Source of the DNA: a virus | Lineage: Duplodnaviria > Caudoviricetes | Direction: 5' to 3' (one strand) | Length of the DNA stretch: 64,000 nt | Virus record (IMG/VR): IMGVR_UViG_3300028624_000004 | Location: 64,001-128,000 of that record | Part shown: positions 1 through 64,000 of the stretch, piece after piece | Layout: each line of letters begins with the position of its first letter | Numbering within the stretch: position 1 is the first letter of the stretch | Translations under genes and position numbers: made by a program | Notes under the pieces: model-generated | Database searches by the model: none | What the model was told of the DNA's origin: nothing | What the model saw: only the letters and a program-made list of their open reading frames with translations

Positions 1-247
1 GGCAGAAGAGCCATCACTACCTGAGACAGACGAATGTTTGACGTTGTGTAGGGCTTGCTGGGTAACAGACTGTGGCGATACGTTAGGCGAAAATTGGACA
101 TATTACGCAACTGAAACATGCGATCATCCTGACGGTTATTGTGACGGTCAATATCAGTATGACAGTACGACTTGGTTTACTACACCAGACTGTGCTGGAA
201 TACCAGATTCTAACCCAGGACCAACGACATATTGTTGCATAGAATAA
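1..247 (+). CDS. C-terminal part of a Cys-rich protein (5'-truncated by window edge)
   Basis: Frame is open from position 2 to the TAA at 247. Dense Cys/Trp/Asp/Pro composition resembles the next gene. Confidence 0.7.
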   Translation, partial: AEEPSLPETDECLTLCRACWVTDCGDTLGENWTYYATETCDHPDGYCDGQYQYDSTTWFTTPDCAGIPDSNPGPTTYCCIE

Positions 248-282
248 CTATATAATAACGATATAATAAATAAAAGAAACTT

Positions 283-1914
283 ATGGCACTACGAGGAAGA
301 GGTTATAGAACACGCTACGGCAGTCAAGTTACTGGAACAGATGCTTCCAGTGAGCTTGATAAGCTGTTGAAATCGTATTGCCCTATAGTTTCTTCCGCAG
401 CCAACCAAGTGCCTGGATGCGAACGGAAAGCAATAGTAAAAACCCGCCGAAATGCGATTGAGCAGCCAGGACTACGTTGGCGAACAATTTTAACAAACAA
501 CATCACCGAAACAGAAGAATGTAATATTCCTTATCAGTGTGATGTGAAGTGTTATTGTGTTATTGAGTCGGTTGGGAGGAAGATAAGTTCCTCTTCAAGT
601 TCTTCGAGTAGCTCTTCAAGTTCCTCGTCAAGTTCCTCAAGTTCCTCGTCAAGTTCCTCAAGTTCCTCAAGTTCCTCGTCAAGTTCCTCGTCAAGTAGCT
701 CTTCTAGCTCATCAAGTTCCTCAAGTAGCTCTAGTAGCTCCAGTTCCTCTAGTAGCTCTTCAAGTTCCTCGTCAAGTTCTTCAAGTAGCTCTAGTAGCTC
801 TTCAAGTTCCTCGTCAAGTAGCTCAAGTAGCTCTTCATCAAGTTCTTCGAGTAGCTCTTCTAGCTCGTATGAACCTTCAAGTAGTTCATCTTCTAGCTTT
901 AGCAGTTCCAGTAGCTCAAGTAGCTCAAGTAGCGCACCCACTGGACAATGTGAAGTTGTTATGATAGCAACATGCGTTGACGGAGAGTGGGATGTTCAGT
1001 ACCAAGGTGGTCCTGGCAATGAACATGTTTACTGTGTAGAAGATTGCACGCCATCTGATTGGACAGATGATGGGTTTGGTACTTATATTAAGGTATTGTG
1101 TGGTGATACTTGTTATAATGGCGATGCTGCACCATGTTGGAACCATGAAGACCCCGGTGTTCCAGATGCTCCATGTGGTTCTTCAAGTTCCTCAAGTAGC
1201 TCTTCGAGTTCCTCGTCAAGTAGCTCTTCTAGCTCGTCAAGTTCCTCAAGTAGCTCGTCAAGTAGCTCTAGTAGCTCTTCGAGTTCCTCGTCAAGTAGCT
1301 CTTCTAGCTCGTCAAGTTCCTCGTCAAGTAGCTCTTCTAGCTCGTCAAGTTCCTCCAGTAGCGCATATCTACCAAATTTCTGTAAGACTGTTTGGCAGTC
1401 AGAAAGAGACGGTGGTGTTGAACCGTGTGGGTGGTTTACTCCAACCGCATTGACTTCAGATTGTGTAACTGAATGTACTCCTGAAGCATGGCATGAGACT
1501 TCTGAAACAACATTATCCGGTTATCTGTTAGCAGAAACTACAATATGTGATCCAGCCGATTGTTCGGGAGAAGGTTGTGAGACTATATCAGACCCACCAG
1601 ATCCAAATCTTTCACTTAGCACAGATGGCTTCTTATATAAGGTAACATGGTATGTTGACTGCGGTGGAGTGATCGCCTCACCAGACTACCAGACAAATAT
1701 AGCTTCCTGTGTAGATGATGACGGTTCGTGTGTCCAATCAACCGCATGGTCTGACCCAGTTGGTGACCCGGGGAACGAGATGAGATACTGGACTGATTGT
1801 ATAAACAACTGTGGAATCTATGGATGCTCTAGTGAAGAAATAGAAGTTGTTTATGGTACAGATATTCCAAACTATAATGTACCACCCGACACTACTGATA
1901 TATGCCCACCGTAA
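283..1914 (+). CDS. Cys-rich protein with long poly-Ser tracts, probable virion surface protein
   Basis: 543-aa ORF in which Cys-rich blocks are separated by Ser homopolymers. AATAAATA motif upstream at 265-272. Confidence 0.85.
   Translation: MALRGRGYRTRYGSQVTGTDASSELDKLLKSYCPIVSSAANQVPGCERKAIVKTRRNAIEQPGLRWRTILTNNITETEECNIPYQCDVKCYCVIESVGRKISSSSSSSSSSSSSSSSSSSSSSSSSSSSSSSSSSSSSSSSSSSSSSSSSSSSSSSSSSSSSSSSSSSSSSSSSSSSSSSSSSSSSSSSSSSSSSYEPSSSSSSSFSSSSSSSSSSSAPTGQCEVVMIATCVDGEWDVQYQGGPGNEHVYCVEDCTPSDWTDDGFGTYIKVLCGDTCYNGDAAPCWNHEDPGVPDAPCGSSSSSSSSSSSSSSSSSSSSSSSSSSSSSSSSSSSSSSSSSSSSSSSSSSSSSSSSSSSSSAYLPNFCKTVWQSERDGGVEPCGWFTPTALTSDCVTECTPEAWHETSETTLSGYLLAETTICDPADCSGEGCETISDPPDPNLSLSTDGFLYKVTWYVDCGGVIASPDYQTNIASCVDDDGSCVQSTAWSDPVGDPGNEMRYWTDCINNCGIYGCSSEEIEVVYGTDIPNYNVPPDTTDICPP
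586..867 (+). repeat. Poly-serine tract, about 94 consecutive Ser codons
   Basis: Mixed TCN and AGY codons, all Ser. Confidence 0.9.
1180..1362 (+). repeat. Second poly-serine tract, about 61 Ser codons
   Basis: Mixed TCN and AGY codons. Confidence 0.9.
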
Positions 1915-1955
1915 TTTCGAATAAATAACATATTTTCTATGTTATAATAGCTCCC

Positions 1956-2243
1956 ATGCTATTGCTCATCATTTACTTCCTCGTGGCTATATCGCTGTCG
2001 CAACTCTGGAGCAACTCTAAAGTATTTTCACCTGTCAGAAGATATATAACAAAAATTCCACTCGTAAGAGACGCTCTCCTGTGCTCTCCTTGTGCCTCTT
2101 TTTGGGTTGCTCTTGGATTTTCGTTTATCTTCAATCCATTAACCATGATACTACCAATACTTATATCAAATATAGCTCTTGCTGTTGTAAATTATGCTAT
2201 ATGCGGTATACTATATAAAAGAAACATTCTAACAGACGACTAA
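1956..2243 (+). CDS. DUF1360-like small membrane protein with CxxC
   Basis: Hydrophobic helices, F-x-P-x-R, and L-C-S-P-C-A-S-F-W-V motif. Confidence 0.65.
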   Translation: MLLLIIYFLVAISLSQLWSNSKVFSPVRRYITKIPLVRDALLCSPCASFWVALGFSFIFNPLTMILPILISNIALAVVNYAICGILYKRNILTDD

Positions 2244-2252
2244 GGAACACAC

Positions 2253-2738
2253 ATGGCAGAACTGACAAAACCAATTGACCTCGTACTTCGTTCCATTCGT
2301 GAGGAACGCGCCTTCAGAGCCGATTTCTCCAAGGCAGCAGACACTATCTTAGACAAAGTATATTCCTACTATACCAACCCAAACTGTACCTGTAAGGGTG
2401 CTATAGTAAACTGGATAAAGGAAAATACAGATACGGTCAATACACTTCTAGAAACCCATAAAGACGCTATAGCTGCTCTTAGCGATGAAGTCACCAAAGC
2501 AAAAGAAATAGCCGCAGAAGCAGCTAAGACCAACCCGCCGCCTCCCCCACGTACTCCAGAAGCCATGCTCAAGAATCCAAAGTCAAAGTTTGGCACTGTC
2601 ATTGACATTGATCGCGATCCGGATGCTTATAAGGCTCTTATTCATAAGGCAATTACGGAGGGATGGGTATATCGTGGCTGCACGGTTGTTCCTGATGTTG
2701 TTGATGGAAAAGCCGTTTGGTCGGTATTCTTCTTCTAA
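2253..2738 (+). CDS. Hypothetical protein (NPNCTC motif)
   Basis: 161-aa ORF with AAGGAA RBS. Confidence 0.8.
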   Translation: MAELTKPIDLVLRSIREERAFRADFSKAADTILDKVYSYYTNPNCTCKGAIVNWIKENTDTVNTLLETHKDAIAALSDEVTKAKEIAAEAAKTNPPPPPRTPEAMLKNPKSKFGTVIDIDRDPDAYKALIHKAITEGWVYRGCTVVPDVVDGKAVWSVFFF

Positions 2739-2747
2739 GGAATATAT

Positions 2748-3002
2748 ATGAAAGACCAGCGATTAACCGTGGAGCAACAGGTTTGGCTTGCTGCCTGGAC
2801 TGCTGCCATTACATCGGGAAAGTACAACCCTGAACAGGAAGCAGAAGCATGTCTAGCTGCTTTTCGTCAAAAGTTTACTCCTATTGTCGGTGGGAGAAAG
2901 CTTAGACTTCTGGAAATCAAACATCAGAATGATGAAAGTGATATAAAAGATAAAGATGTGGAAGAAGCTGAAAATGGCATGAGAGACATTAGTGATAAAT
3001 AG
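2748..3002 (+). CDS. Hypothetical protein
   Basis: ORF with AAGGAA RBS, tightly packed. Confidence 0.7.
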   Translation: MKDQRLTVEQQVWLAAWTAAITSGKYNPEQEAEACLAAFRQKFTPIVGGRKLRLLEIKHQNDESDIKDKDVEEAENGMRDISDK

Positions 3003-3007
3003 TTATT

Positions 3008-3226
3008 ATGGCATGCATAAAACAGCGTACATACATTGACGGCGAATGGGAAATAACTGAAAAGATTATTTTTGTTGTCGGCAACCAGATAAATGAATAC
3101 GGTGGACCAACTGCTGACACTGGTTGGCAATATTCAGTAGATGGAAATACAAAGTATAGAACTTATGTGAGCGGCGAAGCTGTCAACTGCCAGGAAACTG
3201 ATTGTTGCCTGGATGAAATTTCTTAA
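3008..3226 (+). CDS. Small Cys-containing hypothetical protein
   Basis: ORF; GATAAATA lies 6 nt upstream of the ATG. Confidence 0.65.
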   Translation: MACIKQRTYIDGEWEITEKIIFVVGNQINEYGGPTADTGWQYSVDGNTKYRTYVSGEAVNCQETDCCLDEIS

Positions 3227-3287
3227 TTGCTAATATCAGAATCTTGTGATATAATAATCTATAATACCCATAATACGGAGATAATCT

Positions 3288-3773
3288 ATGACTGATGCCA
3301 TTGAAGGAAAGACTGTGACTACTGATTTGGATGCTGGAACGCAAACTGTGTCTGATGTATCGGAAGTTTCCCCACCAAATACTAAAAAAACCAAAAGAAT
3401 TTTGAACCCAGTAACTCTTAAGGTTATTGAACGCTCCATTCAGGAAGTTTTAAGCGACTATGTGAAAGAGTCTAAGCAGTTTACCGCTGACTCCATGCAT
3501 GGGATTCGTGTTAAAGTAACCGAGATGGTCAAGCAGCGTCTTGGAGAAGATGAAATAGAAAATGTTGATATTGGACTTGACTTGGCTAAGGTTCCAGAAA
3601 TTCCATTTTTTTTCAAAGTTAATATTCCAACGTCAAAACAAGCAAATCACTTCATCGAAGTAAACGAAGACGGCTTTGTAGTTCCTACTGAGGAACCTGT
3701 AAGTGTTCCAAGATGCGGCGAAGCTCAAACACCTGAAGAGTTCAAGAAGCTCGTTGAAGGGGACGGGAAGTAA
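3288..3773 (+). CDS. Hypothetical protein
   Basis: GGAG RBS and TGaTATAAT upstream. Confidence 0.75.
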   Translation: MTDAIEGKTVTTDLDAGTQTVSDVSEVSPPNTKKTKRILNPVTLKVIERSIQEVLSDYVKESKQFTADSMHGIRVKVTEMVKQRLGEDEIENVDIGLDLAKVPEIPFFFKVNIPTSKQANHFIEVNEDGFVVPTEEPVSVPRCGEAQTPEEFKKLVEGDGK

Positions 3774-3777
3774 GTGA

Positions 3778-4806
3778 ATGTCCAATAAAGTTTATGTTTA
3801 CGGCTTCCCTGGACTTTATGGTGGTGCTGGAACAGAACTCCATCACCAGATAATCGTCTGGTGTAAGATGGGTATGGATGTCCATATCATTCCAACCAAC
3901 GCGGGCTATAAGAATGAACCTTTGTTTGGTGAAATGGTAGGTCTTGGTGTTACCATCCATGAACATAACAACTTTGAAGTCATTGAAAAAGGCTCGCCAG
4001 TTCTTGGTTTCTGCAACTCAGAGTTTCTTGACAACCTTCCGCAGATTTACCACTACAGCCGCAATCCTGTTTTCGTGAATTGCATGACATGGTTATTTGA
4101 TAAGGAGAAAATGTGGGCAGCAGAAGGGCTAATCAAGGGGTTTCTCTATCAGAACGGCGAGGTTCTCGAAAAGAACATGCCGTTACTGAAAGCATTAAAT
4201 CCGACATCAGACGCCAAGTTCCTTGAGTTCAATCCTTACTTCGAACCTTCCAAGTTTCCGTTCATATCTGATAGGGATGAGAAGACATTTGGCATAGGTC
4301 ACATTAGCCGCCAAGACGCTGATAAGTTCTCCAAAGATACTCTTCATATTTGGGAGTATTGTGTTGCCCCTGTTCCCAAGCGTGGAGTTATTCTTGGGTT
4401 TGACGAGAGAAGTGAAAAGAAGATAGGTAAGCCAATGGATTGGATTAAAACCTATAGCGACCAAAGCAAACTGAGTCAGCAAGATTTCTATAAGCAATGT
4501 GATATCATCTTGCAGCCGACTGACACCACTGAAAACTATCCCAGAGTGGGCTTTGAAGCCATGTCGTCTGGCAGCATCTTGATAGTCGATGATCGCGGCG
4601 GTTGGAGGAAACAAGTGAAGCATGGAGTTACTGGTTGGCTCTGTAAGAACGATAGGGAGTTCATTTATTATGCTTCCAAGATGGCTTTTGAGCCAGAGTT
4701 ACGCAAGCAGATGGCTCTTGATGCGAAGAAGTGGTGTAGCGAGTTGTCGAGCCTGGAGAGTAGCATGAAGAGTTGGGAAAAAGTATTTAAGGAGTTGGTG
4801 AAATGA
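3778..4806 (+). CDS. Glycosyltransferase, GT4/GT-B fold
   Basis: N-terminal YGGAGTE loop; C-terminal E-NYPRVGF-EAMSSG and HGVTGWLC motifs. Confidence 0.85.
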   Translation: MSNKVYVYGFPGLYGGAGTELHHQIIVWCKMGMDVHIIPTNAGYKNEPLFGEMVGLGVTIHEHNNFEVIEKGSPVLGFCNSEFLDNLPQIYHYSRNPVFVNCMTWLFDKEKMWAAEGLIKGFLYQNGEVLEKNMPLLKALNPTSDAKFLEFNPYFEPSKFPFISDRDEKTFGIGHISRQDADKFSKDTLHIWEYCVAPVPKRGVILGFDERSEKKIGKPMDWIKTYSDQSKLSQQDFYKQCDIILQPTDTTENYPRVGFEAMSSGSILIVDDRGGWRKQVKHGVTGWLCKNDREFIYYASKMAFEPELRKQMALDAKKWCSELSSLESSMKSWEKVFKELVK

Positions 4807-5912
4807 TTACTAAAGATTCTCTCCTAAAGATGTATGAAGAAGCATCTAAAAAAGACGACTATAGTTGGAGTACCTATCAGCCACTCAATGTTGCTGGATA
4901 TGAGGCAACCGTTGGGCAGTCTGGAAGAATCTGTAAAGATAGGGCAGATGCTATTATAAAGCATATTAAAGAGAATCTCCCCACAGATTCCACCTTTGTT
5001 GATTGGGGGTGTAATCATGGTTATTTTATATTTGAGTTGGCAAAACATGGCTATATTGCAACAGGATTAGATAGAGAGAAGAAGTATATAGATGTTTGTA
5101 GGTTTGTAAATGAATCGTCTGGTTTAAATCCCAAGCCGAAGTTTTTCTGCGAAGATTTAACGCCATTGTCTATGGAGCAGCATGCCGCTAAAGCTGCTTT
5201 TTGTTTCTCTGTTTTACATCATGTTAAAGATAACAAGATAAAAATATTCGATACGTTCTCTAAGATATATAAAAATGCTTACATAGAGATGGACGGGGCA
5301 AACTATGGTTATGATTATCTGAGAGTATTTTATTGGGATTTACAACTTGTGTGTGAAGCAAATGACGGATATGGAAAAACCACTCGACGGAGAAAGACTT
5401 GGTTTTGCACTAACGAAACTTCCGATGCTGTATATGAAAACATCAAGATGAATAACTGTCTCGCCGGGCGCTCGGTTTTTCTTAAAAAACCTAAAGACGA
5501 TTCGCCCTTTACCGTTGTCAAGCGCGAATCGGTGAAATTCTCTCATACGTGGGTCAAGACCGATTTGAGTTACGAAGCAAGTGTTTATAAGAAATTGCAC
5601 AGTCCTTACATTCCGAAACTCATAACATATGAAGATGAAGATGAAGGTTTACGAAAAATGGAAATAGAATACATAGATAAGGAAACTGATCGGGGGTTTT
5701 CATATATGGAAATTATGGAGTGGCTTAGGAGCAATGGTCTGTTTATAATCGACATAAATGCCGATCAGTTTGTTAAGACCAAGAGCGGATATGTGCTGGT
5801 TGATTTGGAATCTATTGTGCCAACTGACGAAGTAGATGGTAGGTTACGTGGAAAACATTCTGTGAAAACATATGAGGAACAGGTTAAGTATCTTGGGGAT
5901 AGGTTGAAATGA
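4803..5912 (+). CDS. SAM methyltransferase fused to a kinase-like domain (WbdD-like glycan capping enzyme)
   Basis: VDWGCNHGYF SAM motif and FSVLHHV. C-terminal VVK...E...IPKL...EYID...IDINADQF...LVDLES resembles a protein-kinase-like fold. Confidence 0.7.
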   Translation: MITKDSLLKMYEEASKKDDYSWSTYQPLNVAGYEATVGQSGRICKDRADAIIKHIKENLPTDSTFVDWGCNHGYFIFELAKHGYIATGLDREKKYIDVCRFVNESSGLNPKPKFFCEDLTPLSMEQHAAKAAFCFSVLHHVKDNKIKIFDTFSKIYKNAYIEMDGANYGYDYLRVFYWDLQLVCEANDGYGKTTRRRKTWFCTNETSDAVYENIKMNNCLAGRSVFLKKPKDDSPFTVVKRESVKFSHTWVKTDLSYEASVYKKLHSPYIPKLITYEDEDEGLRKMEIEYIDKETDRGFSYMEIMEWLRSNGLFIIDINADQFVKTKSGYVLVDLESIVPTDEVDGRLRGKHSVKTYEEQVKYLGDRLK

Positions 5913-6640
5913 GGGATATTTGGCTCTATTGGGAAAATAAACCGGGTAAAAAAAAGCCAGAGTACCTGAATCTATGTCTCAGAACTATTCAAAAGAACTG
6001 TGGTCTTGGCTTTGATATTCGTGTACTTGATGAGAAGTCGGTTCTTGAGTATCTGCCAAATCTCAGACCAGAAATTGCAAAGTTTCCTTGTCTTGCTCAC
6101 AAGGCGGACTATATTCGAGCATATCTTCTTTACATACATGGCGGCGTTTGGTTTGATAGTGATAGTATATTACTTAAACCCCTTGCTCCTGTGTTTGACG
6201 ATATGGAAAAATCACAAACTGACTTTGTTGGTTGCGGGCGCTCTGGCAACCGCCCATCAATAGGATTTATGGCTGCCAAGAAAGGATGTAAATTACTTGA
6301 TCTATGGATTCGTGATATGGATGTTATCATAAACCATAGTATAGACTACAAGTTCCGTTGGACAGAGATAGGATATGATATTCTCTGGAAACATTCTGCG
6401 TCTTACAGATACAAACACTATGATTTTAAGAAGTGTATTCCATTCTACTCTAAATGGAAGGAAATATTCTTTACAACTGATACTGAATCTAAGAAAAAGT
6501 ATCTTAAGAGGATAACTGAAGATACTTTAATGGTTTATCTTTATAACGCAATGTTTCCAACATCTTTCAAGAATTTGACTGAACAAGAAGTTTTGGCAAG
6601 TAATTTTTTTATTTCTGATTTGCTTAGGAGCAATATATGA
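5909..6640 (+). CDS. GT32 / capsular polysaccharide synthesis-type glycosyltransferase
   Basis: IWLYW...KADYIR...LLYIHGGVWFDSD (DxD) signature. Confidence 0.85.
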   Translation: MRDIWLYWENKPGKKKPEYLNLCLRTIQKNCGLGFDIRVLDEKSVLEYLPNLRPEIAKFPCLAHKADYIRAYLLYIHGGVWFDSDSILLKPLAPVFDDMEKSQTDFVGCGRSGNRPSIGFMAAKKGCKLLDLWIRDMDVIINHSIDYKFRWTEIGYDILWKHSASYRYKHYDFKKCIPFYSKWKEIFFTTDTESKKKYLKRITEDTLMVYLYNAMFPTSFKNLTEQEVLASNFFISDLLRSNI

Positions 6641-7254
6641 CACAATTCATCAATGATCTTACTGATTCTATCGTGACTGGTGAAATCAAGAAGGATATCT
6701 ACAATTTCCGCAAGATGGACCGTTCTAAAATAGACTACTACATTGATCTTGGGGCTAATCATGGTCTTGTATACAACAGTCTCATTCAGAGTGGCTGGAC
6801 CTTCAAGAAGGCGATTCTGTTGGAGCCACTGGAGCATAACTACAACATTCTTAAGCAGAATGTTCCCGTCACTGATGCTGTTTTCCTAAACAAAATGTGT
6901 TTTGGCTCGGATGATACTCCACAGCAGCTTTCTTTTACGAAAAGCAACAGTAGTGGTTCCACACAGTTTGCCTATTACGGTGGTGTTGGTGATAAGATTC
7001 CATCAGCAACACTCAAGATGCTTGTAGATTCCCATGGAATAGACCCTACCAAGCTCCTTTTGAAAGTAGACTGTGAAGGTGCTGAAAAGTACCTACTTGC
7101 GGGTGAGAATCTGGAAGTTGCTAAACAGTGTCCATACATCACCGGTGAGTTTCATACCGGAACGAAAGTTTTTGTTGAGATTCTTCATACACACATGAAG
7201 AAAACTCACTCCCTGTCTTTCAAAGGACTGAGTTTCTTCATTGAGCCACGATAG
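6637..7254 (+). CDS. FkbM-family methyltransferase
   Basis: IDLGANHG, LEP, LLKVDCEGAE and GEFH motifs. Confidence 0.85.
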   Translation: MTQFINDLTDSIVTGEIKKDIYNFRKMDRSKIDYYIDLGANHGLVYNSLIQSGWTFKKAILLEPLEHNYNILKQNVPVTDAVFLNKMCFGSDDTPQQLSFTKSNSSGSTQFAYYGGVGDKIPSATLKMLVDSHGIDPTKLLLKVDCEGAEKYLLAGENLEVAKQCPYITGEFHTGTKVFVEILHTHMKKTHSLSFKGLSFFIEPR

Positions 7255-7878
7255 TTACTTCTTGTCTGCAATCTTGGTGAGCGTCACTTTGCCACCATCG
7301 TTACGGCTACCAACCATGTTTCCAGTCTCGTCAATGGTCATGGTGTGAACCCACCCATTCACACTCAGCAGAATCTTGTCGTCCTCAATCTTCCAAGTGC
7401 CTGGGCGACCACTGATATTACCCTTCTTGTCAAAGACGCATTCAACATTGGTCCAAAGCCACTTTCCTATAATCTTGGACGCCAAATCCTGCTTCTCACC
7501 AAGCAAATCCCCCGCAGGGTCGCTTTCCGCTCGCTTCACAATAACTTCCCCAACTGCCCCTTTCTTCACTTCAAGAATCTTTGCGTCAATCTCTTCAATC
7601 GCCTTCGCCCTTGCCGCAATGTCAAGATTCTTGAACTTCTTCATGTCGTTCAGGTCTTTCTTGGTCGCCTCAAGCCCCGCCAGAATCTTCTTATTAGCCA
7701 CTTCCAGCGCCTTGAGATACTGGGAATACGCCTTGTCGGCTTCCTTCACATTGGCTTCCAGCAACTTCTCGTAGAGCAACTCAGCGTCACTCTTCTTGGG
7801 TGGCTCGGGAGCGCCAGGAGGGTCGGCGGCAAAAGCGACCGACAGGGCGAGCATTGAGAGGGTCAGGGTCTTGAGCAT
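7255..7878 (-). CDS. Secreted coiled-coil/beta protein, probably host-derived
   Basis: Signal peptide (MLKTLTLSMLALSVAFA-AD), AAGGA RBS, TTGCTT/TGaTATAGT promoter. More GC-rich than its neighbours and on the opposite strand. Confidence 0.8.
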   Translation of the reverse strand: MLKTLTLSMLALSVAFAADPPGAPEPPKKSDAELLYEKLLEANVKEADKAYSQYLKALEVANKKILAGLEATKKDLNDMKKFKNLDIAARAKAIEEIDAKILEVKKGAVGEVIVKRAESDPAGDLLGEKQDLASKIIGKWLWTNVECVFDKKGNISGRPGTWKIEDDKILLSVNGWVHTMTIDETGNMVGSRNDGGKVTLTKIADKK

Positions 7879-8003
7879 GGGTATATCCTTTGTTCATGTC
7901 TTTACTATATCAGGCGGCTTATAGAAAGCAACAGGCTTCTTTCAAGCGCCTATAGGTGTATCACACACCTTGACTATTTATGAGTCACCGATAAATACTT
8001 TCC

Positions 8004-8168
8004 ATGTGGCTATGGAACCTTATAAAGAAATTATTCTCTCGTCAAGGAGAGATTAAGTCACCCCCGAGGCGTGAGGTTGGCATTGGGTCATTTTCTCACA
8101 AGATAATCTATAAAGACCCAAGAGTAAAAACCTATAAGACCGGCGATTGGCACGGACCCACTCGTTAA
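8004..8168 (+). CDS. Small 54-aa protein (MWLWNLIKKLFSRQ...), not in ORF track
   Basis: Fills the intergenic gap; ATG is 6 nt after GATAAATA (7990-7997); amphipathic N-terminus. Confidence 0.5.
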   Translation: MWLWNLIKKLFSRQGEIKSPPRREVGIGSFSHKIIYKDPRVKTYKTGDWHGPTR

Positions 8169-8212
8169 GTATTGATTTATTTTCCGTCTCCGTATAATGA
8201 AGGAGCAGGAGA

Positions 8213-9184
8213 ATGAATATGGAAATTAAAATCACACGGGAATATAACTACTCTGACGTTTACTTGGTTCCCAAAAAGTGTATAGTCGATAGTCGATCAG
8301 ATTGCGATACAAGTGTAGTATTTGGTGGAAGACGCTTTGAAGTCCCAGTTATGGCTGCCAATATGCCAGCCGTAGTTAATCAAGACACCTGTAAGTTTTT
8401 TGCTGAGAATAACTGGTTCTACTCAATGCACAGATTTGAGAATATAAACCAAGTGGCGTTTATAGACTTCATGCGTTCCAACGGACATTTTACAAGTATA
8501 TCACTTGGTGTTAATGATGATACCTATAAGCAACTTAAAGAGATTAAAGCAGCGGGACTTGATAAAGAACTTCATTATGCTACAGCAGACGTGGCGCATG
8601 CTCACTCCGATAAGATGGAAAGACTTATTAAGTATTTTAAAGACAACTTCCCAAATACATTCTTAATAGCGGGAAACTATAACACACCAGAAGCATGTAC
8701 ATTTTTGGAAAATGCAGGAGCAGACGCGACACGCTGCGGAATTGCGGGAGGAAAAAGTTGTATAACACGCTTTAAGACAAATTTTTATCGCCCCATGGTA
8801 TCATGTCTACTTGACTGTTGTGCAGTGGCAACCAAGCCAGTTTTAGCAGACGGGGGTATAGAACATCATGGAAATTTTGCGCTTGCTATAGCATGTGGGG
8901 CGACCATGGTTGTAGCAGGAAGTTTGTTCAGTGCTTACGATCAGTCAGCATCCAAGAAAATAGATGTTGATGGTGTTACGAAGTGCCTATACTATGGGAG
9001 TGCAAGTGAGCATAATAAAGCGTCATATACAAGAGTCGAAGGAAAGAAGGTTTTTATGGACTATAAGGGAGACATGAAGAACCTTCTTCGTGAGATAAAA
9101 GAAGACTTGCAATCTTCTATAAGTTATGCGGGTGGAAAGGATTTAAGTGCATTATCAAATTGTAAGATGGTTTCGGTTTCTTGA
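8213..9184 (+). CDS. guaC: GMP reductase
   Basis: YSDVYLVP, SRSDCDT, ANM, MHRF, catalytic GIAGGKSCITR, LADGGI, VEGKK, LQSSISYAGG. Confidence 0.9.
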   Translation: MNMEIKITREYNYSDVYLVPKKCIVDSRSDCDTSVVFGGRRFEVPVMAANMPAVVNQDTCKFFAENNWFYSMHRFENINQVAFIDFMRSNGHFTSISLGVNDDTYKQLKEIKAAGLDKELHYATADVAHAHSDKMERLIKYFKDNFPNTFLIAGNYNTPEACTFLENAGADATRCGIAGGKSCITRFKTNFYRPMVSCLLDCCAVATKPVLADGGIEHHGNFALAIACGATMVVAGSLFSAYDQSASKKIDVDGVTKCLYYGSASEHNKASYTRVEGKKVFMDYKGDMKNLLREIKEDLQSSISYAGGKDLSALSNCKMVSVS

Positions 9185-10371
9185 GGATCCCACACTTTAT
9201 ATGACTTCCCTTTCCTAAAATCCGATTCCCATATGTAAATTACTTTATATCCCATTTGGTATAGGGTATTTAATTTGTTTATGGTTTTTTGATATAGTTC
9301 TCCATGAGTTTTATGACATTTTTTGTTAAATGTCTCCGGTTTAAAAATTTCAGGATTACCGTGATAGTAATCTCCCATAAACTCATATATGGTTTTTGTT
9401 TCTTCTATTATTCCATCAACTCTATACGTTCTTCTTTTTCCTACTCTTATTTTAACTTGCCTATGATTTTCGTCGTTTGGTATATTCATTTTATTTAACC
9501 AGTCATTTTCTATAAAACTTACATATTTACTACATTTGGGGCATTTGTGTTTCTTTTTCAGATGATAATATGGAGTTCTTTTAAAGTCGCCATGTAATGG
9601 ACAAGTAATTATAATAGGAACGTCAACTCCGTTATACACCGCTTTATCGTAATTGTAAAAGTTGTCAAATGCAACACGACACTCGTCCATAACAGCTTTA
9701 CCATCTCCCAAAACTTTTAATCTTGCTCTTTCGGCTCCACATTTCTTACAACCATTTCCTTTTAAGTGTGTCTCTACTCTTATAGATATATCGCCGTGGA
9801 TTTTACAAGTTAATATTAATCTTTGTTTAATGTTTATTATTTCCGGTAAGTTATTATATAAAAACATATCATTGAATATACTCTTAGATAAGGTGATGAA
9901 ATCATCCCGTTTTAGATTTCTTTGAAGCGCATCCCTAACCGCCCCATAGCGACACTTTGGGCATAAATACCCCCTTGAATCTTTACATAAATCATATGGT
10001 GTCACGTGGAATTCCTTATTATGTTTTTTACATACTACGATTGATTTATCTCTTACATTTTTAAACACAAATTTTGATAAATCTACATTTTCTCTACCAT
10101 ATTTACGATATATCTTATCTTTAATTTCTTCTTCAGTATAATGCCATGTCTTGAGCATATTTTTATAACCAGCTTCTAGTCCACATTTTGGACATCCTAA
10201 TAAGCTTCGACTTTTTAGCTTATGAAAAGATATTTCTTGCTCCCCATGGGAGTTGCATATTATAACAATTTTTGTTTTTGCGTCTTTATATTCAAAATCA
10301 TCGCGCAATTTAATGTTTGGGAATTTATTTTCTATAAAATTTCTGACATATTGAGTACTAAGTCTTTTCAT
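9124..10371 (-). CDS. Putative homing endonuclease: zinc-binding repeats plus C-terminal Vsr/EDxHD-like PD-(D/E)xK nuclease
   Basis: Repeated IxCxxHG...CPKC units; C-terminal VDG...YEFMGDYYHG...IWE. Overlaps the guaC 3' end antisense. Confidence 0.75.
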   Translation of the reverse strand: MKRLSTQYVRNFIENKFPNIKLRDDFEYKDAKTKIVIICNSHGEQEISFHKLKSRSLLGCPKCGLEAGYKNMLKTWHYTEEEIKDKIYRKYGRENVDLSKFVFKNVRDKSIVVCKKHNKEFHVTPYDLCKDSRGYLCPKCRYGAVRDALQRNLKRDDFITLSKSIFNDMFLYNNLPEIINIKQRLILTCKIHGDISIRVETHLKGNGCKKCGAERARLKVLGDGKAVMDECRVAFDNFYNYDKAVYNGVDVPIIITCPLHGDFKRTPYYHLKKKHKCPKCSKYVSFIENDWLNKMNIPNDENHRQVKIRVGKRRTYRVDGIIEETKTIYEFMGDYYHGNPEIFKPETFNKKCHKTHGELYQKTINKLNTLYQMGYKVIYIWESDFRKGKSYKVWDPQETETILQFDNALKSFPPA

Positions 10372-10377
10372 GTGTTG

Positions 10378-10557
10378 TTATTCCCCCCTTAAGCATCTTT
10401 CAACGCTGTCTTCGTCATAGTAAAATTTCTTAGGACCGAACTTGAAAGGCTTCAGTCTCCCGTCCCTTACCCACCCCTGTATTGTCCTTATATGTTTACC
10501 AAGTTTTTTAGCAAGTTCGCGAGTAGTGTAGTATTTCTTGTCATTTAATTCTAACAT
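10378..10557 (-). CDS. HTH (MerR/excisionase-like) DNA-binding protein, 59 aa
   Basis: YYTTRELAKKLGKHIRTIQGWVRDGRL. AGGAGA RBS supports a start at 10557 rather than 10779. Confidence 0.8.
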   Translation of the reverse strand: MLELNDKKYYTTRELAKKLGKHIRTIQGWVRDGRLKPFKFGPKKFYYDEDSVERCLRGE

Positions 10558-10573
10558 GTTATCTCCTATAAAG

Positions 10574-10581
10574 TATTTATA
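10574..10581 (-). promoter_or_regulatory. T4-type late promoter motif TATAAATA
   Basis: Exact motif just upstream of the RBS of the HTH-endonuclease cassette. Confidence 0.6.
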
Positions 10582-10653
10582 CGCATTATAACATATTATT
10601 GACATATTTTTGTATGTATTTGGATTAATTATAAAATCAGTTATAATAAACCA

Positions 10654-11208
10654 ATGGACCAGACCTTCGAAGCATCTTACTGGGGCGACTGTACAAATAC
10701 CTTTGACGAGGAACAGAAGCATTATGTATATGCTCGCTTCATGGGTATTCCAATACAACACTACTCGTTTGACGCTCAAGGAGCATCTGTTCTTGACATT
10801 GGTGGCGGTCCAGTATCAATGCTACTCAAGACCAAGAATCTAAAAGCAGGAAGAGTATATGATCCTCTCCATTACCCGAAATGGACCATAGACCGCTACG
10901 CCATAAAAAACATTGATGTCGTTGTCAAGGGTGGCGAAGAAGTCGATGAAGTGGGTTGGGATGAGGTTTGGATATATAACTGCCTTCAGCACACATCCGA
11001 TCCTCATAAGATACTCTCCAATGCTCGTCGGGCTGCAAAGCTTATACGCATATTCGAGTGGGTCGATGTTCCTCCCCACGATGGACACCCACATGAGCTT
11101 AATAAAGAGTTTCTTGATAGTTGCCTTGGAGTCAATAACGGAAAGGTAACTCAACTGGCTGAATATGGCTGCTACGGCAAGGCTTATTCCAATATAATCA
11201 AAGTATAG
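10654..11208 (+). CDS. Class I SAM methyltransferase
   Basis: VLDIGGGP motif I; YNCLQH..DP..IL. Confidence 0.8.
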   Translation: MDQTFEASYWGDCTNTFDEEQKHYVYARFMGIPIQHYSFDAQGASVLDIGGGPVSMLLKTKNLKAGRVYDPLHYPKWTIDRYAIKNIDVVVKGGEEVDEVGWDEVWIYNCLQHTSDPHKILSNARRAAKLIRIFEWVDVPPHDGHPHELNKEFLDSCLGVNNGKVTQLAEYGCYGKAYSNIIKV

Positions 11209-11213
11209 GGGTG

Positions 11214-11221
11214 TATAAATA
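11214..11221 (+). promoter_or_regulatory. T4-type late promoter motif TATAAATA
   Basis: Exact intergenic motif upstream of the structural block. Confidence 0.65.
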
Positions 11222-11239
11222 AAGCCATAGAGGCTTTAT

Positions 11240-12190
11240 ATGCGAAACCCTTATCTAGCGACTGAAGTTGTTGTTGGCAAGACAACCAATATTATAAAGT
11301 CTGATCCAGTTCAGGGACAGATGACATTTCAAGATAATGTCGTAACAACTCCTGTAACCCTTTCTGATCTTTTAGGTAGCGAGCAGGCTGAAAGCCACTT
11401 CAGAATGGAAGTTGCTGCTATAACTGGCGATCTTCAGCAACAAATAGACAACATTGATACAGATGTATCTAATCTTCAGACGCAAGTAGATGACATCATA
11501 GAATCTGGTGGTGCTATATCATCATATGTATCGACCGTAAATGATATATCTGGTGCCATAACCGTTGTTAATGGTAATGGAATAGAAGTAACAACATTAC
11601 CAAACGGTCAAATAACTATATCTCTTTATGAAGATATTAATATATCATCGTTTACTGGTGGAAGCTCAAATGAAATAGGGTCAACTGTAAACTCGGTCGA
11701 TCTTGAATGGACCATAAACAAAACAGAAACATCCCAAAGCATAAATCAAGGCATTGGAAGCTTAACTGTTGGAGTAAGAGACTATAACTACGCAACTCCA
11801 ATAACAACCAATACAACATTCACGATAACGGCTGGAGATGGTACGACTGTCGATACTGCTAACACCACGGTTGCCTTTTACCATCGTCGCTGGTGGGGCA
11901 CAAGCGCAAATACATCCTTGTCAAGCGCACAAATACTTGGGCTGGCTAATAACGAATTCGGTTCTTCGAGAAGTAAATCGTTTACGATAAACGGAAATAG
12001 TGAATATATCTATTATGCATATCCTGCTGCGTGGGGAACTGCGACATTCACTGTAAATGGACTGTTGAACACCGCATGGACTCTTGATGTGGTCAGTCAC
12101 ACAAACGCAAGTGGGCATGTAGAAAACTACAATGTGTATAGAACCAATACCACCCAGAGCGGCTCTGGAATATCTATTGCAGTATCTTAA
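11240..12190 (+). CDS. Virion fibre adaptor-like protein (coiled coil plus Ig-like C-terminus); paralog of 29075
   Basis: LQQQID coiled coil; SFTGG..EIG, RRWWG, YYAYP and YNVYR motifs shared with 29075. Confidence 0.75.
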   Translation: MRNPYLATEVVVGKTTNIIKSDPVQGQMTFQDNVVTTPVTLSDLLGSEQAESHFRMEVAAITGDLQQQIDNIDTDVSNLQTQVDDIIESGGAISSYVSTVNDISGAITVVNGNGIEVTTLPNGQITISLYEDINISSFTGGSSNEIGSTVNSVDLEWTINKTETSQSINQGIGSLTVGVRDYNYATPITTNTTFTITAGDGTTVDTANTTVAFYHRRWWGTSANTSLSSAQILGLANNEFGSSRSKSFTINGNSEYIYYAYPAAWGTATFTVNGLLNTAWTLDVVSHTNASGHVENYNVYRTNTTQSGSGISIAVS

Positions 12191-12202
12191 AGGATTTACA
12201 AC

Positions 12203-13681
12203 ATGGCAAATAACGAAGGCACACTGATAATCGCCCCAATAAGACCACAAGGTGTTGATGACGTGATACCAACAGCATACTCCAATGAGTTGTTCGGTGG
12301 CTGGCATCAGGTCGATACTGTTGTTGAAAGAGATGCTATTTTAGCCACGAGAAAAGTAGACGGAATGGCATGCTATGTTGTAGAGATGTCTGCCGCATAT
12401 ACATGGAATAATGGTGCATGGGGTTCATTTGCAACTGGCGGTGGAGTTGATGGGGCTACAGGGGCTACTGGATTGACTGGAGATACTGGAGCAACAGGAG
12501 CAACAGGAGCAACTGGGGAGACTGGAGACATAGGAGCCACTGGAGCAACGGGAGCAACTGGATTAACCGGAGCAACTGGAGCCACTGGAGCCACTGGTCC
12601 CGGTCTTTTAAATATTGACAGTACGGTTTCTGGAGGAACTCTTACTATTGATGCTGATTTAACTGATGATAGTACATTTGTTGTTTTGGATGGTGGTGGC
12701 ACAGCCGTCATGATTGATAATGTTTTGCCACTTGGACCTGCGCCTTTAGTATGGAATGATTCAACACAAAGAGCGGAAGTGACAGAATACATTTCTAATG
12801 TTATAGTATTAACATTAACACCATCAACGACACCTGAAACCGGCGAAGATGGTGCGATATTTTTTGATTCTAACACAGGAGAATTAAAATATTATGATGG
12901 ATTTGAATGGATAGTTGCCGCCAAAACACAATGTGCTAATATTCCAAGTGAGGATGGTGGACCATATGATGGAATGATTCAGCTTTCTACAGAAGGCGGA
13001 GATTTTGCAGTTGAAGATGGGTTGCGATGGGTTTCCACACAGTCCAAACTGGAAGTTCCGGGCAGCATAGAAGATGTTTCGTGGATAAAATGGTCAATTG
13101 ATGAAGGTGGGCTTGGTGGCGGGCAGGCAGGAACAATAGCTTTCAATTATAACGATAACAATAAACCATATTACCACGATGGCAATGATTGGATTTCCAT
13201 GGTGGCAGCAGGAAGTTTAACAATATCACATAATTCTACTGAAGTCAATGACGTAAATGAAATAGAATTCTCTGGTACTGGAATAAGCAGCGTTGTCGAT
13301 AATGGTGGTGGCAGTGTCACCATAACAATAGACGCCTCTGGATCGCAGGGAAGTTCCTTACCAGAAGTAGGAGTTGTTGATGTCACTGGTGATGCGTTCA
13401 TGCCAGATGGTCTTTTGACTTCTTACAACTATTATCTTACTGATAACGCAACCTTATCTTGCCCCGAAGCAACCATGCCAAATGGATCAACTATAACAGT
13501 TATCATAAATCAACCATCAACTGCTTATACAATGACATTTGATGATGCTAACGGATTCACATGGAAGTTCCCGAACGGCGATCCTATTACATTGACAAAC
13601 GAAGCAAATGCCGTAGATATTCTGTCAATTTTAAGAATTAACACCAACATGTATACAACAGTCATTAAGAAATTCGCATAG
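12203..13681 (+). CDS. Fibre protein with short collagen-like segment
   Basis: N-terminal GGW..V....ERD.I...RK..GM..YV domain shared with 30202; GAT triplets. Confidence 0.75.
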
Positions 13682-13692
13682 GAAGTAATTAC

Positions 13693-16512
13693 ATGAGCGG
13701 AAGTGGAAAACTAAATCTAAGCTACTGGAATTACTATCCTGATCTTGTGGTCTATAACGATCCTATATCAAAAACTATTACGAACATAGTCGAAGAAGCC
13801 GACACAAACGTAGGTGGGATTACGCGATCAGATCCTTATATCTTTTCAAGGGACTTTAGTGGATCAATAGATTTTACATCGGGGGAATCTTCTAATTCTT
13901 TGTATTGGATGCAATCAGAGAAGATGGATTTGTATTACTCTATTTCTCCTTATGTTTCAATAAGTGTATCTTCTAGCTATACTGGTATGGGGATTGCAAT
14001 CTCTGACAGTATCTCTGATTTAGAATCATTTATAGACGAAGTTAACAACATGGATCCTATGGATTACACGGATTCATTTCTTACTGACTCTTATAGTTTT
14101 TCTAACTTTAATGGGTATTATTCTAACAGTGGATCATTTTCTGGAGAGCCATCGCTGGGATATAGTAGTGGTAGATTCTATGTTTTGTTTTATGATTTAA
14201 ATAATTTCAATCAGTCATACTCTGGGTTTGGTGATTATTTTGATGTCTCATTTTCATTATCTGGGGAATTTGCCCATGAACGTAGTGTAGCGGCAAGTGA
14301 ATCTGATTGTGTATATACTTTATTTTCTTCGCAAAACTATACACCTGACTACACGCAGCAATCTTGTAGCTTCGGTGGCGTTCTATGTACAAAAAATATT
14401 ACTTACGACTACGATCCACATTTTAAAATAGATGCTTCCATTGATGATTTTTCTAACACTACATTTTCAGCATCGGAGATAGAAGTAAAACTAGTATATT
14501 TGGATGACGTTGGTCAATTCGATTATGCAACTACAATTGGTACTTATTCTGGTGGGCAGATAAACCAGTACTATGATGTGGGAACCGATTCATATATTAT
14601 CAGCTTATCATCAGTGATAAACATAAGTAAAGACCCCTACCAGATAGTGGCTAACATGAACCACATGATGGAGGCATTATATATACTAAAGGTAACAACA
14701 AATGTAGGTGTATTCACCAAACATCAAGTTGTCAATAGATATCCTGTTTTATATAAACATGTATTCCCAACTGGTTCTCCATATTTGAATACATTAAATC
14801 AAAAGATGTATGTTCCTTTGGAGAATGAAGATTTAAATAAAATTTATAATCCGGGTACAAAGATATACTATGGCGGCGGCTTCGCTAAATTTAACCCATC
14901 AACATATATCCCATCAGCAACAAATATCCCAATATCATATAGAACAACGAAGTCAAAAGAAACTAAAATTGCCTATTTGTATATAGATGGTTATAATAAT
15001 ATCCTTTCCTGCTCAAATGGAATATCAACGGGAGATATCTCTGGGGCTGTATTTTCAGTAACCCTCGACACATCCACTAATACATTTATTCCTATTTCAT
15101 ATTATAATCTCGGCAAAAATAGAATAGTATGTGATTATGTTACTGGTGGCGCTGGTCCAATATTAGATAAAGAACAATTTGGCGGCGATATTTATTATGT
15201 AAAGAAGAATTACTCTTCTTCTAGTGTGGATTATGATATCACTAAAGATGAGTCTGATAATAGCTGGTCAATATCAACAGGATGTCCAATGACATTTACG
15301 GATATTTCCGGTGGAGACAACTTCTATTGGCGCGAAGAATATCCAAGCTACTTCATCACAAAAGAAATAACCGGAGCATCTACAGAAACTTATACACAGG
15401 CTGAAAAGGAAGGATCTATCTCGGGATTATCTGATTATTCTCTTATATCAACGGATCCTAATGGTGTATCGCTTTATTCCGCCAATATTGACTTAAAGAT
15501 TGCGAACCTAGATCCATCTAATATGCTGACTCTTTCAGTTGAAAGACATGAGATATATAAAAATTTGGTTGACAATGAACCAGTTTATATGTTGAAAACC
15601 AAATTTAACCATCCATATGGACAGGTAAGGGGGAATGATTGGAATAATCCCGATACAGGAAGCATTAAAATTCACTATACGGATATTAGTTCAACGGTCG
15701 GAAGGATGATGGTAAGAAACAATTTTATTCCTAGCTACTCCACCCCTGATTATAATGCATATTTGTGGCACCCACTACACTCAAATAATACGACATTTAC
15801 AGCATCAGGAGTAGTAACGTTTTCATATGGAAATACACAATACAATCAACAAATATTTACAAAGCAGCATGTTTCAATACCCTTAAGAGATCCTCTAAAT
15901 GCAGTAGCTCAATTTTACTCGACAAATGACTTAAGATTCAAGGGCATGCGCGGTGGCATAGTTCCACAGACACTTGATTTAGACGAAAGCTTGCAGCCAT
16001 TCCTTTCTATTGATACAAGTGGATATGCAGAAATGGATTATGCACAACCATATTATGGAAGAACTGCTCCAACTTCTCTAATGTTGTTTGAAATTAATCC
16101 TACGAAATTTTTAGCTACACCCGTGGGATATTTTAAACTAGAAGCATTTGATAATACTACAGTAGTATCATCAACCAATCCACCAAACCCTGAAGATATA
16201 TTGGCTGTTTCGTTTGACCCAACGACGGACACAAAGTTCAAATTAACAGTTAAAGACACCGACTATCCTTACGGCTCTAATGAATTGATGTATTATCATA
16301 TTGCCACGCTATCCAATACACAAACTTACACAGCGACAAAAAGACACACAGAATTTAAATTAGATTTAACTTATGGGACAAATGCATTTAAGCGTGCTGT
16401 CCTTGGCATTGATTTTACTTATAACTCAGGAACGAAAGAATATACATCAAATATAAATGACTTGTATATTTTTGAAGTAGTGACTACATATCCACCAGAA
16501 ATAACTATATAA
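13693..16512 (+). CDS. Large Ser/Tyr/Thr-rich putative structural protein
   Basis: 939-aa ORF in the structural operon. Confidence 0.75.
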   Translation: MSGSGKLNLSYWNYYPDLVVYNDPISKTITNIVEEADTNVGGITRSDPYIFSRDFSGSIDFTSGESSNSLYWMQSEKMDLYYSISPYVSISVSSSYTGMGIAISDSISDLESFIDEVNNMDPMDYTDSFLTDSYSFSNFNGYYSNSGSFSGEPSLGYSSGRFYVLFYDLNNFNQSYSGFGDYFDVSFSLSGEFAHERSVAASESDCVYTLFSSQNYTPDYTQQSCSFGGVLCTKNITYDYDPHFKIDASIDDFSNTTFSASEIEVKLVYLDDVGQFDYATTIGTYSGGQINQYYDVGTDSYIISLSSVINISKDPYQIVANMNHMMEALYILKVTTNVGVFTKHQVVNRYPVLYKHVFPTGSPYLNTLNQKMYVPLENEDLNKIYNPGTKIYYGGGFAKFNPSTYIPSATNIPISYRTTKSKETKIAYLYIDGYNNILSCSNGISTGDISGAVFSVTLDTSTNTFIPISYYNLGKNRIVCDYVTGGAGPILDKEQFGGDIYYVKKNYSSSSVDYDITKDESDNSWSISTGCPMTFTDISGGDNFYWREEYPSYFITKEITGASTETYTQAEKEGSISGLSDYSLISTDPNGVSLYSANIDLKIANLDPSNMLTLSVERHEIYKNLVDNEPVYMLKTKFNHPYGQVRGNDWNNPDTGSIKIHYTDISSTVGRMMVRNNFIPSYSTPDYNAYLWHPLHSNNTTFTASGVVTFSYGNTQYNQQIFTKQHVSIPLRDPLNAVAQFYSTNDLRFKGMRGGIVPQTLDLDESLQPFLSIDTSGYAEMDYAQPYYGRTAPTSLMLFEINPTKFLATPVGYFKLEAFDNTTVVSSTNPPNPEDILAVSFDPTTDTKFKLTVKDTDYPYGSNELMYYHIATLSNTQTYTATKRHTEFKLDLTYGTNAFKRAVLGIDFTYNSGTKEYTSNINDLYIFEVVTTYPPEITI

Positions 16513-16540
16513 GGCTTTAATATACTGTAAGATACATTTT

Positions 16541-16909
16541 ATGAAACCCACAGACCCATTTAGAAAATCAATAAGGAATATCCTTAAAGAATCATTTGAG
16601 ACGATTAAAGAACTATTTACCATGAAAAATTTTTCATTGTTGCAGATTCAAGTTTTACGCATCATCGCCCAAAAATTGGGAGTGGGAAACTCTGCTAATG
16701 AAGTTAATCAATTTCTTATGTCAAAAACTGGAAAAGAGATAATGAGACATTATAGGGAAGTGCTTATAGATAGATATGGCGAAGATGGGGCTGGAATGCC
16801 ACATTCTGATGATACTGTTGATCCTGGCTTTAATCCAGCAAACCACAAGGAAAATTCAACATTGGCAAACTTCATCGCCAATGAAATAATCCAGAGGCTA
16901 GGCAAGTAA
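16541..16909 (+). CDS. Hypothetical protein
   Basis: 122-aa ORF. Confidence 0.65.
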   Translation: MKPTDPFRKSIRNILKESFETIKELFTMKNFSLLQIQVLRIIAQKLGVGNSANEVNQFLMSKTGKEIMRHYREVLIDRYGEDGAGMPHSDDTVDPGFNPANHKENSTLANFIANEIIQRLGK

Positions 16910-16948
16910 ATATATAAATTTACTGATATAATATCTTCGAGGTATTAT

Positions 16949-19105
16949 ATGCGTTTTCACGTTCTAGGCTTGCCACATACAGTTTCCTCCAAAGAGTATG
17001 TCGCCTGCTATTCGTCAGATACAGAAATAATGACAGAAGACGGCTGGAAGTCCATTAAAGAATTAGCCGAGGCAAATATAAAGATAAAAATAGCTACACT
17101 AAACCCAGCGATAAATCAGGTAGAATATTATTACCCACATAAATGGATTATCAATCAATACAACGGAAAGATGTTTCATCAAACCGGAATGTCAATTGAC
17201 TTTCAGATTACACCAGAGCATAGAATGTGGTGTAAGACTGTAGCAGACGATAGGAATAAAAGAAGTTATAGATTTATAGAAGCGCAAGATGCTCCGAAAG
17301 TTGTTTATCATAAACGGGACTTTCCGTGGGTAGACGGTGAGGAAGTTGAATACTTTGAGTTACCTGAAATTACTGATGGTAATGGAAATATAAGACCGCA
17401 GAGAAGGTTTAAGATGGATTCGTGGCTTAAGCTTTTCGGTATTTATATAACCGAAGGCAATATTGACGGCACGAGATATAAGACGAAAAATGGTATTATT
17501 AAGGGCAAGCACACAGTTTTTATTGCCCAAGAAAAATCAAAAAGCAGAGAAATAATCCAATCGTGGCTTGACGAACTCTGCATTAGGTATAAAAAGTCAT
17601 CTCGTGGGTTCCATATACACGATACTCAGTTCGCACACTGGTTTTCCCAATTTGGGAAAGCGCGTGTAAAACATATTCCACATTGTTTTAAAAATCTTTG
17701 TAAAAGACAACTAAATATACTATTAAATGCGATGATATTGGGCGACGGTTGGACCAATGGTATTAACAAGAGATATGTTTCGTTTTCTAAAAATTTAGCT
17801 AATGATTTTAATGAAATAGCATTAAAGCTAGGATATGCCGTAACTCAGTATGATGATCCAGATCCAAATATTCCCCGCCATATAGTTACTCTTTCTGATA
17901 ATTGTAAGGAACCGTTGGTCAATTCGCAGAAAGATTTCAGAAAATATGTCAATTATATAGGTAAAGTATATTGTCTTGTAGTTCCCAACCATATAGTTTT
18001 TGTAAGAAGAAACGGAAAGGCTTGTTGGAGCGGCAACTGTGCCTACACCCAAAAGGTAGTTAAATTCTGCAAAATGATGTCTGCTCGTGGACATCAGATT
18101 ATCCATTATGGACATGAAGACTCTAAGATTGACGGTGAGCATGTTTCAGTTCTCACAAACGATGACTTTATGAAAACCTATGGAACCCATGATTGGCGAA
18201 AGACATTCTTCAAGTTTAACGTCAATGACCACGCATATAAAACCTTTTACAGTAACGCTATACGAGAAGTCGGACTAAGAAAACAGAAAAACGATTTCAT
18301 ATTACCATTTTGGGGATCGGGAGTAAGACCCATATGTGACGCCCATCCCGACTTGATATGCGTTGAGCCTGGAATTGGCTACGCCGGGGGGCATTGGGCT
18401 AGATTCAAGGTATTTGAATCATATGCGATTTATCACGCCTATTATGGTCTTGCCTCAGTGGGAACATGTAAGCAAGACTGGTACGACGTTGTTATTCCTA
18501 ATTACTTTGACCTTGATGATTTTACCTTTAAAGAGCAGAAAGAAGACTACTTCTTGTTTCTTGGAAGAGTATATTCGGGAAAGGGTATTCATGTTGCGGT
18601 CCAAGTAACTGAAAAGTTGGGAGTTAAGCTAAAGGTAGCTGGTCAAAGCACTCTTCAAGAGTGTGGTTATAAAGAAATACCCAAGCATGTGGAGTTTATC
18701 GGTTACGCAGATGTAGAGAAGCGCAGGGAGCTTATGGCTAACGCTAAGGGTGCCTTTGTTGCTTCGATGTATAATGAGCCTTTTGGTGGCGTACAGGTCG
18801 AATGTCTGTTATCAGGTACTCCAACCATCACAACCGATTGGGGCGCTTTTACAGAAAACAATATTCATGGATTGACGGGCTATCGTTGCCGCACCTTTAA
18901 TGATTTTGTTTGGGCAGCTAATAATATATCAAATATAAAGCCGCAAAATTGCAGAGCCTTTGGTGAGAATTTTTCATTGGATAGAGTTGCTAAGCTTTAT
19001 GAAAAATACTTCACTGATATTCTAAATATATACGGAAAGAAGGGCTGGTACGAGCAATATCCCATAAATCTTGACGATTATGCTCGTATTATTCCACATG
19101 AGTAA
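16949..19105 (+). CDS. GT4-family glycosyltransferase interrupted by an intein
   Basis: Exteins rejoin as ...KEYVA/CAYTQKVVKF...; FLGRV..GKG, EPFGGVQVE and GTPTITTDWGAF motifs. Confidence 0.9.
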   Translation: MRFHVLGLPHTVSSKEYVACYSSDTEIMTEDGWKSIKELAEANIKIKIATLNPAINQVEYYYPHKWIINQYNGKMFHQTGMSIDFQITPEHRMWCKTVADDRNKRSYRFIEAQDAPKVVYHKRDFPWVDGEEVEYFELPEITDGNGNIRPQRRFKMDSWLKLFGIYITEGNIDGTRYKTKNGIIKGKHTVFIAQEKSKSREIIQSWLDELCIRYKKSSRGFHIHDTQFAHWFSQFGKARVKHIPHCFKNLCKRQLNILLNAMILGDGWTNGINKRYVSFSKNLANDFNEIALKLGYAVTQYDDPDPNIPRHIVTLSDNCKEPLVNSQKDFRKYVNYIGKVYCLVVPNHIVFVRRNGKACWSGNCAYTQKVVKFCKMMSARGHQIIHYGHEDSKIDGEHVSVLTNDDFMKTYGTHDWRKTFFKFNVNDHAYKTFYSNAIREVGLRKQKNDFILPFWGSGVRPICDAHPDLICVEPGIGYAGGHWARFKVFESYAIYHAYYGLASVGTCKQDWYDVVIPNYFDLDDFTFKEQKEDYFLFLGRVYSGKGIHVAVQVTEKLGVKLKVAGQSTLQECGYKEIPKHVEFIGYADVEKRRELMANAKGAFVASMYNEPFGGVQVECLLSGTPTITTDWGAFTENNIHGLTGYRCRTFNDFVWAANNISNIKPQNCRAFGENFSLDRVAKLYEKYFTDILNIYGKKGWYEQYPINLDDYARIIPHE
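17006..18037 (+). mobile_element. Intein (344 aa) with LAGLIDADG homing endonuclease
   Basis: Block A CYSSDTEIMTEDGWK; block B ITPEHRMW; LAGLIDADG-like FGIYITEG and AMILGDG; C-terminal VYCLVVPNH..FVRRNGK..WSGN/C. Confidence 0.9.
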
Positions 19106-19120
19106 TAATATATTAAAACA

Positions 19121-19128
19121 TATAAATA
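19121..19128 (+). promoter_or_regulatory. T4-type late promoter motif TATAAATA
   Basis: Exact intergenic motif upstream of a GAGG RBS. Confidence 0.65.
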
Positions 19129-19145
19129 CCATTTGAGGTTTCTAT

Positions 19146-19478
19146 ATGGCTCATGAGACAGTAATTGGCAAAAACCAATACATATATTCAATCACTCTTC
19201 CGGGCAGCTTCGCTTTAGTGTCTTCTTTATTGTCACCAGCCGCCTTAGCTGAATTGGGAACTTACGACATATTAGACGGTTATATAGTCTGTGAGGGTGG
19301 TGATTTTGAAGTTGCTCACGATCCGACTCTTACAGTCGGAACTGTAGAGCCTTTTACAGCAAGTGGTTATGCATTTTTCCCTTTCTTGGATTGGCACCAT
19401 AAGGTTTATATCAGAACAACCGGAGGATCGCCAACTGCCCGTGTAAAGATCATGACAGGATTCATAAGAAGACATTAA
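19146..19478 (+). CDS. Small putative structural protein
   Basis: GAGG RBS and late promoter. Confidence 0.75.
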   Translation: MAHETVIGKNQYIYSITLPGSFALVSSLLSPAALAELGTYDILDGYIVCEGGDFEVAHDPTLTVGTVEPFTASGYAFFPFLDWHHKVYIRTTGGSPTARVKIMTGFIRRH

Positions 19479-19487
19479 GGAACATAG

Positions 19488-20768
19488 ATGGCAATTATTG
19501 GTCAAGGTATTATTAACGCTGGAGCATCGACTGGTGGTGTTGGGTCGATAGACGCCGCTACTTTGCAGGGTCATCCAGCATCTTACTTTACTCCAGCTAC
19601 AACTACTGCTGCTTTATCAGGTTCGGTAGCCAATCTCCAACAACAGGTTGGTGGTCTTCAAGATATAACCTCTCATGTTGTATTTAAAGAGCCATTTACT
19701 GCTGATGGAACTCAGGATACTTTTCAGCTAATTGGCGATATACAAAACGCCGCCTTTTCTGCTGGCTCGTGGGGATCCGGATATATAATTTTGTCACTTC
19801 AAGCATATATCACCGACCTTGACGGAAAGGTAATTTACGACAGTATTATTCCAATATACAGAGATAAAATCCAAGTTTCTTCTATAGATTCTGCTGGACT
19901 TGTAACAACCGATTTTAAACCCATGGCTGGTCAGCAAGGTTATATCTGGTATTGGTATCAACTAACATCCACAGATGCTCTCAGCTACTATTATCGTGAA
20001 GATTTCGTCACCTACATGGAGTCTGAAGCTGGTGACGATGCAACTCTGGTATATCTTGGAAAAACACCGTTTTCTGATGTTGTTGTAAAGGGATCCGATG
20101 TAACGGTTGACGATGCCTTACACTCCATAGACACCTATGTAGCCGCAATGTCAGGAAATATCAACGGATTTATTCCGGTCGAAGGAACTGGTATTGTAAT
20201 AACCCCATTGGTTCCTGACCAATACACCTTTGCCGTAGATGATTACATCAGCAAAACAGAAGTAGATGGAAATGTCTATAACTTACAATCACAAATAGAT
20301 GACATTTCGGCTTCAAACTTTATAAGCGGAATACAAGGAAGAATGCCGCTTAATGATGTTGACTTAGAATACACGATAATTCACAGTGAAGTAAATCCAT
20401 CAATAGAATTTCCAGTTGTTTCTCTTGAAACACCAAATCCAACCACTGATATTTTTGTGGTTGGTGTTTATGACAGAACAAGTACGAGCTTCAAGGTTGT
20501 CATTAGTGGAGTACCTTCGAGTAGCTATGCTATTTTATGGCATATAAGCACTTCTGTTACAAAAGGCAGAGTGGAAGATGTTGATATAACTTTCACTTAT
20601 GATACTTCAGGAAATTTACAGAATTCTTACGATATATACGGAACTAAAACATATTATTATGACATTTTTGATACTTTGGTTGCTATAAGTGGAACTGGTT
20701 ACTATAAGAATATAAGCTTCATATATGATATTGATGGAAACCTCATTAAGAAAGAAGTTGAGGAATAA
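19488..20768 (+). CDS. Fibre-like structural protein with C-terminal YD-like repeats
   Basis: IDAATLQGH motif, NLQSQID linker, FTYDTSGNL / FIYDIDGNL. Confidence 0.75.
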   Translation: MAIIGQGIINAGASTGGVGSIDAATLQGHPASYFTPATTTAALSGSVANLQQQVGGLQDITSHVVFKEPFTADGTQDTFQLIGDIQNAAFSAGSWGSGYIILSLQAYITDLDGKVIYDSIIPIYRDKIQVSSIDSAGLVTTDFKPMAGQQGYIWYWYQLTSTDALSYYYREDFVTYMESEAGDDATLVYLGKTPFSDVVVKGSDVTVDDALHSIDTYVAAMSGNINGFIPVEGTGIVITPLVPDQYTFAVDDYISKTEVDGNVYNLQSQIDDISASNFISGIQGRMPLNDVDLEYTIIHSEVNPSIEFPVVSLETPNPTTDIFVVGVYDRTSTSFKVVISGVPSSSYAILWHISTSVTKGRVEDVDITFTYDTSGNLQNSYDIYGTKTYYYDIFDTLVAISGTGYYKNISFIYDIDGNLIKKEVEE

Positions 20769-20771
20769 CAC

Positions 20772-23534
20772 ATGGCATATGTAAGCGGCGTCATTCAGCA
20801 ATATCTTTCCGGTACATCACTCCTGATGACTGAAATCCCAGCCCACAACATAGGGACTTTGTTGCTGTATATAGTTTCAAGCAACTCTTCGACGACTGCT
20901 ACTTGGTCCGGAACTGGTTGGGCAGTTCATCCAGACCACACGATAGTTACTCAGGGTGGCGTAAGATACTATGTCCGCTGGAAGATTGCTGAAAGTGACG
21001 AAGAAGAACCGCCTGGGTTCACCGTTGGTTATACTTCATACACGACGCATACTCTTCTTGCTATTGAGGACTATGACCCTGATAATATATGGGGACAAAT
21101 AGCGGCAGTAACTAATACGGCACAAGAACAATCCACTTGCGCTACTCTTACGACTACGACAGACAACGAGCTAATAATAGATTGTTGTAGTTGGTACAAC
21201 ACCGGCACACTCTTCCGCCCATATTTCGCTCCAGCGACTTCAACGAAGCAGCTTGTAAATGGTCAGACTGGAAGAAATACTTGCGTTGTTGGTGAGCGTG
21301 TTCAGCAAGTCGCCGGAACTACCACCGCACTGAAAGCGTATCAGATAACTAAGGCGAATGTTGTTTCACATGCTCTCTCACTTTCCATAAGAAACAAAGT
21401 CGGTGGTTCACTTCCAATCTTCTGTAATAGCCGCCCACAGAAGCTTTACTACGAAGCTTACCCAGGAGCAATGCTGAATACAGAAATTTCTGCTTCTAAC
21501 GTAGATCTTTATGATTTGGCTTCCAGCCTTGGAATCTACAATACAGTGAGCGTGGCTTTTGGAATGGGAACTCCTTTCAATCCACAGGTTTTATCCTCGG
21601 CAAGACTTTTCACTCCATCAGTAGTTACTGGTTCTCTGTGGACTGGCGGGGGAGTTCACTGGGATAATCCAATCGACTTGACCAATGGTAAGGCGCTGAT
21701 GTTTAACTGGGAAATACCTGATAGAACAAGATTAGGAACCCCTGCTGTATTGGCTTTCCTTAACTCTTCTTACGGAAACTATCATTCATTCTATCTTCGC
21801 CCAATAGCACAAATAGAATCTGGTGTTTCATATACATCCATCATAGAACCAAACTCCACATACACTGCATACACCAGCGGAGCAATCGACTGGAGTGCTA
21901 TTACTGACTTCTGTCTGTGCTACCGCCGTACATCAACAACCAATACATCACCAAGGTTCTATGGCATTTATTTGATTGATAAAAATACTCCAGCTACTAT
22001 TGTTGGTGGTGGAATAACCAATCCAATAAACGCAACTAACGCTCAGCCAGTAATCAACGGCTATGATTGTGCTACTGGAGCGAAGCTTGGCGGTGGCGGT
22101 CAGATAGTTATTCCAGCGCCAGTCAAGTTTGGCGACGGCGAATATCCAACCTACTTGGATACTCGTGGCGAATCCTTTGAGCTTCCCCGCTATGTCAATC
22201 CACCAAAGAGAATATATGAATTCAATGCTGGCGACGGTATATCCGGAATAGAAATAGAAGCTGGACCAAACGACAACATATACTTCGGCGCGGGCATCTT
22301 CGCTTCAGCAAACTCCAAGAGCTACTTTACAGTAACTCCACCGCTTTCTGGCTATCAGCATCTCCAGCTTGACAACCAGCAGATAAAAAACTCAATAGTA
22401 GCTTGGTGTAGCGATGTCCCAGCCAACAACATTCTCTTCGATACTTGCGATGAGGTATGTGCCAACTCAGCTACTTTCACCAACTGCCAGTTCCTCAACC
22501 AGAGCGAGCAGTTTGCTATAAGAGGACAAGACGGAATAAAGCTACTTGAGTGTGAGTTTACTTCGCCAGTATCGGGAAGTAACTATGCCGTTCACTTTGT
22601 AGGAACGGGAACGCTTGATGTAAGCGACACATTGTTTAACGACTATGCTACTGATATATTCGTAGATGCTATAAGTGGTGATGTGTTTATTAAACTTAAT
22701 TACGGCGAAGACCCACCAACATATGACACATCTGGTGCTAATGTCGTATTGGATATCTTATTGTCCAACACAATAATCGAAGCACCTAACTTCTTGGACA
22801 CTAATACAGTCGGTTTATATAATCTCACTCAGGGTACAGAATTAGATTATGTTGCATCATTAAATACTGGCAGTGGATATAGTAAAACTTTAGTTCCTGG
22901 CGTTGATTACGACCCAGGCGATAACTTGGAGCTAAGAGCCATTCGTGTTATTGGAGCGACCGCTACAGAAAGATACACACTTCCAATAGCAACTTCCGCC
23001 GCTGGTGGAACTATAAGAACCATAAGAAACTTGATAGATGATAAGATATATAATGATAACGCTATAGATGGGTCAAGCGTTACTGAATTTAGTGCCGACT
23101 ATCCTAATGTTGAAATTGACATCAGTGACGGCGATGGAGTAACAAGCGTTAGAAGATTATATGCTTGGTGGAAATATAATCTAACATCTCAAAGTGGCTT
23201 GCGTTATTTCTGGGGTGGGTTTGACGCTGATGACGCATTTAATTATCGTGTAGTAACAGAAGTTCTTGATCTTAAATTGGAAAATGTTAGTGCCATTCCA
23301 GTCGTCATTACGGACGGTAGAATTTATCGTGATGATAATGAAACAATAATAGCTGCATCTTCTAACAGTATTCAAATAGACCCAGATAAAGTTTATACCG
23401 TACAAACTGTTTCTGCTGTAACGTCACAAGACAAAGAAGATATCGCTATTATTACTCGTCAGAAAATGGAAGAGTTTGGAAGTAAAATGGACAAGACAGA
23501 GAAACGCAGTAGAACAATCACAGGTCTTCAGTAA
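20772..23534 (+). CDS. Large virion protein, paralog of 23550 (shared C-terminus)
   Basis: Beta-helix-like middle region; C-terminal IDGSSVTEFSADYPN...AWWKYNL...DPDKVY. Confidence 0.8.
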   Translation: MAYVSGVIQQYLSGTSLLMTEIPAHNIGTLLLYIVSSNSSTTATWSGTGWAVHPDHTIVTQGGVRYYVRWKIAESDEEEPPGFTVGYTSYTTHTLLAIEDYDPDNIWGQIAAVTNTAQEQSTCATLTTTTDNELIIDCCSWYNTGTLFRPYFAPATSTKQLVNGQTGRNTCVVGERVQQVAGTTTALKAYQITKANVVSHALSLSIRNKVGGSLPIFCNSRPQKLYYEAYPGAMLNTEISASNVDLYDLASSLGIYNTVSVAFGMGTPFNPQVLSSARLFTPSVVTGSLWTGGGVHWDNPIDLTNGKALMFNWEIPDRTRLGTPAVLAFLNSSYGNYHSFYLRPIAQIESGVSYTSIIEPNSTYTAYTSGAIDWSAITDFCLCYRRTSTTNTSPRFYGIYLIDKNTPATIVGGGITNPINATNAQPVINGYDCATGAKLGGGGQIVIPAPVKFGDGEYPTYLDTRGESFELPRYVNPPKRIYEFNAGDGISGIEIEAGPNDNIYFGAGIFASANSKSYFTVTPPLSGYQHLQLDNQQIKNSIVAWCSDVPANNILFDTCDEVCANSATFTNCQFLNQSEQFAIRGQDGIKLLECEFTSPVSGSNYAVHFVGTGTLDVSDTLFNDYATDIFVDAISGDVFIKLNYGEDPPTYDTSGANVVLDILLSNTIIEAPNFLDTNTVGLYNLTQGTELDYVASLNTGSGYSKTLVPGVDYDPGDNLELRAIRVIGATATERYTLPIATSAAGGTIRTIRNLIDDKIYNDNAIDGSSVTEFSADYPNVEIDISDGDGVTSVRRLYAWWKYNLTSQSGLRYFWGGFDADDAFNYRVVTEVLDLKLENVSAIPVVITDGRIYRDDNETIIAASSNSIQIDPDKVYTVQTVSAVTSQDKEDIAIITRQKMEEFGSKMDKTEKRSRTITGLQ

Positions 23535-23549
23535 CCCAGAGAACATCTT

Positions 23550-25985
23550 ATGGCACTTACAGTAAACACACAATATGCAAGATTTCTCATTGACTCAATA
23601 GTTGATGATGTTACTATCAAGGTAAAATCAGTAACCGGAACCGCCCTTGGGTCATCATGGGTTAGCAGGAAGTTTATTGTAGCAAGCTCAACAAGCCCTG
23701 CAACTGGACAGGTTCGTGAAATCACGGCAGTAGATACAGGAGCATCGACAATAACTCTTGAGTATCCGTGGAGAAAGAGTTTAACCGATCCTCTTGTATT
23801 GGCTACGAAAGGCGCTGCAATAGAAGTAGACCCACAAGTAGATGATGTTTGTTATGTGAACTACTATTTGGACGATCTTGACGACGGTGTTAATATAATA
23901 AAATCAGAAAATCAATATACATTTGATCAAAAAGTAACTCTTGATAATACATTTGTATATGACTCTAATCGCTTTATTGTAATTAAAAATGCGACTACAA
24001 CGACATCTACACTCGCAGTAAATATCGGTGCCCATTTACAACTTGGAACATTATCAGAGGGTGGGTTGGGGTATGGCGGCGGCGGTCTTAGATTTTCTCT
24101 TTCGTCTTCATCTACAGTAACTCTTTTGGGGACTGGTAATGGCGGAGATTGTGGAAATATATTCATTTATGGCTGTAATATGTCCGCTATAGGCGGCGCG
24201 GGATTCTATCGTTGCTACAGGGGATCAACACAAATAGTGAGAATGGTAGATATCAACATTCGCGGAGAAATTGGCGGTCGCGCTCAAGGTACAAAATCTT
24301 TCATACTTAACTATAAAGGAGCAAGATACACAGAAGACATAGGACTTATTAGTTCTGCATCTCCTTTCGGTGGATTCTTCAACATTACTGCACATGATTC
24401 GGCGCAGGGTGTATATCATAACGGTCAAGCAGGTGGGGGTCCGGCGACATATCGAAATGTCGAAACAAATAATGTAACACAATCCGTTCGCATCACAGAA
24501 ACCGATGCTTCCAACAGTCCAACTCTCATTGATTGTTCATTGGATGAATCTTCCCCAATAGCAAGTTGGAATGCATCTTCACTTGCTACACTCACGGTCA
24601 AAAACAGCTTAGTAGCAACTTCACTTTCCGGAACCGAAATACAAGCAGGCGGAAGATTGTGGATAAAGGACTTAGTTGATGCTGAAATTTATAATTCTGT
24701 TTCCATAAGCGGAACCTATGATGATATACCAGATCTATTTAGGTGTATCATGACAGATGGACAAACTGCTTATAGTCAGGGAACACAGAAAACACCACAC
24801 TTCTTCCGCTATCGTCGTTACGGTTCTACGGAAGTAAGTGGATCATACAAAGCAACCTCTCCAAACGGAACATTGGCTATTCCAGACGTAACAGATCCTC
24901 GTATAACATTGAGTGAAGTAAATGCAGGATTACTCACTGGTATTTCTGTGGATATGGGTATAGGTGAAATAGATGTAACAGAAAACCATGGAATTACTGA
25001 TATATACGATTATGTTGCTTATTCAGCTACTATTTCCGGAAATATGCAGTACGACAATCCATTGTCCAAGACAGTTGTGGAATTGGATCTTGGGGATTGG
25101 GACTTACATGTAGATGGTTCTGTAGTTACTGGTAATATAACTACTACTGGTGATATAACTTTTGCCAACGATGGATCAATAGACGGAATCTATACAGATG
25201 CTTCGGGAACTTATTTGCCATTTGCTGTTACAAACATTGATCCACTTGATTCTATAATACGTATTCAAGTTTACAATGAGACGACATCAATGGAATGCTG
25301 TAATTCCGTTATTAGTGGCTCTGCTTATACAGGCACATTCCTCGAAGGCGATCAATTTAGTATTGGCGATACTGTAAGAGTTCGTATTGTTGCTAACAGC
25401 GGAATAACTGCAAAAGCAGAATACGAAGGAAAAACAACAGTATCATCTGCTGGATGGTCAATAAATGCCGATCAAGAAGAATGCAGTGTCTATAATACGA
25501 ATGGAATAGATGGTTCAACTGTAACAGAATTCTCGGCTGACTATCCTAATATAGAAATAGATGTTTCTGATGGTGACGGTACAACCAGCGTCAAGCGACT
25601 GTTTGCTTGGTGGAAGTATAATCTAACCACCGAAGAAGGTATTAGGAATTACTTTGGTGGGCTGCTCCCAGACGATCTTGTAAATTATAGAATAAATGTT
25701 GATATAGTCGATCTTCACCTTGACAACACTGAAGCAACTCCTGTCATGGTAATAGATGGAAGATTATACCGAAGCGACGAAACGACCGTTATAACTCCAA
25801 CAGGAGGATCTATACAGATGGATCCAGATAAAGTATATTCTATAGAATCTAAGTCGCCAATCACCGAACAAGATAAGCAAGATATAGCCGTGGCTTCGCG
25901 TGTTAAAATAGAAGAAGCAGGCGGCAAGTTAGATAAAATAGAAAAAAGAACGAGGATCATTCCAGTAATCTTCTCTAAACCATAA
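23550..25985 (+). CDS. Large virion protein, paralog of 20772
   Basis: Shared C-terminal domain, unrelated N-terminus. Confidence 0.8.
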   Translation: MALTVNTQYARFLIDSIVDDVTIKVKSVTGTALGSSWVSRKFIVASSTSPATGQVREITAVDTGASTITLEYPWRKSLTDPLVLATKGAAIEVDPQVDDVCYVNYYLDDLDDGVNIIKSENQYTFDQKVTLDNTFVYDSNRFIVIKNATTTTSTLAVNIGAHLQLGTLSEGGLGYGGGGLRFSLSSSSTVTLLGTGNGGDCGNIFIYGCNMSAIGGAGFYRCYRGSTQIVRMVDINIRGEIGGRAQGTKSFILNYKGARYTEDIGLISSASPFGGFFNITAHDSAQGVYHNGQAGGGPATYRNVETNNVTQSVRITETDASNSPTLIDCSLDESSPIASWNASSLATLTVKNSLVATSLSGTEIQAGGRLWIKDLVDAEIYNSVSISGTYDDIPDLFRCIMTDGQTAYSQGTQKTPHFFRYRRYGSTEVSGSYKATSPNGTLAIPDVTDPRITLSEVNAGLLTGISVDMGIGEIDVTENHGITDIYDYVAYSATISGNMQYDNPLSKTVVELDLGDWDLHVDGSVVTGNITTTGDITFANDGSIDGIYTDASGTYLPFAVTNIDPLDSIIRIQVYNETTSMECCNSVISGSAYTGTFLEGDQFSIGDTVRVRIVANSGITAKAEYEGKTTVSSAGWSINADQEECSVYNTNGIDGSTVTEFSADYPNIEIDVSDGDGTTSVKRLFAWWKYNLTTEEGIRNYFGGLLPDDLVNYRINVDIVDLHLDNTEATPVMVIDGRLYRSDETTVITPTGGSIQMDPDKVYSIESKSPITEQDKQDIAVASRVKIEEAGGKLDKIEKRTRIIPVIFSKP

Positions 25986-26033
25986 GATAAATACCATATA
26001 ACAACTCGGGCGCAAGCCGTATTAGGAGTTTTA

Positions 26034-26888
26034 ATGTCCAGCTTCAAACAATCAGCCGTATCTATTACAAAAAAAGATTCTCCCGTAGCGCCAACGCTCG
26101 CTGGTGATATAACAGTCGTGGCGCGAGCAGACGGTCATTTATATGCATATGATGGAGTAACCGATAGAAGCTTAGCGTACATTGATGATATATCAGGGGG
26201 TGGTGGGGCTGGGTTTACTCCATTAGAAGGAAATGGAATAATTATCACAGAAGAATCGCCAAACTATAGATTCTCTGTTGATGATTATATAAGCGGCACT
26301 GCTGTAGCAGATGTTACTGGAAACTTACAGTCACAAATAGACGTTTTGACAACGACCGATCAATCTCTGCAAGCCCAAATCGACACTGTAACATCTGAGC
26401 CTGTTACTTACATATTCAATGCAATGGAAATGGATAATCCAATTACAGCCGATTGGGCAGTAAATTCGCTTGCGCCAAATACATCTCATGCCAGTAACTC
26501 TGGAATAATAGTCAGAGCATTTGATGCTACAACGGAAGAAGGGGTTGGTATTTCTATTGATATGCCACCAACAGCAAATAATATAAAATTCAAGTGGGTT
26601 TCATGTGGTGCAACTACTGCTGGCGGTGATGTTGTTCCGAAGATTTATACAAGATATTTAAGAAGCGAAGCCGCAATATCTTCTTGGTCAGCAGGAACAT
26701 CTGGCAATATACTTACAATGCCAGCATCAACTAACTTTGTTTACGACGAAGAAACTTTTACAACTACTACTCTTGGTATATCTGCTGGTGATATTGCTTT
26801 CTTTGAAATAACTAGAGATGCTTCTAACGGATCAGATACACTTGCGGTCGATTGGCATCTTCTGAAGGTAATATTGGAGATAAGTTAA
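26034..26888 (+). CDS. Fibre-like structural protein
   Basis: AGGAG RBS; GATAAATA at 25986; linker shared with 19488. Confidence 0.75.
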   Translation: MSSFKQSAVSITKKDSPVAPTLAGDITVVARADGHLYAYDGVTDRSLAYIDDISGGGGAGFTPLEGNGIIITEESPNYRFSVDDYISGTAVADVTGNLQSQIDVLTTTDQSLQAQIDTVTSEPVTYIFNAMEMDNPITADWAVNSLAPNTSHASNSGIIVRAFDATTEEGVGISIDMPPTANNIKFKWVSCGATTAGGDVVPKIYTRYLRSEAAISSWSAGTSGNILTMPASTNFVYDEETFTTTTLGISAGDIAFFEITRDASNGSDTLAVDWHLLKVILEIS

Positions 26889-27667
26889 TGAGCTTTTCTT
26901 TTCCTAATATTTCCAACTCTTATAGAATAAGAGGAACTAATAACAGTTTCGGAAACGGTTGGCAACAGGGAACCTTTATGGCATGGGCTAGATTCAGAGA
27001 TTTGAATGCCGATTGTTGTTTGTTTCATATTGGCAGTGCTTTTGAGGGGGGAACTCCTATCTTGTTTTGGAGAGATGATATATCTGCTTCTCCAACTGGA
27101 TATTCAAACTGTTTAGCGTTTATGGTAACATGTGGTGGAACAGAGGTAAGATCAGTTAGTTCTACAAACTCGATAAATACTACCTCGGATTGGTTTCATA
27201 TAGCTGGATCTTTTAACACCACATCATCCACAACAGATGACAGAAAACCTAGAATATACATAAACGGCGATTATAATGTTGCCAGTACCCTCCCGGCAAA
27301 CCATACACAAAACTCATCATTATCAAATACAACCACGCCACTTTCAATTGCAAGACCAAATGGATATTTAGCAGCACGTCATATATATGGTTGGATGGAG
27401 GATATAAGAGTATATGATAGGCAACTCTCTGCTGATGAAATTAGAACTATTTACAAGTCCCAAGGAAAAGACAGTATAGTAGATGGTCTTGTTGTAAGAA
27501 CCATGAGCAACCTTGGACCAAGTGGTATTGATGTTCCTGCTACTGTTCCCGATATATCCCCACCTAAAACAAATCTTATTACTGAAAAAGCAGCAGCGGG
27601 AAATTTACTAATAGATGACCAATTTACTCTTTCGGCAAAAAGAACTCCAATACACATGAGGAAATAA
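26888..27667 (+). CDS. LamG / concanavalin A-like lectin domain protein
   Basis: TFMAW, WFHIAGSF, IYING, GWMEDIRVYDRQLSADEI. TAATG overlap sets the start at 26888. Confidence 0.8.
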   Translation: MSFSFPNISNSYRIRGTNNSFGNGWQQGTFMAWARFRDLNADCCLFHIGSAFEGGTPILFWRDDISASPTGYSNCLAFMVTCGGTEVRSVSSTNSINTTSDWFHIAGSFNTTSSTTDDRKPRIYINGDYNVASTLPANHTQNSSLSNTTTPLSIARPNGYLAARHIYGWMEDIRVYDRQLSADEIRTIYKSQGKDSIVDGLVVRTMSNLGPSGIDVPATVPDISPPKTNLITEKAAAGNLLIDDQFTLSAKRTPIHMRK

Positions 27668-27668
27668 A

Positions 27669-28136
27669 ATGTTAGTATCTGCTTTACATAAATCAACTCT
27701 TAAATTTGTTTCATCAGTCAACGAAGTAAAAGTTTCCAACGAAGAATGGATAATAAATCCGGATTTAAGTGCCGTCGAAGGCGTTGATAAATCTCTTTGG
27801 GTGATAGAAGGTAATACAGTTAGGCAAAAAAATCAAGACGAGCTAAATGCCATATTAGAAGAACAAAAACAGAATCTAATAAACAGGATTTACGATCTAT
27901 ATCAAGAATGTGAGATTTTTAATATAACTCCTGCGGGAGCCATACAGTTGGCAGAATGGTGCGCTTATGGTAGACCAAAAGCAATGGCAGATCGTCAATG
28001 GATAATTGATCTATACGACGAAAGAGACGCTAAGCTTGATTTAGTGGAGGCTGGTGATCTAAGCGTAGATCCACATCCGTCAACCCCAATAAAACCATTT
28101 TCTTTTAGAGAGCTAAAAGAAGAAAATGATAAATAG
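27669..28136 (+). CDS. Probable fibre assembly chaperone-like protein
   Basis: Follows the lectin gene; WIINPDLSAV motif; helical C-terminus. Confidence 0.6.
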   Translation: MLVSALHKSTLKFVSSVNEVKVSNEEWIINPDLSAVEGVDKSLWVIEGNTVRQKNQDELNAILEEQKQNLINRIYDLYQECEIFNITPAGAIQLAEWCAYGRPKAMADRQWIIDLYDERDAKLDLVEAGDLSVDPHPSTPIKPFSFRELKEENDK

Positions 28137-28155
28137 AAGAATATAGGAGTTACTT

Positions 28156-29034
28156 ATGGCAGGCTGGAAAGATTTTGCATTTGAGTGGCGTAAACGCGGA
28201 GATGCTTATCCGTTAGCCACAACTGACCATGTTGCTATATACTGCGACTCGTCAGACACTCTTCATACTATAGATGACATTGGCGCTCCTGCCAACCATC
28301 GGGTTGGTCATATGGAAATAACGGCTGGATCTACAAGCTGGCGTGGCATGCCAACCAATGAGGCGTGGGGATCTGATGCCTTGACAAGTAACACTTCCGG
28401 TGAATTCAATACTGCTGTTGGGTATTGGTCAATGTATTCCAACGAAACAGGATCTAATAACACAGCAGTGGGTTTCTTTACTTTATATAATAATACCACA
28501 GGAACAGATAATGTCGCTGCTGGTAGTGCTGCATTGGGAAATAATACCACTGGATCTTACAATGTTGCTATAGGTTCTAGTGCAGCATTGTCAATGGAAA
28601 CGGGATCTGGAAATGTCGCTATTGGCTCATTATCATTATATCTAAACACGGAAGGTAACTTTAATGTCTCCGTAGGAGAAGGGTCTTTAACCAATAATAT
28701 ATCCGGATCAAACAATGTTTGTATTGGAAATAATGCTGGTTACAATGAACAGGGATCAAACAGGCTTTATATTGATTCCAACACGATAACCACAGGAACT
28801 TCAGCAGATGCGTTGATATATGGTGAATTTGACACTAAGTATGTCAGAATTGGTGGTGATGTGGATGTTGCGGGCGATCTGACCAGCAACAGCAACTCAG
28901 TCATTACAAGAGTTGCGGTTCCGCTAACTAACTCTTCACCTGGGGTTCCAAATACTATAGCAATAGACACGACACATCTATATATCTGTATTGGTGTAAA
29001 TTCTTGGAAGAGAGTATCACTTTCTACTTTCTAA
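28156..29034 (+). CDS. Fibre protein with NTAVG..AL..NTTG (trimeric adhesin head-like) repeats
   Basis: Tandem 14-aa N(T/V)A(V/I)G repeats; C-terminal YICIGVNSWKRV. Confidence 0.8.
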   Translation: MAGWKDFAFEWRKRGDAYPLATTDHVAIYCDSSDTLHTIDDIGAPANHRVGHMEITAGSTSWRGMPTNEAWGSDALTSNTSGEFNTAVGYWSMYSNETGSNNTAVGFFTLYNNTTGTDNVAAGSAALGNNTTGSYNVAIGSSAALSMETGSGNVAIGSLSLYLNTEGNFNVSVGEGSLTNNISGSNNVCIGNNAGYNEQGSNRLYIDSNTITTGTSADALIYGEFDTKYVRIGGDVDVAGDLTSNSNSVITRVAVPLTNSSPGVPNTIAIDTTHLYICIGVNSWKRVSLSTF

Positions 29035-29074
29035 TAAGTATTTTTGATAAATAAGCATAGTAGGTCATCCTTCT

Positions 29075-30201
29075 ATGCCATATACATTAGAGTATAATGA
29101 AAAACCTGTAGTAAAAACACCAACCGCTAATATATCTATTAACGGATTACAGTCTTGGATAGGTGATCCGTCAAATCAAACTGTTGGATTAGAAGCCTTT
29201 ACCAGTAGCATGGGGCATGGGAAGTACAATACTGCTTTCGGCACATTTACTCTTAAGGTACTTAAAGACGGTGATTATAATGTCGGTATAGGTTACAATG
29301 TCTTAAATAATGTTACAGACCATAGTTATAACATTGGAATTGGAACAAATATATCAATAGTAGGATTTATTACAAATATAGTAGCGGTTGGTCATGGCGT
29401 TGAGGTAGACCAGAGCAATACTATTAAATTTGGATCTGCGGACCACCCATACGAAAGATTACTTGTTCATACACCCGGTGGTGTAGTAGATGTCTTACAA
29501 ACAGCCGTCAGTTCATCAAATGTTCTTACGAGTAACAATGGGTCAATTGTTGTTACGCCGATTTCTGGTGGATATGATATAGCAGTCGCAGTTGCTCCTA
29601 CGCCGCTTTCTATTACCTCGTTTACAGGCGGTGGAACATACGAAATAGGCACAACAATCAATTCTGTTGTCTTGAATTGGGCATATAATTATGCCCCAGA
29701 CACGTCGCAGTCAATAAACAACAGCATAGGCTCTCTAAGCCTGCCTTTGAGAACATATACCTACACAACACCATTTACCTCGGCTAAAACATTTACTTTA
29801 TCTGCTGTCGATAGTGCTCGTGGAAGTGCCTCTGCAAATACTTCAGTTTCATTTTTAAATAGAAGATACTGGGGAGTAACTACGGCTGCTATTATGACTT
29901 CTGCTGACATAACAGCAGGCAGTAGCGAATTAAGTAGCGTCATATCAAAAAACATAAGTTACGATTGCACGGGAGGAAGATACTTCTTTTACGCCTTCCC
30001 AGCTTCTTTTGGAAACTTATCAACCATAAACACTAAAGTGAATAATCTTTCATTTTCCGATTGGTCAGACAATGCTGGCGGATCGACAACAAGTGGCTTT
30101 CAGTTGAGCGTAACAAATGGAAGTGGTTATACAGCTACGTATAATGTGTATAGATCCTTTAATCTGCAAAACGGAAGCTATATACCAACGGAGATGAGAT
30201 A

Positions 30202-30202
<1 letters not shown>
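29075..30202 (+). CDS. Fibre adaptor-like protein; paralog of 11240
   Basis: N-terminal NTAFG/NVGIG repeats; C-terminal motifs shared with 11240; TAATG coupling to 30202. Confidence 0.75.
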
Positions 30203-34500
<4,298 letters not shown>

Positions 34501-34503
34501 TTT

Positions 34504-34878
34504 ATGGCTACTTCTAATTTTAAATTGATTACTGCGATTGGATCTGTAAGGGTTGTTCAAAGCACAGATAGTGTTTCATCGGTAATTTTTTCAAAAGTAT
34601 CATATCCTTATTATGCATATGAATCGACTTTTTCATATATAGATGGTTCCGACCCTATGAACGTAGATGGTGTTGGTGACATGGAGACTGCTTCTGGTGG
34701 GACGCCAAACATAACGGCTGCTGGTTGGAGTGTATTTGATTTAGAAATGTTTGACGCTGGAATAATAACTGGATATCCTGATAGTATATTCTTTGTGGAA
34801 TTCATTACTGGTTCAGAGGGGGATATTGATCCATGGACTGGTTATCCGCCGTGGTATCCGTGGATGTCACATAGTTAA
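34504..34878 (+). CDS. Hypothetical protein
   Basis: 124-aa ORF packed in the operon. Confidence 0.65.
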   Translation: MATSNFKLITAIGSVRVVQSTDSVSSVIFSKVSYPYYAYESTFSYIDGSDPMNVDGVGDMETASGGTPNITAAGWSVFDLEMFDAGIITGYPDSIFFVEFITGSEGDIDPWTGYPPWYPWMSHS

Positions 34879-34906
34879 ACTATAATAAATAAAAGAAGAG
34901 AAACAT

Positions 34907-36817
34907 ATGGCTACATTTACCTATGACAATATAACATATACAGCACTTTTCCTTGATCCATCTGCTGGGTCGAATGGTTCGGGCGTGTCAACCAGCGATC
35001 CATTAAATACATTGCCTACATTTTCTACCATTGCAGCAAACACGGCACTTATAATAAGAAGAACAGCAACATCTATTGTTTTTACGGCTGGTCAAACAAA
35101 CGGAAACGCAAACATTATCTTCGCTGGTTCACCAAGAGCAACCGACCCGCTTTATTATGTTGTTCCAAATGCTTCTGATTGGGAATCGGATGTACCTGAC
35201 ACCGCAACTATTTCTATAACAGGAAATTCTACAGCAAGCGGTATTAGGTTTGACGGTGCTAATATATATGTTGAAAATTTAACTCTTTCCCAAACATCAA
35301 CAGGTGGAAATCAAGCTGCTGGAACAAGCGCAATACTTCACATATCATCAGTATCACCAAGAATAAGAAAAACAAATATAAATGTCGCCGGATTCTCATA
35401 CGATAACACAGGAACATATGGTGGAATATACAGATATGCTGTTCTTTCAAAGTGCGAAAACTTCTCCATGAGTGATTGCTATATTGAAGTTCCAAATGGC
35501 GGAGTTCATTTATTAACTGCTGCTAACAATATCAATATTTCAAATACAATAATAAAAAATTACGCTTCTACCGGACAATCATATTCCATATTTAATACGG
35601 GTGGGTCTTATAGATACTACGGATGCAAAATATACAATAAATCAAATGTAGGGCAGAAAATTTATCATGGAGCGTCGTCGTCTGGTGAAGTAACAAACTG
35701 CACAATAGTTGACGAATATCTTTCAGCCAACGGAACTTCATTTTATAACCAATCGGGATCTTGCAATATAATCAATAGTGTATTTTATTCTAAGCCGAGG
35801 GGAGGCACAGGTATCAGATACATGCTTTATATAGGAGCATCAAATAATATCATTAAAGGATGTATTTTTGAAACGCAAGACGATCAGAGTACAGATGGTG
35901 ATAATATAGCAGTCCACGCTAACGGAGATTCGCAATTCTATGATTGTATATTTAATATTGCTGGCATGCCATTCGCGGGGTCAACACACGCAAAAGTTAT
36001 AAGTAACTGTACATTATCAGGAAATATACTTACGCAAATTCCGTTGTTTGTGGAAAATATAACAGCATTTAAAAACGCAAGTGCTTCTTATCCCATTTCG
36101 GTCATAAATAAAGCAACACTTTATATGGGAACATTAACGATGAGTCATGTGCCCACAACAAATAGAAGGTTTAATTTAAATTCTGAAGGAAATATATTTA
36201 TTGATAATTTAGATGTATTTTTAGGAACCGGATCTGCGTATTCATATCTTAATTTCAACGGCAATGAAAAATGTGCAATTTATACTAAAAACGAAGTAAC
36301 TGTTGGTAACTGGAACGCTCGCAGCTTAAAAACATACATGAATACTACTAATACATATAGAAGTTCGGGGAAAAACTATTCTATAAAGTGTCAATCATTT
36401 GCTGCTCCAACAACATCGACTTTGCTTCCTTATTTGTGGATAGCGCCATTACCATTTGCCGGTATTCCTGTTACTTTTGGAACAACGGGACAAAAGAAAA
36501 TAATTATGTATTTTGCACATAAACTCTACGATACAAATGGAGTAACCCGCAATGATTTAATTCTTCAAGCAGATATTCCAGATAGCTCTTCTCCAAGTGG
36601 ATATACAACTGTATCCTCATATGATAATTTCATTTCTATAGCGGATTCTTCAGTATGGAATAATGATACAGGACTAACAGCCATGAGATTGGAACTTCCG
36701 TTTAACTTAACAACTGCTGGAGAAGTTAGATGTAGAATAGGATTCTTTAAATACAACGCATCGTATCAAACAGGGTATGTTGTAGTAGACACTGGACTTA
36801 TAGGAAGCGACATCTAA
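34907..36817 (+). CDS. Right-handed beta-helix (tailspike/pectin lyase-like) protein
   Basis: N-terminal FLDPSAGSNGSG...DP; repeated I-x-N/G-C-x-F/I beta-helix rungs. Confidence 0.65.
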   Translation: MATFTYDNITYTALFLDPSAGSNGSGVSTSDPLNTLPTFSTIAANTALIIRRTATSIVFTAGQTNGNANIIFAGSPRATDPLYYVVPNASDWESDVPDTATISITGNSTASGIRFDGANIYVENLTLSQTSTGGNQAAGTSAILHISSVSPRIRKTNINVAGFSYDNTGTYGGIYRYAVLSKCENFSMSDCYIEVPNGGVHLLTAANNINISNTIIKNYASTGQSYSIFNTGGSYRYYGCKIYNKSNVGQKIYHGASSSGEVTNCTIVDEYLSANGTSFYNQSGSCNIINSVFYSKPRGGTGIRYMLYIGASNNIIKGCIFETQDDQSTDGDNIAVHANGDSQFYDCIFNIAGMPFAGSTHAKVISNCTLSGNILTQIPLFVENITAFKNASASYPISVINKATLYMGTLTMSHVPTTNRRFNLNSEGNIFIDNLDVFLGTGSAYSYLNFNGNEKCAIYTKNEVTVGNWNARSLKTYMNTTNTYRSSGKNYSIKCQSFAAPTTSTLLPYLWIAPLPFAGIPVTFGTTGQKKIIMYFAHKLYDTNGVTRNDLILQADIPDSSSPSGYTTVSSYDNFISIADSSVWNNDTGLTAMRLELPFNLTTAGEVRCRIGFFKYNASYQTGYVVVDTGLIGSDI

Positions 36818-36826
36818 GGAATAAAA

Positions 36827-39802
36827 ATGGCATTTCACCCCAATGTAAAATTTTTAGATAATGTTACTTCTGATATCCAAAATCAGATAAACAATATATC
36901 TGGTGGAGCCGGTGCGACGGGAGCAACTGGCGTTGGAACAACTGGAGCTACTGGAGCCACTGGAGTTTCTGGCAGCGAGGGGGCAACTGGTGCAACTGGT
37001 CCCGCTGGCAGCGGTGCGACGGGGGCTACTGGAATTGCTGGAAGTGACGGCGCAACTGGAGCCACGGGTGTAACAGGAGCAACTGGTCCTGCTGGCAGTG
37101 GAGAAACCGGAGCGACTGGTGCAACAGGAGTTGCTGGAAGTGATGGAGCTACTGGAGCCACTGGTCCAGCGGGTAGCGGAGCAACTGGAGCAACTGGAGT
37201 TTCTGGTAGCGAGGGGGCAACTGGAGCAACTGGTCCTGCTGGCAGCGGAGCTACTGGAGCAACTGGAGTTGCCGGAAGTGATGGAGCTACCGGAGCAACT
37301 GGAGTTGCCGGAAGTGACGGTGCTACTGGGGCGACTGGCAGTGGAGCTACTGGAGCCACTGGAGTTTCTGGAAGTGATGGTGCTACCGGAGCTACTGGTG
37401 TTGCTGGGGCAACTGGTCCTGCTGGATCTGGATTAACCGACGCCCCTGTTAACGGAAATGTATATGGCAGAAAGGACGGGGCGTGGGTCGAAGTAACTTC
37501 GGTTGCAATTAGTGGATCGCTAGAACCATCTGATACTGAATATCTCATTTTAGATTCATGCATTGAAAGATCTGTTTCTGCTTATCTCAATGTTGATGAT
37601 AGTAAACAAATGCTGTATGGGTGTGTCTATAGTGGTAAAAATCTTAACGGCACCGTTTCTGACCCCCATACTACTTTTTTGAGTTTTAGTAATGAATTTA
37701 CAAATTTTCAAGCGGGGTCTTCAAATGTAGCGCAAGGAACGACCGCATCTGCTCTATACAACTATGGGGGAAGTTATGGTCCAGAAAAGGCAGTCGATGG
37801 TATAGATAACGCTGCTGGAGACAATAGATGGTCGGGGAATTCTACCACTACCCCCCAATGGTTTAAGATAGATTTTGGTGAAGGCAATGAAAAAGTCGTC
37901 ATTAAGATGATATTATATAGATCAACATATGACGGAACGAGAGAGTTTACATTCCAGGGGAGCAACGATGATTCCTTGTGGAGTGATTTGTATGTATCGT
38001 CAAATATAGGCGCTCCTACAGGAAATCCACAGCAAATAGAATTCACATGGTCAAATTCAGTAGCTTATCGCTACTATAGGTTATACATTACAAATGTAGT
38101 GACAAATTCACCAACATATTGTGAAATTAAACTTTATGACAATATTATAGTAGAAGACGCATTACTAACGACAACAACAATGTCAGTGTCGGGAGAGCCA
38201 AATGAAGCGGTGGTTTCTGTAATAGCCAACTTAGGAAATAATGTAGTAAATGATGATTTTGTCTTTAGTATTAGTAATGATGGTGGGCAAAATTACGATG
38301 TTGTGAATATAGAAAATTCAGGTCAAATACTTCCACTTCCCGCAAACTATGTTTTGTATACCGGAATATGTGAATTGACTTCAAGAAATTCTAGTGATAT
38401 GAGAGTAAAGATTCAGGTAAACGGATCTGAGCCTGTATTTATTAAGTCCTTTGCCGTCCAATACGTAAAAAGCAGAGATGAAGAATGGTATGTTGGTCCT
38501 ACTGGCGCAACAGGTGCCTCTGGACCTGTCGGGGCAACTGGTGCTGCTGGTTCTGGTGGCGTCACATGGAGTCAACCTGTTGGCTCGCCGGTGACACTGG
38601 CAGATGATGAAGAAGTATCCATTACACATCCGTCAGTAACAAATGAGAAACTACAAGTTGTAGTTTGGATGGACGTTGCTCAGACCGGACAGACATGGAA
38701 TGATCTTGATTTTGATTTGGCTGATGAGAGTGCATTTGTTCAAGAATTAAGTGGAGAAGGAACATTATTTTCGTCTGGGTCTATAACGCTTGGTGGTGTT
38801 TTTTCTGGTGATCCCGAATTAGCCGTTCCGCAAATGACTAATTATACTGTTCCTAGCGGTGAGGCATCAGCATCAACAGACCCCTATCCACAATGGTATC
38901 CTGCCTGGAAAGTTTTTAATAGAGCTAATGCGGTAGAGACAGACGCATGGACAACGCTTGAAAACGTTCAATATGGTACACCCGCAAGCTGGCAGTGGGT
39001 AAAATATGACTTTGGTTCGGGTAATGCTGTTTACATGAGTAATTATTCATTTAGAGCAAGAAATAATTCGCCTAATTATGCTCCCAAAATATGGCTCATG
39101 CAGGGATCAAATGATAATAGCACATGGATTGATCTAGAACCAGAAAGAACTAAAGAGTCATGGTCTTCACAAGAATTATATGAGAGTACTCTTACTTCCC
39201 CAGGAACTTACCGTTATATTAGATTGCTTGTTAAGGAATCAACAACTTCATCAGGATTGTCTATCAGTGATTGGCGACCACAGACTAGAGAAATTGCTTA
39301 TCCAACAGATACATGGTATTGGGTAAGAACTAATACTAATACATTTAATTTATCCCAAGCAAACGAAATAGTAAGCATAACACCAACGGTATCATCACCA
39401 ACAAATACAGATTTAAGGTGGTTGGTTTCGTTTGATGGGAATCAGACTTGGAAGAAGTGGGCTGGAAGTAGTTGGAATGATTTCAACGGAGGGCTATCTG
39501 ATATTAGTGGAGGTAATAGTACGGCAGAGGTTCAGACGGGATTGAGTAACTATGAAATACAGGAAGGAGATACATCATTGGGCTTTGCGTGGGGATTATT
39601 CACCACGAACAATCAAGCATCTCCAGTAATAGATGCGGTTGTTGTTACTTATAACGAAGCATCGCGTTATGATCCCGCAATAATCGGTGGATATTCAAGT
39701 AGCATAGCCGAATTTGGTGTAAGAAGAATATCACCAACGGAAACTAAAATAAAGAATCTCACAGGAACAACTCAAAAGATACATGCGAGCGTGATAACAT
39801 GA
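36827..39802 (+). CDS. Collagen-like fibre with two discoidin (F5/8 type C, CBM32-like) domains
   Basis: GAT repeats; AS..Y.....AVDG..W, WFKIDFG, QGSND..W and YRYYRL motifs occur twice. Confidence 0.85.
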
Positions 39803-40176
39803 GTATTATAGATGCAAAAAGAGCAGCAATTACATATGCTGTTAATAAAGAAAGAGAAAGAAGACTGAATACTATTATTGTAACTGTTGATGGCATTCCT
39901 TTCGATGGCGATCCAATATCCAGAGACAATATGGCTGGGTTGCTAACTGCCACTGCTAATGGTGTTCCGGTTCCATGGTCAGTGCCATGGCGCTGTGCTG
40001 ACAACATCACTAGACCATTGTCTTATACTACTGCTATACAGGTTTCTGCTGCTATTATCGGAGAAATTCAGAGGATATATTCTGCTTGTTGGTATATTAA
40101 GGATGAAATAATACCTAATTTAACTATAGAACAGATTCAAGAATTTGATGTTACAAATAATGAATTATGGGAATAA
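39799..40176 (+). CDS. DUF4376-like tail fibre assembly protein
   Basis: [12 protein letters not shown] and W.CADN motifs. Confidence 0.7.
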
Positions 40177-40180
40177 CGAT

Positions 40181-40519
40181 ATGTCTATTATTAATAACAT
40201 CTCACCCGAAAATAGAATAAGTGCGGCATGGACTGCGGCTAATACCTTTGCAGAATCGCAAATGGACACAAACAGCAGGCATTCTATAAATCTTCTATTG
40301 GCTAGACACACTATATCACCATTAAGTGATATTCAATTTCAGAGAATATTAGAATATAGTGTTTGGTGGGAAGCGATATGGACACATTACAAGCAAGTAA
40401 AAGATTCTATTAATCAGGGTGTTGACGCTAGATTTGATCCAACAGTCCCCGGAAAATGCCCATGGACTATATGGCAAATATCCAATCCTGTTCCTATTCC
40501 AGACTTCCCAGATCGTTAA
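40181..40519 (+). CDS. Probable fibre chaperone-like protein
   Basis: ATG start at 40181 follows the DUF4376-like gene. Confidence 0.6.
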   Translation: MSIINNISPENRISAAWTAANTFAESQMDTNSRHSINLLLARHTISPLSDIQFQRILEYSVWWEAIWTHYKQVKDSINQGVDARFDPTVPGKCPWTIWQISNPVPIPDFPDR

Positions 40520-40546
40520 TAAAATATATTATGATATAATAATATC

Positions 40547-40927
40547 ATGGGAACAATATATGTCGTTGCTATTCTTTTAGTTTATGGGATAACTAACATA
40601 ATAGTTAATTCCTCTCTATTCGAGCCATTTAGAAACTATATATCTACTAAAGTGGATACCAACAAAGCAATGCTCTACTTTTACAGGCTTATAACCTGTA
40701 TGATGTGCCTTGGTTTCTGGGTGGGGGCTTTCGTCGGCTACTTCTATGGTCCCTTCCACCCATTTAACATTATTTTCAACGGTGCCCTGTATTCTGGGGC
40801 AATATGGATACTTCATTGCGTCGTTATGTTCCTTGGGAATGGCTTCGACCCAGCAAGAACTATAAATATGGGAAGCAGCGAAACCATTAATGTAAAGGTC
40901 GTAAAAGATGAGCATCCAGAAAGTTAA
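40547..40927 (+). CDS. DUF1360-like membrane protein with CxxC
   Basis: YGITNIIV.SSLFEPFR and L-I-T-C-M-M-C-L-G-F-W-V-G. Confidence 0.7.
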   Translation: MGTIYVVAILLVYGITNIIVNSSLFEPFRNYISTKVDTNKAMLYFYRLITCMMCLGFWVGAFVGYFYGPFHPFNIIFNGALYSGAIWILHCVVMFLGNGFDPARTINMGSSETINVKVVKDEHPES

Positions 40928-41246
40928 ATCAGTTCTTAATAATGTTCTCTACGAAACACACTCGCCTCGTGGTTTACTGGAGTTCACATGGAGCAAAGAA
41001 GACGCTGATAACGCCCAAACCGCATTCCAAGAAGCCCGTAAGAAGCTTAAGTCCATTGGTATAACAAACATAGACATTCAGCCCATGTCCCAGCGGGTCA
41101 TGGTCGTTTTGAACAAGACGCAGGAACCCATCGTTACAGATATAATGAATGAGCTTGGATTTCAACTAATCAATACGATTTTTGACCCAAGTAAGCAAGA
41201 AGGGGTGCCATCATGGTACAACCCAACTTTGCCGCACAATCGCTAA
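40908..41246 (+). CDS. Hypothetical protein
   Basis: 112-aa ORF. Confidence 0.6.
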   Translation: MSIQKVKSVLNNVLYETHSPRGLLEFTWSKEDADNAQTAFQEARKKLKSIGITNIDIQPMSQRVMVVLNKTQEPIVTDIMNELGFQLINTIFDPSKQEGVPSWYNPTLPHNR

Positions 41247-41295
41247 TAAAAACATCATAAAAACATAGTTTAAAAGAAAGAACATAGGAGAACTT

Positions 41296-41481
41296 ATGGC
41301 TATTGAGGATTTGCTTGAGAGTATTGACAAAGTAACTAACGAGATAAAGAAAAAGTACCCTAAAGGAGCATATAGAGTCCGTATAGCGAATGCCAAGTCG
41401 CTCACTTCCTACAATGTTGAAAAAAATGATATAGTTCATTGGCATGTGGTATACTTGGATAATCTTAGGAGGCAATTGTGA
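41296..41481 (+). CDS. Hypothetical protein
   Basis: AGGAG RBS. Confidence 0.6.
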   Translation: MAIEDLLESIDKVTNEIKKKYPKGAYRVRIANAKSLTSYNVEKNDIVHWHVVYLDNLRRQL

Positions 41482-42248
41482 AATCAGTTATATTGGCAGG
41501 CGGTCGTGGAACTAGATTAAATATTCAGACACAGATTCATAACAAGCATCTTCTGCCTGTGTATTCGTCTCAGGGAGCTTATCCTATGATATGCTACCCA
41601 CTCCAGACTCTTATTAAGAGTGGCTCCCGAGATACTCTTATCATATCATCCCAGGAACATTGTGGCGACATTATAGAGTTTCTTGGCGATGGTGAAAAGT
41701 TTGGAACTTCTTTGACATATCGTATTCAGGATCACAATGACCCTACCCGCCCTGTCGGCATCGCCTCTGCAATGAAGCTCATTTCGGGATTTGTTCGTGA
41801 CGAGCCGTTCGCTGTTATACTTGGTGATAATTTCTACGAGGATTCCTTTGTAGCAGAATTCCGTGCCTTTGAAGAAACCTACGAAGCTACGAAACTTCCG
41901 GGCGCTCATATCTTCTTAAAGGAAGTAGATGACATACGGAGATTTGGATGTGCTAAATTTGAAGGAGATACTATAGTTGATATTATAGAGAAGCCTAAAG
42001 ATCCTCCTAGCAACTTCGCCGTTTCTGGATTATATCTTTATACGCCAGATGCACTTGATATACTTCCTTCGCTTGTGCCATCTGGGCGCGGCGAGCTAGA
42101 AGTGAGTGACCTTAATGCACATTACGTAAAAAGAAATAGTATGACACATACTATTGTCAATGGCTTTTGGCACGACCTCGGAACTCCAGAAAGTATGTTA
42201 TATGGTCAGAAATGGATAAACGACAATAACTATAAGGTGACTATATGA
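41478..42248 (+). CDS. rmlA: Sugar-1-phosphate nucleotidylyltransferase (RmlA/RfbA-like)
   Basis: ILAGGRGTRL, NKHLLPVY, VILGDN, IIEKP, SGRGELEV, WHDLGT. Confidence 0.85.
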   Translation: MKSVILAGGRGTRLNIQTQIHNKHLLPVYSSQGAYPMICYPLQTLIKSGSRDTLIISSQEHCGDIIEFLGDGEKFGTSLTYRIQDHNDPTRPVGIASAMKLISGFVRDEPFAVILGDNFYEDSFVAEFRAFEETYEATKLPGAHIFLKEVDDIRRFGCAKFEGDTIVDIIEKPKDPPSNFAVSGLYLYTPDALDILPSLVPSGRGELEVSDLNAHYVKRNSMTHTIVNGFWHDLGTPESMLYGQKWINDNNYKVTI

Positions 42249-42694
42249 AATATAAGAACATCAGTGGAATGCGTCAAGTTGTTGTTATAAGTGGCGTTAA
42301 GACCCAAATATTAAGTGACGATGTATTTGAATCCGATAGAGAGCTTAAGATTGCTTTTCTTGAAAGAGTATCCGACGATTCGCCAGTAACAGTCAAGCCA
42401 GGAAAAAGATTTTCTTCGGTTGTCAATCTCCAACAAAAAGTTACTTCATTGGAACAAAGGCAACAAGTAGTTGCCGAATCATCTAATGAAGTTAAAAGTC
42501 TTAAAGACGAAAATACGCAACTTAAGGAACAAGTCAAGGATATGCTACATCGCCAGGAAAAACTTGAAAACGAAACTAATAGAAAACTTGAAATGATGAA
42601 GACGGCTATTATGATGCTTCAAGAGGACTTCTATGCGGTTGAGTTTGATGAGAACGGAAAGGCGGTGGAAAAGGATGCCACCTTTCCCCAATGA
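42245..42694 (+). CDS. Coiled-coil hypothetical protein
   Basis: Heptad-rich C-terminal half. Confidence 0.7.
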   Translation: MKYKNISGMRQVVVISGVKTQILSDDVFESDRELKIAFLERVSDDSPVTVKPGKRFSSVVNLQQKVTSLEQRQQVVAESSNEVKSLKDENTQLKEQVKDMLHRQEKLENETNRKLEMMKTAIMMLQEDFYAVEFDENGKAVEKDATFPQ

Positions 42695-42778
42695 TTTTGA
42701 CCCCGAAAACGATTTCATTATACTTGGGATATAGCCATTACTAATTGGTTTATTTTTTCTTTTTGATATAATCAAATT

Positions 42779-43249
42779 ATGCAAATCAGATTCAATAGTA
42801 TTCCCGTTGATGTTCCTTCAAAAAAGACATCACGGATATTTACGAGAGAAGTTCTTCAAGATATCGCAAACCAAATAAACATAGCAACAGCGGAAATTCC
42901 TATTATCAACCATGTTGGTGATAGAACGGAATGGGAGTCTTCAAGATCCTGTGGGACCGTGATAAAAGGATCTGCCAATATAGTTGATAATGTATTGACA
43001 ATGGAAGCCAGATTCTTCAATAAAGATTTCTTCCTCGCCCACCCTTATGAATTTTCACCGAATATGGCTAACATAGATCCAACATCTGGTAACATGATGG
43101 AGAAGCTCACACTCCTTGATGCCATAGAATACTCTCCTGTTGGAATCGGTGACGTTGAAATTGTTGGCGAAGGTTGCGATTGTCGCCGTATTGTCAAGAG
43201 TTATAACCTTCTATACGTCTATGGTCAACCAAAGGGGATTCTTGCATGA
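42779..43249 (+). CDS. Hypothetical protein
   Basis: ORF; TGaTATAAT lies 6 nt before the ATG. Confidence 0.7.
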   Translation: MQIRFNSIPVDVPSKKTSRIFTREVLQDIANQINIATAEIPIINHVGDRTEWESSRSCGTVIKGSANIVDNVLTMEARFFNKDFFLAHPYEFSPNMANIDPTSGNMMEKLTLLDAIEYSPVGIGDVEIVGEGCDCRRIVKSYNLLYVYGQPKGILA

Positions 43250-43752
43250 ATAAAGTATATCTTACACAAGAAGAGTTTACAAACATGACTCTGGACTTGG
43301 GTAGACGAATAATGTCATCAAGAAGAAAGTTTTTCAATGTTTATGGGATAGAGCGTGGCGGTGTATATGTCAGTGAACCAGTTTCAAAATATCTCCTGAC
43401 CGATCATCGCACATTTAAGATTTCTTTTTACTCTGAGAAGGATTCGGTTAATCCTGATCCCGTTTATGACTTTAAGAGGTTTGATTTCGAGCATATCAGA
43501 AAGACATCATATGTGCCGTTTCTTTTGGTTGATGATCTTCTTGACGGCGGCAATACCTTAAATTGGTTTATAGAGAAAACTAAACTTGTTCAAGGAAAAC
43601 ATTTTCATTTTGCTTGTCTTTATTACAATCCAAATAACAAGTTTGGCTTAAAGCCCAATTTCTGGATAAGAGAAAAGAAAGAAAACGAGTGGATAGTATT
43701 TCCACACGAAGCAAAGAGAGAAGCTGAAAAGCAACTGACAGCATCCGTATGA
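43246..43752 (+). CDS. Purine phosphoribosyltransferase (type I PRTase)
   Basis: GIERGG, PRPP-binding LLVDDLLDGGNTL, WIVFP. Confidence 0.85.
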   Translation: MNKVYLTQEEFTNMTLDLGRRIMSSRRKFFNVYGIERGGVYVSEPVSKYLLTDHRTFKISFYSEKDSVNPDPVYDFKRFDFEHIRKTSYVPFLLVDDLLDGGNTLNWFIEKTKLVQGKHFHFACLYYNPNNKFGLKPNFWIREKKENEWIVFPHEAKREAEKQLTASV

Positions 43753-43931
43753 GTGATAAAAACTACAAGGTTCATGTTCACCAGTATAAAAACGGCGCTA
43801 TACTTGGTCAAATAAAAGATAACGATGTTGTTGTCAAGGAGATTTGGCAGGATCCCGTCATGAACCCAAAAGTCACCTTACATTTTCTTCGTAAACAAGT
43901 TGAGATGATGGTGTGGTTAGATAGAATATAA
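43749..43931 (+). CDS. Hypothetical protein
   Basis: ATGA overlap. Confidence 0.55.
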   Translation: MSDKNYKVHVHQYKNGAILGQIKDNDVVVKEIWQDPVMNPKVTLHFLRKQVEMMVWLDRI

Positions 43932-43985
43932 TTTATTCTTGATTTATATTTTTTGGCGTGTATCATGGGTTCAAGGAACTCACAT

Positions 43986-44231
43986 ATGAAACAGACACCA
44001 AATGAAAAAGAATTCTTCCAGTCTCTTTACGACCTCTGTCGCAAACATAAAGTCAATATGGTTTCGCAGCAGGTTGAAATAAAGAAACCCAAAGGCGATG
44101 CATATACTGTTTATGACTGGGTTGAAATCACCGGAGCATGGAACATTCGTCCCGAAAACGAAGCTGTCGTCATGAATAGATTAGACGAACCTGCAACTGG
44201 ATCTACTTTTGTCATAAAGGGACAGGAATGA
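43986..44231 (+). CDS. Hypothetical protein
   Basis: AAGGA RBS sets the start at 43986. Confidence 0.6.
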   Translation: MKQTPNEKEFFQSLYDLCRKHKVNMVSQQVEIKKPKGDAYTVYDWVEITGAWNIRPENEAVVMNRLDEPATGSTFVIKGQE

Positions 44232-44413
44232 CACTTATAGAAACTTTCTGTCAGCTTTATAAAGCATCTATGAAAAATCACGAAACTGCTGTTAAGCTAG
44301 CTCCAAGAATTTCTGAAATATGGAATGACATGTCAGATTTAGACCGTGAAATTGCAACTTCTCTTTTGAAGCTGCCCAAGACCTCAGAAACGGATTATGA
44401 AAAAGATGCTTAA
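44228..44413 (+). CDS. Hypothetical protein
   Basis: ATGA overlap. Confidence 0.55.
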   Translation: MTLIETFCQLYKASMKNHETAVKLAPRISEIWNDMSDLDREIATSLLKLPKTSETDYEKDA

Positions 44414-45095
44414 TATAGACTCATCAGCGTCATTGGCGAAAGTCATTGATCACTCTATTCTTAGACCCAACTTCACCGAATTAGAAGTTGAGAAAGAGAT
44501 AAGAATAGCCTTAAAGTGGAATGTAGCATCGGTATGTGTTATGCCATGCTATCTTCCGCTTGTTGTCAATATGCTTAGAGGAACTTCTATTTACCCATGT
44601 ACGGTATCTGGATTTCCACTTGGCTATATAGGACAGATAAACAAAATATTTGGTGTTCGCAACTCCATTCATTCTGGTGCTAAAGAAATTGATCATGTTA
44701 TCAATATAAGCAAAGTGGTCAGTGAAAAGTGGAATGAAGTTGAACATGAAGTTCAAACCGTGACCAACGAATGTCACTCAAAAAACGCTAAGATAAAAAT
44801 AATCTTTGAAAATTGCTACTTGACAGACGCTCAGAAAGTCAAGTTGACAAGAATATGCTGCCGCAACGATGTAGATTGGATAAAGACATCCACTGGATTC
44901 GGACCATCTGGTGCCAAGTTATTCGATGTCGAACTTATGATGTCGCATGTCAGTGGATCTACACAAGTTAAGGCTGCCGGTGGTATAAAGACATTTGAAG
45001 ACATGCTCGCATACGTCAAAGCAGGATGTACTCGGTGCGGCTGTTCGTCAACTGATGAAGTATTGACAAAGGCAAGGGAGTTTTATGGATGCTAA
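44397..45095 (+). CDS. deoC: Deoxyribose-phosphate aldolase
   Basis: IDHSIL.P, SVCV.P, GFPLG, GAKEID.VIN, KIIFE, IKTSTGF, VKAAGGI. Confidence 0.92.
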   Translation: MKKMLNIDSSASLAKVIDHSILRPNFTELEVEKEIRIALKWNVASVCVMPCYLPLVVNMLRGTSIYPCTVSGFPLGYIGQINKIFGVRNSIHSGAKEIDHVINISKVVSEKWNEVEHEVQTVTNECHSKNAKIKIIFENCYLTDAQKVKLTRICCRNDVDWIKTSTGFGPSGAKLFDVELMMSHVSGSTQVKAAGGIKTFEDMLAYVKAGCTRCGCSSTDEVLTKAREFYGC

Positions 45096-45369
45096 AGCTA
45101 TAGAGAGAATCCGTGAGTATGTTAGTGAGGTCAACCCTAAAGCCATCGTATTCGACGGACTTGACGCCGCCATTATTGGGGTTGCTAATCAACATGGCTC
45201 CGAAACCGTGATTGCTTATAGCGAATCCAAAATTCTTTATTGTCTTATGGACGATAATGGATGGGACATGGAAGAGGCACGGGAGTGGTATGACTACAAC
45301 ATCGCATGCCTTGGAGTAACAGACGGCACACCTGTCATCGTCATGGATGCATGGAAGGATGAAGTATGA
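45085..45369 (+). CDS. Conserved phage hypothetical protein
   Basis: DGLDAAIIG...EEAREWYDYNI...TP motif. Confidence 0.7.
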   Translation: MDAKAIERIREYVSEVNPKAIVFDGLDAAIIGVANQHGSETVIAYSESKILYCLMDDNGWDMEEAREWYDYNIACLGVTDGTPVIVMDAWKDEV

Positions 45370-45400
45370 TAAAAACAATAACCATAGAGGAACTACCAGA

Positions 45401-46012
45401 ATGAAAGTAACCTACCAGTCAAACGTTCCAGCCAAGACAGAAGACATTGCGAAGTTCGTTGAATTCCCGCATGTTGTCTATGTCAACAAGTTTGACGAAG
45501 AATCCGCAAAGGGATTCTATGTGGAGTTTACTAAGGCACAATCTTCTCAGCAACCTGTTATTCCTATAGTGATAGATTCCTATGGTGGACATATCGACTC
45601 TCTCTTCCATATGATTGACATCTGCCGTGCCTCCAAGAAGACTATAGCAACCATCGTTATGGGTAAGGCAATGTCTTGTGGCGCTGTATTGGCGACATGT
45701 GGCTGGCATGGTTATAGGTTCGCCTCTCCACTGTCGAGAATTATGATACATGATGCTTTGTCCATGTCATGGGGCAAGGTAGAAGATGTCAAGGTTGACG
45801 CAACCGAGTTGGGCAGATTGAACGATACTCTGTATGGCATCATGGCAGAAAACTGCCGTAAGCCCAATAGATACTTCTGGGATATCGTCCAAGCAAAGGG
45901 AAGATCTGATTGGTATTTAACTGCTCAAGAAGCTCATGAACACAACCTCATCAACCACATACGGATTCCCGAAATCAAGATCAGTCTGAATGTCAACTAC
46001 CAGTTCGAGTGA
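45401..46012 (+). CDS. clpP: ClpP-like serine protease
   Basis: IDSYGG, GKAMSCGA (catalytic Ser), IMIH, DWYLTAQEA. Confidence 0.85.
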   Translation: MKVTYQSNVPAKTEDIAKFVEFPHVVYVNKFDEESAKGFYVEFTKAQSSQQPVIPIVIDSYGGHIDSLFHMIDICRASKKTIATIVMGKAMSCGAVLATCGWHGYRFASPLSRIMIHDALSMSWGKVEDVKVDATELGRLNDTLYGIMAENCRKPNRYFWDIVQAKGRSDWYLTAQEAHEHNLINHIRIPEIKISLNVNYQFE

Positions 46013-46015
46013 CAT

Positions 46016-46687
46016 ATGTGGGGATACTACGGCTCTAAAAGCAAAATAGTCAAAAAGTATCCCGCTCCACGGTTGGATAAGATAATAGAGCCGTTTGCTG
46101 GAACTGCTCAATATAGTTTATTACACTTCGAAAAAGAAGTGACACTTGTTGAGAAATATGATGTTATTGCGAAGCTATGGAAGTGGCTACAGAGTTGCAG
46201 CAAGAGCGACATCACGGGTCTTCCTCGCTTGAAGTGCGGTGAAAATGTGGATGACTTCAAGTGGGACTGTGAAGAAGCCAAGTGGCTGGTTGGGTTCATC
46301 ATAACAGGTGCGCCATCCCAGCCCAAGAAGACGGCATCCAAGTGGAAGACGATCATTCGCCCTAATACACAGGAATACAAGCTGAAGTCTATCTCAGAGA
46401 ATCTCTACAAGATAAAACACTGGAAGATAATCCATGGTGACTATAGCGACTTGAAGAACGAGGAAGCAACTTGGTTCATAGATCCGCCTTACCAGTTTGG
46501 TGGGCAATACTATAAACACGGAAATAAAAACATTGATTTTTCTTCCCTGGCTGTATGATGTAAAGAGAGAAAGGGGCAAGTCATCGTATGTGAAAACAGC
46601 AAAGCATCTTGGCTACCCTTTTCGTCGCTTACAGAGATGCATGGCGTCAAATTCAACACAACCGAATGTATGTATCATCAAAACTAA
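46016..46687 (+). pseudogene. DNA adenine methyltransferase (Dam/D12-like) with a single in-frame TGA at 46556-46558
   Basis: YYGSK, IIEPFAG and FIDPPY motifs. The frame continues after the TGA as CKERKGQVIVCEN...WLPF to TAA 46685-46687. Confidence 0.75.
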
Positions 46688-46694
46688 GGAACAC

Positions 46695-46868
46695 ATGGAA
46701 ATAAAATACGAAATACTAACTTCCCCAGCAGTAGATGCCGATCTTTTTTATGTATATAAAATGGTATATATTAAAGGCGAGATAAAAAGCTCCCACAGGA
46801 TTTATGAATCAAAAGATATGACATCGTGCCGCAACATGATAACGGAGCTTGAAAGGAGCTTAAAGTGA
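46695..46868 (+). CDS. Hypothetical protein (MEIKYEIL...)
   Basis: AAGGA RBS before ATG 46695. Confidence 0.6.
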   Translation: MEIKYEILTSPAVDADLFYVYKMVYIKGEIKSSHRIYESKDMTSCRNMITELERSLK

Positions 46869-47254
46869 AAGTCAAGGAACTTATAGAGAGTCTCCAACGG
46901 ATGCATGACCAAGAAGCCGAAGTTGTCATTCATGTTGATCCTGGCTACGGAGCAGTAGGAGGCTCCCCGTGCGTTCCAGTATTCGGAGCCAGCAACGGCA
47001 TTGACTGGGACGCTGGTAAGGTATTCATTGACACCAAAGAGAAGCTCTATACGAACATCGAAGAAGTCCGCAAGGAAGCTGGAAAGCTCCAGAAAATACT
47101 CGGTTGGTATGTATCTTCCAAGTCAGGTGGCGGCGGCATGGACTCCAAGGGATTTAATAGGATTGTAAAACAAATGATGGAGGATATAGTAAAGGAGAAG
47201 AAACTTGAATGGCTCTGCGAGCCTCTGCCAAAGAGAACGAAAGGAACACCATGA
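46865..47254 (+). CDS. Hypothetical protein (MKVKELIE.L N-terminus)
   Basis: AGGAG RBS; common phage N-terminal motif. Confidence 0.7.
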   Translation: MKVKELIESLQRMHDQEAEVVIHVDPGYGAVGGSPCVPVFGASNGIDWDAGKVFIDTKEKLYTNIEEVRKEAGKLQKILGWYVSSKSGGGGMDSKGFNRIVKQMMEDIVKEKKLEWLCEPLPKRTKGTP

Positions 47255-47346
47255 TATTTTTAGTATTTTTCGGAGGCATTGCTATTATGATAGCAGCTTT
47301 CATATTCTTCCAGAGACAATATAATAAAAAGAAATAAGGAAACACA

Positions 47347-47844
47347 ATGATACTTCTTTACATATTTTTAGGTCTTATACTCATTGGTGGATATCTCATC
47401 TACAAGTATAATTATGACTTTAAGGGACATGGGTGGATTTATGGTTATTTGATGTTTTCGAGTGTTGTTAGCTTATTTCTATATTTTATGATATCTATGA
47501 TATTATTCAGCATACTTGCAAAGCCAGCTATAGATATTGAATGTAATATAATATCAATGACGCGGCAAACCGACTTAGAAGGAAGCTTTGTATTGGGAAC
47601 CGGATCTATACATAATGTAAGATACTACATTTATAGAGTGCAGTATAGTGATGGTGGTATTCGAGAATATACTGCGCCAATTCATCAGACTACTCTATAT
47701 GAGACTGATGACACACCAAAGATGGTTAGATATATGTGGGCAATGTCGAGAAATATAACTCTTATGCGTCGTCCAAATGAACAATATGAATATAAGTTCT
47801 ACGTTCCGAGGGGTTGTGTCGTTAAAGAATTTAACATAAACTAA
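47347..47844 (+). CDS. Membrane protein
   Basis: Two N-terminal TM helices; GSFVLGTGSI motif. Confidence 0.75.
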   Translation: MILLYIFLGLILIGGYLIYKYNYDFKGHGWIYGYLMFSSVVSLFLYFMISMILFSILAKPAIDIECNIISMTRQTDLEGSFVLGTGSIHNVRYYIYRVQYSDGGIREYTAPIHQTTLYETDDTPKMVRYMWAMSRNITLMRRPNEQYEYKFYVPRGCVVKEFNIN

Positions 47845-47854
47845 AGGAGAATAT

Positions 47855-48025
47855 ATGGCAAAATTACATACCCATTTAAAAGAGGCTTATGAGAAACTTG
47901 ATGATTTACGAGAGAGACTTGAGTTTCTTGGTCTAAAGAAGGAACAAAAGTTTCTTGAAGAAGCCAGAGAGTCGCTTAACAGATATCTTTCGGTTGTGGA
48001 GAAATTTGATAAGAGTAAGAAATGA
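47855..48025 (+). CDS. Small helical protein (56 aa), not in ORF track
   Basis: AAGGAG RBS; MAKLHTHLKEAYEKL...; ATGA overlap with the next gene. Confidence 0.65.
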   Translation: MAKLHTHLKEAYEKLDDLRERLEFLGLKKEQKFLEEARESLNRYLSVVEKFDKSKK

Positions 48026-48558
48026 AGTCCACACTCATCGTTAATCTTTTTGGAAGTCCCGGCACTGGAAAATCGACTATGGCTGGTGGCATATTCAACA
48101 TGCTTAAGACGGCAGACTACAATGTTGAGTATGTTCAGGAGTTTGCTAAGACACTGACATGGGAAAAGAATCATGTTGCTCTGTCAAACCAGTTTTATGT
48201 GTCTGGAGTTCAGAACTATACGCAGAACATGCTTCTTGGTCAGGTTCAGGCAGTCATAACAGATTCTCCAACGCTTCTTGGGCTTCTTTACTACAGAGAA
48301 CCTAATGTCAAAATCAACACGCTCTTTTATAAGTTTATGGTAGAAACCTTCAAGGCTCAGAATAACATCAACTTCTTCCTGAATCGTAAAAAGAAGTACA
48401 ATCCATCGGGGAGAAATCAAACAGAAGAAGAGTCAGACAAGATTGCCGAAAATATGCTTTCATTGCTGCGAGTCAATAAGATACCATTTGATATGGTCGA
48501 TGGAAATGACGCTGGAAAGCAGATAATATATGATAAGGTTATTGAGCGTCTGAAGTGA
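48022..48558 (+). CDS. P-loop nucleotide kinase-like (AAA_28/NadR-like) protein
   Basis: NLFGSPGTGKST Walker A; ITDSP; GRNQ. Confidence 0.8.
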   Translation: MKSTLIVNLFGSPGTGKSTMAGGIFNMLKTADYNVEYVQEFAKTLTWEKNHVALSNQFYVSGVQNYTQNMLLGQVQAVITDSPTLLGLLYYREPNVKINTLFYKFMVETFKAQNNINFFLNRKKKYNPSGRNQTEEESDKIAENMLSLLRVNKIPFDMVDGNDAGKQIIYDKVIERLK

Positions 48559-48827
48559 GAAAACATGTCTATTATCAAAGGTATAAGTGTATCTTTCTAA
48601 AGGATATTAAAAACTATAAGGCAAAAACCAAAGGGACGGCTATGTTGCTCCCCCACGGTGACGGGGATCATTGGTATCTGTCGGTTAAAGAGACAGAATC
48701 TATTCTTACACATGACGCTAAAGAAGGAATTGACTTTAAGCTTGATGTAGAGATAATAGAAGATGTAACAACACTTGCGCCGTCAGAACCAGATAAACCT
48801 GTAAAGAGAAAGAGACTAAAGAAATGA
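48555..48827 (+). CDS. Hypothetical protein
   Basis: Packed ORF. Confidence 0.55.
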   Translation: MRKHVYYQRYKCIFLKDIKNYKAKTKGTAMLLPHGDGDHWYLSVKETESILTHDAKEGIDFKLDVEIIEDVTTLAPSEPDKPVKRKRLKK

Positions 48828-49732
48828 ACGACTTCAACATTGTATCCAACGAAGAGTTTGCTCTTATAGAGAGAATGAGAAAAGAAAAACAACATGAAGA
48901 ATATAAGTATCTCCACTTGCTCAAAGATATTATGGAGAAAGGCGTTCGTTGCCCCAATAGAACAGGAGTAGATGCTCTAACACTTCCCCATGCTGTATTA
49001 TCATTTGATATGGCTAATGGGTTCCCTCTCTTTACTCATAAGAAGATGGCTACAAAAACTTTCAAGGTTGAACTTGAGGGGTTTATAAAGGGAATAACTG
49101 ATAAGAAGTGGTATCAAGATAGAGGATGTCATATTTGGGACGAGTGGTGTAACCCAACAAAAGTCAAATATGGTCACGACGCAGATACTAAAAAGAAAAT
49201 GAGAGAAGAAAATGATTTAGGAAAAATTTACGGATACCAGTGGAGGAATTTTAACTCTCAGGGGGTTGATCAACTTAAATGGATAGTTGAGGAATTAAAA
49301 AAGAATCCATCAAATAGACAACTGGTGTGTAGTGCGTGGAATCCTGTTGAGAAGGCTGAACAAGGACTACCCCCATGCCATGTTTTATGGAATGTATTCA
49401 CTACCGATAACACGCTTCATCTTTGCTGGTTTCAAAGAAGTTGCGATTTTCCGTTGGGGATTCCTGCGAATGTTATGAGCTACTCACTTCTACTTCATCT
49501 TCTTTGTAAAGAGACTGGATTGGTCCCTGGTAAGGTATCCGGATTCCTATCAAATTGCCACATATATGTTAATCAAATAGATGGTGTTAAAGAAGCATTA
49601 ACAAGACCAGTATATGATTTCCCACAGGTAAAGACCGATAAATTTACTTCAATATTTGATTGGGAAGCCAATAACACTAAATTTGATAACTATAAATGTG
49701 GCGATAAGATACCTTTCATTATTGCTGTGTGA
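48824..49732 (+). CDS. thyA: Thymidylate synthase ThyA
   Basis: NRTG, IWDEW, DLGKIYGYQWR, DQL, SAWNP, LPPCH, QRSCD..LG.P.N, HIYVNQ. Confidence 0.95.
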   Translation: MNDFNIVSNEEFALIERMRKEKQHEEYKYLHLLKDIMEKGVRCPNRTGVDALTLPHAVLSFDMANGFPLFTHKKMATKTFKVELEGFIKGITDKKWYQDRGCHIWDEWCNPTKVKYGHDADTKKKMREENDLGKIYGYQWRNFNSQGVDQLKWIVEELKKNPSNRQLVCSAWNPVEKAEQGLPPCHVLWNVFTTDNTLHLCWFQRSCDFPLGIPANVMSYSLLLHLLCKETGLVPGKVSGFLSNCHIYVNQIDGVKEALTRPVYDFPQVKTDKFTSIFDWEANNTKFDNYKCGDKIPFIIAV

Positions 49733-50498
49733 TTAGTTTGTAGTTAGGGAACTTAATTGGGTTGTTTAGTCTATTTCTTATAGATGCGACTGCACAATTA
49801 AGTTTCTTCGATGCTTCTGTAAAACTATCATAAATGACACCATCAACTTGAATTTTTATTTTATTGGTATTGTTAATTCTATTTCTCTCTATCATCATTT
49901 TTGATATCTTTTTTCTTGTTTTATTCGAGTGAGTTTTCCCAAAAAATGGATTTTGTTTGCCATTACGATCCCTACATTTACTACATGAGTTTTTGCTTTT
50001 AGTCCATTTTCTAATAGTAACGCCACAGATAGGACAAGTGTAGAATGTCGTTCCCCCGCGCCAGTTAGGGTTGCTTTCTCCGCACATATTTTCAGCGTAT
50101 TGTGACTTCTCTTCTTCCGTTTTCATATCCCATCTTCTTTGTGTAGCCACTCGTTGCTTTTCCTTTATCCCATCAATATTGGGATGATAAGAAATCAAAT
50201 CCCCACCCGAAGCCGACTTGGACATGTTGTAGCCCACTTTAACATTCCAAGGTGTGTATGTATCTAAATGATATTGTTCTTTTTCTAATAGTATCTTTTT
50301 ATTCACTTCTTCAACTATCTCAAAAATAAAACTCTTTTCTCCATATTTGTTCCATGCTCGCTGAAGGTGAATACAATGATGTCTGTTATGCCTTAGATCA
50401 CACCGATGTGTCTTCCATCTTTTCTTGATATTCACGCTGCTTCCAAGATAATATTTACCATTAACCCTATTAACTATCTTATAAATCCCACAAGTCAT
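49719..50498 (-). CDS. GIY-YIG homing endonuclease with NUMOD-type DNA-binding modules
   Basis: CGIYKI.N..NGKYYLGSS...R...H; NPFFGKTHS (NUMOD3). Overlaps the thyA 3' end antisense. Confidence 0.9.
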   Translation of the reverse strand: MTCGIYKIVNRVNGKYYLGSSVNIKKRWKTHRCDLRHNRHHCIHLQRAWNKYGEKSFIFEIVEEVNKKILLEKEQYHLDTYTPWNVKVGYNMSKSASGGDLISYHPNIDGIKEKQRVATQRRWDMKTEEEKSQYAENMCGESNPNWRGGTTFYTCPICGVTIRKWTKSKNSCSKCRDRNGKQNPFFGKTHSNKTRKKISKMMIERNRINNTNKIKIQVDGVIYDSFTEASKKLNCAVASIRNRLNNPIKFPNYKLITQQ

Positions 50499-50499
50499 T

Positions 50500-50655
50500 T
50501 CATATCTCCTTTACATTAACTCTTACATGGGCATTCAATCCAACGAACCGAAGATACTCGCTTAGTTGCTTAAACCCCAACTCATTTGCCTTTATAACCA
50601 TTCTCTCCTTTTCATCATCGGTTATGCGAATATGTACTTGTTTTTCTTTACTCAT
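50500..50655 (-). CDS. Ribbon-helix-helix (MobC/CopG-like) DNA-binding protein, 51 aa, not in ORF track
   Basis: MSKEKQVHIRITDDEKERMVIKANELGFKQLSEYLRFVGL...; AGGAGA RBS. Confidence 0.75.
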   Translation of the reverse strand: MSKEKQVHIRITDDEKERMVIKANELGFKQLSEYLRFVGLNAHVRVNVKEI

Positions 50656-50676
50656 TGTGTATCTCCTATATACACA

Positions 50677-50684
50677 TATTTATA
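50677..50684 (-). promoter_or_regulatory. T4-type late promoter motif TATAAATA
   Basis: Exact motif in a gcgTATAAATA context, as at 10574. Confidence 0.6.
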
Positions 50685-50726
50685 CGCCATCTATTGATTT
50701 ATGGAAAAAATCTTTATAATGTAAGT

Positions 50727-51050
50727 ATGACAATGACCCCTTATGACCTAACAAGCAAACAAGTCAAATTTTCCATGATTTCTCGTATGATATCGGAGTC
50801 GAGAGAAGAAACCGACCCAATTAAATTAAAGAGTTTTCGTATGAACATACAAAAATATTTAGACTATGAAGATTATAACGTAGGAGATTGGCATGAAGGA
50901 TATGTTGGGTGTTTAGAAAATTTTGAAAATAAATTAACTGATGAAATAATTGATATTTATCTTAACAATGTAAGAAGATATATCCTATCGGGATCTTCTA
51001 TCATTCCTTCAGATGAAAAGTTACTATCTTCACCGTCTTTTTTTAAGTAA
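50727..51050 (+). CDS. Hypothetical protein
   Basis: TATAAT lies 6 nt before ATG 50727. Confidence 0.6.
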   Translation: MTMTPYDLTSKQVKFSMISRMISESREETDPIKLKSFRMNIQKYLDYEDYNVGDWHEGYVGCLENFENKLTDEIIDIYLNNVRRYILSGSSIIPSDEKLLSSPSFFK

Positions 51051-51110
51051 AATACTGAGTTGTTTACGGATGTATTTTCTTAATATTATTAATTTTATCA
51101 AAGGAGTCAA

Positions 51111-51368
51111 ATGAGATACGACCTCGAAAACCTCAACCATCGCAACCTGCTTAGGGATCACGCTGCCTTGGAAGGTGACGATTGTCCCGTAGATGATATC
51201 TGTGACTCTGTTCCCGACATCCTCAACTATATATGCGTTTTAGAGGGTCAGGTAAGAAGCCTGAAGTCAAAGAATCAGAACCTCGCTGCTGCCGTTTCAA
51301 ATGCTGAAAGAAAGATAAATAACCTTAAGAGCCAAAAACAAAGGCGACTTAAGAAACGGGGAAAGTAA
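51111..51368 (+). CDS. Coiled-coil hypothetical protein
   Basis: AAGGAG RBS. Confidence 0.7.
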   Translation: MRYDLENLNHRNLLRDHAALEGDDCPVDDICDSVPDILNYICVLEGQVRSLKSKNQNLAAAVSNAERKINNLKSQKQRRLKKRGK

Positions 51369-51369
51369 C

Positions 51370-51915
51370 ATGGGCGACATTATACTGAAACAACTAAGGG
51401 AATCGTGGCTTACTTTGACAGAAGAAAAGAAGGAAGAAACTTTCTGTTACATGTTATATGTATCACCTGAAGACGAAAAACCTTTTGTAGACCTCCAAAA
51501 GAATCTTAAGTTAGATGGGGAACTTATAGAATCCGGTAAGTTTCATGCTACTGTCAGATACGTCAAATCCGAAAAAGACCCAAAACCTTTCATAGAGTTT
51601 CTGAAATCACTGGATCTTAATAACATTGAAGCAACCTGTAAGGGGTTTGAAATCTATGGCGTGGATAAAGACACACTGGTTGTTGAATTAGAAGGAAAGA
51701 AGATACACGACTGGTTCAATAAAGTCAATGATTGGTTGGTGGACCACGGATACCCTAAATCAGATTATCCAGAGTATAAGCCTCATATCTCCCTCACAGA
51801 AAAGAAAGATATAGAGAAGCCGGAATGGAAAAAAGAATACGAACAGAAAGTCAAGTTTAAGATACACGTAGTAACTGATACTGACAGAGAAGAAATATTC
51901 CGCTCCATATGCTAA
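51370..51915 (+). CDS. 2H phosphoesterase, T4 gp57B/Acb1-like
   Basis: Two H-x-T/S motifs: FHATVRY and DYPEYKPHISL. Confidence 0.75.
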   Translation: MGDIILKQLRESWLTLTEEKKEETFCYMLYVSPEDEKPFVDLQKNLKLDGELIESGKFHATVRYVKSEKDPKPFIEFLKSLDLNNIEATCKGFEIYGVDKDTLVVELEGKKIHDWFNKVNDWLVDHGYPKSDYPEYKPHISLTEKKDIEKPEWKKEYEQKVKFKIHVVTDTDREEIFRSIC

Positions 51916-51927
51916 AAAAGCATCCCC

Positions 51928-52359
51928 ATGATATATGATGATGTCAATATTAAAATTATCTCTCGTAGAGAATGGGGATTAAAAGCAGACCCAACAGAAT
52001 ATGTCTATGAAAAGCAGACCATTTTAATACGTGAAGATTATTTTTCTCAGATGAAGAAAAACAACCCATTGACACATCACTGGTTCGTCCACGAATTTGC
52101 CCACCATATTCAATTGAAGTCAATGGGTATTGATTATATAAAAGAAGATAAGAGTTTATATCCGGATAATAAAGTAGAAAGATATGCCTTTGCTTATCAA
52201 TTCTACTATCTCATGGAAAATAAATGCTGTCAAACAATCCAAGAGTTATTTGACCGGGATCATTTTTTCCGGCAGAAGAGAATATACGCTAATCAGCTAA
52301 CATATTATTGGAATAATGCTAATTTTATACTTGGCGATTTACCAATAAAAACATCTTGA
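51928..52359 (+). CDS. HExxH zinc metallopeptidase-like protein
   Basis: VHEFAHH...VERYA. Confidence 0.6.
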   Translation: MIYDDVNIKIISRREWGLKADPTEYVYEKQTILIREDYFSQMKKNNPLTHHWFVHEFAHHIQLKSMGIDYIKEDKSLYPDNKVERYAFAYQFYYLMENKCCQTIQELFDRDHFFRQKRIYANQLTYYWNNANFILGDLPIKTS

Positions 52360-52390
52360 CTTGCGAAATAATATTGTCATAATGGTGGTC

Positions 52391-52582
52391 ATGGTACATT
52401 CACTATTGTCTGAACTAGCATCTGACCTAAATATTGACGATAACATTATAATGAATATTATAGAAAACTCTATAGATTTCAATAGCTTCTATATCAAGAT
52501 TAAAACCCTGTATCCAGAAGTATCTGCCAATGTCTGTTTAGATGCGTGGGCTGCACATTGGGAAACCTATTCACGATCATAA
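52391..52582 (+). CDS. Hypothetical protein
   Basis: TTGACT-16-CATAAT promoter ends 7 nt before the ATG. Confidence 0.55.
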   Translation: MVHSLLSELASDLNIDDNIIMNIIENSIDFNSFYIKIKTLYPEVSANVCLDAWAAHWETYSRS

Positions 52583-52592
52583 AGGAAATGAC

Positions 52593-52904
52593 ATGAGTGA
52601 CTTAGATGATATTATCCACGTTAGTGTCCATAAGGAAGATGTAAATAGTCTTCCAAAGACCGTTCAGAAGTTTGTAAGTGATTACTCTGATATTGAATTC
52701 TATCCAGAAGGTTTGAAGAAGGGAAAGAAATTCAATAAGGTCATGGAGTTCAAGCGACTTCTCAAGGAACTTGAAAGTGTCAGAAGTAAAAACAACGGGG
52801 AAGAAAGTAATATTGAGTGTATCGTATATGACCAACTTCAGGAGCTTATGCATCGCATGATGCTTTCGGAGCTTAGGGAATTGAACCTTGAAAGGCTTAA
52901 ATAA
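52593..52904 (+). CDS. Hypothetical protein
   Basis: AAGGA RBS. Confidence 0.65.
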   Translation: MSDLDDIIHVSVHKEDVNSLPKTVQKFVSDYSDIEFYPEGLKKGKKFNKVMEFKRLLKELESVRSKNNGEESNIECIVYDQLQELMHRMMLSELRELNLERLK

Positions 52905-52905
52905 T

Positions 52906-53937
52906 ATGAAAACAATAATCCACTTACCATCCTGGGAGGCTATACAGCGAGTCCCCAATGATCTTATTGCGATATCACACTTGATTACTTATAGTGTCCA
53001 GACCATGAACGGGGAATATGCTCCCCGTGTTGTTGTCTATAAGACTCGCAACGGGATGCAGGGACATCATATTTCCCATGAACAGCTTCAGATTCTTCAA
53101 GATGCTGTATTGAATGACAAGCCACTGCCAGAGTTTATGAAGTCAAACTGGCAGAAGGCTCAAGAGATATGTGACGAGTTGAAAGAATGCAGAAATAGCA
53201 ACTCGCATAAGACAATTCAGAGTCGCTTAAAGAAACTTGAGAGTGACTTATTTCCGCCGGGACATTACTATGACATCACTAGCGTCAATGTCCCCACAAA
53301 TAAAGATAGACTTTCAATAATAGAAAAAAAGTTAGGTGTTGTTCAGTCGCCTGGAGATGATTTAGGTCGCTTGGAGAATTGCGAGTTTCACTTGAAGAAT
53401 ACATACTGGAGACTGAGGAAACTTGACGATGAGATTTATCCAACTAAAAAAGATGTAGAGGGTATGCCAGCCACCATTACATATGATGGTTGGATGAAGC
53501 GGTTGGAAGAGAAACTTGGTGTAGATTTAGCATTTACCAGTATTGACCATCGCTTGAGGAATATAGAGAAAGCTTGGAGAGAAAAGCAATCAAGAGAGTG
53601 GCACTATGGTAGTAAAGATAAAATGCCATATACCAACTATACTCCATATGTTCCCCGTTGCATAAAGCACCAACAGGCATTTCAAGATGGCTTTCGAGAT
53701 GGCTTTCGAGATGGCTTACAGGAGAAGTTTGGGAATAAAACTTGTAAGTATAACGTAGGCGACACTTTGGAGTTTCATACCGAGAGGGGAAAAGTAATCA
53801 AGACAATCGGGCGTGTTGGTTCATTATATCTCTTTACTGATGGTACATCGGAATGTAGCGATTGGGTCGATAAAAATACTTGTAGTATCTGTAAAGTAAC
53901 CCCACTAAAACCATTTACTCCCGAATTCTCCTGCTAA
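52906..53937 (+). CDS. Hypothetical protein with RLxxLE repeats
   Basis: Long ORF. Confidence 0.65.
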   Translation: MKTIIHLPSWEAIQRVPNDLIAISHLITYSVQTMNGEYAPRVVVYKTRNGMQGHHISHEQLQILQDAVLNDKPLPEFMKSNWQKAQEICDELKECRNSNSHKTIQSRLKKLESDLFPPGHYYDITSVNVPTNKDRLSIIEKKLGVVQSPGDDLGRLENCEFHLKNTYWRLRKLDDEIYPTKKDVEGMPATITYDGWMKRLEEKLGVDLAFTSIDHRLRNIEKAWREKQSREWHYGSKDKMPYTNYTPYVPRCIKHQQAFQDGFRDGFRDGLQEKFGNKTCKYNVGDTLEFHTERGKVIKTIGRVGSLYLFTDGTSECSDWVDKNTCSICKVTPLKPFTPEFSC

Positions 53938-53938
53938 T

Positions 53939-54700
53939 ATGCATTACCGCTCCTTATTCGTATCCGATATACACCTTGGCACCCGCCAATGCCGTGTAGA
54001 GTATCTTTTAAAGTTTATTCATGACAATACCTTTGATAATGTGTTTCTCATAGGAGACATTATAGACATTCAAGCAATGTCGCATAAATGGTATTGGGCG
54101 AAGGAACACAACACATTCGTTCAGAAGATATTGAGATTGGCAAGAAAGCAAACCTCCGTTTATTACATTGTTGGAAACCATGATGAAGCACTAAGAGACT
54201 TTTTGGAGAAAGGAATGCATTTTTCTTTTGGCGACATCCGTGTATGTAATGAATATGAATACAAGAGTGTTTCTGGGAAGAATGTATTGCTGCTCCATGG
54301 TGATGAATTTGACGGGGCTTTTAGGTCGATGGGGTGGTTATATTTTTTTGGAGATAGAGCGTATGAAATCTGCCTCTCCTTGAATTCGATTTATAACTGG
54401 TGGAGAAGAAAGTTCGGAATGGGATATTGGTCACTGTCGTCATATCTCAAGTCAAAGGTAAAGTCAGCAATGCAATCAGTTAATAACTTCGATGAGTTGG
54501 TAGTTAGGCGGTGCATTATATCAGGGAGTGACATTTTGATTTACGGACATTCGCACACCCCAGGGATGAAAAAAATAAAATCAAAATATCTTTTGAATAC
54601 TGGCGATCAAGTAGAAAATTTCACTTGCATTGTAGAAACTGAAGAAGGAAAATTTCAATTGATTAAGATGACAGATGGTAGTATCGTTGGGGAAGCATAA
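53939..54700 (+). CDS. Metallophosphoesterase, UDP-2,3-diacylglucosamine diphosphatase (LpxH-like) family
   Basis: FVSDIHLG, LIGDIID, GNHD, HGDEFD, YGHSH.P, NTGD. Confidence 0.85.
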   Translation: MHYRSLFVSDIHLGTRQCRVEYLLKFIHDNTFDNVFLIGDIIDIQAMSHKWYWAKEHNTFVQKILRLARKQTSVYYIVGNHDEALRDFLEKGMHFSFGDIRVCNEYEYKSVSGKNVLLLHGDEFDGAFRSMGWLYFFGDRAYEICLSLNSIYNWWRRKFGMGYWSLSSYLKSKVKSAMQSVNNFDELVVRRCIISGSDILIYGHSHTPGMKKIKSKYLLNTGDQVENFTCIVETEEGKFQLIKMTDGSIVGEA

Positions 54701-54709
54701 AGGAACCTA

Positions 54710-54922
54710 ATGCCCTCCAACTCCAACCATGTCTGCTTCGACTGTCGGGTTACTTTTAAGCATACGGGAGCATGTCCCCATTGTCATAGGAGTCTTATCA
54801 GTTGCGGGAAGCAATGGCGGTTCCCCAAAAAGTCTGATATAAAGGGCTGGAAGAAGACATTTGAGTTGGTCATGAAGAATCCATACTTTAAGGAAATATA
54901 TGAGAATAGGAGTAGTGAATGA
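54710..54922 (+). CDS. Zinc-ribbon protein
   Basis: CFDCR..FK...CPHC...G..WRFPKK.D...W. Confidence 0.7.
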   Translation: MPSNSNHVCFDCRVTFKHTGACPHCHRSLISCGKQWRFPKKSDIKGWKKTFELVMKNPYFKEIYENRSSE

Positions 54923-55146
54923 ACGAAATAATATGGACACCGATAATGTCAAATACTATGGGAGTATTTGGATATAAGCCAATGAGACTTATTAAATATA
55001 GCAATGAATGTTATTACAAACTTCCTCTTATTGATATGGGATATAGTGGTCATAGATACACACCATCCGATGATCGCCCGTTATTTAACACAGAAGAAGC
55101 ATGCCAGAAGTGGTGTGATGAAGAGAACACAAAGGAAACCAAATGA
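54919..55146 (+). CDS. Hypothetical protein
   Basis: AGGAG RBS; ATGA overlaps. Confidence 0.6.
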   Translation: MNEIIWTPIMSNTMGVFGYKPMRLIKYSNECYYKLPLIDMGYSGHRYTPSDDRPLFNTEEACQKWCDEENTKETK

Positions 55147-55361
55147 AACCTCTCCCAAAACGAATCACAAACAAAATTTTATCTAATAAGAAACTTTCGG
55201 AGAATGATGCTGTCCAATTATGTATGTGGGGATATTTTGGCATCGCCGGCAGTCTTAAAAGAAATAGACAAAATAACTTCACACATTGTGGCGCAGGCAT
55301 TGAATGTGCCTTGAGAGAGGCATATCAACACGGTAGAGATTCTGTAAAGGAAACTAAATGA
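55143..55361 (+). CDS. Hypothetical protein
   Basis: AAGGA RBS; ATGA overlaps. Confidence 0.6.
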   Translation: MKPLPKRITNKILSNKKLSENDAVQLCMWGYFGIAGSLKRNRQNNFTHCGAGIECALREAYQHGRDSVKETK

Positions 55362-55546
55362 AACCGACTCAAGAGCAAATTGACCGAGCCGTAGAGCTAC
55401 GGGAAGAGATTATCAGCATATCCCGAGCCATTGATGCTATGGGAGTAACCGCAGCAGACTTGAGACATGCTCAGATCAAGCTGAGTTCCGCCGAAAGGGG
55501 CATGGATGACTTTATAGCCAAGGCACAGAGAGGGGAGATAGAATAA
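55358..55546 (+). CDS. Hypothetical protein
   Basis: AAGGA RBS. Confidence 0.6.
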   Translation: MKPTQEQIDRAVELREEIISISRAIDAMGVTAADLRHAQIKLSSAERGMDDFIAKAQRGEIE

Positions 55547-55800
55547 TGGCACTCATGGACTACGACTACAACGACCCCAGCAGAGTTGCTGAACGGGAAG
55601 AAGCCGAGAAGGAGCGGCAGAAGTGGCTTGACGAGGATATTGAATTGAAACTTACGGAAAATGTAAGAGGATTCAACACAGGCATTAGAGTATTCTTCAT
55701 CAAACGAAGAGACTTGATAGACCTTATCAACGGCTCTGGTGCCTTGGATGACATTAGGAATAGTTGTAGTCGAAGCGATTTATATCATATTATTATATAA
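55546..55800 (+). CDS. Hypothetical protein
   Basis: TAATG coupling. Confidence 0.6.
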   Translation: MALMDYDYNDPSRVAEREEAEKERQKWLDEDIELKLTENVRGFNTGIRVFFIKRRDLIDLINGSGALDDIRNSCSRSDLYHIII

Positions 55801-55840
55801 ATCTCTGCGATTTATATAATATGAGGTTTAAGGAAACTCA

Positions 55841-56020
55841 ATGCCAACCGGAAAAACATGTGGTAACTGTCAGCATTTCATTAGAATAAAAAATCCCTCT
55901 TTTCAACATGGAGGGCGTAACGGCATCTGTGATATATTTGACTATAATTGTAATACTGATTCTTCATACGCAAAGCAATGCGATAAATATAAAGCATCTT
56001 ATAAAGGTAAAGAGAAATAA
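55841..56020 (+). CDS. Small Cys-rich metal-binding protein (59 aa), not in ORF track
   Basis: AAGGA RBS; MPTGKTCGNCQHF...GIC...NC...QC. Confidence 0.65.
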   Translation: MPTGKTCGNCQHFIRIKNPSFQHGGRNGICDIFDYNCNTDSSYAKQCDKYKASYKGKEK

Positions 56021-56059
56021 ACCTATTGATTTTTGTAATAAACTACTTACAATAATTGT

Positions 56060-56272
56060 ATGAAGAATGGATACGATACCCCAGAAGCATACGCTCGTAT
56101 GAACTACCTCATTGATGTGGTTCGCGGGAACATGTCTTGGGTCAAGTGGGAGTTTCTTGACGAGGACACTAAGAGGATATACAGAGAAGAAGCTTCGTTA
56201 GTCGAATATGTCATCACAGAAGATGACTTGGATAACTTTGAAGCAGCCATGGAACTACGGGAGAAAGCATGA
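56060..56272 (+). CDS. Hypothetical protein
   Basis: TTGATT-16-TACAAT promoter ends 6 nt before the ATG. Confidence 0.65.
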   Translation: MKNGYDTPEAYARMNYLIDVVRGNMSWVKWEFLDEDTKRIYREEASLVEYVITEDDLDNFEAAMELREKA

Positions 56273-57414
56273 AATTCTATACACTTTACTCCAGAACCTC
56301 AAACGGCTCCATACAGGAGTGGACCATTCATGTAGAAGGTAATAGCTTCTTCACGGTCGAAGGTATCAAGGGTGGTAAGATGACTACCTCCAAGCCCACC
56401 GTCTGTGAAGGAAAAAACATTGGTAGAGCCAATGAAACCTCGCCAGAAACCCAGGCGCTCCAAGAAGCCAAGGCAAAGTACAAGAAGAAGGTCGATTCGG
56501 GCTACTACGAGAAGCTGGAAGATATTGACATCGAAAAGTTTACGGAGCCGATGCTCGCTCATAAGTACGGAGAGCATGAAGTTGAATTCCCATTAGCGTC
56601 ACAGCCTAAACTTGACGGATGTTTATCAGGAGATACTGTTGTCAATCTTAAAAATAATGGGAAGAAGACACTTAAAGAGATATACGACAGTAAAATAGAA
56701 GATGAAGTTTTATCATATAACGAAAAGAAAAGAAGGAATGAATATAGAAAGATAATGTGGGATTATGTAAAGCCAAATATGGCTAGACAGGATATGAGCG
56801 TCACTGGTTGGAATGTAATGGCTGTCAAGTCGGCGCATGGTGCAGGATTGAATGTTGGAAATTCGATGACTAACTGTAAGAAAGCAATTGAAAGAGTATG
56901 GAAAGCTGCTAACCCAGAATGGGAAAAGAAAACTGATCCATATACCGACAAGACAATATTTCCATATACTTGGAATGCTATTAATAACTCGACTGCAAAG
57001 GAACATCTGAGCTTCATCGGAACGACATGCGCTGTGTTCTTGGGGCATGGATCGGGAGACATTATGTTGGAGACGATGCTTAATGATGCTGAAGCAAGGT
57101 GGGTTGATAGTGGAGCGTATAAGAAGAATAACTATGCGTGCTACTACCTTTCGCTCTCAATGTTTCAGGCTGGGGGAGAGCGTTGGAAGAAATGCTTAAA
57201 TACCATAATTCCCTACACCGTGGAAACCCAAGATGCTTCACAGGGCTGCGCTCGCGGCTCGTGGAACTGGGAAGGGCAGTCGTGGCATGGATCAAGCATA
57301 GGAAGAGTGTTGACAACTTGCTATAATATCCTAAACCTTGAAGTTGCTTATCGCTATGTTCAGGTCAACCCCAATGCCGAAATACAGAAAAAACTGAAAT
57401 CAACACTAAAGTAA
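56269..57414 (+). CDS. Chimeric ORF: ATP-dependent DNA ligase N-terminus + intein N-fragment + prenyltransferase/terpene-cyclase-like C-terminal fragment
   Basis: GKNIGRANET, PMLA and QPKLDG (ligase motif I); CLSGDTVV...VLSYN (intein block A); then WDY...DMSVTGWNVMAVKSA...GSW...GRVLTT..IL.LEV.YRY. Confidence 0.75.
   Translation: MKFYTLYSRTSNGSIQEWTIHVEGNSFFTVEGIKGGKMTTSKPTVCEGKNIGRANETSPETQALQEAKAKYKKKVDSGYYEKLEDIDIEKFTEPMLAHKYGEHEVEFPLASQPKLDGCLSGDTVVNLKNNGKKTLKEIYDSKIEDEVLSYNEKKRRNEYRKIMWDYVKPNMARQDMSVTGWNVMAVKSAHGAGLNVGNSMTNCKKAIERVWKAANPEWEKKTDPYTDKTIFPYTWNAINNSTAKEHLSFIGTTCAVFLGHGSGDIMLETMLNDAEARWVDSGAYKKNNYACYYLSLSMFQAGGERWKKCLNTIIPYTVETQDASQGCARGSWNWEGQSWHGSSIGRVLTTCYNILNLEVAYRYVQVNPNAEIQKKLKSTLK
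56620..56757 (+). mobile_element. N-terminal intein fragment only (about 46 aa)
   Basis: CLSGDTVV.L..G...LKEI....VLSYN; no block B TxxH and no terminal HN/GN. Confidence 0.7.
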
Positions 57415-57440
57415 TCGTCAGTTGTGCCGATACTAAGTGT

Positions 57441-57671
57441 ATGAGAACAGATAGAGTAGAACCCATAATGGTTATAAGAAAAGAAGTAAGGTTCCCAAAA
57501 CGGGAACCTTACTTTCGTGTTGATAGGGACGAAGATTCCCTTGATGATTCTATTAAGAAATATGTTGATATTGCCAAGAATTGTCCTATAGATAAGGAAG
57601 CCCTTGAAATGCTTTTGAGAATAGAGTTAGGAGACGATATAACAAATCAAATTAAAATATTCTATAAATAG
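57441..57671 (+). CDS. Hypothetical protein
   Basis: 76-aa ORF. Confidence 0.55.
   Translation: MRTDRVEPIMVIRKEVRFPKREPYFRVDRDEDSLDDSIKKYVDIAKNCPIDKEALEMLLRIELGDDITNQIKIFYK
57663..57670 (+). promoter_or_regulatory. T4-type late promoter motif TATAAATA
   Basis: Exact motif upstream of a GGAG RBS. Confidence 0.6.
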
Positions 57672-57688
57672 GTATGGAGTAACTTATT

Positions 57689-58240
57689 ATGGGATTCAAA
57701 AATTTCTATAAAGAAAGCGTTAGAAAGTCAATAATAAAGAGAGAGGCTGAAGGTGACTTTGGAGACGAAGCCCAAGCAATGAGTTCTGCCGAAATATCAT
57801 ACGCATACCCAAAAACAAACAAAAACAAATTAAAATGGTCAGAGGCTAGGGGATTTATAAAGCCAGATGGTAAAGTTGAAAGAATTGGGGATATGGGTCA
57901 TGAAGATTTCGCCAGAGATGTTGGTTATCCAATCACGGTGGACGGCAAGCTAGTTACTAAAAAGTTTCCTGGGTCAAAAACTCTTGCCAAATATACTGGT
58001 CTTGTTCGCTGGTCGCCAGAAACGGCTTCTTTCAGTGTATATCTTCCAATGACTCTGGAGCAAATAAAGACTATTAAAGAAATAGTCAAGTCTTATGGAT
58101 ATAAAGACTTAATGTTGGATTATCAAGACAAGAATGGGAACATGCAATTGATCGAATTCAACGATTCAGATCCTAGTAAATTCAATGCTAGAATGACAAA
58201 AGTCCAGAATGAAGTCAATGACAAGAAGTTTGGACAATAG
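57689..58240 (+). CDS. Late hypothetical protein, possible internal head protein
   Basis: MGFKNFYKES N-terminus; RGFIKPDG....H..FA motif. Confidence 0.7.
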   Translation: MGFKNFYKESVRKSIIKREAEGDFGDEAQAMSSAEISYAYPKTNKNKLKWSEARGFIKPDGKVERIGDMGHEDFARDVGYPITVDGKLVTKKFPGSKTLAKYTGLVRWSPETASFSVYLPMTLEQIKTIKEIVKSYGYKDLMLDYQDKNGNMQLIEFNDSDPSKFNARMTKVQNEVNDKKFGQ

Positions 58241-58246
58241 CGAATA

Positions 58247-59554
58247 TTAAGGCATCCACGGCATATCTGTTTTAGCCTCGTATTCCTTTTCTTCTTCTAT
58301 TTTTACTTTATTTAAGAAGCCAGAGTTACTAACACTATCAAACTCTTTTGCTTTTTCTTTTCTTTCTTGATATGCTTTGTATATGTTAGAAGAGGAACCA
58401 TTCATATACTTTCTTTTCCTATCTGTCTCATCGTCACTTACTTCAAATTCTATTATAAATTTTGTAAATAATCCCTCTTGGCTTTGGACGTCTATATATG
58501 CGCCCATTGATATTGCATAATCCATGCACATAGCAAGCCCAAGTCCGTGTGTGTCAACATGGTCGTCTTTGGTTGTGAAGTTTGGCGTAAATAATTGTTC
58601 CATGACCTTAGAAGAAATTCCCTTGCCGTTGTCTTCTACATAAAGAGATTTTTTAGAAGAATCGCCATATATTTTTATCTTTAATTCATCTCTCATATGG
58701 GAATTGTGGTCAATGGCATTATTGACTAAATTCATTAATATCTGATGAAGAAACATGGGGGAGTGACGACATAAGAAATCAAGGGAAGTATAATCAACTT
58801 CTATTTGTGACGGTCTTATATTTTTTCTTATTGAGGAATTCAATAAAGCTACAGAAACCATGGCTTTAATGGTGGATCCAACATTAGACCTATTCATATC
58901 ATATTTCTGAAGGTACTTTATATTCTTACTAAGATTATCTACAATATATATACACTGTTCGGCAGATGCTTCTATTTCTTGAATTTTATCTTGTATAAAC
59001 TTAAAGTCTTTGCCGTTAAGCTGGGTTTTCAGTGTTAGAAATTGCAACATCATATTGGAGACATTGCGAATTATTCCTAACCACGGAGCTACCTCATGAT
59101 TAACTCCAGATATGACATTCTTAAGGTTTCGAGAGTTGCTATGGGCTATGTTCAAGCGAAAGGAAATTTCTTCTTGCTTATCTTTTAAATGCTTCTTTTC
59201 CTTCTCTTCTTTGATTAAATCATCAAGTTCTTTTTGATGATAGAAAAAATCTTTTTTGGTTATATTAATGGCTTTAAATTTTTTATAGTTGATATAAAAA
59301 TATAAGAAGGATACGGTTAACGATATTACGCCATTAAGTATAGAAATTGTATCAAATAAGTTTTTAGACGCATCAATGACAGCCGATTGCTGTTCTTGAT
59401 ATACCATACTTCTAACTTGGCTCTCGTAATTTTTCTGTACGATATGACAGATTGAATACAGAGTTGTATATGACAACAAACAAAACAAAAAAGAAATTAA
59501 GATTGAATATCTTAATTTTCTTATTAACTTAAAAATTTCTTTAAAGGTTCCCAT
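58247..59554 (-). CDS. Membrane sensor histidine kinase
   Basis: Two TM helices; H-box GVNHEV; N-box LMNLVNNAIDH; G1 VEDNGKGI; F-box LFTPNFTTK; G2 GLGLAMC. Confidence 0.92.
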   Translation of the reverse strand: MGTFKEIFKLIRKLRYSILISFLFCLLSYTTLYSICHIVQKNYESQVRSMVYQEQQSAVIDASKNLFDTISILNGVISLTVSFLYFYINYKKFKAINITKKDFFYHQKELDDLIKEEKEKKHLKDKQEEISFRLNIAHSNSRNLKNVISGVNHEVAPWLGIIRNVSNMMLQFLTLKTQLNGKDFKFIQDKIQEIEASAEQCIYIVDNLSKNIKYLQKYDMNRSNVGSTIKAMVSVALLNSSIRKNIRPSQIEVDYTSLDFLCRHSPMFLHQILMNLVNNAIDHNSHMRDELKIKIYGDSSKKSLYVEDNGKGISSKVMEQLFTPNFTTKDDHVDTHGLGLAMCMDYAISMGAYIDVQSQEGLFTKFIIEFEVSDDETDRKRKYMNGSSSNIYKAYQERKEKAKEFDSVSNSGFLNKVKIEEEKEYEAKTDMPWMP

Positions 59555-59877
59555 AGTAAACTTTGTTTGCTGATGTAATAGTATTTTTTCTCTTCAAGAG
59601 TATTTAATACCTCGTGTTCAACGCTTCCCGTTATAAACATTATTTTACCAATATTGGACTTATTCTTATCAGCAAATTCAATTCCATTTCTACCATTTTG
59701 CAATTGAACATCTAGTATAGTATAATCGAACTGGTTGTGTGTCTTCAAAAGCTCTTCAGCTTCCTTATAGGTTTTTGCGTAGTGGATATCAATATTCCCA
59801 CTGTCTATGAACATCTTAATGTATTCTATAACTTCCTTAGCAAAAAAGCTATGGTCTTCTAAAAATAAAATTTTCAT
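59524..59877 (-). CDS. Single-domain response regulator (CheY-like receiver)
   Basis: ILFLED, phospho-acceptor ILDVQL, NGIEF, FITG, ISK. Confidence 0.88.
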   Translation of the reverse strand: MKILFLEDHSFFAKEVIEYIKMFIDSGNIDIHYAKTYKEAEELLKTHNQFDYTILDVQLQNGRNGIEFADKNKSNIGKIMFITGSVEHEVLNTLEEKKYYYISKQSLLWEPLKKFLS

Positions 59878-60305
59878 TACGGCGTCCCCATGATAATAGT
59901 TGCTATTGTTTTTATTATTTCCACAATATGTGGCGCTATTGCAACAGCTATAGCAGATATTATACCCACGACAAGGGTCTGGAAATTCCAGTACTTCCCT
60001 GCCATTTCCTTAAGCTTATTTTTCTTTGGCGGCTCAACTGTATTAATGTTCTGGACAATAACTGGAGCAACAGCAGTAGTGTTGCCATGTTCTCCATTAT
60101 CGTCAATAACATGAACTATTATCCCCTTAAGAATATCAGTTAGCTCCTTATATTGGTCACTCTGACGCTCTTCAGTGGTAAATTCATTTAAGATGTTGTG
60201 TATCTTAAACTTAAGATGGACAAGTTCGACAGAAGCCTTTTGCCACTTTGAAATCTCCGTGGGGAGGGCTGGTATGTTGGCTCGTGATGGATACTTCTTT
60301 CCCAT
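59877..60305 (-). CDS. Membrane protein with C-terminal TM segment (start 60305, MGKKYPSR...)
   Basis: GGGGGA RBS; TAATG overlap with the receiver gene; hydrophobic C-terminus. Confidence 0.75.
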   Translation of the reverse strand: MGKKYPSRANIPALPTEISKWQKASVELVHLKFKIHNILNEFTTEERQSDQYKELTDILKGIIVHVIDDNGEHGNTTAVAPVIVQNINTVEPPKKNKLKEMAGKYWNFQTLVVGIISAIAVAIAPHIVEIIKTIATIIMGTP

Positions 60306-60353
60306 TATTCCCCCATAATGATATACTATATTTATACTATTATGGGGGAATAA
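60305..60353 (-). promoter_or_regulatory. 15-bp perfect inverted repeat sequestering the RBS, with a TATAAATA late promoter (60329-60336) in the loop
   Basis: TTATTCCCCCATAAT (60305-60319) / ATTATGGGGGAATAA (60339-60353). Confidence 0.75.
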
Positions 60354-60370
60354 ATGTTTCAATTGTTACA

Positions 60371-60745
60371 TTATTCTTTGCCACCATGTTGGTTGCGTCT
60401 TCTTTCGATTATATTATCCCTTACTCTTTCTCTCAATGGCTCATTATTCTCACGACGGTCCTCTAATCTTTCGGGAAGGTTTCTTGCTTCTGGGAACAAT
60501 ACGCCATTTTTAGCTATTATCATTCTCATAACGTGAACCTGTAGCTTTGGGTGTCCTTTAAGGACTTCTTTCAACTCTTGTATTTTGACTTCCATTGCTT
60601 TACGGTGTTCTTCCCTAAGCTTCTGGATTTCTAGTACCTTTCCCTTTACTTCCTGTGGTAATGTTACTTCTGGTTCGTTTGCGACCTCACATGAGTATGT
60701 TGAGGCTACTAATAAGAACGCTAGTAATGTTATGATATATTTCAT
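60371..60745 (-). CDS. Secreted helical protein
   Basis: Signal peptide MKYIITLLAFLLVASTYS-C; AAGGAG RBS. Confidence 0.75.
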   Translation of the reverse strand: MKYIITLLAFLLVASTYSCEVANEPEVTLPQEVKGKVLEIQKLREEHRKAMEVKIQELKEVLKGHPKLQVHVMRMIIAKNGVLFPEARNLPERLEDRRENNEPLRERVRDNIIERRRNQHGGKE

Positions 60746-60963
60746 ATATTATCTCCTTACCCATATTTACGCACAATTCTTCAGTTTATTAATGTAGTAT
60801 CTTTCCTCACTTGATAAAAGATTATAAACTATAGTGTTTTTATTTCCTACATAACACATAAATTAAATACATTTTTAGGGGTATTTTTAGGTTACTGGTA
60901 TGGTGGATTTTAGGACTTGACTTCGGCTCTGAAGTCATAGAATATACTAGTAAGGAACTCTTT

Positions 60964-61299
60964 ATGAACCCACCTGATGGTATTCCTCCCAAAGCACTCA
61001 ATAGACCCATCATGCCGTCTGAGGTTGTTAACCTCAAATGTAAGCATATTCCTGATATTGTTTTCAATATCTTCAACGACCACATTGTGTCAGCATGGGA
61101 TGGTAGAAAAGCAATTGTAAGGCAGGAACATGTCGTTAGTGCGCTTTTGGTTACTGAGAAGTTTACGCGAGAAGAGATTTTCCGTAAGCACATATTGGAC
61201 ATAGAAGAGATTTATAGTCGGGAAGGCTGGAAAGTCGAATTCGACAAGCCCGGTTATAACGAGGGGTATGGGGCATTTTGGACCTTTACCAAGGCTTAA
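60964..61299 (+). CDS. Conserved phage hypothetical protein
   Basis: IP..VF..FN..I and LD.E..Y...GWKV.FDKPGYNE motifs. Confidence 0.75.
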   Translation: MNPPDGIPPKALNRPIMPSEVVNLKCKHIPDIVFNIFNDHIVSAWDGRKAIVRQEHVVSALLVTEKFTREEIFRKHILDIEEIYSREGWKVEFDKPGYNEGYGAFWTFTKA

Positions 61300-61300
61300 C

Positions 61301-61720
61301 ATGAACTACGACGAGGATTATGTCAAGGATCTGGAACTCCGGATTGAGCGTCAACAGGAGCAGATTGATAAATACTCTATGTTCATCAAGCGACTTGACG
61401 AACTCAAAATCAAAATGTCGATGCAGGACTGTTCGCAGTTCATTAACCCAAAGGCATTTATCAAGTGGCTTGAAAATAGTAGCAAGTGGAAGCTATTTGA
61501 CACGATTGAAGATTCTCATGGTAAGACTGGGCAATTTCGTCATGCAAACGGTCGTAAGTTCTCTATTCGCGTTAAAGCATATGACAAGGGGGCAGAACAG
61601 GCTCAGTTACTTGATGTAGTCAATGCATTTCAGCATGTATGGGACACATGGCTTTATGACCACAAAGGATGTGGTGTTATTTCGCTGATTATTGATATAA
61701 TGGAGTACGAAGATGATTAA
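61301..61720 (+). CDS. Hypothetical protein
   Basis: Start at 61301, immediately after the upstream stop. Confidence 0.65.
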   Translation: MNYDEDYVKDLELRIERQQEQIDKYSMFIKRLDELKIKMSMQDCSQFINPKAFIKWLENSSKWKLFDTIEDSHGKTGQFRHANGRKFSIRVKAYDKGAEQAQLLDVVNAFQHVWDTWLYDHKGCGVISLIIDIMEYEDD

Positions 61721-61937
61721 TGACCCTCTACAGGAACTTGTTAAGCATTGTCACTCAATAGGGTTAAAATCCTATTATGAACTGGCATGTCACGCTGCTT
61801 CAAAGAAGCTGGCGGTTTATGTATTTCGTGAGGAAACTTATAAAAAGTTCCTTGGGCGAATACCCAAAAGTATCCAGGGGTTTGATGTAGAATATAAATT
61901 AGCAAGGAAATATCAAGGACAAATATATGTCAGATAA
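61713..61937 (+). CDS. Hypothetical protein
   Basis: GGAG RBS. Confidence 0.55.
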   Translation: MINDPLQELVKHCHSIGLKSYYELACHAASKKLAVYVFREETYKKFLGRIPKSIQGFDVEYKLARKYQGQIYVR

Positions 61938-61954
61938 TCTATATAAATAAGGAT

Positions 61955-62887
61955 ATGCCAAAGATAATAACAACCGAAGATTTCATACGAAGAGCAATCG
62001 AAAAGCATGGCGACAAGTATGACTACAAAAATACAGAGTATAAAGGATCACGCAGTAATATTACCATAACATGTAAGAAACACAATGTTTCATTTTTGCA
62101 ATCTGCCCACCATCACTTATCGGGAAAAGGTGGATGTAAAATATGTGCCTCCAACACTAATAGATCAAATGCAGAAACCTTTATAAAGAGGGCGATGGAG
62201 ATACATAATCAAAAGTATGATTACAGCAATGTAGTGTATGAAAATAACGAAAAGCGAGTTTGCATTATATGCGACAAGCACGGTGAATTTTGGCAGTCTC
62301 CTGGGAATCATATTAGTGGTAGGGGATGTCCTGAATGTGCAAAAATTACTATTGGAAGACAAAAGATATCAAACACCAAGGATTTCATTCATAAAGCAAT
62401 GGAAAAACATGGAAACCTTTACAACTATTCAGTGGTAGAATATAAGAATTCACGTGAAGTAGTTGATATTATATGTCCAGAACATGGTACATTTCGCCAA
62501 ACACCAAATTTACACCTGTGTGGATCGGGATGTCCTAAATGCATAAAACAAAGTAGCGGCGAAACTTTCATAAGAAAATTTCTTGAGAGTAATAATATAA
62601 AGTTCATAGAGCAGGTAAAGTTTCCGACATGTAGGCATATAAAGTTGTTATCTTTTGATTTTCTTATTGAAGGTAAAAATGTCCTCATTGAATATGACGG
62701 CGAACAACACTTTAAACCTGTGAAATATTTTGGAGGCAATGTTAAATTTGAATACCGTAAGAAACTAGATTCTATAAAAAGTGAATGGGCGAAGAATAAC
62801 AGATATAACCTCGTTCGCATACCTTATGACATGTCACATAATGATATTGTTGAAAAGTTATATAATACGTTAGTTTTTAGTGCTTGA
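61955..62887 (+). CDS. Putative homing endonuclease: zinc-binding repeats plus PD-(D/E)xK nuclease
   Basis: Three FI..A..KHG.KYDY...I.C..HG.F.Q....H..G.GC..C repeats; LSFDF...IEYDGEQH; TATAAATA at 61942-61949. Confidence 0.8.
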   Translation: MPKIITTEDFIRRAIEKHGDKYDYKNTEYKGSRSNITITCKKHNVSFLQSAHHHLSGKGGCKICASNTNRSNAETFIKRAMEIHNQKYDYSNVVYENNEKRVCIICDKHGEFWQSPGNHISGRGCPECAKITIGRQKISNTKDFIHKAMEKHGNLYNYSVVEYKNSREVVDIICPEHGTFRQTPNLHLCGSGCPKCIKQSSGETFIRKFLESNNIKFIEQVKFPTCRHIKLLSFDFLIEGKNVLIEYDGEQHFKPVKYFGGNVKFEYRKKLDSIKSEWAKNNRYNLVRIPYDMSHNDIVEKLYNTLVFSA

Positions 62888-62919
62888 TTTATTTGTTCAC
62901 ATAGCATATAATAAAATAT

Positions 62920-63213
62920 ATGAATAATATCCAAAATGACGATGTAGAAGAATTGGAATCTCAAATATCAAAAGAAGAAGATCCCGAAAAAAAACAATGG
63001 ATGAAATTTGCACTTGATATGATTTTGGGCAAGAAATCCAAGAATGCCCGTGTCCTCAAAGAAGTTAAAGAAATAGACAAGAGTCTTAGGACTGCTATGG
63101 CAATGGTTTTAAATTTTTATGCGGAAAATGAAGGGCAGTTCAATCAGAAACTTCTCGAAGATGTTGCAACACTTATAATAAAAAGATCCAAATTGGTAAA
63201 AAATCTAAAATGA
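62920..63213 (+). CDS. Hypothetical protein
   Basis: TTGATT-17-TATAAT promoter ends 7 nt before the ATG. Confidence 0.65.
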   Translation: MNNIQNDDVEELESQISKEEDPEKKQWMKFALDMILGKKSKNARVLKEVKEIDKSLRTAMAMVLNFYAENEGQFNQKLLEDVATLIIKRSKLVKNLK

Positions 63214-63698
63214 TATTAGTAGCTGCAATGGACCCAATGGGGATTATAGGTAAAAACGGAAAGCTTCCTTGGAACTTCCCCCAAGACCTTAGTTATTTTA
63301 AGAAACTTACAAGTGGTCATATAGTGGTCATGGGTCGCAAGACATGGCAATCACTACCTGTTAAACCGCTTTCTAATAGGGTTAATATTGTGTTTTCGCG
63401 CATTATGTTGCCCGAAGATGCCCCAGGAGCCATAATAGTAAAAGACATCGAAGAATTACAAAAAGCCGTAATAGAAATTCCAGACAAAAATATATTCCTC
63501 ATTGGTGGCGCTCAATTATATACAGAACTTATTGACTGGTGCGATGATATGGTTATAACTCATGTAAAGAAGCGCCACGATGGTGATACATATTTTCTGT
63601 GGGATTGGATGCAATGGGAACCCGTTGCCGATGTTTATCAGGACGCCGACATACGAATTGTACATTATAAAAGGATAATATATGGAAGTACAGAATAA
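63210..63698 (+). CDS. folA: Dihydrofolate reductase
   Basis: IG..GKLPW..PQDL..FK..T, VVMGRKTW.SL, PL..R.NIV, IGGAQLY, GDTYF. Confidence 0.95.
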   Translation: MILVAAMDPMGIIGKNGKLPWNFPQDLSYFKKLTSGHIVVMGRKTWQSLPVKPLSNRVNIVFSRIMLPEDAPGAIIVKDIEELQKAVIEIPDKNIFLIGGAQLYTELIDWCDDMVITHVKKRHDGDTYFLWDWMQWEPVADVYQDADIRIVHYKRIIYGSTE

Positions 63699-64000
63699 TT
63701 TACCGGAATCATTTGTTATTTCGGAGTCAAAAATAAATACTCAAACAGTTGACAGACTGATAAAAACTATTAATGGCAAGGATTGGGCAAGTGTTTGGAA
63801 GAAGCGCAATCTTAATGATTCCCCTAGCGATGTTGAAAAGATTCCAGAAATAGTTGCTGAAGTGACAAATGTAAGTAATAATGTTGACATGTCAACTCTT
63901 GAATACAATAAGACTCTTTGCAGTAAAGACATTAACCATCTATACGAACATACGCATGTCACGGTAGCATTTATCAATGTCACAAGAAACTTTGTGTTTT
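63682..64000 (+). CDS. ThyX-like (flavin-dependent thymidylate synthase fold) protein, 3'-truncated by window
   Basis: AAGGA RBS; frame open to the window end; LYEHTHVTVAFINVTR resembles the ThyX EH...TF....VSR motif. Confidence 0.5.
   Translation, partial: MEVQNNLPESFVISESKINTQTVDRLIKTINGKDWASVWKKRNLNDSPSDVEKIPEIVAEVTNVSNNVDMSTLEYNKTLCSKDINHLYEHTHVTVAFINVTRNFVF

Follow-up and report, generated by a model that had tools for sequence, protein, structure and literature searches.

A putative late-expressed phosphotransfer module of histidine kinase, stand-alone receiver and orphan membrane protein in uncultivated large T4-like phages

Two-component systems are regarded as cellular sensing devices. 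The class-I histidine kinases most similar to the one described here (HK853, ZraS, WalK/YycG and EnvZ) consist of a DHp hairpin with a phospho-accepting histidine and, behind it, a CA domain that carries the N, G1, F and G2 boxes. Among receivers, CheY, Spo0F, DivK and LovR are made of a single REC domain and have no output domain; such single-domain receivers can act as phosphate sinks. In LiaFSR, BceRS-AB and VraTSR an accessory membrane protein is combined with a kinase that has two transmembrane (TM) helices and a minimal loop between them, and in liaFSR the accessory gene comes first. For phage late expression, the T4 genes e and soc provide a comparison: both are late genes with a hairpin that sequesters the ribosome-binding site (RBS) and an internal late promoter. 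Phages are known both to exploit such systems of their hosts and to inhibit them, but in our literature searches no lytic phage lineage turned up that is described as maintaining a full kinase/receiver pair itself.

The locus analyzed here lies in a window of 64,000 nucleotides (positions 64,001 to 128,000) of the IMG/VR viral contig IMGVR_UViG_3300028624_000004, a record of 177,540 bp from an uncultivated T4-like phage in activated sludge. Three tightly packed genes on the minus strand, together about 2.1 kb, encode a 142-aa orphan protein (gene 1, 59877..60305, an open reading frame from ATG), a 117-aa stand-alone receiver (gene 2, 59524..59877) and a 435-aa class-I histidine kinase (gene 3, 58247..59554). 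The stop codon of gene 1 overlaps the start codon of gene 2 (TAATG at 59877), and the receiver and kinase genes overlap by 31 nt. Both overlaps had been pointed out in the original prediction and can be read directly from the sequence. Its placement of the operon among phage genes also holds, as the source record carries a gp23-type major capsid gene (E 2.5e-95) and encodes collagen-like tail fibers, and DHFR and ligase genes lie near the operon. A domain search across the whole record found one REC and one HATPase_c domain; the record is about 76% complete, and further partners of the module could lie outside the recovered part. We think that the three genes form a phage-specific "three-component" phosphotransfer module that is inherited as a unit in a clade of large T4-like phages and sits behind a T4-type late promoter. 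We give this reading a probability of about 0.6.

Gene 3 had been described as an intact membrane histidine kinase with H, N, G1, F and G2 boxes, and our searches agree. The protein matches HATPase_c in Pfam with an E-value of 1e-18 (nt 58442-58759), and two hydrophobic helices lie at its N-terminus (TM1 at residues ~18-36, nt 59447-59503; TM2 at residues ~66-84, nt 59303-59359). All boxes are conserved across the family. The H-box reads N-[VI]-I-S-G-x-N-H-E-x-[SA]-P-W in each of the 38 family kinases that cover the region, and N275/N279 (N box), D308-N-G-x-G312 (G1), F322 (F) and G337-L-G-L340 (G2) are invariant among 39 kinase sequences. In the AF2 model (pLDDT 83.9), His153 (codon at 59096-59098) sits on a long helix (residues 53-175), which is followed by a second helix (181-215), the CA domain (residues ~221-371) and a C-terminal tail of about 60 aa that is modeled with low confidence. 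This predicted structure superposes on the DHp and CA domains of HK853, ZraS, WalK/YycG and EnvZ; in Foldseek, the DHp and CA domains of ZraS, HK853, WalK, CpxA and BceS are matched with a probability of 1.0. From the conserved residues we infer that the class-I chemistry is intact and that the protein would act as a kinase and in phosphotransfer.

The phage family differs from described class-I kinases in that it has no sensor domain, no Pfam DHp domain and between zero and two TM helices, and in that it occurs only on phage-like contigs. None of the DHp families HisKA (PF00512), HisKA_2, HisKA_3, His_kinase and HWE matches any of 16 family kinases at E<=1. Hence, the DHp domain has to be considered atypical. 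NCBIfam models of the HisKA type do align, starting at the H-box, but their scores stay far under the cut-offs. At H+4 the phage kinases have a Pro, in place of the Thr or Asn that belongs to the phosphatase motif of HisKA kinases. Their N-termini place 32-170 residues and 0, 1 or 2 TM helices ahead of the H-box, and the kinase of a close relative (locus L001) has lost both helices.

It had been suggested that the kinase reads an envelope or environmental cue. This suggestion is not supported. The loop between the two TM helices of the window's kinase is only about 30 aa long, the number of TM helices in the family varies from zero to two, and neither Pfam searches nor the TM layout reveal an extracytoplasmic, PAS, GAF or HAMP sensor domain in the family kinases. 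The arrangement in the window, an accessory membrane protein together with a two-TM, minimal-loop kinase, resembles that of LiaFSR, BceRS-AB and VraTSR, and BceS is among the structural matches. In contrast to these three systems, the phage regulator has no DNA-binding domain, the TM helices of the kinase are dispensable and the genes are phage-encoded; the phage accessory protein is also unrelated by sequence to LiaF or VraT, with no family match.

The receiver, too, is what it had been taken for, a CheY-like domain without an output domain. It scores 34.6 bits against PF00072 (cut-off 30.2), and D8, D56, T83 and K104 are invariant in 16 of 16 family sequences, all of which have E or D at position 7. 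The codon of the putative phospho-acceptor Asp56 lies at 59710-59712. With 117 aa (113-135 aa in the family), a full acidic pocket and the Asp, Thr and Lys residues in place, the protein resembles CheY, Spo0F, DivK and LovR, but it has no specific similarity to any of them and shows motifs of its own: D-H-x-F after beta1, L-D-V-x-L-Q-N-G-K-T-G, and T-G-C. Profile matches in the PDB are to receiver domains only, the best being generic receivers (E 1e-7), and the aromatic switch position (Lys-3) is not conserved in the family. Without an output domain the receiver must signal by protein contact or by phosphotransfer. For phosphotransfer, a family search found no Hpt domain in the ~76% complete record, and no Spo0B-like partner was seen there either. 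Jumbo phages are known to encode a receiver linked to NAD/ADPr, cREC (PF20274), which is never linked to a histidine kinase (PMC7824862). We rejected this assignment for gene 2, which scores 18.5 bits against a cut-off of 27 and always adjoins a kinase. PADLOC returned two marginal matches for the receiver and nothing for the kinase or the small protein.

The product of gene 1 had been noted for a C-terminal TM segment. Hydropathy (Kyte-Doolittle 2.29 over residues 110-128) and the AF2 model, with a hydrophobic helix at residues 108-139 (nt 59889-59984), both agree with this description and predict a tail anchor, although in 2 of 14 family members the helix is not hydrophobic enough to pass the threshold. 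The predicted TM helix is rich in small residues, and the protein ends in G-(G/T)-P, 2-5 residues past the hydrophobic stretch. The N-terminal part forms a conserved helical hairpin (residues ~20-71, nt 60093-60248, AF2 pLDDT 87-96), which is joined to the anchor by a disordered, charged linker (residues 74-107). In alignments of the family W21, S25, F42 and Y52 are nearly invariant, and there is no invariant polar or catalytic residue. The small protein is also the fastest-evolving member of the trio (19-30% identity vs 35-53% for the receiver), a pattern that a host-facing or a merely structural protein could show as well.

The small protein belongs to no Pfam, PHROG, NCBIfam or PADLOC family, and only 49 representatives were found among 1.84 billion entries. 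A Pfam scan of 42 family members at E<=1 yielded no consistent family (DUF7032 appears in 7 members, with E>=0.026). Structure searches with the model returned generic helical hairpins only (Z<=5.6), and look-alikes in the ESM Atlas, with a best score of 0.76, were uninformative. We rejected an Hpt or Spo0B-like phosphotransferase because no His is invariant, and a Spo0E/CheZ-like phosphatase because there is no invariant acidic/amide pair. The hairpin and TM helix could also be read as a membrane anti-sigma factor or part of a partner switch. A Sigma70_r2 gene lies near the module in the large contig G001 only and is absent near the module in G000 and G002; because this linkage is not conserved we dropped the idea, which now appears highly improbable.

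The operon leader (60305..60353, minus strand) contains a 15-bp perfect inverted repeat and TATAAATA, the T4 late-promoter motif (-10 element). An exact copy of the motif is found at 60329-60336 on the minus strand, about 23 nt ahead of the gene 1 ATG. Of 16 loci, 15 have the same exact motif no more than about 35 nt ahead of gene 1, often right after a terminator-like hairpin. Genome-wide, 29 of the 36 TATAAATA copies lie within 80 nt upstream of starts on the same strand and, judged by this placement, the sequence behaves as a promoter motif throughout the genome. Late expression of the trio, as originally proposed, is well supported by the conserved motif, from which we infer the timing itself.

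In the window, TATAAATA lies in the 19-nt loop of a hairpin with a predicted folding energy of -25.4 kcal/mol, the 3' arm of which pairs with the GGGGGA Shine-Dalgarno sequence. This is the layout of T4 genes e and soc, and translation should therefore be confined to transcripts that begin at the late promoter. The L001 leader has the same hairpin design with different stem letters. The likeness to e and soc is limited to the window and L001, whereas in most relatives TATAAATA directly follows a terminator-like hairpin. Short pieces of the kinase gene, the small gene and the gene upstream of the operon are matched at 99-100% by RNA-library contigs of a biofilm metatranscriptome; this is no more than a hint of transcription, as DNA carry-over is possible and the contigs come without strand or level.

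The linkage of the three genes in related phages was left to be checked by the original prediction, and it is conserved. Small protein, receiver and kinase follow each other in this order, tightly packed, in all kinase-family loci with enough upstream DNA, down to about 30% kinase identity. A reverse search from the small protein (49 representatives) finds the same trio in the most distant members. Since the trio recurs in about 17 distinct metagenomic loci, its association is far beyond chance. The trio is an obligate unit.

The kinases of this clade are separated from cellular histidine kinases by a sharp gap in E-values (1e-39 for clade members vs 1e-15 for cellular kinases). No member is found in 185,579 species genomes. 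The clade is also absent from INPHARED (50,697 phage records), where there is no DNA match and only generic histidine kinases match, at about 26% identity. In IMG/VR, single-protein scans found nothing and a profile scan found two viral contigs only. The contigs that carry the module hold genes for DHFR, thymidylate synthase, dCMP deaminase, and HNH and GIY-YIG proteins, and both G000 and the 332-kb G001 carry a gp23 capsid gene. The DHFR/p97/p150 neighborhood is shared, and across loci the neighbors of the module are DHFR, ligase, Metallophos and S4-domain genes. We rejected a flagellar link: flagellin genes occur in L089 and L090 and are not found in the source record. The module is thus restricted to phage-like contigs, and we take it to be passed on as one unit within a clade of large, uncultivated T4-like phages (gp23 capsid).

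The best reading of these data is a late, self-contained phospho-switch that acts at the cytoplasmic side of the membrane. The three proteins would be made together in the late phase of infection, with gene 2 translationally coupled to gene 1 and gene 3 starting inside gene 2. The sensor-less kinase would autophosphorylate on His153 more or less by default, or be controlled by ATP supply or by the small protein encoded with it. The phosphoryl group would then pass from His153 to Asp56 of the stand-alone receiver. Because the receiver has no output domain, its phosphorylated form would act by protein contact. The most likely partner would be the conserved cytoplasmic hairpin of the co-encoded tail-anchored protein, and through this contact the output would arise on the inner side of the cytoplasmic membrane, in the late phase. 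We only guess that the receiver targets the small protein, and give this somewhat less than an even chance. A complex prediction for the receiver and the hairpin (residues 12-76), with alignments for both, scored 0.30 where the mark is 0.32, and provides neither support nor counter-evidence.

The physiological output of the module is also guessed. In virulent T4-like jumbo phages a default-on kinase might charge the receiver, which might switch the tail-anchored protein and set the time or mode of a terminal membrane event (lysis, lysis delay or superinfection exclusion). We place this scenario on the unlikely side. If true, it would be the first case of a timer or switch based on phosphorylation for which a lytic phage encodes all parts. 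The kinase/receiver pair forms a phage-restricted clade, its DHp domain is divergent and a sensor is missing; it comes with an orphan membrane partner that is obligate and with a late promoter that is conserved. This implies that phosphotransfer was recruited for one step of the late program of these phages. The module would also be a source of an orthogonal kinase/receiver pair and of a new effector that binds receivers.

One could also argue that the operon is an artefact or a passenger, a bacterial two-component fragment that was misassembled into the phage or recently captured by it and is not under selection. The local G+C content (0.33 at 58-60 kb vs a genome mean of 0.40) and the strand, opposite to that of most neighboring genes, are what one would expect of such a fragment. 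However, positions 55000-64000 of the window, including the junctions, are covered by contigs from two separate sludge runs with 0 differences (these may stem from the same sampling campaign as the source), and the kinase protein is found on 14 contigs. The trio lies in a syntenic phage neighborhood in relatives, the phage's own late-promoter motif stands upstream of it, no bacterial genome among the 185,579 species genomes holds the clade and the catalytic residues are kept at 30% identity. An artefact or passenger is thus extremely unlikely, and the misassembly that could have undone the original prediction is not what we find. It is also very unlikely that the module interferes with host signaling, with the kinase phosphorylating host regulators or the receiver draining phosphate from host kinases or Hpt proteins as part of a late reprogramming. 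Single-domain receivers have the phosphate-sink ability that this would take. Phages do target host two-component systems, with other proteins (PMC10714779). Yet the kinase/receiver pair has long been co-inherited with a third phage gene that is obligate, which speaks for a circuit complete in itself. The hosts of such divergent phages probably differ, yet the surface motifs of the receiver are strongly conserved, and late timing would be odd for a host take-over.

Two further explanations assign another role to the tail-anchored protein. It could be a holin, an antiholin or a pinholin-like effector gated by the phosphorylated receiver; the module would then time lysis, as the original prediction proposed, and be a phosphorelay counterpart of lysis inhibition in T4. 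In favor of this are the small size of the protein, its single predicted TM helix with many small residues and its position behind a late promoter; by prediction only (TATAAATA upstream, one C-terminal TM helix) it has the size, at least one TM helix and the late expression of a holin. Phage N4 offers a parallel: its proposed pinholin has a single TM helix and a regulatory region in the cytoplasm (PMC12642591). Neither a T-type holin (PF11031) nor a T4-type lysozyme (PF00959) is detectable in the record, which leaves the lysis genes unassigned, but in a record that is ~76% complete the missing Hpt, holin and lysozyme families prove little. At no locus does the small protein have the charged, hydrophilic C-terminal tail typical of holins or a lysis-cassette position, with an endolysin or spanin gene adjoining the module. 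Moreover, lacking a periplasmic domain, the kinase has no means of sensing a superinfection signal in the periplasm. We therefore consider control of lysis through such an effector unlikely. Alternatively, the small protein could be the input of the module, a regulator or scaffold that is anchored in the membrane and binds to the DHp domain of the kinase (compare LiaF-LiaS and Sda-KinA), and the phosphorylated receiver would target a conserved protein of the host, for example a motor, a protease adaptor or a polymerase-associated factor. Any regulation of these sensor-less kinases has to be supplied by a partner. In its two-TM, short-loop layout the window's kinase, which has BceS among its structural matches, is like the intramembrane-sensing kinases, and these depend on accessory membrane proteins. 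The hairpin has the size of known DHp-binding inhibitors, and the accessory gene comes first in the phage operon, as it does in liaFSR. On the other hand, membrane anchoring of the kinase is not conserved, since the L001 relative lacks both TM helices, and no host target can be named. The TAATG coupling weakly suggests that the small protein is made in proportion to the receiver and not to the kinase. Hence, a role as input seems rather unlikely to us.

Upstream of the leader, on the same strand, lies a gene for a 124-aa protein (60371..60745) that is outside the conserved module. The N-terminus of its product resembles a signal peptide or that of a lipoprotein, the body is helical and charged, and no family matches it. 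A homologue is present only in the closest relative, L001 (44% identity). At other loci a terminator-like hairpin is found in its place.

Our results show that the small protein, the receiver and the histidine kinase form one unit, in which gene 1 is linked as tightly as genes 2 and 3 are. The three minus-strand ORFs are present exactly as originally predicted: gene 1 (59877-60305) encodes the small protein, 142 amino acids counted from the ATG; gene 2 (59524-59877) encodes a 117-aa protein that matches the receiver family above the gathering score; and gene 3 (58247-59554) encodes a 435-aa kinase matching HATPase_c (E 1e-18). The gene 1 stop and the gene 2 start have one base in common (TAATG), and gene 3 starts 31 nt ahead of the end of gene 2. 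All kinase loci with sufficient upstream DNA carry small protein, receiver and kinase in this order on a single strand, with the genes overlapping or a few bases apart. In the kinase-based search these were loci L001-L004, L008, L009, L012, L016-L023, L026 and L027, contigs of 20-332 kb included. The most distant small-protein homologues, used as queries, led to the same arrangement. Linkage of the three genes in related phages, as expected of the proposed signalling operon, is therefore found from the kinase side and from the small-protein side.

A search of 5.8 billion proteins placed the kinase in a distinct clade with some 30 members (E 1e-181 to 1e-39), separated by a gap from ordinary cellular kinases, which appear only from E 1e-15 and weaker. 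The H-box N-[VI]-I-S-G-x-N-H-E-x-[SA]-P-W-[LI]-G occurs in all 38 clade sequences spanning the region, and the N, G1, F and G2 boxes show no variation, so the intact boxes noted in the original prediction are kept throughout the clade. No clade kinase matches a Pfam DHp family, even at E<=1. The AF2 model (pLDDT 84) nevertheless shows the classic class-I kinase layout: a pair of helices at the N-terminus, an unbroken helix into DHp helix 1 with His153, the predicted phospho-site, then DHp helix 2 and an alpha/beta CA domain. Foldseek matched this model to the DHp and CA domains of ZraS, HK853, WalK, CpxA and BceS with probability 1.0. HisKA kinases have the Thr or Asn of their phosphatase motif at H+4, whereas all clade kinases have Pro there (H+3 is Ser or Ala, about equally often); hence the kinase may have little or no phosphatase activity. 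The N-terminal regions ahead of the H-box (32-170 residues) diverge widely. In the window's kinase and its nearest kin, a loop of about 30 aa separates two TM helices. Elsewhere in the clade there are one or two TM helices, closely spaced, or none at all; the L001 kinase, despite its close relationship, retains neither. A sensor domain was found in no kinase of the clade.

The receiver family is single-domain throughout (about 113-135 aa), which bears out the earlier claim of a receiver with no output domain. E/D7, D8, D56 (the predicted phospho-site), T83 and K104 are kept in 16/16 members, and family-specific motifs lie in the beta1-alpha1, beta3-alpha3 and beta4-alpha4 elements and in alpha5. 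The closest solved structures are generic receivers (E 1e-7). The window's record encodes one receiver and one HATPase_c protein, and no Hpt was found in it.

Gene 1 has no match in Pfam, PHROGs, NCBIfam or PADLOC. When 1.84 billion representatives were searched by profile, only 49 proteins came back, all of 88-205 aa; the small protein thus belongs to an orphan family with few members, none of them joined to a second domain. At the N-terminus lies a conserved segment (S-K-W-Q-x-A-S ... F-T-x-E-E-K-Q-S-x-x-Y-K-x-L), followed by a charged, variable linker and then by a hydrophobic C-terminal stretch that closes with G-(G/T)-P. AF2 predicts a helical hairpin at 20-71 (pLDDT ~90), a disordered linker and a C-terminal helix at 108-139. 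This helix agrees with the TM segment seen originally, and 12/14 members pass the TM threshold on hydropathy. The residues that hardly vary, W21, S25, F42 and Y52, are either aromatic or small. Since the alignments of 14 and 42 members contain no invariant His and no invariant acidic/amide pair, we do not read the small protein as a phosphotransferase or phosphatase.

The module sits in a single, linear IMG/VR viral record of 177,540 bp (estimated 76% complete), which encodes a gp23-type major capsid protein (E 2.5e-95), collagen-like tail fibres and a glycosyltransferase 74% identical to its T4-like cyanophage counterpart. Fourteen activated-sludge runs of 2019 contain the stretch. Two of them, which may share a sampling campaign with the window's source, gave contigs that cover 55000-64000 with 0 differences and show a contiguous block. 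A DHFR gene and a ligase fragment adjoin the module. Contigs carrying the module encode DHFR, thymidylate synthase, dCMP deaminase, HNH and GIY-YIG nucleases, UvdE and ligase, and by gene content look like large lytic phages; gp23 is also found in G001, a related phage record (332 kb, 92% complete). The window and its relatives have the DHFR/p97/p150 neighbourhood in common. Identities across relatives are alike for DHFR (33-39%) and kinase (30-39%), which fits long vertical inheritance of the module within a phage clade. Searches of 185,579 species (one genome apiece) and of 50,697 deposited phage records turned up no member of the kinase clade; in IMG/VR, just two more contigs carry one.

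In 15/16 loci, an exact copy of the T4 late-promoter motif, TATAAATA, precedes gene 1 by at most ~35 nt. Many loci have a GC-rich hairpin and T-run immediately ahead of the motif, which would shield the operon from transcription arriving from upstream. In the window, a leader hairpin (60303-60356) has a perfect 15-bp stem that masks the gene 1 Shine-Dalgarno, with TATAAATA in the loop; L001, the closest relative, shares this layout: its stem has other letters, yet still pairs. The majority of the remaining relatives lack a Shine-Dalgarno-pairing design and carry TATAAATA behind a terminator-like hairpin. Across the window's record, where coding DNA makes up 94%, 29 of the 36 exact copies lie no more than 80 nt ahead of a start on their own strand, including starts in the structural block around gp23. 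This placement in a gp23-type phage is good indirect evidence for the predicted T4-type late transcription of the operon, and late expression, as first proposed, holds as a prediction. The 29 copies can also serve to map candidate late genes, among them, inside the window, those starting at 57689 and 61955. The upstream neighbour (60371-60745, minus strand) encodes a 124-aa protein whose N-terminus resembles a signal peptide or that of a lipoprotein (Cys19) and whose body is helical and charged; only L001 shares it (44% identity), and the deepest RNA-library contigs on the region are those matching it.

Judged by sequence, the chemistry for phosphotransfer from kinase to receiver is intact, and strong purifying selection acts on it, in a phage-confined lineage. 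The idea of a device reading an envelope or environmental cue finds no support, because the kinase has no sensor domain. For the same reason, the input would be intramembrane, protein-mediated, metabolic (ATP) or plain onset of late transcription. The receiver has neither an output domain nor an Hpt partner. Its surface is conserved across very divergent phages, which argues for a conserved partner. The obvious candidate is the co-translated hairpin protein of gene 1, a guess to which we would give a probability of roughly 35-40%.

One could also argue that the small protein regulates the kinase, like LiaF or Sda, a reading nearly as good as that of a receiver partner. Lysis timing by the module is possible, but the small protein has neither of the usual holin hallmarks, a charged C-terminal tail and neighbouring lysis genes.

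Our literature searches found no account of a lineage of lytic phages that encodes a two-component pair itself. A survey of jumbo phages reported only a divergent receiver, never linked to a kinase (PMC7824862), whereas the receiver of the module lies next to one. The components are known two-component proteins; the module is new in its phage restriction, its sensor-less kinase with an unclassified DHp domain, its obligate orphan partner, predicted to be tail-anchored, and its position behind a motif-based late promoter.

Further genes were noted in the window and in related phages. In the window, a 718-aa fusion ORF (16949-19105, plus strand) has an N-terminal part weakly like thymidylate synthase (phrog_85) and a C-terminal glycosyltransferase 74% identical to a Synechococcus phage ACG-2014f protein; the rest of the region around it has no DNA match among deposited phages. 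The 1432-aa collagen-repeat tail-fibre gene (30202-34500, plus strand) is a G+C island (0.51 vs ~0.40) with strong GC skew. Near its module (L002 1-7119, 14926-16338), the jumbo T4-like phage G001 encodes an IS605 OrfB/Cas12f-like TnpB, an ECF-type sigma factor (r2 + r4) and a WGR-PARP protein. Two module-carrying contigs encode a 283-aa flagellin with Flagellin_N and Flagellin_C (L089 15474-16325 and L090 15698-16549, both minus strand) along with a small protein resembling an EF-hand; the record that contains the window has no detectable flagellin. The 381-aa ligase ORF (56269-57414, plus strand) matches ATP-dependent DNA ligase at residues 10-118 only (phrog_114); its K-L-D-G motif runs directly into the intein-N-terminus-like C-L-S-G-D-T-V-V and then unrelated sequence. 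In L090 (19925-21005) the ligase extends across two adjoining genes with Intein_splicing/Hint matches, and the ligase may be split by a (split) intein.

Follow-up and report, generated by a model that had tools for sequence, protein, structure and literature searches.

A perfect 15-bp inverted repeat in front of the gene P0001 is a real and conserved element, and it very probably serves as a T4-type late translation switch, in which long transcripts would fold the ribosome-binding site of P0001 into a hairpin and late transcripts would begin inside the hairpin loop. The window, that is, the whole stretch of 64,000 nucleotides that was analyzed, is part of a 177.5-kb IMG/VR virus record (G000) estimated to be 76% complete; positions refer to the window unless the record or another locus is named.

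The two arms of the repeat, at 60305-60319 and 60339-60353, were found to be fully complementary when the sequence was read directly. On the minus strand, the order from the stop codon of the preceding gene, P0002, to the start codon of P0001 is TAA-TGTAACAATTGAAACAT-TTATTCCCCCATAAT-AGTATAAATATAGTATATC-ATTATGGGGGAATAA-TG. The 5′ arm (TTATTCCCCCATAAT, as RNA UUAUUCCCCCAUAAU; 60353 to 60339, minus strand) is the anti-Shine-Dalgarno (SD) strand and is carried solely by transcripts begun upstream. The 3′ arm (ATTATGGGGGAATAA, as RNA AUUAUGGGGGAAUAA; 60319 to 60305, minus strand) contains the SD sequence GGGGGA (60314 to 60309), and its last A is the A of the P0001 ATG (60305-60303). Between the arms lies a loop of 19 nt (AGTATAAATATAGTATATC; 60338 to 60320, minus strand), which forms an inner 5-bp stem (GUAUA/UAUAU) with an apical loop of 7 nt and which harbors the octamer TATAAATA (60336 to 60329, minus strand); this late promoter box of the T4 type precedes the ATG by 23 nt. 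The stem is followed by GGGAAAGAAG and not by a U-tract. An earlier note, made from the letters of the window, had given the coordinates and the sequence of the perfect repeat exactly, which was confirmed in every detail; the SD and the start-codon A in the 3′ arm, the promoter box in the 19-nt loop, and the lack of a U-tract were likewise all as it had claimed.

No inverted repeat in the window is longer than this hairpin, which, together with the inner 5-bp stem, extends to 21 nt at 90% around the 7-nt loop. Perfect 15-bp inverted repeats with a loop of 3-60 nt occurred once in the window and not at all in 60 first-order Markov sequences. When folded as RNA, the minus strand reached -25.4 kcal/mol (z -4.7), and none of 200 shuffled sequences was equally stable. 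In this fold, all bases between -14 and +1 relative to the P0001 start codon are paired, and the hairpin thus occludes the ribosome-binding site. Among the leaders of the 226 genes called in the genome, that of P0001 ranked fifth by folding energy, and its ribosome-binding site had a pairing probability of 0.93, the top value among the twelve most stable leaders listed. A search of Rfam gave no match at the gathering score, only sub-threshold matches of a generic hairpin kind to plant miRNA models (29 bits versus 93.5).

P0001 (59877..60305, minus strand) encodes a protein of 142 aa whose N-terminal helical domain is conserved and whose C-terminal part contains a single transmembrane helix. 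According to a low-confidence model, the conserved N-terminal part is a predicted helical hairpin, which is connected to the transmembrane helix by a variable linker; the pLDDT of the AlphaFold model (59.7) was too low for a fold search. No family in Pfam or PHROG was matched, neither holin nor lysis families among them, and the ESM Atlas yielded no usable match. The start codon of the gene is firm. A longer ORF could be opened at a TTG at 60362, but this ORF is not the gene because nine homologues (50-78% identity) start with the same M-[PGV]-KK-Y at the position of the ATG at 60305. For two more homologues, the called proteins carry the N-terminal extensions MYTHGGL-M and MCHGGI-M, from which a CAYGGNGGN immediately ahead of the true start can be deduced. 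This string matches the CAUGG(G/A)GG of the conserved arm and indirectly suggests that the arm is conserved in these two homologues also. The 3′ arm of the window, like that of one related locus (L003; see below), also holds a mini-ORF of three codons, AUG GGG GAA UAA (60303-60316, minus strand), whose stop codon overlaps the real start (UAAUG). This mini-ORF is probably incidental, as the other related locus (L004) does without it.

Judged by its gene content, the source of this DNA is a distant, uncultured T4-like phage. The record encodes a major capsid protein of the Gp23 family (E 2.5e-95) and a gp55-family late sigma factor of 153 aa (G000:16792-17253), which matched phrog_234 (E 2.7e-16; G000:16843-17190) and phrog_12791, annotated as "sigma factor for late transcription" (E 1.9e-18). 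Using T4 gp55 itself as the query against the record resulted in no match, and the late sigma factor of this phage is therefore only distantly related to its T4 namesake. Neither the gp45 clamp (Pfam PF02916) nor MotA (Pfam PF09114) was found in the 76%-complete record, which, with part of the genome missing, does not argue that the phage lacks them. Comparison with 50,697 phage records gave no match at the DNA level and none for the tail-fibre protein.

The octamer in the hairpin loop is not confined to this site. Throughout the genome, 29 of the 36 occurrences of TATAAATA have a same-strand gene start 4-40 nt downstream, usually behind a clear SD, compared with 156 of 1147 sites (14%) for permuted 8-mers (n = 55). 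Single-mismatch variants altered at the first base retained this bias best (AATAAATA, 5/11; GATAAATA, 8/19), and the variant TATAAATC showed a weak positional bias (5/23). On this evidence, which is positional, TATAAATA behaves as a T4-type gene-proximal late promoter box in this genome, and the 23 nt that separate it from the ATG of P0001 correspond to the typical box-to-start distance. At two sites, the octamer is found only 5 nt before a called ATG, namely, that of an HNH endonuclease gene (61942-61949, plus strand) and that of a second gene (G000 138773-138780, minus strand), both with similar leaders (TATAAATAAGGATATGCC and TATAAATAAAGGCATGCC, respectively); either these genes have leaderless late mRNAs or their starts were mis-called. 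A sigma-70-type promoter, TTGAAA-17-TAGTAT (60362 to 60334, minus strand), overlaps TATAAATA and would also start transcription in the loop. It was rejected, as its -10 element loses the key A in both relatives (TGATAT in L003 and TCGTAT in L004) and the density of such matches is at background.

A metagenome scan identified two related loci, L003 (78% protein identity) and L004 (52%); searches of viral contigs for related loci with P0001, with the kinase described below, and with the alignment A1 gave no relatives. The corresponding stretches read ...TTGAAACATTATTTCTCCCATAATGATATAAATAACATATGTACATTATGGGGGAATAATG (L003) and ...TTGTAACACTTCCCTCCACCATGTCGTATAAATAATACATGCATGGAGGGAAGATG (L004), and both retain the order of P0002 homologue, 5′ arm, TATAAATA, 3′ arm with SD, and ATG. 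The distance between the P0002 stop codon and the stem is 17 nt in the window and 14 and 22 nt in the relatives. Leader positions -1 to -10 (counted from the AUG) are paired in all three loci. Relative to the window, L004 contains four double compensatory changes, at -1 (A-U to G-C), -2 (U-A to A-U), -4 (A-U to G-C), and -7 (G-C to A-U), and L003 contains one change of G-C to G-U. Covariation in related phages, which had been put forward as a check of the hairpin, was thus observed across the three loci, with stems of equal stability (-24.3 kcal/mol for L003 and -23.3 kcal/mol for L004). Inside the loop, TATAAATA is unchanged in all three loci while the remaining bases diverge, and the distance from box to ATG (19-24 nt) is like that at the 29 gene-proximal sites. 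With n = 3 sequences, there is good, though not statistical, evidence that the hairpin is maintained by selection in the relatives.

Directly 5′ of the hairpin, between it and the P0002 stop codon, a tandem of heptamers is conserved as well: TGTAACA-AT-TGAAACA in the window (60355..60370, minus strand), TGAAACA-CT-TGAAACA in L003 (2869-2885), and TGTAACG-CT-TGTAACA in L004 (491-506). The pattern TGWAACR-N2-TGWAACA, present at this place in all three loci, occurs once in the 177.5-kb genome; it may be a binding site for a protein or an RNA that adds a second layer of control.

We consider it likely that the element works as a temporal translation switch of the T4 type. Transcripts begun upstream of P0002, which would be the earlier ones, would traverse the hairpin of approximately -25 kcal/mol, and because its 3′ arm contains both the SD and the start codon, ribosomes would be blocked from initiating at P0001 on this long form. 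Ribosomes terminating at P0002 would not open the stem because the stop codon, at a distance of 17 nt, is too far away. Late in infection, RNA polymerase carrying the gp55-type sigma factor would start at TATAAATA in the loop, ~18 nt before the ATG. The late box of T4 promoters is located at about -13 to -6; by this rule, the late transcription start of P0001 is predicted ~6 nt past the box, at 60322..60324 (minus strand). Mapped 5′ ends of T4 gene e transcripts are available for comparison (PMC3014915, Fig. 5 legend). As this predicted start comes after the entire 5′ arm, late mRNA would lack the masking arm, its ribosome site would be free, and P0001 would be translated. Folding of both transcript forms, also put forward beforehand as a check, was in line with this geometry: -25.4 kcal/mol for the long form versus -4.2 kcal/mol for the predicted late form, with predicted late forms of -3.7 (L003) and -2.0 kcal/mol (L004) in the relatives.

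Where the long transcript begins is less sharply defined. No terminator was found between P0002 and P0001, so transcripts of P0002 must carry the full hairpin. P0002 has no TATAAATA box upstream and is therefore probably not a gp55 gene; CGTAAATA, also upstream of P0002, was dismissed as a late box because the G at its position 2 goes along with a lack of positional bias in the genome (TGTAAATA, 1/11). A minus-strand ORF of 120 aa further upstream (60840-61202) was considered as a member of the operon and discarded as spurious, the conserved gene at this place being a plus-strand ORF of 111 aa (60964-61299; 61% identity to L003:2030-2362). Since the plus-strand ORF is real, the minus-strand unit begins with P0002, and 60746..60963 is a divergent intergenic region, which must hold the promoter or promoters of the long transcript. 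The earlier note had proposed the TATAAT at 60826 to 60821 (minus strand) in this region as the early promoter. The string does exist, but it lacks a usable -35 element, is absent from the matches of the promoter scan, and has no exact TATAAT counterpart in the relatives, which have loosely similar -10-like strings at this position. In the promoter scan of 57500-62000, nothing stood out convincingly as an early or middle promoter of the long form, and sigma-70-type matches in this range were at background (19 found and 18.0 expected). Approximately 50 nt upstream of the P0002 start, the window (60793-60806, minus strand) and L004 (128-141) have GGAAAGATACTACA in common, and L003 has GGTGATATTCCACA at the same place, within a small hairpin. 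This region may hold the -10 element (GATACT or GATATT) of the promoter for the long transcript.

Other explanations for the hairpin start from the same features. It could be a constitutive translational attenuator, or an element of mRNA stability, on a single class of transcripts, in which case TATAAATA in the loop would be inactive and P0001 would be kept low whenever P0002 is transcribed. Structure and occlusion are certain, whereas promoter activity is what we infer, and 7 of the 36 TATAAATA sites lack a same-strand gene start 4-40 nt downstream, all of which fits an attenuator. The explanation is nevertheless unlikely, given that the box is invariant in three of three loops in which the other bases diverge, that its spacing of 19-24 nt to the ATG matches the other 29 gene-proximal sites, and that the phage encodes a gp55-type sigma factor. 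The same palindrome could also function as DNA, that is, as an operator at which a bound regulator occludes the late promoter. I-TevI of T4 represses its own late promoter in this way, by binding an operator that overlaps it (PMC2988022), and the repeat described here is a perfect palindrome centred on the promoter, with the conserved TGWAACR tandem heptamers as a possible protein site next to it. What is kept among the three loci, however, is the complementarity of the arms and not their sequence (four double changes in L004 and the G-U in L003). Such changes are a hallmark of pairing within RNA rather than of sequence-specific half-sites, and the exact coincidence of the 3′ arm with the SD and the start codon in all three loci also speaks against an operator, which we regard as improbable.

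A very stable stem-loop 17 nt past the stop codon of P0002 might furthermore be expected to terminate transcription of this gene or to protect its 3′ end. Termination is rejected because a U-tract is missing at all three loci, and the hairpin is absent from the terminator-scan list; a protecting stem would have no reason to contain the SD and ATG of the next gene plus an invariant promoter box. A role in P0002 3′-end formation or protection is thus very improbable. The strand to which the fold belongs cannot be read from folding energies, which are indecisive in this regard: the plus (antisense) strand folds about equally (-24.8, -20.7, and -26.2 kcal/mol at the three loci), as would be the case if the conserved structure were that of an antisense RNA restraining the operon. 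The strand was therefore assigned by SD, ATG, and promoter orientation. The plus strand carries neither a promoter box nor a gene at this place, TATAAATA points in the same direction as the gene at each of the three loci, and the G-U pairs (in L003 and in the inner stem of the window) would turn into A-C mismatches on the plus strand, which makes an antisense RNA very unlikely. The temporal switch on the minus-strand mRNA is the reading retained here.

P0001 is located within a set of genes that suggests a function in signaling. P0002 (60371..60745, minus strand), a charged helical protein of 124 aa with a signal peptide, is conserved in the relatives too. Downstream of P0001, a stand-alone CheY-like receiver gene (59524..59877, minus strand) starts within the stop of P0001 (TAATG at 59877), has its own GGGGA SD, and encodes a protein without output domain. 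It is followed by a histidine kinase gene (58247..59554, minus strand), which shares 31 nt with the receiver gene and lacks an SD, so its translation probably depends on coupling. The kinase has HATPase_c, an H-box, and two N-terminal TM helices; the loop of ~28 aa between these helices is of the intramembrane-sensing type. Receiver homologues were found on contigs of 2728, 6037, 2607, and 2720 bp, the same sizes as those of contigs with P0001 homologues, from which it follows, indirectly, that the linkage of P0001 and receiver is conserved.

Through the TAATG overlap and the overlap of receiver and kinase genes, late transcription and translation of P0001 would probably raise the receiver and the histidine kinase too. 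The earlier note had gone further and proposed that the whole signaling operon is silenced early. This is an extrapolation because the hairpin directly masks P0001 only and the receiver gene carries its own SD. Nor does it follow, as had also been proposed, that the first product is harmful if made early in the way of lysis proteins: in T4, late proteins that are harmless (soc, 25, and 26; PMC2988022) are under the control of the same device, and P0001 matches no holin or lysis family. P0001, the secreted P0002, the receiver, and the histidine kinase may form one envelope-sensing module. It is a speculative and rather unlikely extension of this notion that the phage possesses its own membrane sensor module, built from a secreted protein, a membrane protein anchored by its C terminus, a receiver of the CheY type, and an intramembrane-type histidine kinase, that the switch confines a key component of it to the late phase, and that this module senses the state of the envelope or the infection late and tunes the timing of lysis or the response to superinfection. 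If true, such a late sensor module would be a signaling analogue of lysis inhibition in T4.

A leader hairpin of the same kind, that of T4 gene e (lysozyme), was reportedly described by McPheeters et al. The 3′ arm of the T4 e hairpin contains SD and AUG, TATAAATA is situated inside the hairpin, and no U-tract follows, as in the window; late transcripts of e likewise lack the 5′ arm, and the gene is likewise positioned downstream of a gene with read-through transcripts. Our own fold of the T4 e leader (L006:2486-2560) had the same topology at -14.9 kcal/mol, which agrees with the layout that the earlier note had given for e and I-TevI, as do the published accounts (PMC3014915 and PMC2988022). 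Compared with T4 e, the stem described here is longer and much more stable (-25.4 versus -14.9 kcal/mol), the leader has a single late box where that of e has two, and the gated gene encodes not a lysis enzyme but a C-terminally anchored membrane protein without known family, which heads a receiver/kinase pair.

The device is documented for e, I-TevI, I-TevII, I-TevIII, segB, Aeh1 mobE, soc, 25, and 26 (PMC3014915 and PMC2988022). The late-promoter and RBS-sequestering hairpins of the homing endonuclease genes of T-even phages (I-TevI, I-TevII, I-TevIII, segB, and Aeh1 mobE; PMC2988022, Fig. 5) have the same logic and geometry as the element in front of P0001, but P0001 does not encode a mobile endonuclease, and there is no sign of an overlapping operator that would serve autorepression. 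A second case of a late promoter in a hairpin within the same genome (L009 ~1067-1111, G000 ~160766-160810, minus strand; long form -15.7 and short form 0.0 kcal/mol) precedes a gene for a 329-aa Zn-finger protein that resembles homing endonucleases by weak PHROG matches, and in this respect parallels T4 I-TevI and segB (PMC2988022). A hairpin of 8 bp (CCUCUGUA/UACAGAGG; L010 ~1425-1465), preceding a nucleotide-sugar-epimerase-like gene (G000 gene 5037-6374, minus strand), presents TATAAT within the loop, with the SD forming part of the 3′ arm, that is, the same logic with a sigma-70-type -10 box.

The T4 late genes soc, 25, 26, and 49 also have leaders that mask the ribosome-binding site when the transcript is long (PMC2988022, section 12), which illustrates that the device serves ordinary late genes and not toxic ones alone; theirs are virion and packaging genes, whereas the downstream genes in the window encode signaling proteins. 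The regulatory mechanism itself is already known, and nothing new is added to it here; its setting before a set of signaling genes is unusual. The T4 device of a promoter inside an anti-SD hairpin would thus persist in an uncultured T4-like lineage that is very distant from T4 itself, together with a box, TATAAATA, that is identical to that of T4. For the conserved membrane protein without known family that heads the receiver/kinase pair of this phage, the analysis fixes the start codon and points to late expression as the likely class, which helps in framing experiments on the use that a lytic phage makes of a two-component system.
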